From Macrostomum lignano (taxonomy: Eukaryota): a DNA stretch of 30,841 nt. Each line of letters starts with the position of its first letter. The stretch's first letter is position 1. Of the stretch, positions 1 through 30,841 are shown piece by piece. The DNA lies in assembly GCA_002269645.1 (NCBI GenBank), contig NIVC01003644.1:1-30841 (forward strand), in the 5' to 3' direction. A program made the position numbers and the translations under genes. The notes beneath the pieces were generated by a model. The model saw nothing but the letters and a program-made list of their open reading frames with translations, made no database searches and had not been told where the DNA came from.

Positions 1-178
1 GAGGAGAGTGTGAGGGAGAGAGTGAGGGAGAGTGTGAGGGAGAGTGAGGGGAGGAGTTAGGAGAGTGTGAGGGAGAGTGAGGGGATGTGGGGAGAGTGAG
101 GGAGAGAGTTAGGGAGAGTGTGAGGGAGAGTGTGAGGGGAGAGAGTGAGGAGAGAGTGAGGGAGAGTGTGAGGGAGAT
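1..178. repeat. GA/GT-rich degenerate microsatellite (GAGAGTGTGAGG-like)
   Basis: Read directly from the sequence; runs off the left edge of the window. Confidence 0.9.
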
Positions 179-780
179 TTGCATTTTAGCACCCCAAACA
201 CAAGTTTCCAGCTACTAGTGCCAAGCAGGCAAATCTTATGTGAAACAGTGCAATAACTATTCATAATGCAGCTCCAAGGCACTTAGTCATTTATTTCGTA
301 AGGCTTACCCAAATGCAGAAACTCACACTAGTACAGCGCTTTCAGTAAATTTTATTGATTTCAAAGAGGGTCTTGGAATAGTTGAATTGTTCTCAAGTCG
401 GTGCTTTAGCCTGCCATTGTCACATGACTTGCTTCTATAAAATTGCTTTAATGAGGGCGGAGTACCCTGATTAATAATCTTTCAGTTATATACTTGTACA
501 TTCACTGCTCACCTTCCTCCCCTGCCCGTTGCCTTCGCTAACTGCAACTCCCTGCCCGGTCACGCGCGGGTGGTGAATTTGAATTGAAAATGCGTCAGTG
601 GAAGCGCTACCAGTCGATTTCTGTACTTAAGTACTTTTAAATTATGCTGTGTTTATGCACTCTATGCAGCTTGTTTTACTACTGACTCAGTAGCTTAAGT
701 TCAAAACAGAATTTTAATGCAAACTGTGATCAACCCGCCAGAATATTTGGAGAATAACAGATTTCTTAACCGAAAAATTT

Positions 781-952
781 CACTGGTTTCACACCTCCAT
801 GACCCGATCTGTCATATTCTATGACCCTATGACCTGGAAAATTTCACCTTTTATGACCCTAAATTTCATATTCTATGACCCAGACAATTTTACCCTCTGT
901 GACCCTAAATGCCATATTCTATGACCCGGACAGTTTCACCCTCCATGACCCG
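781..952. repeat. Degenerate tandem repeat with (C/T)ATGACCC core
   Basis: About 8 occurrences of TGACC(C) at ~20-25 bp spacing; CATATTCTATGACCC occurs three times. Confidence 0.7.
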
Positions 953-978
953 AAAATATCGGCCGCCGCTCATTTCAG

Positions 979-1289
979 AGGTCCGCCCAGCTGTCGGAGG
1001 CCCTCAGACAAGCCGGCTTCGTGCCCAACAAAGTTCGAACCCACTTCGTATTTGCCGAAGTACTCAAATCCATGTGGTCAAGGTTCGGGTTCAGCTTCAC
1101 AGGAAATTTCACGAAGGCTGGGGCTACAATCTCTACGCTATGAACGGACGTCCCGGGTTCGATTCCGGCGTTTCCTGCCGGTACATCTATCAGGACCTGG
1201 TGGTCACTTTGAGGACTGTCAGTGCCCGAATCGGGACAACCTCATCTGCTATATCTCGGAGCAGACTGGCTCTCTGCAGCTCAGCAAAG
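979..1289 (+). CDS. Gene 1 exon with N-terminal NTase-like signature (spans three frames)
   Basis: TTTCAG acceptor at 978 and G|GTTTCC donor at 1290. Phase 1 joins exon 1836 as QLSK-V-PIMKRMGL. GC3-rich codons switch frame at ~1106 and ~1205. Confidence 0.6.
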
Positions 1290-4200
1290 GTTTCCACAGC
1301 TTTTATTGTCTTTTAGTTTAACTTTTTAGGAAAGCCTTATGCAAGCCATTGTGGTCTTCCAGATCCCACAGTTTCCTCCAGAGTGTCTTCCAGACTCCAA
1401 AATGCTTTATAGAGATCCCACAGAGTCCTCCAGATCCACAGTGTCCTCCGGACCCCACAGAGTCCTCCAGACCCCACAGAGTCCTTCAGACCCCAACAAT
1501 GTCCTCCAGACCCCACAGAGTCCTCCAGACCCACAGAGTCCTCCAGACCCCACAGAGTCCTTCAGACCCCAACAATGTCCTCCAGACCCCACAGAGTCCT
1601 CCAGACCCCACAGAGTCCTTCAGACCCCAACAATGTCCTCCAGACCCCACAGAGTCCTCCAGACCCCACAGAGTCCTTCAGACCCCAACAATGTCCTCCA
1701 GACCCCCAGAGTCCTTCAGACCCCAACAATGTCCTCCAGACAGATCCATCAGCTCGCTTTACATTGACTGAAGTGGTCTCTGAAGTCGAGATGCAACTCA
1801 GAGATCCCAATTGCTTGTATGAATTTCAGCTTTAGTCCCAATCATGAAGCGGATGGGCCTGGTTGTCAACATGGACGGCGAAGTGCTCGACCTTGAAAGG
1901 ACTCAAAGCATTAAGCATAAGCGTGAGTTTGCTAATAATGCTTGAAAACTGATGAGTCACTTTTGTAGTCCCTTACGTCTTACTGTAGCTCATGATATCC
2001 TACTGTAGCTCCTGACATCCTACTGTAGCTCATGATATCATACTGTAGCTCATGACATCCTATTGTAGCTCATGACATCCTATTGTAGCTCATGACATCC
2101 TATTGTAGTTCATGACATCCTACTGTAGCTCATGATATCCTACTGTAGCTCATGATATCCTACTGTAGCTCATGATATCCTACTGTAGCTCATGATATCC
2201 TACTGTATCTCATGATATCCTACTGTAGCTCATGATATCCTACTGTAGCTCATGACATCCTACTGTAGCTCATGATATCCTACTGTAGCTCATGATATCC
2301 TACTGTAGCTCATGATATCCTACTGTAGCTCATGATATCCTACTGTAGCTCATGATATCCTACTGTAGCTCATGATATCCTACTGTAGCTCATGACATCC
2401 TACTGTAGCTCATGATATCCTACTGTAGCTCATGATATCCTACTGTAGCTCATGATATCCTACTGTAGCTCATGACATCCTACTGTAGCTCATGACATCC
2501 TACTGTAGCTCATGACATCCTACATGACAGACTACATGACATGATAGCCCAAGCAGTGCTGTGACACCCTATTTACCTGACACAATTCCTGACAGACTAC
2601 ATCCGCTGACAGCTGACACTGTACTTGTTAAGCTGCTCCAACTCCTAGAGTATTCTGACATTTCAATGTTCGCAAACTGCAGGAATCGCATCAACCCAAC
2701 CACCAGCGGTGACCCTCCTCCTTTCCGCAGTGACCCTCTCCCCCGCAGTGACCCTCTCCCCCCCGCAGTGATCCTCTCCCCCCCCGCAGTGACCATCTCC
2801 CCCCGCAGTGACCCTCTCCCCGCAGTGACCTGACCTCTCCCCCGCAGTGACCCTCTCCCCCCCCCCGCAGTGACCCTCTACCCCCGCAGTGACCCTCTCC
2901 CCCCCCGCAGTGACCCTCTACCCCCGCAGTGACCCTCTCCCCCCCCCCCGCAGTGACCCTCTCCCCCCGCAGTGGTCCTCTCCCCCCGCAGTGATCCTCT
3001 CCCCCCGCAGTGACCCTCTCCCGCAGCTCGGCCAACCCGGAGGTTCTGTTCACCGAGCAGCTGGCCTGCTGCCCCATTTCACTCGGCGTGCCGTGAGCTC
3101 CTTGCAGCGCCTGCCCGGAGACTGGCAGGCGGACGCCGCGCAGATCACCATCCGGCCCCGCACGTACGTTCAGCACCTGCAGCAGTCGGGCTTGAAGAAC
3201 TCCGAGCCAGCAGCCGATGTGGACTTCTCCGGCCTGGAGAGGGCGCTGTTCTGCCGCGTGGGTGAGGCTAGCGGCCACCTGTACATGCTGCTGAAGTACC
3301 TGCTGTTGAGAGCGCTGCCGCAGGCGTTGCCGGACAAGATTCGCCCGTTCACGGAGGTGCACTGCCGCCAGCTGCTGTGGTACATCATCAGCCGCGAGCA
3401 CCGAAACTACATTGGCGATGGCGAATCGTTGCTGAGCCGCGGACGTCGGGGCCTTCAGCTGATGGCGGAGCTTCTGGAACATCAGCAGCAGCTGCAGCAG
3501 CGCCTGCAGAAAGGCAACTCGCAGCGGAACGTCGCTTTTCGAAACTTCTTTGACCAGCGCCTCGGCGTGCCGTTCGACGAGGCGGTCGTGGGGCTGGTGG
3601 ACGCGCGCTTCTGTGCCGCCTGCTGAGCAACCCGACTCGCCTGCTCACCGACCAGGTGGACGCGTACATCTCTCGGCTGCGCGGCCTCGGCAACTTCAGC
3701 AGCGGCGGCGGCGGCGGTGGCGGCCTGAGCGGCTCTTATTTCGTGTTCCGGCCGCTGCTCATGACCATCCCGGGCTGCAGCAGCGCGGCGGCGAGCCGCC
3801 CGACAGCCAGCCAACTCGCTGGGCTCGCCGACTACCCCATGGTTGGATTTCGGCTGTACCGAGCGCTGGACATCCTGCTGGACGAGTGTCGGCCCGACCA
3901 GGGCATTTCGGCGGAGTTCAGCGCCCTGATTAGCAGTCTGAGGCGGTGCGCCACCACGGCCGCCGCCTGCTTGAGCTGCATGATGGCGCTGAAGCTGCGG
4001 CAGGGAGCGGGGCTGGCGCACCAGACTCTGATGCAGGCTGGACAAATCTCCGTGACGGACTGCTTCGAGGTGAATCAGCCTGACTGAGGCGGTCCTACGG
4101 GTCCGGGTGTCCATGGTGATCGTCCCTAAGTTGCAAATTTCCTGAAGTCTTGAATTCCCGGAGCCATAAAGTCCCGAAGTCATAAAAGTCCCGAAGTCAT

Positions 4201-7042
4201 AAAAGTCCCGAAGTCATAAAAGTCCCGAAGTCATAAAAAGTCCCGAAGTCATAAAAGTCCCGAAGTCATAAAAGTCCCGAAGTCATAAAAGTCCCGAAGT
4301 CAAAAGTCCCGAAGTCATAAAAGTCCCGAAGTCATAAAAGTCCGAAGTCATAAAAGTCCTAAAGTCATAGAAGTCCCGAAGTCATAAAAGTCCAAAAGTC
4401 ATAAAAGTCCCGAAGTCATAATAGTCCCGAAGTCATAAAAGTCCCGCGGAAGTCATAAAAGTCCTAAAGTCATAGAAGTCCCGAAGTCATAAAAGTCACG
4501 AAGTCAGAAAGGTCCCGATGTCATAATAGTCCCGAAGTCATAAAAGTCCCGCGGAAGTCATAAAAGTCCTAAAGTCATAGAAGTCCCGAAGTCATAAAAG
4601 TCACGAAGTTAGAAAGGTCCCGATGTCATAATAGTCCCGAAGTCATAAAAGTCCCGCGGAAGTCATAAAAGTCCAAAAGTCATAGAAGTCCCGAAGTCAT
4701 AAAAGTCCCGAAGTCATAAAAGTCCCGAAGTCATAAAAGTCCCGAAGTCATAAAAGTCCCGAAGTCATAAAAGTCCCGCGGAAGTCATAAAAGTCCAAAA
4801 GTCATAGAAGTCCCGAAGTCATAATAGTCCCGAAGTCACTAAAGTCCCGAAGTCATTAAAATCCTGAAAATTCAGCCGTACCCCAATTATCCACTCCACA
4901 CCGCTCAGGCTTCCAACCTGACGCCAAGTATGGTTGAGAACGCCCTGCTCAAGACTGACTGCGCCTGGCTCTACCGCTGCAAGCTGATTAAGGATGAGCA
5001 CGAGGACCACGTGACCGAATGTCACGGACCCGGCGGCACGGCCTTCCTGGCCGCCTACCCCGGATCCGCTGCCTGTTTTTCCCGGCCACCCAGAAGCCGA
5101 TTCTGCACAGTCAGCACTGCAGCTTCGTCTACCGGCTGCGCATCAACTTTGTGGCGCTGTGGCATTCGCTGAACACCCAGCTGGCCAGCGACTTGGGCAG
5201 CTACATCAGGCCGAGCTACGGAGCTTCAGCTGGCGGCGGCGGCCCGGAGTCCAAGAGCCAGTTGACCACCCGGATGCTGCTGGACCAGCCCGACTCGGTG
5301 ATGGATCCGCAGGAAATTGTAGCGCAGGTCTGCAAACTCAGAAACCCAACTCACCTCAACTTGGTGCCGAAATTCCCCGGCTCGATTCCGCAGCATGAGC
5401 ACGTTTAGAGAGCCACAAAATTTTTAGCAAACCTAATTCCGAGTACATGTGTGCTCATGTGTGCTCATGTGTGCTCATGTGTACTCATGTGTGCTCATGT
5501 GTGCTCATGTGTGCTCATGTGTGCTCATGTGTACTCATGTGTACTCATGTGTGCTCATGTGTGCTCATGTGTGCTCATGTGTGCTCATGTGTGCTCATGT
5601 GTGCTCATGTGTGCTCATGTGTGCTCATGTGTGCTCATGTGTGCTCATGTGTGCTCATGTGTGCTCATGTGTGCTCATGTGTGCTCATGTGTGCTCATGT
5701 GTGCTCATGTGTGCTCATGTGTGCTCATGTGTGCTCATGTGTGCTCATGTGTGTTTATGTGTGCTCATGTGTGTTTATGTGTGCTCATGTGTGCTCATGT
5801 GTGTTTATGTGTGATCATGCGTGCTCATGTGTGCTCATGTGTGCTCATGTGTGTTTATGTGTGCTCATGTGTGCTCATGTGTTCTCATGTGTTCTCATGT
5901 ATGTTTGTGTGCTCATGTGTGCTCATGTGTGCTCATGTGTACTCATGTGTCCTCATGTGTGCTCGTGTGCTCGGTATCAGCGAAATGATCTAGCGTACGA
6001 TTAATTACCACCCAGGTGCTGATAAGACAGCCCACCACCCTCACCCACTCACCCAGGTGTAGATAAGACAGCCCACCACCTCACCCACTCACCCAGGTGT
6101 AGATAAGACAGCCCACCACCTCACCCACTCACCCAGGTGTAGATAAGACAGCCCACCACCTCACCCACTCACCCAGGTGTAGATAAGACAGCCCACCACC
6201 TCACCCACTCACCCAGGTGTAGATAAGACAGCCCACCACCTCACCCACTCACCCAGGTGTAGATAAGACAGCCCACCACCTCACCCACTCACCCAGGTGC
6301 TGATCTGCTCCAGCTCGCCCAGTCGCCGGCTCCTGCTCAGCGCATTCAAAGCTCTGGTGACCGGAGCAGCGCCATTCCATCGCGAGCGCGGCCGAGACGA
6401 GTGGCGCTGGCTGAACCTGGTCCGGCTGCACCTGATGGGCACCTGGCTGACTGAGCTGAGGACTTCGCCAGGCGGTAATAGAAGCCAGCGCGAAGACTTC
6501 TGCGAGCTGGTTTCCTGGTGCAACGAGTACGACGAGCTCTTCCACTGCTCAATCGCGGGCTGTGGCGTCTCCGCCATGCTGCACACGGTCGGGTCAGCGG
6601 CCGAGGTTCAGGCGCGGTCGGTGCTGCAGTCGGTGCTGGAGACCGAGATAGAGCAGGTAATTATGCTGGGCTTTCTGATTTGTATTTAGATATGGCCGTC
6701 GATAAATTTTATTTAAAACAGTTTTTCACTACCAATAAAAGTACATTCCCCAAAGGTCATCTTAAAAAAAGCACTTAGAAATAGTATATACTACTCATAA
6801 AAACATATTTCAGAAAAGTTCTGTAAAAACTAGTACAAATCAGTGCCAATCAAATGTCAATGCAGCCAGTAACGACTGACCCAGGCATCGAATTCCTCCA
6901 AAACCCGCAGATTTTCCCCCTGACAAAGGAAGCTGGCCACGATCGTGACCTACTGGTGATGGAGCTCTACGCCAGGTACTCTTCCGACAAAAAGTCCAGG
7001 GCGCACTTTGAAAAACGCGCAAAACAGCTGGCCTCTCATTGA
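979..7042 (+). CDS. Gene 1: Mab-21 / cGAS-like receptor (cGLR)-type nucleotidyltransferase-fold protein, ~800 aa, spliced, 5' end not located
   Basis: Proposed exons 979-1289, 1836-1922, 2683-2708 (phase unresolved), 3027-4069, 4909-5327, 6297-6656, 6866-7042, all GT-AG. After correcting 1-nt deletions (~1106, ~1205, ~3093, ~3605, ~5060) it reads LSEALRQAGF...FTG(N/K)FHEGWGYNL...GFDSGVS...HFEDCQC, then DFSGLERALF...YMLLKYL...LLWY...NFF...LLSNPTRLL. These match my recollection of Mab-21 family patterns (GS-x-x-EG, SFS-x-x-E-x-x-L, Y-x-LLK, L-x-NP). Family call is by eye, with no HMM run. Confidence 0.65.
1362..1742. repeat. Minisatellite, 19/20-bp units (CCAGACCCCACAGAGTCCT, TCAGACCCCAACAATGTCCT) in ~58-bp higher-order blocks; intron of gene 1
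   Basis: Read directly; explains ORFs 1337-1835. Confidence 0.95.
1981..2520. repeat. 20-bp minisatellite TACTGTAGCTCATGA(T/C)ATCC x27
   Basis: Exact 20-bp periodicity over 540 bp. Confidence 0.98.
2709..3026. repeat. ~18-bp C-rich minisatellite GTGACCCTCTCCCCCGCA filling a whole intron
   Basis: The array begins at the GT donor and ends at the CAG acceptor. Confidence 0.93.
3027..4069 (+). CDS. Gene 1 large exon with Mab-21 C-terminal lobe motifs
   Basis: ORFs 2889-3626 and 3656-4087 join if one G is restored at ~3605 (VDAALLCRLLSNP). The 5' part reads SANPEVLFTEQLACCPISLGVP and joins if one G is restored at ~3093. Donor GAG|GTGAAT at 4070. Confidence 0.75.
4165..4860. repeat. 17-bp minisatellite AAGTCATAAAAGTCCCG, ~40 copies
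   Basis: Read directly; lies in the intron after exon 3027-4069. Confidence 0.97.
5445..5968. repeat. 10-bp satellite GTGCTCATGT, ~52 copies
   Basis: Read directly; explains the MCAHVCSCVL ORFs. Confidence 0.98.
6011..6296. repeat. 40-bp minisatellite x7 (CCCAGGTGTAGATAAGACAGCCCACCACCTCACCCACTCA) abutting the exon at 6297
   Basis: Near-identical head-to-tail units with no spacers. Confidence 0.97.
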
Positions 7043-7220
7043 TCCCGTCTTATTAGTGCTTGTAGACCGTTTTTTGTTATTTCTCCTGATTTTTCAAAGA
7101 GCTGTCTTACTCAGTAACTGGCCCCTCCTAACAAGTACTTTACAAGTCATTGATATTTGTGAAACAATTTGCAACTATGGTGCTGTTTTAACTAGGAGTA
7201 TTAGATACCTATTTTAATTC

Positions 7221-7411
7221 AGTGAGACACCTGTCTTCTCATGATAGTGAGACACCTGTCTTCTCATGATAGTGAGACACCTGTCTTCTCATAATAGTGA
7301 GACACCTGTCTTCTCATGATAGTGAGACATCTGTATCTTCTCATGATAGTGAGACACCTGTCTTCTCATGATAGTGAGACACCTGTCTTCTCATGATAGT
7401 GAGACACCTGT
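7221..7411. repeat. 25-bp minisatellite AGTGAGACACCTGTCTTCTCATGAT x~7.5, 3' of gene 1
   Basis: Read directly. Confidence 0.95.
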
Positions 7412-7439
7412 CGGTAAAATTGTCAGCCTATCAGCTCTG

Positions 7440-7500
7440 CCCTGCCCGGTGCGGTGCGCTGATTGGCTGGGCTTGGCTCTCGTGTCTCTCCCCCCTCTTC
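7440..7500. promoter_or_regulatory. Possible promoter element (reverse CCAAT box CTGATTGGCT in a GC-rich patch)
   Basis: Motif only, in intergenic position between gene 1 and gene 2; no expression data. Confidence 0.2.
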
Positions 7501-7657
7501 CCCCATAATTTATTATTTTATCTGCTCTGGTGCCGTGTGGCGGTCTTAACACTACCAATAAACAGTTTAAAACAATTGTAACATTTAAACTCAGTAATGA
7601 ATAGCAGCACTACTAAGTATAAAACCAGTTATGCTCTGTCTCCAGTGTTTCTTTGCT

Positions 7658-8638
7658 GATAATTATTGTCAGCTTGTCCCAGTGTCAGACTAGGGGATAA
7701 TTAAATTGTCAGCTTGTCCCAGTGTCAGACTAGGGGATAATTATTGTCAGCTTGTCCCAGTGTCAGACTAGGGGATAATTATTGTCAGCTTGTCCCAGTG
7801 TCAGACTGGGGGGATAATTATTGTCAGCTTGTCCCAATGTCAGACTTGGGGATAATTATTGTCAGCTTGTCCCAGTGTCAGACTGGGGGGATAATTATTG
7901 TCAGCTTGTCCCAATGTCAGACTTGGGGATAATTATTGTCAACTTGTCCCAGTGTCAGACTTGTGGATAATTTTTGTCAGCTTGTCCCAGTGTCAGACTT
8001 GGGGATAATTTTTGTCAGCTTGTCCCAGTGTCAGACTGGGGGATAATTATTGTCAGCTTGTCCCAGTGTCAGACTTGTGGATAATTTTTGTCAGCTTGTT
8101 CCAGTGTCAGACTGGGGGATAATTATTGTCAGCTTGTCCCAATGTCAGACTTGAGGATAATTATTGTCAGCTTGTCCCAGTGTCAGACTTGGGGATAATT
8201 ATTGTCAGCTTGTCCCAATGTCAGACTAGGGATAATTATTTTCAGCTTGTCCAGTGTCAGACTTGGGATAATTAAATTGTCAGCTTGTCCCAGTGTCAGA
8301 CTAGGGGATAATTATTGTCAGCTTGTCCCAATGTCAGACTTGGGGATAATTATTGTCAGCTTGTCCCAATGTCAGACTGGGGAGGATAATTATTGCCAGC
8401 TTGTCCCAGTGTCAGACTGGGGGGGATAATTATTGTCAGCTTGTCCCAGTGTCAGACTGGGGGAGGATAATTATTGTCAGCTTGCCCCAGTGTCAGACTG
8501 GGGGAGGATAATTATTGTCAGCTTGTCCCAGTGTCAGACTTGGGGATAATTATTGTCAGCTTGTCCCAGTGTCAGACTTGGGGATAATTTTTGTCAGCTT
8601 GTCCCAGTGTCAGACTGGGGGAGGATAATTATTGTCAG
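7658..8638. repeat. ~38-bp minisatellite GATAATTATTGTCAGCTTGTCCCAGTGTCAGACT(T/A/G)GGG, ~25 copies
   Basis: Read directly; the G-run length varies between units. Confidence 0.97.
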
Positions 8639-8803
8639 CATTTCCCAACACCAGGCTCATACATCTCGAAACACTAATCATACTTCCCATAGTACGGTGC
8701 TGGGAACTTGAACGCTCATCTAAGGGATTGTCCGCAACTTGAGATGAAGACCAGATCTAAGTGCGGAGGCTGAGTGAGGGGAATTTTCTCTTCCCCTCTG
8801 TAG

Positions 8804-9220
8804 TCGCGATAAAGTTCCTCACCGCGGCTTTTTGCCCGTGGCACCCAATGGACTGCGACACGCACAGCACACATGCACACAGTGCACTCCAAACTTGGCG
8901 TACCTGAGCTCCGGCTTATGCCTTTATAAACTTCCTGAACTCCCTGTTTGAGCTTCTTGGACGGCTCAGAAGCCAACTCAGCTGAGCCATTATATATCTA
9001 AGGCGACTCAAGCGATGAATCACAAAGTCTCCGCTTTGCAACTGGATCAACTCAAAATTGGCGAGAGATTCTTTGAGCAGTTGATGTTGCAACACCAGCA
9101 ACAGCAGCAGTGCTTCCGGTCTCAGCTGCTGATGACGGTTGAGCCTGGGAAAGGCGGCAGCGACATCGGCGACAGAGACTGCGTGACGCACTTGAACGAG
9201 AAGGTGGTGCGATTTCAGGA
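8804..9220 (+). CDS. Gene 2 internal exon, unknown product (frame broken at ~8915 and ~8980)
   Basis: Polypyrimidine-TAG acceptor at 8803 and strong GA|GTAAGT donor at 9221. ORF 9015-9224 extends upstream as ...AFINFLNSLFELLGRLRSQL-QLSHYISKATQAMNHK... with 1-nt corrections. No recognisable family. Confidence 0.45.
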
Positions 9221-9281
9221 GTAAGTATCTAGTACTGACTGCTTTTATTTGGGTATTGGTTTCAGCTGCTTGTAAGAGTAG

Positions 9282-10138
<857 letters not shown>

Positions 10139-10393
10139 TTTTTCGATAGATAAGGAACACTCTGCCTAACCCTACTGTTAGTAGTAGTCTGAACACTCGG
10201 GTCATTTTTCAGATTCTTTACCAATTAGGCTGCAATTTAAATTCAAACGGTATTTCATCCCTATATATTGGTCTCTAGAAGCAATGCATAGATAAAAAAC
10301 GTACATCTCGCGGCTTCTACTGCTTAGAAACAGTGAAGTAGACAGCTGTACTCAGCTGAGGCCTGTGCTGTTTCTCTAGTATTTTCTGCTCAG

Positions 10394-10554
10394 AATAATT
10401 GAACAATTTTTCTACCGCTGGAGACAGGCAAGCACGCTAAGACAGCAAGTTGCAGCAGGGAGTCTTGGCCGTTCTGTCTTTCCTCTCGGTTCTCATTCTG
10501 CTTTTTCGTTTGCTCTTTCATCGCTGCTCAACTTTCTGCCCCCCCCCCCTTTGA
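10394..10554 (+). CDS. Possible terminal exon of gene 2 encoding a hydrophobic tail ending CPPPL*
   Basis: TTTTCTGCTCAG acceptor is phase-2 compatible with the 9220 donor (EIIEQFFYRWRQ...). It needs one 1-nt correction at ~10447 to reach QQGVLAVLSFLSVLILLFRLLFHRCSTFCPPPL*. Confidence 0.25.
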
Positions 10555-10792
10555 GCCCATTCTCAAATCTTCGCCATCTGCGGCGAGTGAAAAAATGCAG
10601 GTGGGGAGGGGCTACTTAAGCTCCATAGTTTACGCCGAGCCAAAGTAGCCGAGGTTTCTAAGAAAGCTCGTTGCGAGCTCGGCCATTTATCCTGCTTAAA
10701 GACCCGCTCGTGCAGAGCTGGCTCCGACCAGACCGAACGGTGTCAGCAGCTCCGGCCAGCTGACTTCGCCGACGACTACAACTGTGGCAGCC

Positions 10793-27674
<16,882 letters not shown>

Positions 27675-29248
27675 GCCCCCGCCCGATGGCGATTTATGAT
27701 CGGAAAATTTGAAAACTGTTCAACTTATTAAGTTAGCACAAAGATAAACAAATTCGTTGTTTCTTATGGAAAACAAAGACTCATGCAACTCTTCATTCGT
27801 CGCTTTGATTTACGTAGTATTACGTAGTAAAAGCCATTGCGTAGTTGGATTCGTCAGTTCTATTTTTTTTCTCAAAAGTTTAGTGTAAACCACAAATACT
27901 AGAATGGCTAGATGGGTCACTCAGCACATTTTCGTGTAAGCTACTTTCAGTTCAGTAGTAAGGTAAACAGAAGCATTTTAATGTATTTTTTAAGCCAAGG
28001 CTCATTTAATTGGCTCTTACCCCGCCCCCCCCCCCCGGCTTAAAACCCGCGGCCCTCCAAACGCACCGTTCCACACTAACCCCCACCCCAATTTTTATTG
28101 CCTTTCTCGGAATTCCAGCCTAAAGCTGCCATGTACATTTCAGTGGACTGGCTAATGTACATTACTGCTGAACCAATTAGCAAGCTGTTTGCGCCTGCAA
28201 GCTTCTAAAATTATCAACGTTATTTCAGCTGCCTCTATTTTTATAAAATAGCTTATGTATTCTTCTTTGCTACTGAACTGAAAGTAGGAAGCTAAGTATT
28301 TTGCCAAGTATTTATGCCTGAGTGGCCCATCTAGTTGTTTTAGTTTCTGTGGAATAAACCAGGCTGGAAATGTTCTGATCTTCCTACACGTATTCTAGAT
28401 TTTATAATACGAGCGCTCGTAGAACCAAATTAACTGATATATATTTTCCAGAAACTAAACGCCTTCTAGGCCTATTTTTTATTTAAAATAAAATACCTAT
28501 CAGTTTTTTTACTTAACATCTGCTTCTAATCGCCCTTTGAAGTTTATGTACCTGTTAAATTCCTAGCTGTATTACATTATCGACTGCACAGCAAAAATTG
28601 AAAGGGAAATTGAGACGTTCATGTGTCTCCTTTTTCTCATACCAACGACTTTATCATTGTTAGCTCGTATTCTCCGCACCACGTGAATTGAGTTATTTCA
28701 ATAAGTACGCGAGTATGATCAATATACCTTACACAGGTCTTGCATGTATAATTCCAGAGCTTAGCATCGATCTACGTCACATTCGGCATTACATGTACAT
28801 GTACAAATAATGCATATCTCAAGGACCACTAGAAGATTCTACTTAAGTAGTCCATGGCATATCTCTGGGCAGACAGGCCTGCCCTGTACTAGAAATGCTA
28901 GACCGCCAAATAATATTATTACCTAACTAAATCAACTAATCGAAATTTAGGAAGTACTACATGTACTTCTCATGCTGCCACACAAATTAGTTTATGTTTC
29001 TGTTATGTCCGACATGACGCTTCTTTTATTTTTACCGGAAGTTTTCTTCGGTTTTCTCGACATTAAAATGCTCATGTAAAAAAGCTTCGTTAAAGAAGAT
29101 CGCCATGTAAAACATAAAAGAAGCAGAGCCGTTCAAAAATCAAAGTCTGTGAAACAAGGAAAAGCATATTTTAAAAGACTTGCCCTTTTGCCCTTTTATT
29201 GCATGGAAATTCGCAAGCAGCGAAGCGGACAGGCAGGAGTTACAGCGG

Positions 29249-29407
29249 CCGGCAGTTACACACCTGCAGTCCTGCAACTGAATGGTCGGCACGCGGCCCC
29301 TGCATCGCCTGTCGCCGCAGGCTGAGGTTCTCCTCGCGCAGCACCTTCACCCGCTCCTGCAGCTGCGCCATCGTCATCGCCGACGCGTCCACGCTGCCTC
29401 CCTCGGC
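29249..29407 (-). pseudogene. Inverted, diverged copy of gene-3 exon 26714-26869 including its donor and first intron bases
   Basis: The reverse complement aligns to 26723-26884 with 30-nt and 36-nt exact matches. It carries an 11-nt deletion and retains CAG|GTG(T/C)GTAACTGCCGG. Confidence 0.9.
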
Positions 29408-29417
29408 TGTAGAGAAT

Positions 29418-29580
29418 ATCTATACAAGGACTGCAAGGACCATGCATACTCTGGATGCTGCTCCGCTTTCCATATGACAAGTCGGAGGGCACTGAGCATC
29501 GACAGCAGCTCCGCCAGAGCGGAGAACACGAGCAGAACAGCAACGAGAATACGCACGGTCCCTGCAGTCCTTGTAGAGAT
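29418..29580 (-). repeat. 50-bp imperfect inverted repeat (29418-29467 / 29531-29580) with 63-nt loop
   Basis: Manual alignment gives 41/50 identical. Confidence 0.9.
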
Positions 29581-30292
29581 GCTTGGAATGGACAGAGCTG
29601 GCTTTGTTAGTCGGAGTGGATTGATGAGCCTCACTGTGAGACATGCACACTCATATGTACAGTATATAGTGCTGGGAAGAGATAAGCATTGGTGTTCTCC
29701 CATACATCACGCCTCCGTGTGGGATAAATCTCAGTGAGTGGACCGGAAGGTGAGCACCCTGTGACTTGCTGCTAGAAGCAGATTTACGAGCGAGGCTGAG
29801 CGGGGTTGTTTGACTCGACCTGCGTGGGGTGGGTCTGTGTCTGTGGCACTGTCCGGTAGGTAGCCGTGCTTTTTCTACGCCTTTCAAACCTCGCTTTGTG
29901 CTCAGAATCGCTCGTTCTTGCTTAGGGCGTTGAATTTTTGCACTCCTGAGTAGCACCTCCGGATTGCACATGCCCGAGACTGCAAAAAGTCTAAAGGCTA
30001 GTGGAAATAACTTGAAATAATTGAAATAGTTATATCCTCAATAATGATCGCGAATCATCAGCGAAAGCTACTGAGAAATGAGAGTAACTCGTAGCAATCA
30101 AGTAAGGAAAGAGTATTTACGAGTCTCTTTGTGCCAAAAAAATAATAATGCGCCATATACTAATGAGGTTGTTGGATATAGGCATCTATATGTGATAGAT
30201 TTCAGAAAAAACGGCGCAACCAATTTTCACGAAACTTGCTGCCGTTGAAATATTTCCTCCTAAATCATCTCAGTCTATACCCAGTGGCAAAG

Positions 30293-30326
30293 CCGAGCTC
30301 GGTCCGAGCTCGGGCCGACGTCGGCC
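30293..30326. repeat. Three adjacent palindromes CCGAGCTCGG, CCGAGCTCGG, GGCCGACGTCGGCC
   Basis: Read directly. Confidence 0.85.
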
Positions 30327-30719
30327 ACTCGGCATTCTACCTCGAAGGTACGTGAAGCCTTTTTTACACTTTTCACGTACTCTCATTATAAAAACTACAT
30401 ATCATTTCTTGTTCGTTCTCTCGACAAAAAAACAAGTTTACGCACTTAGAGCTCTTGCTTCGCTTTACCTTCACAAATAAAAACCAACTGCTGAACCATT
30501 CGATCAGAAAAATTGTCTCGTGGCAGTACTATACGTGTCGTGTGACTATAATAATTAAATTGCTCAGTGCTAAAAGGAATTAAATACTCGAAAACATATG
30601 CTTTTTGTAAAGATCAAGCAGATTTTTCGACTTACAGTGCATTGTATGTGTTCTGTTGTTGAATTAACGAACGCAGAAACAAGATAGATAATTATCGGGC
30701 GCTCAGTGGCACCAAAAGA

Positions 30720-30760
30720 GGGGTTGGCCAATAGGAGGGCGGCTCGTATATTTATGCACG
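30720..30760 (+). promoter_or_regulatory. Possible promoter: CCAAT box, GC box, TATA-like TATATTTA in order
   Basis: GGCCAATAGG-GAGGGCGG-TATATTTA clustered in ~35 bp; no downstream gene is visible in the window. Confidence 0.25.
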
Positions 30761-30841
30761 CGGGGAAGGAAAGTTCTAGAAAGACCGGGGAAGGAAACTT
30801 CTGGAACTATGCGTAAACAAGTCCGCGGTGGAAGTTTCTAG

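Follow-up and report, generated by a model that had tools for sequence, protein, structure and literature searches.

Mlig015656, a cGAS-like protein of the flatworm Macrostomum lignano with a predicted dead catalytic centre

The DNA analysed here, called the window, is the whole of a 30,841-nucleotide stretch of Macrostomum lignano (contig NIVC01003644.1, positions 1 to 30,841, forward strand). A preliminary description of its letters had read positions 979-1289 as an exon of a cGAS-like receptor (cGLR/Mab-21) with an apparently dead catalytic centre, provided that two 1-nt corrections were made. The locus raises the question of whether an intact gene encodes this protein, whether its nucleotidyltransferase (NTase) centre is indeed lost, and what such a protein might do beside related enzymes.

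When we compared the conceptual protein of this exon and the downstream open frames with known proteins, it matched the M. lignano protein PAA93089.1 (P0001) with 97% identity over 99% of the length, and the exon region (aa 38-137) matched its paralogues with E values down to 1e-17 (HMMER). These matches are far above chance, and from the 97% match the window is genomic DNA of this free-living flatworm. Positions 979-1289 (+) are exon 2 of the seven-exon gene BOX15_Mlig015656g2 (Mlig015656g2), whose product has 844 aa. The reference locus of this gene (L001) lies on contig NIVC01000033.1 of assembly GCA_002269645.1, where the seven-exon model has GT-AG at all introns and its translation is exactly PAA93089.1. 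Exon 1 (aa 1-52) falls about 560-710 nt upstream of the window start, and exons 2-7 are inside the window. An AG acceptor (977-978) precedes exon 2 directly, and a GT donor (1290-1291) follows it. The exons in the window are the following:

979..1289, + strand: exon 2, aa 53-157; NTase N-lobe with the spine helix, beta1, the G-N loop, beta2 with DSGVS, and H-x3-C-x-C
1830..1922, + strand: exon 3, aa 157-188; most of an insertion of about 22 aa found only in two dead clades of the family
3011..4069, + strand: exon 4, aa 188-541; third-Asp strand, then the helix bundle of the C-lobe and the first part of the family-specific C-terminal extension
4909..5327, + strand: exon 5, aa 542-681; C-terminal extension common to the ankyrin-type paralogues
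6297..6656, + strand: exon 6, aa 682-801; from the NIVC01000033.1 gene model
6911..7042, + strand: exon 7, aa 802-844; stop codon at 7040-7042

The encoded protein, Mlig015656, begins with a short proline-rich N-terminus, which is followed by a cGAS/Mab-21-type NTase domain at about aa 50-470. About 370 aa form its C-terminal extension, and ankyrin repeats are absent from it. The gene is on deposit as a hypothetical protein, UniProt calls one alternative model (P0002) 'Mab-21 domain-containing protein', and a literature search on the gene identifier found no paper. A coiled-coil gene neighbours Mlig015656g2.

In the window, exon 2 is read across three successive frames, ...SAQLSEALRQAGFVPNKVRTHFVFAEVLKSMWSRFGFSFTGNF, (K)FHEGWGYNLYAMNGRPGFDSGVSCRYIYQDLVV and HFEDCQCPNRDNLICYISEQTGSLQLSK. 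When window positions 3-9000 were aligned to NIVC01000033.1, the identity was 98.8%, with 8 mismatches (5 of them within one tandem repeat) and 38 gaps, and 33 of the 38 gaps were deletions in the window, mostly of 1 nt within homopolymer runs. Five frameshifts fall within exons, and the five exonic deletions coincide exactly with the five frame changes obtained from tblastn:

1112, + strand: frameshift 1, C missing after this base (alignment to NIVC01000033.1)
1204, + strand: frameshift 2, T missing (alignment to NIVC01000033.1)
3072 and 3602, + strand: frameshifts in exon 4, 1-nt deletions (alignment to NIVC01000033.1)
5058, + strand: frameshift in exon 5, 1-nt deletion (alignment to NIVC01000033.1)

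Frameshifts aside, the exon translations are identical to PAA93089.1. The frameshifts are long-read homopolymer errors in the window's own assembly sequence, and the gene is intact. The homologous exon 2 has 313 nt in NIVC01000033.1 against 311 nt in the window, and the corrected sequence of this region is FSFTGNFTEGWGY...FDSGVSC...HFEDCQC. The peptide at 979-1289 (+), DSGVS at 1161-1175 in a stretch free of frameshifts and H-F-E-D-C-Q-C at 1205-1225 all lie where the preliminary description had placed them, and its two corrections were needed, at about 1112 and 1204. Two details of its reading changed on the NIVC01000033.1 sequence. It had left the residue that replaces the Ser of the G-S loop as N or K; the Ser is indeed replaced, and residue 95 is N, not K. 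The residue after G-N-F, read as H, is really T, which gives TGNFTEGWGY. Across the window, homopolymer deletions break every ORF about once per 250 nt, and seeming frameshifts or pseudogenes in it are not to be trusted as they appear.

We then examined the catalytic centre. The segment from G94 to S118 aligned with its paralogues without gaps, and F, E-G-W-G, N/L, G, R and S were common to them. A motif table was compiled from 30 family domains, among which the 24 ankyrin-type domains include two sequences from the supplement of Li et al. (2023). At the four positions compared, namely the G-S loop, the acidic pair, the third Asp and the G-H motif, the 24 ankyrin-type domains have G-S, [ED]-[SA]-D-[IV]-D, P-x-x-D and G-H. 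Mlig015656 has G-N, D-S-G-V-S, P-E-V-L and G-S, and a second group of related proteins (the P0006 group) has G-N, D-S-A-L-T, P-A-L-S and G-S. The altered positions of Mlig015656, together with two motifs of the C-lobe, are located as follows:

1102..1107, + strand: G94-N95 at the G-S loop position, Ser replaced by Asn (G-S in 24/24 ankyrin-type domains tabulated)
1161..1175, + strand: D114-S-G116-V-S118 at the [ED]-S-D-[IV]-D position, both metal-binding Asp replaced, by Gly and Ser (gap-free alignment)
3037..3048, + strand: P197-E-V-L200 at the P-[AS]-x-D position, third Asp replaced by Leu (paralogue alignment)
3213..3230, + strand: A-D-V-D-F-S, corresponding to W-R-L-S-F-S of cGAS and L-R-V-S-[TF]-S of the paralogues, Arg and first Ser both replaced by Asp
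3348..3371, + strand: F-T-E-V-H-C-R-Q, corresponding to S-S-Y-H-V-K-T of cGAS and K-[ST]-Y-H-A-K-T of the paralogues, conserved Tyr replaced by Val

The proposal that DSGVS stands in place of DSD-x-D was borne out, as the paralogues have G-S and [ED]-S-D-[IV]-D at the aligned gap-free positions, and the corrected sequence keeps DSGVS and does not restore D-x-D. The register of the third acid is somewhat uncertain, since hhalign sets the third Asp of cGAS 3 residues past L200, at E203. No such uncertainty attaches to the acidic pair, which is clearly lost in the alignment. When we compared these positions with the published active-site motif of cGLRs, h[QT]GS - X8-20 - [DE]h[DE]h - X50-90 - h[DE]h (Li et al. 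2023, PMC9980059), Mlig015656 deviated from it at every element (T-G-N, D-S-G-V-S and P-E-V-L), while the ankyrin-type paralogues agreed with it, having G-S, 20 residues, D-[IV]-D-h, about 55 residues and P-x-x-D. At the positions aligned as catalytic, the comparison shows Mlig015656 to be without the residues needed for two-metal nucleotidyl transfer, and the protein is predicted to have no nucleotide second-messenger synthesis activity. In cGAS, activity is abolished by alanine substitution of the equivalent Glu/Asp pair.

The preliminary description had also called the C-lobe motifs intact. These motifs are recognisable in Mlig015656, but they are degenerate at positions that cGAS and the active-type paralogues keep, and a role as scaffold or decoy thereby becomes more likely than a nucleotide-binding one, which had also been considered at the outset. 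In cGAS structures the nucleotide pocket is presumably lined by the Arg, Ser and Tyr residues of these motifs, in which case nucleotide binding by Mlig015656 is unlikely as well.

To collect the relatives of Mlig015656, 1.84 billion representative proteins were searched exhaustively with HMMER, which gave 16 matches, 16/16 of them from M. lignano. One group of matches comprises P0006 and the near-identical P0019 and P0020, with 30-34% identity over about 600 residues. The remaining matches are proteins of 660-1350 aa with N-terminal ankyrin repeats followed by a domain that matches query residues 40-140; some carry two such domains in tandem. These ankyrin-type paralogues have a Pfam Mab-21_C match about 200 residues beyond the query-like domain, and in three of them (P0007, P0010 and P0012) it is above the gathering score. 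A profile search with alignment A2 of a 5.8-billion-protein collection returned only four near-identical M. lignano entries, a number that was probably limited by the word-index step of candidate selection. From these searches the family appears to be restricted to M. lignano, and most of its members combine N-terminal ankyrin repeats with a complete cGLR active-site motif.

The ankyrin-type paralogues are already catalogued as predicted cGLRs in the list of cGLRs cloned for a biochemical screen (Li et al. 2023, PMC9980059, Supplement 3). M. lignano entries appear there from #89 on, with five BOX15 mentions, and the accessions include PAA86972.1, PAA45980.1 and PAA57558.1. Two of these M. lignano sequences align with the Mlig015656 family. 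The 'Note' column of the list, which marks active enzymes, is blank for the M. lignano entries examined, so we refer to the 'active' paralogues as predicted enzymes only. Fusions of ankyrin repeats to a cGLR and fusions of several cGLRs are known architectures according to the same source (Li et al. 2023, PMC9980059). The flatworm phylum is said to have mostly lost cGLRs.

Detailed comparison with the ankyrin-repeat cGLRs of the same species (e.g. PAA86972.1, PAA45980.1 and PAA57558.1; P0007-P0018) revealed both common and divergent features. They share with Mlig015656 an NTase core, with about 20% identity over 350 columns, in which the G-F-x-x-x-R spine helix, E-G-W-G after the G-S loop and an H...C-x-C...C cluster are common, and also the C-lobe and a C-terminal extension of about 250-370 aa. 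They diverge in several respects. First, Mlig015656 has no ankyrin repeats. Second, its G-S, D-x-D and third Asp are all replaced, and G-H has become G-S. Third, R-V-S-x-S and K-x-Y-H-A-K-T are degenerate. Finally, it carries the insertion of about 22 aa, which comes mostly from a separate small exon.

The H...C-x-C...C cluster consists of two elements:

1205..1225, + strand: H129-x3-C133-x-C135 (H-F-E-D-C-Q-C), candidate structural metal site together with C208
3067..3072, + strand: C207-C208; C208 does not vary in the family and may be the fourth metal ligand (family alignment)

H129, C133, C135 and C208 are kept in 28-30 of the 30 family domains, the dead ones included, and in paralogue P0018 the same loop contains an inserted C-x2-C...C-x2-C. 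The suggestion that H-x3-C-x-C may bind a metal gains from this family-wide conservation, and the cluster can be regarded as a candidate metal site. It sits between beta2 and the third-Asp strand. The zinc thumb of cGAS, H-x5-CC-x6-C, binds Zn and lies after the third-Asp strand, whereas the cluster of Mlig015656 precedes that strand.

The assignment of Mlig015656 to the cGAS/Mab-21 fold was then examined. Pfam Mab-21 (PF03281) and Mab-21_C (PF20266) gave no match at E values up to 10 with P0001, P0002, P0004, the exon pieces of the window or the longer ORFs, so that Mlig015656 itself stays below the gathering thresholds of both, and a single-sequence search against PDB sequences gave nothing relevant. 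Profiles of the family were more informative. The profile of the NTase and extension region matched only cGAS and Sp-cGLR1 in the PDB, with E values of about 1e-5. A 15-sequence core profile gave Sp-cGLR1 at 4.7e-8, cGAS at 8e-8 and MAB21L1 at 0.057, with no unrelated structure significant. Comparison by hhalign with a five-sequence cGAS/cGLR alignment, built from sequences in the supplement of Li et al. (2023, PMC9980059), gave a probability of 96% and E = 4.6e-9; the aligned span extended over the third-Asp strand as well as the C-lobe and took in the motifs W-R-L-S-F-S, S-Y-H-V-K-T and Y-F-I-P. The N-lobe alone showed no profile similarity to canonical cGAS/cGLR, either as a profile against the PDB or by hhalign against the cGAS/cGLR alignment, so that the N-lobe was assigned from the paralogues and from structural models.

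AlphaFold2 models were of modest confidence, with a pLDDT of 57 and a pTM of 0.61 for aa 50-734 and a pLDDT of 63 and a pTM of 0.72 for aa 50-474. When both models were compared with the PDB by Foldseek, all of the matches listed were cGAS, MAB21L1, MB21D2, Cv-/Sp-cGLR1, CD-NTase or OAS structures, with about 400 aligned columns and TM scores of up to 0.58 normalised to the target. In these low-confidence models the predicted order is helix-helix-beta1-loop-beta2; G94-N95 falls in the loop that follows beta1 and G116/S118 falls where beta2 begins, the sites taken in this fold by the G-S loop and the acidic pair. The gap-free alignment with same-species paralogues, the cGLR motif of Li et al. 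and the low-confidence models together suggest that the N-lobe positions described above correspond to the catalytic positions. The structural homology by which Li et al. (2023, PMC9980059) recognised cGLRs in AlphaFold2 models was also found for Mlig015656, with only moderate model confidence, and its homology to the listed M. lignano cGLR family extends over the whole domain. On this profile and model evidence we assign Mlig015656 to the cGAS/Mab-21 fold. Thus Pfam failed to confirm the proposed Mab-21/NTase kinship directly, while the Mab-21_C matches of the paralogues, the family profile, hhalign and Foldseek upheld it.

Dead members of this family are not limited to Mlig015656. BOX15_Mlig024291g1, Mlig029778g1 and Mlig031884g1 (P0006, P0019 and P0020) form a second dead clade, and in a neighbour-joining tree (347 columns, 200 bootstraps) they grouped with Mlig015656 in 100% of replicates. 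Mlig015656 is 32% identical to this sister group and about 20% identical to the ankyrin-type members. The two clades have in common G-N, G-S replacing G-H, the absence of ankyrin repeats, the insertion of about 22 aa, a proline-rich N-terminus and the loss of the three acids. Their sequences are highly diverged, and the replacements are A-L-T and S in the second clade versus G-V-S and L in Mlig015656. This distribution suggests a single old inactivation event, after which ORFs of 844-885 aa would have been kept in both lineages.

A second genomic copy, Mlig015656g1 (PAA67708.1, locus L002), is identical to g2 at 840/844 residues. Of the single changes between their coding sequences, 8 are synonymous and 3 non-synonymous, and there is one double change; the resulting pN/pS is about 0.12, with a binomial p of 0.001 against neutrality (11 substitutions). 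Since two intact copies exist with this ratio, Mlig015656 appears to be a maintained gene and not a pseudogene; the numbers are small and their direction is clear. All three marks of an NTase-fold pseudo-enzyme, a fold that is kept, catalytic residues that are lost and a gene under selection, were found for Mlig015656, and the loss of catalytic residues in the paralogue alignment argues for the pseudo-enzyme cGLR-like protein that had been proposed.

Based on these results, we suggest that Mlig015656 is a maintained dead cGAS-like protein which, with good probability, serves the ankyrin-type cGLRs or their ligand as partner, scaffold or competitor. Such a protein would be unable to make a nucleotide second messenger and would act by binding, either to the ankyrin-type cGLR paralogues or to what activates them. 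This is the most economical model because the C-terminal extension and the His/Cys cluster are kept while the ankyrin module and the pocket motifs of the C-lobe are lost. A comparable arrangement is seen in the OAS family. Human OASL is 'devoid of enzymatic function' (PMC9859756), and OASL and the inactive domains of OAS2/OAS3 are inactive kin of second-messenger synthases kept beside active innate-immune paralogues, as Mlig015656 is kept beside predicted enzymes, and the part of OASL next to the active OAS enzymes is comparable. The OAS fold is among the weaker Foldseek matches of Mlig015656. OASL differs in that it belongs to another branch of the NTase superfamily and has ubiquitin-like domains. 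A broader proposal, to which we give only tentative weight, is that the two ankyrin-less dead clades are old, selectively maintained cGLR-derived pseudo-enzymes that regulate the ankyrin-type cGLR sensors of Macrostomum. Regulation might then proceed through hetero-oligomerisation via the common C-terminal extension or through competition for the activating ligand.

Here, we need to consider that a pseudo-enzyme may have a role unrelated to its cGLR paralogues, as an adaptor like MiD49/MiD51 in mitochondrial fission or MAB21L1/2 in development. There is ample precedent for dead or seemingly inactive Mab-21-fold proteins whose roles are not immune; in MiD51/MiD49 and MAB21L1/2 no NTase activity was found, and they are adaptors or nucleotide-binding proteins (MiD51, PMC3926961; MAB21L1, PMC4897736). 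MAB21L1 is among the best structural matches of Mlig015656, the dead clade is old, with 32% identity between its two branches, and the loss of the ankyrin module with the gain of a clade-specific insertion is consistent with a changed job. However, Mlig015656 still has the family-specific C-terminal extension in full, as well as the His/Cys cluster, in common with the ankyrin-type paralogues, and no localisation signal was noticed in it. In addition, MiD51/MiD49 and MAB21L1/2 are conserved across animals and non-immune, whereas the Mlig015656 family is restricted to a single lineage, as is typical of fast-evolving defence genes rather than of core cell biology. Furthermore, MiD51 and MAB21L1 still bind nucleotides, whereas Mlig015656 is degenerate at the motifs that presumably line the cGAS pocket. 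We consider an unrelated role unlikely.

It is very improbable that Mlig015656 has remained an enzyme by relying on non-canonical residues such as E203 and D114, the latter being retained two positions ahead of the lost Asp pair. The D114 position is D or E in nearly all members, the dead ones included, and E203 of P0001 lies 3 residues past the lost third Asp, where hhalign puts the Asp of cGAS. However, the position of E203 is Q in the sister clade. In addition, both dead clades have lost the Ser of G-S and all three acids, and their non-acidic replacements differ (G/S/L versus A/T/S), as would be expected after a loss of constraint. The R-x-S-x-S and Y-H-x-K-T motifs are degenerate too, and cGAS, as stated above, loses its activity when alanine takes the place of the equivalent Glu/Asp pair.

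We give hardly any credence to the reading of the window copy as a decaying pseudogene with real frameshifts. Five frameshifts inside a coding sequence of 2.4 kb would speak for it. Nevertheless, each of the five removes 1 nt from a run of G/C or T, and like deletions occur at similar density in introns and flanks (33 deletions, 6 insertions and only 3 substitutions outside tandem repeats in 9 kb); moreover, apart from the frameshifts the exons translate to PAA93089.1, whose exact intact ORF is present on NIVC01000033.1 beside a second intact copy with a pN/pS of 0.12. The indel catalogue and the intact copies led us to reject this reading. A chance resemblance of motifs outside the Mab-21/cGAS fold, which the lack of a Pfam match, the lack of a PDB match with a single sequence and the silent N-lobe profile might suggest, has almost no likelihood and was rejected on the profile and fold evidence, namely full-length homology to Mab-21_C-bearing paralogues, an E value of about 5e-8 for the family profile against cGAS/cGLR, the hhalign probability of 96% and Foldseek matches that, among those listed, all fall within cGAS-type NTase folds.

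The relationship of Mlig015656 to vertebrate cGAS itself is distant. Mlig015656 is predicted to share its bilobed fold, the C-lobe motifs align (hhalign 96%) and a His/Cys cluster is present, whereas the identity is about 12%, the centre of Mlig015656 is dead and a C-terminal extension is added. Li et al. (2023, PMC9980059) limited their cGLR catalogue to complete active sites, and inactive relatives like Mlig015656 were therefore filtered out by design. A full-text literature search found no paper naming both cGLRs and pseudo-enzymes. Catalytically dead members of NTase sensor families are already a known phenomenon, of which Mlig015656 is probably a modest new example.

Our results suggest that an expanded, lineage-specific cGLR family can hold old, conserved and catalytically dead members, as the OAS family holds OASL. 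Should such dead members act as regulators of the active sensors, invertebrate cGLR signalling would gain a further layer of control. M. lignano can be kept and manipulated in the laboratory, and a study by RNAi is feasible. If the proposal made for the two dead clades is true, they would provide the first described pseudo-enzyme regulator in invertebrate cGLR signalling, in a phylum that is said to have largely lost cGLRs.

When the window was aligned with the public assembly GCA_002269645.1, 33 deletions and 6 insertions were found in window 1-9000, mostly of 1 nt and in homopolymers, corresponding to an indel density of about 1 per 230 nt, while substitutions outside tandem repeats numbered only 3 in these 9 kb. 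The same excess of indels probably extends over the entire window, beyond 1-9000, and artefactual frameshifts are to be expected in any ORF of the window. In another M. lignano annotation (UniProt A0A1I8... models), the models of Mlig015656 and of its sister gene are garbled or fused (P0003-P0005, P0021, P0022 and P0035-P0037), and these models carry unrelated names such as reverse transcriptase, RING-type E3, RUN domain, gamma-tubulin complex component, ANF receptor and SWIM-type. Since they are probably frameshifted or merged predictions from an error-rich assembly, their names are not to be trusted. Downstream, there appears to be a multi-exon gene for a long, charged coiled-coil protein (window ~19000-27700, + strand), and a Pfam scan of its ORFs gave no significant match.

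ORFs of the apparent coiled-coil gene
19006-19899, + strand, ORF
20677-20880, + strand, ORF
20967-21155, + strand, ORF
23177-23476, + strand, ORF
24648-24959, + strand, ORF
25523-25840, + strand, ORF
27351-27674, + strand, ORF

Tandem repeats make up much of the window's non-coding sequence. Most introns and intergenic stretches contain a minisatellite or microsatellite array, a different one each time, with periods of 4-40 nt and copy numbers of up to 215.

Tandem arrays of the window
1413-1741, array
1981-2523, array
2725-3022, array
4156-4868, array
5446-5969, array
6009-6299, array
7221-7412, array
7658-8647, array
9279-10139, array
10913-11341, array
11722-12960, array
13300-14135, array
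14357-15025, array
15490-16545, array
17276-17783, array
18377-18715, array
19934-20615, array
22445-22758, array
26129-26496, array
27034-27242, array

The array at 2725-3022 lies immediately 5' of exon 4, and its 19-nt unit, CCGCAGTGACCCTCTCCCC, includes a pyrimidine tract followed by CAG. Since the exon 4 acceptor in use (3008-3010) is the final copy of this CAG-bearing unit, the intron ends in about 15 potential 3' splice sites.

Comparison of the window gene (g2) with its second copy, g1, revealed that exons 1-4 are 100% identical in nucleotide sequence, whereas exons 5-7 differ by 0.5-2.3%. This pattern points to gene conversion or to recombination with a boundary that falls within the gene. 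The last intron measures about 10.4 kb in g1 (last-intron region, NIVC01001461.1 of GCA_002269645.1, 8203-18617) and 254 nt in the window copy (6657-6910).

Outside the window, some of the M. lignano paralogues, P0007 and P0009, each comprise two complete cGLR-type domains with ankyrin repeats between them, and the G-S and D-I-D motifs are intact in both domains of both proteins. The family alignment further revealed a G-H dipeptide, absent from the published cGLR motif, that is invariant across all ankyrin-type, predicted active domains, whereas both dead clades have G-S at this position (G150-S151 in P0001, the window gene's protein; exon 2, about 1268-1273). The His of this dipeptide may form part of the active site or of a ligand site of the family.
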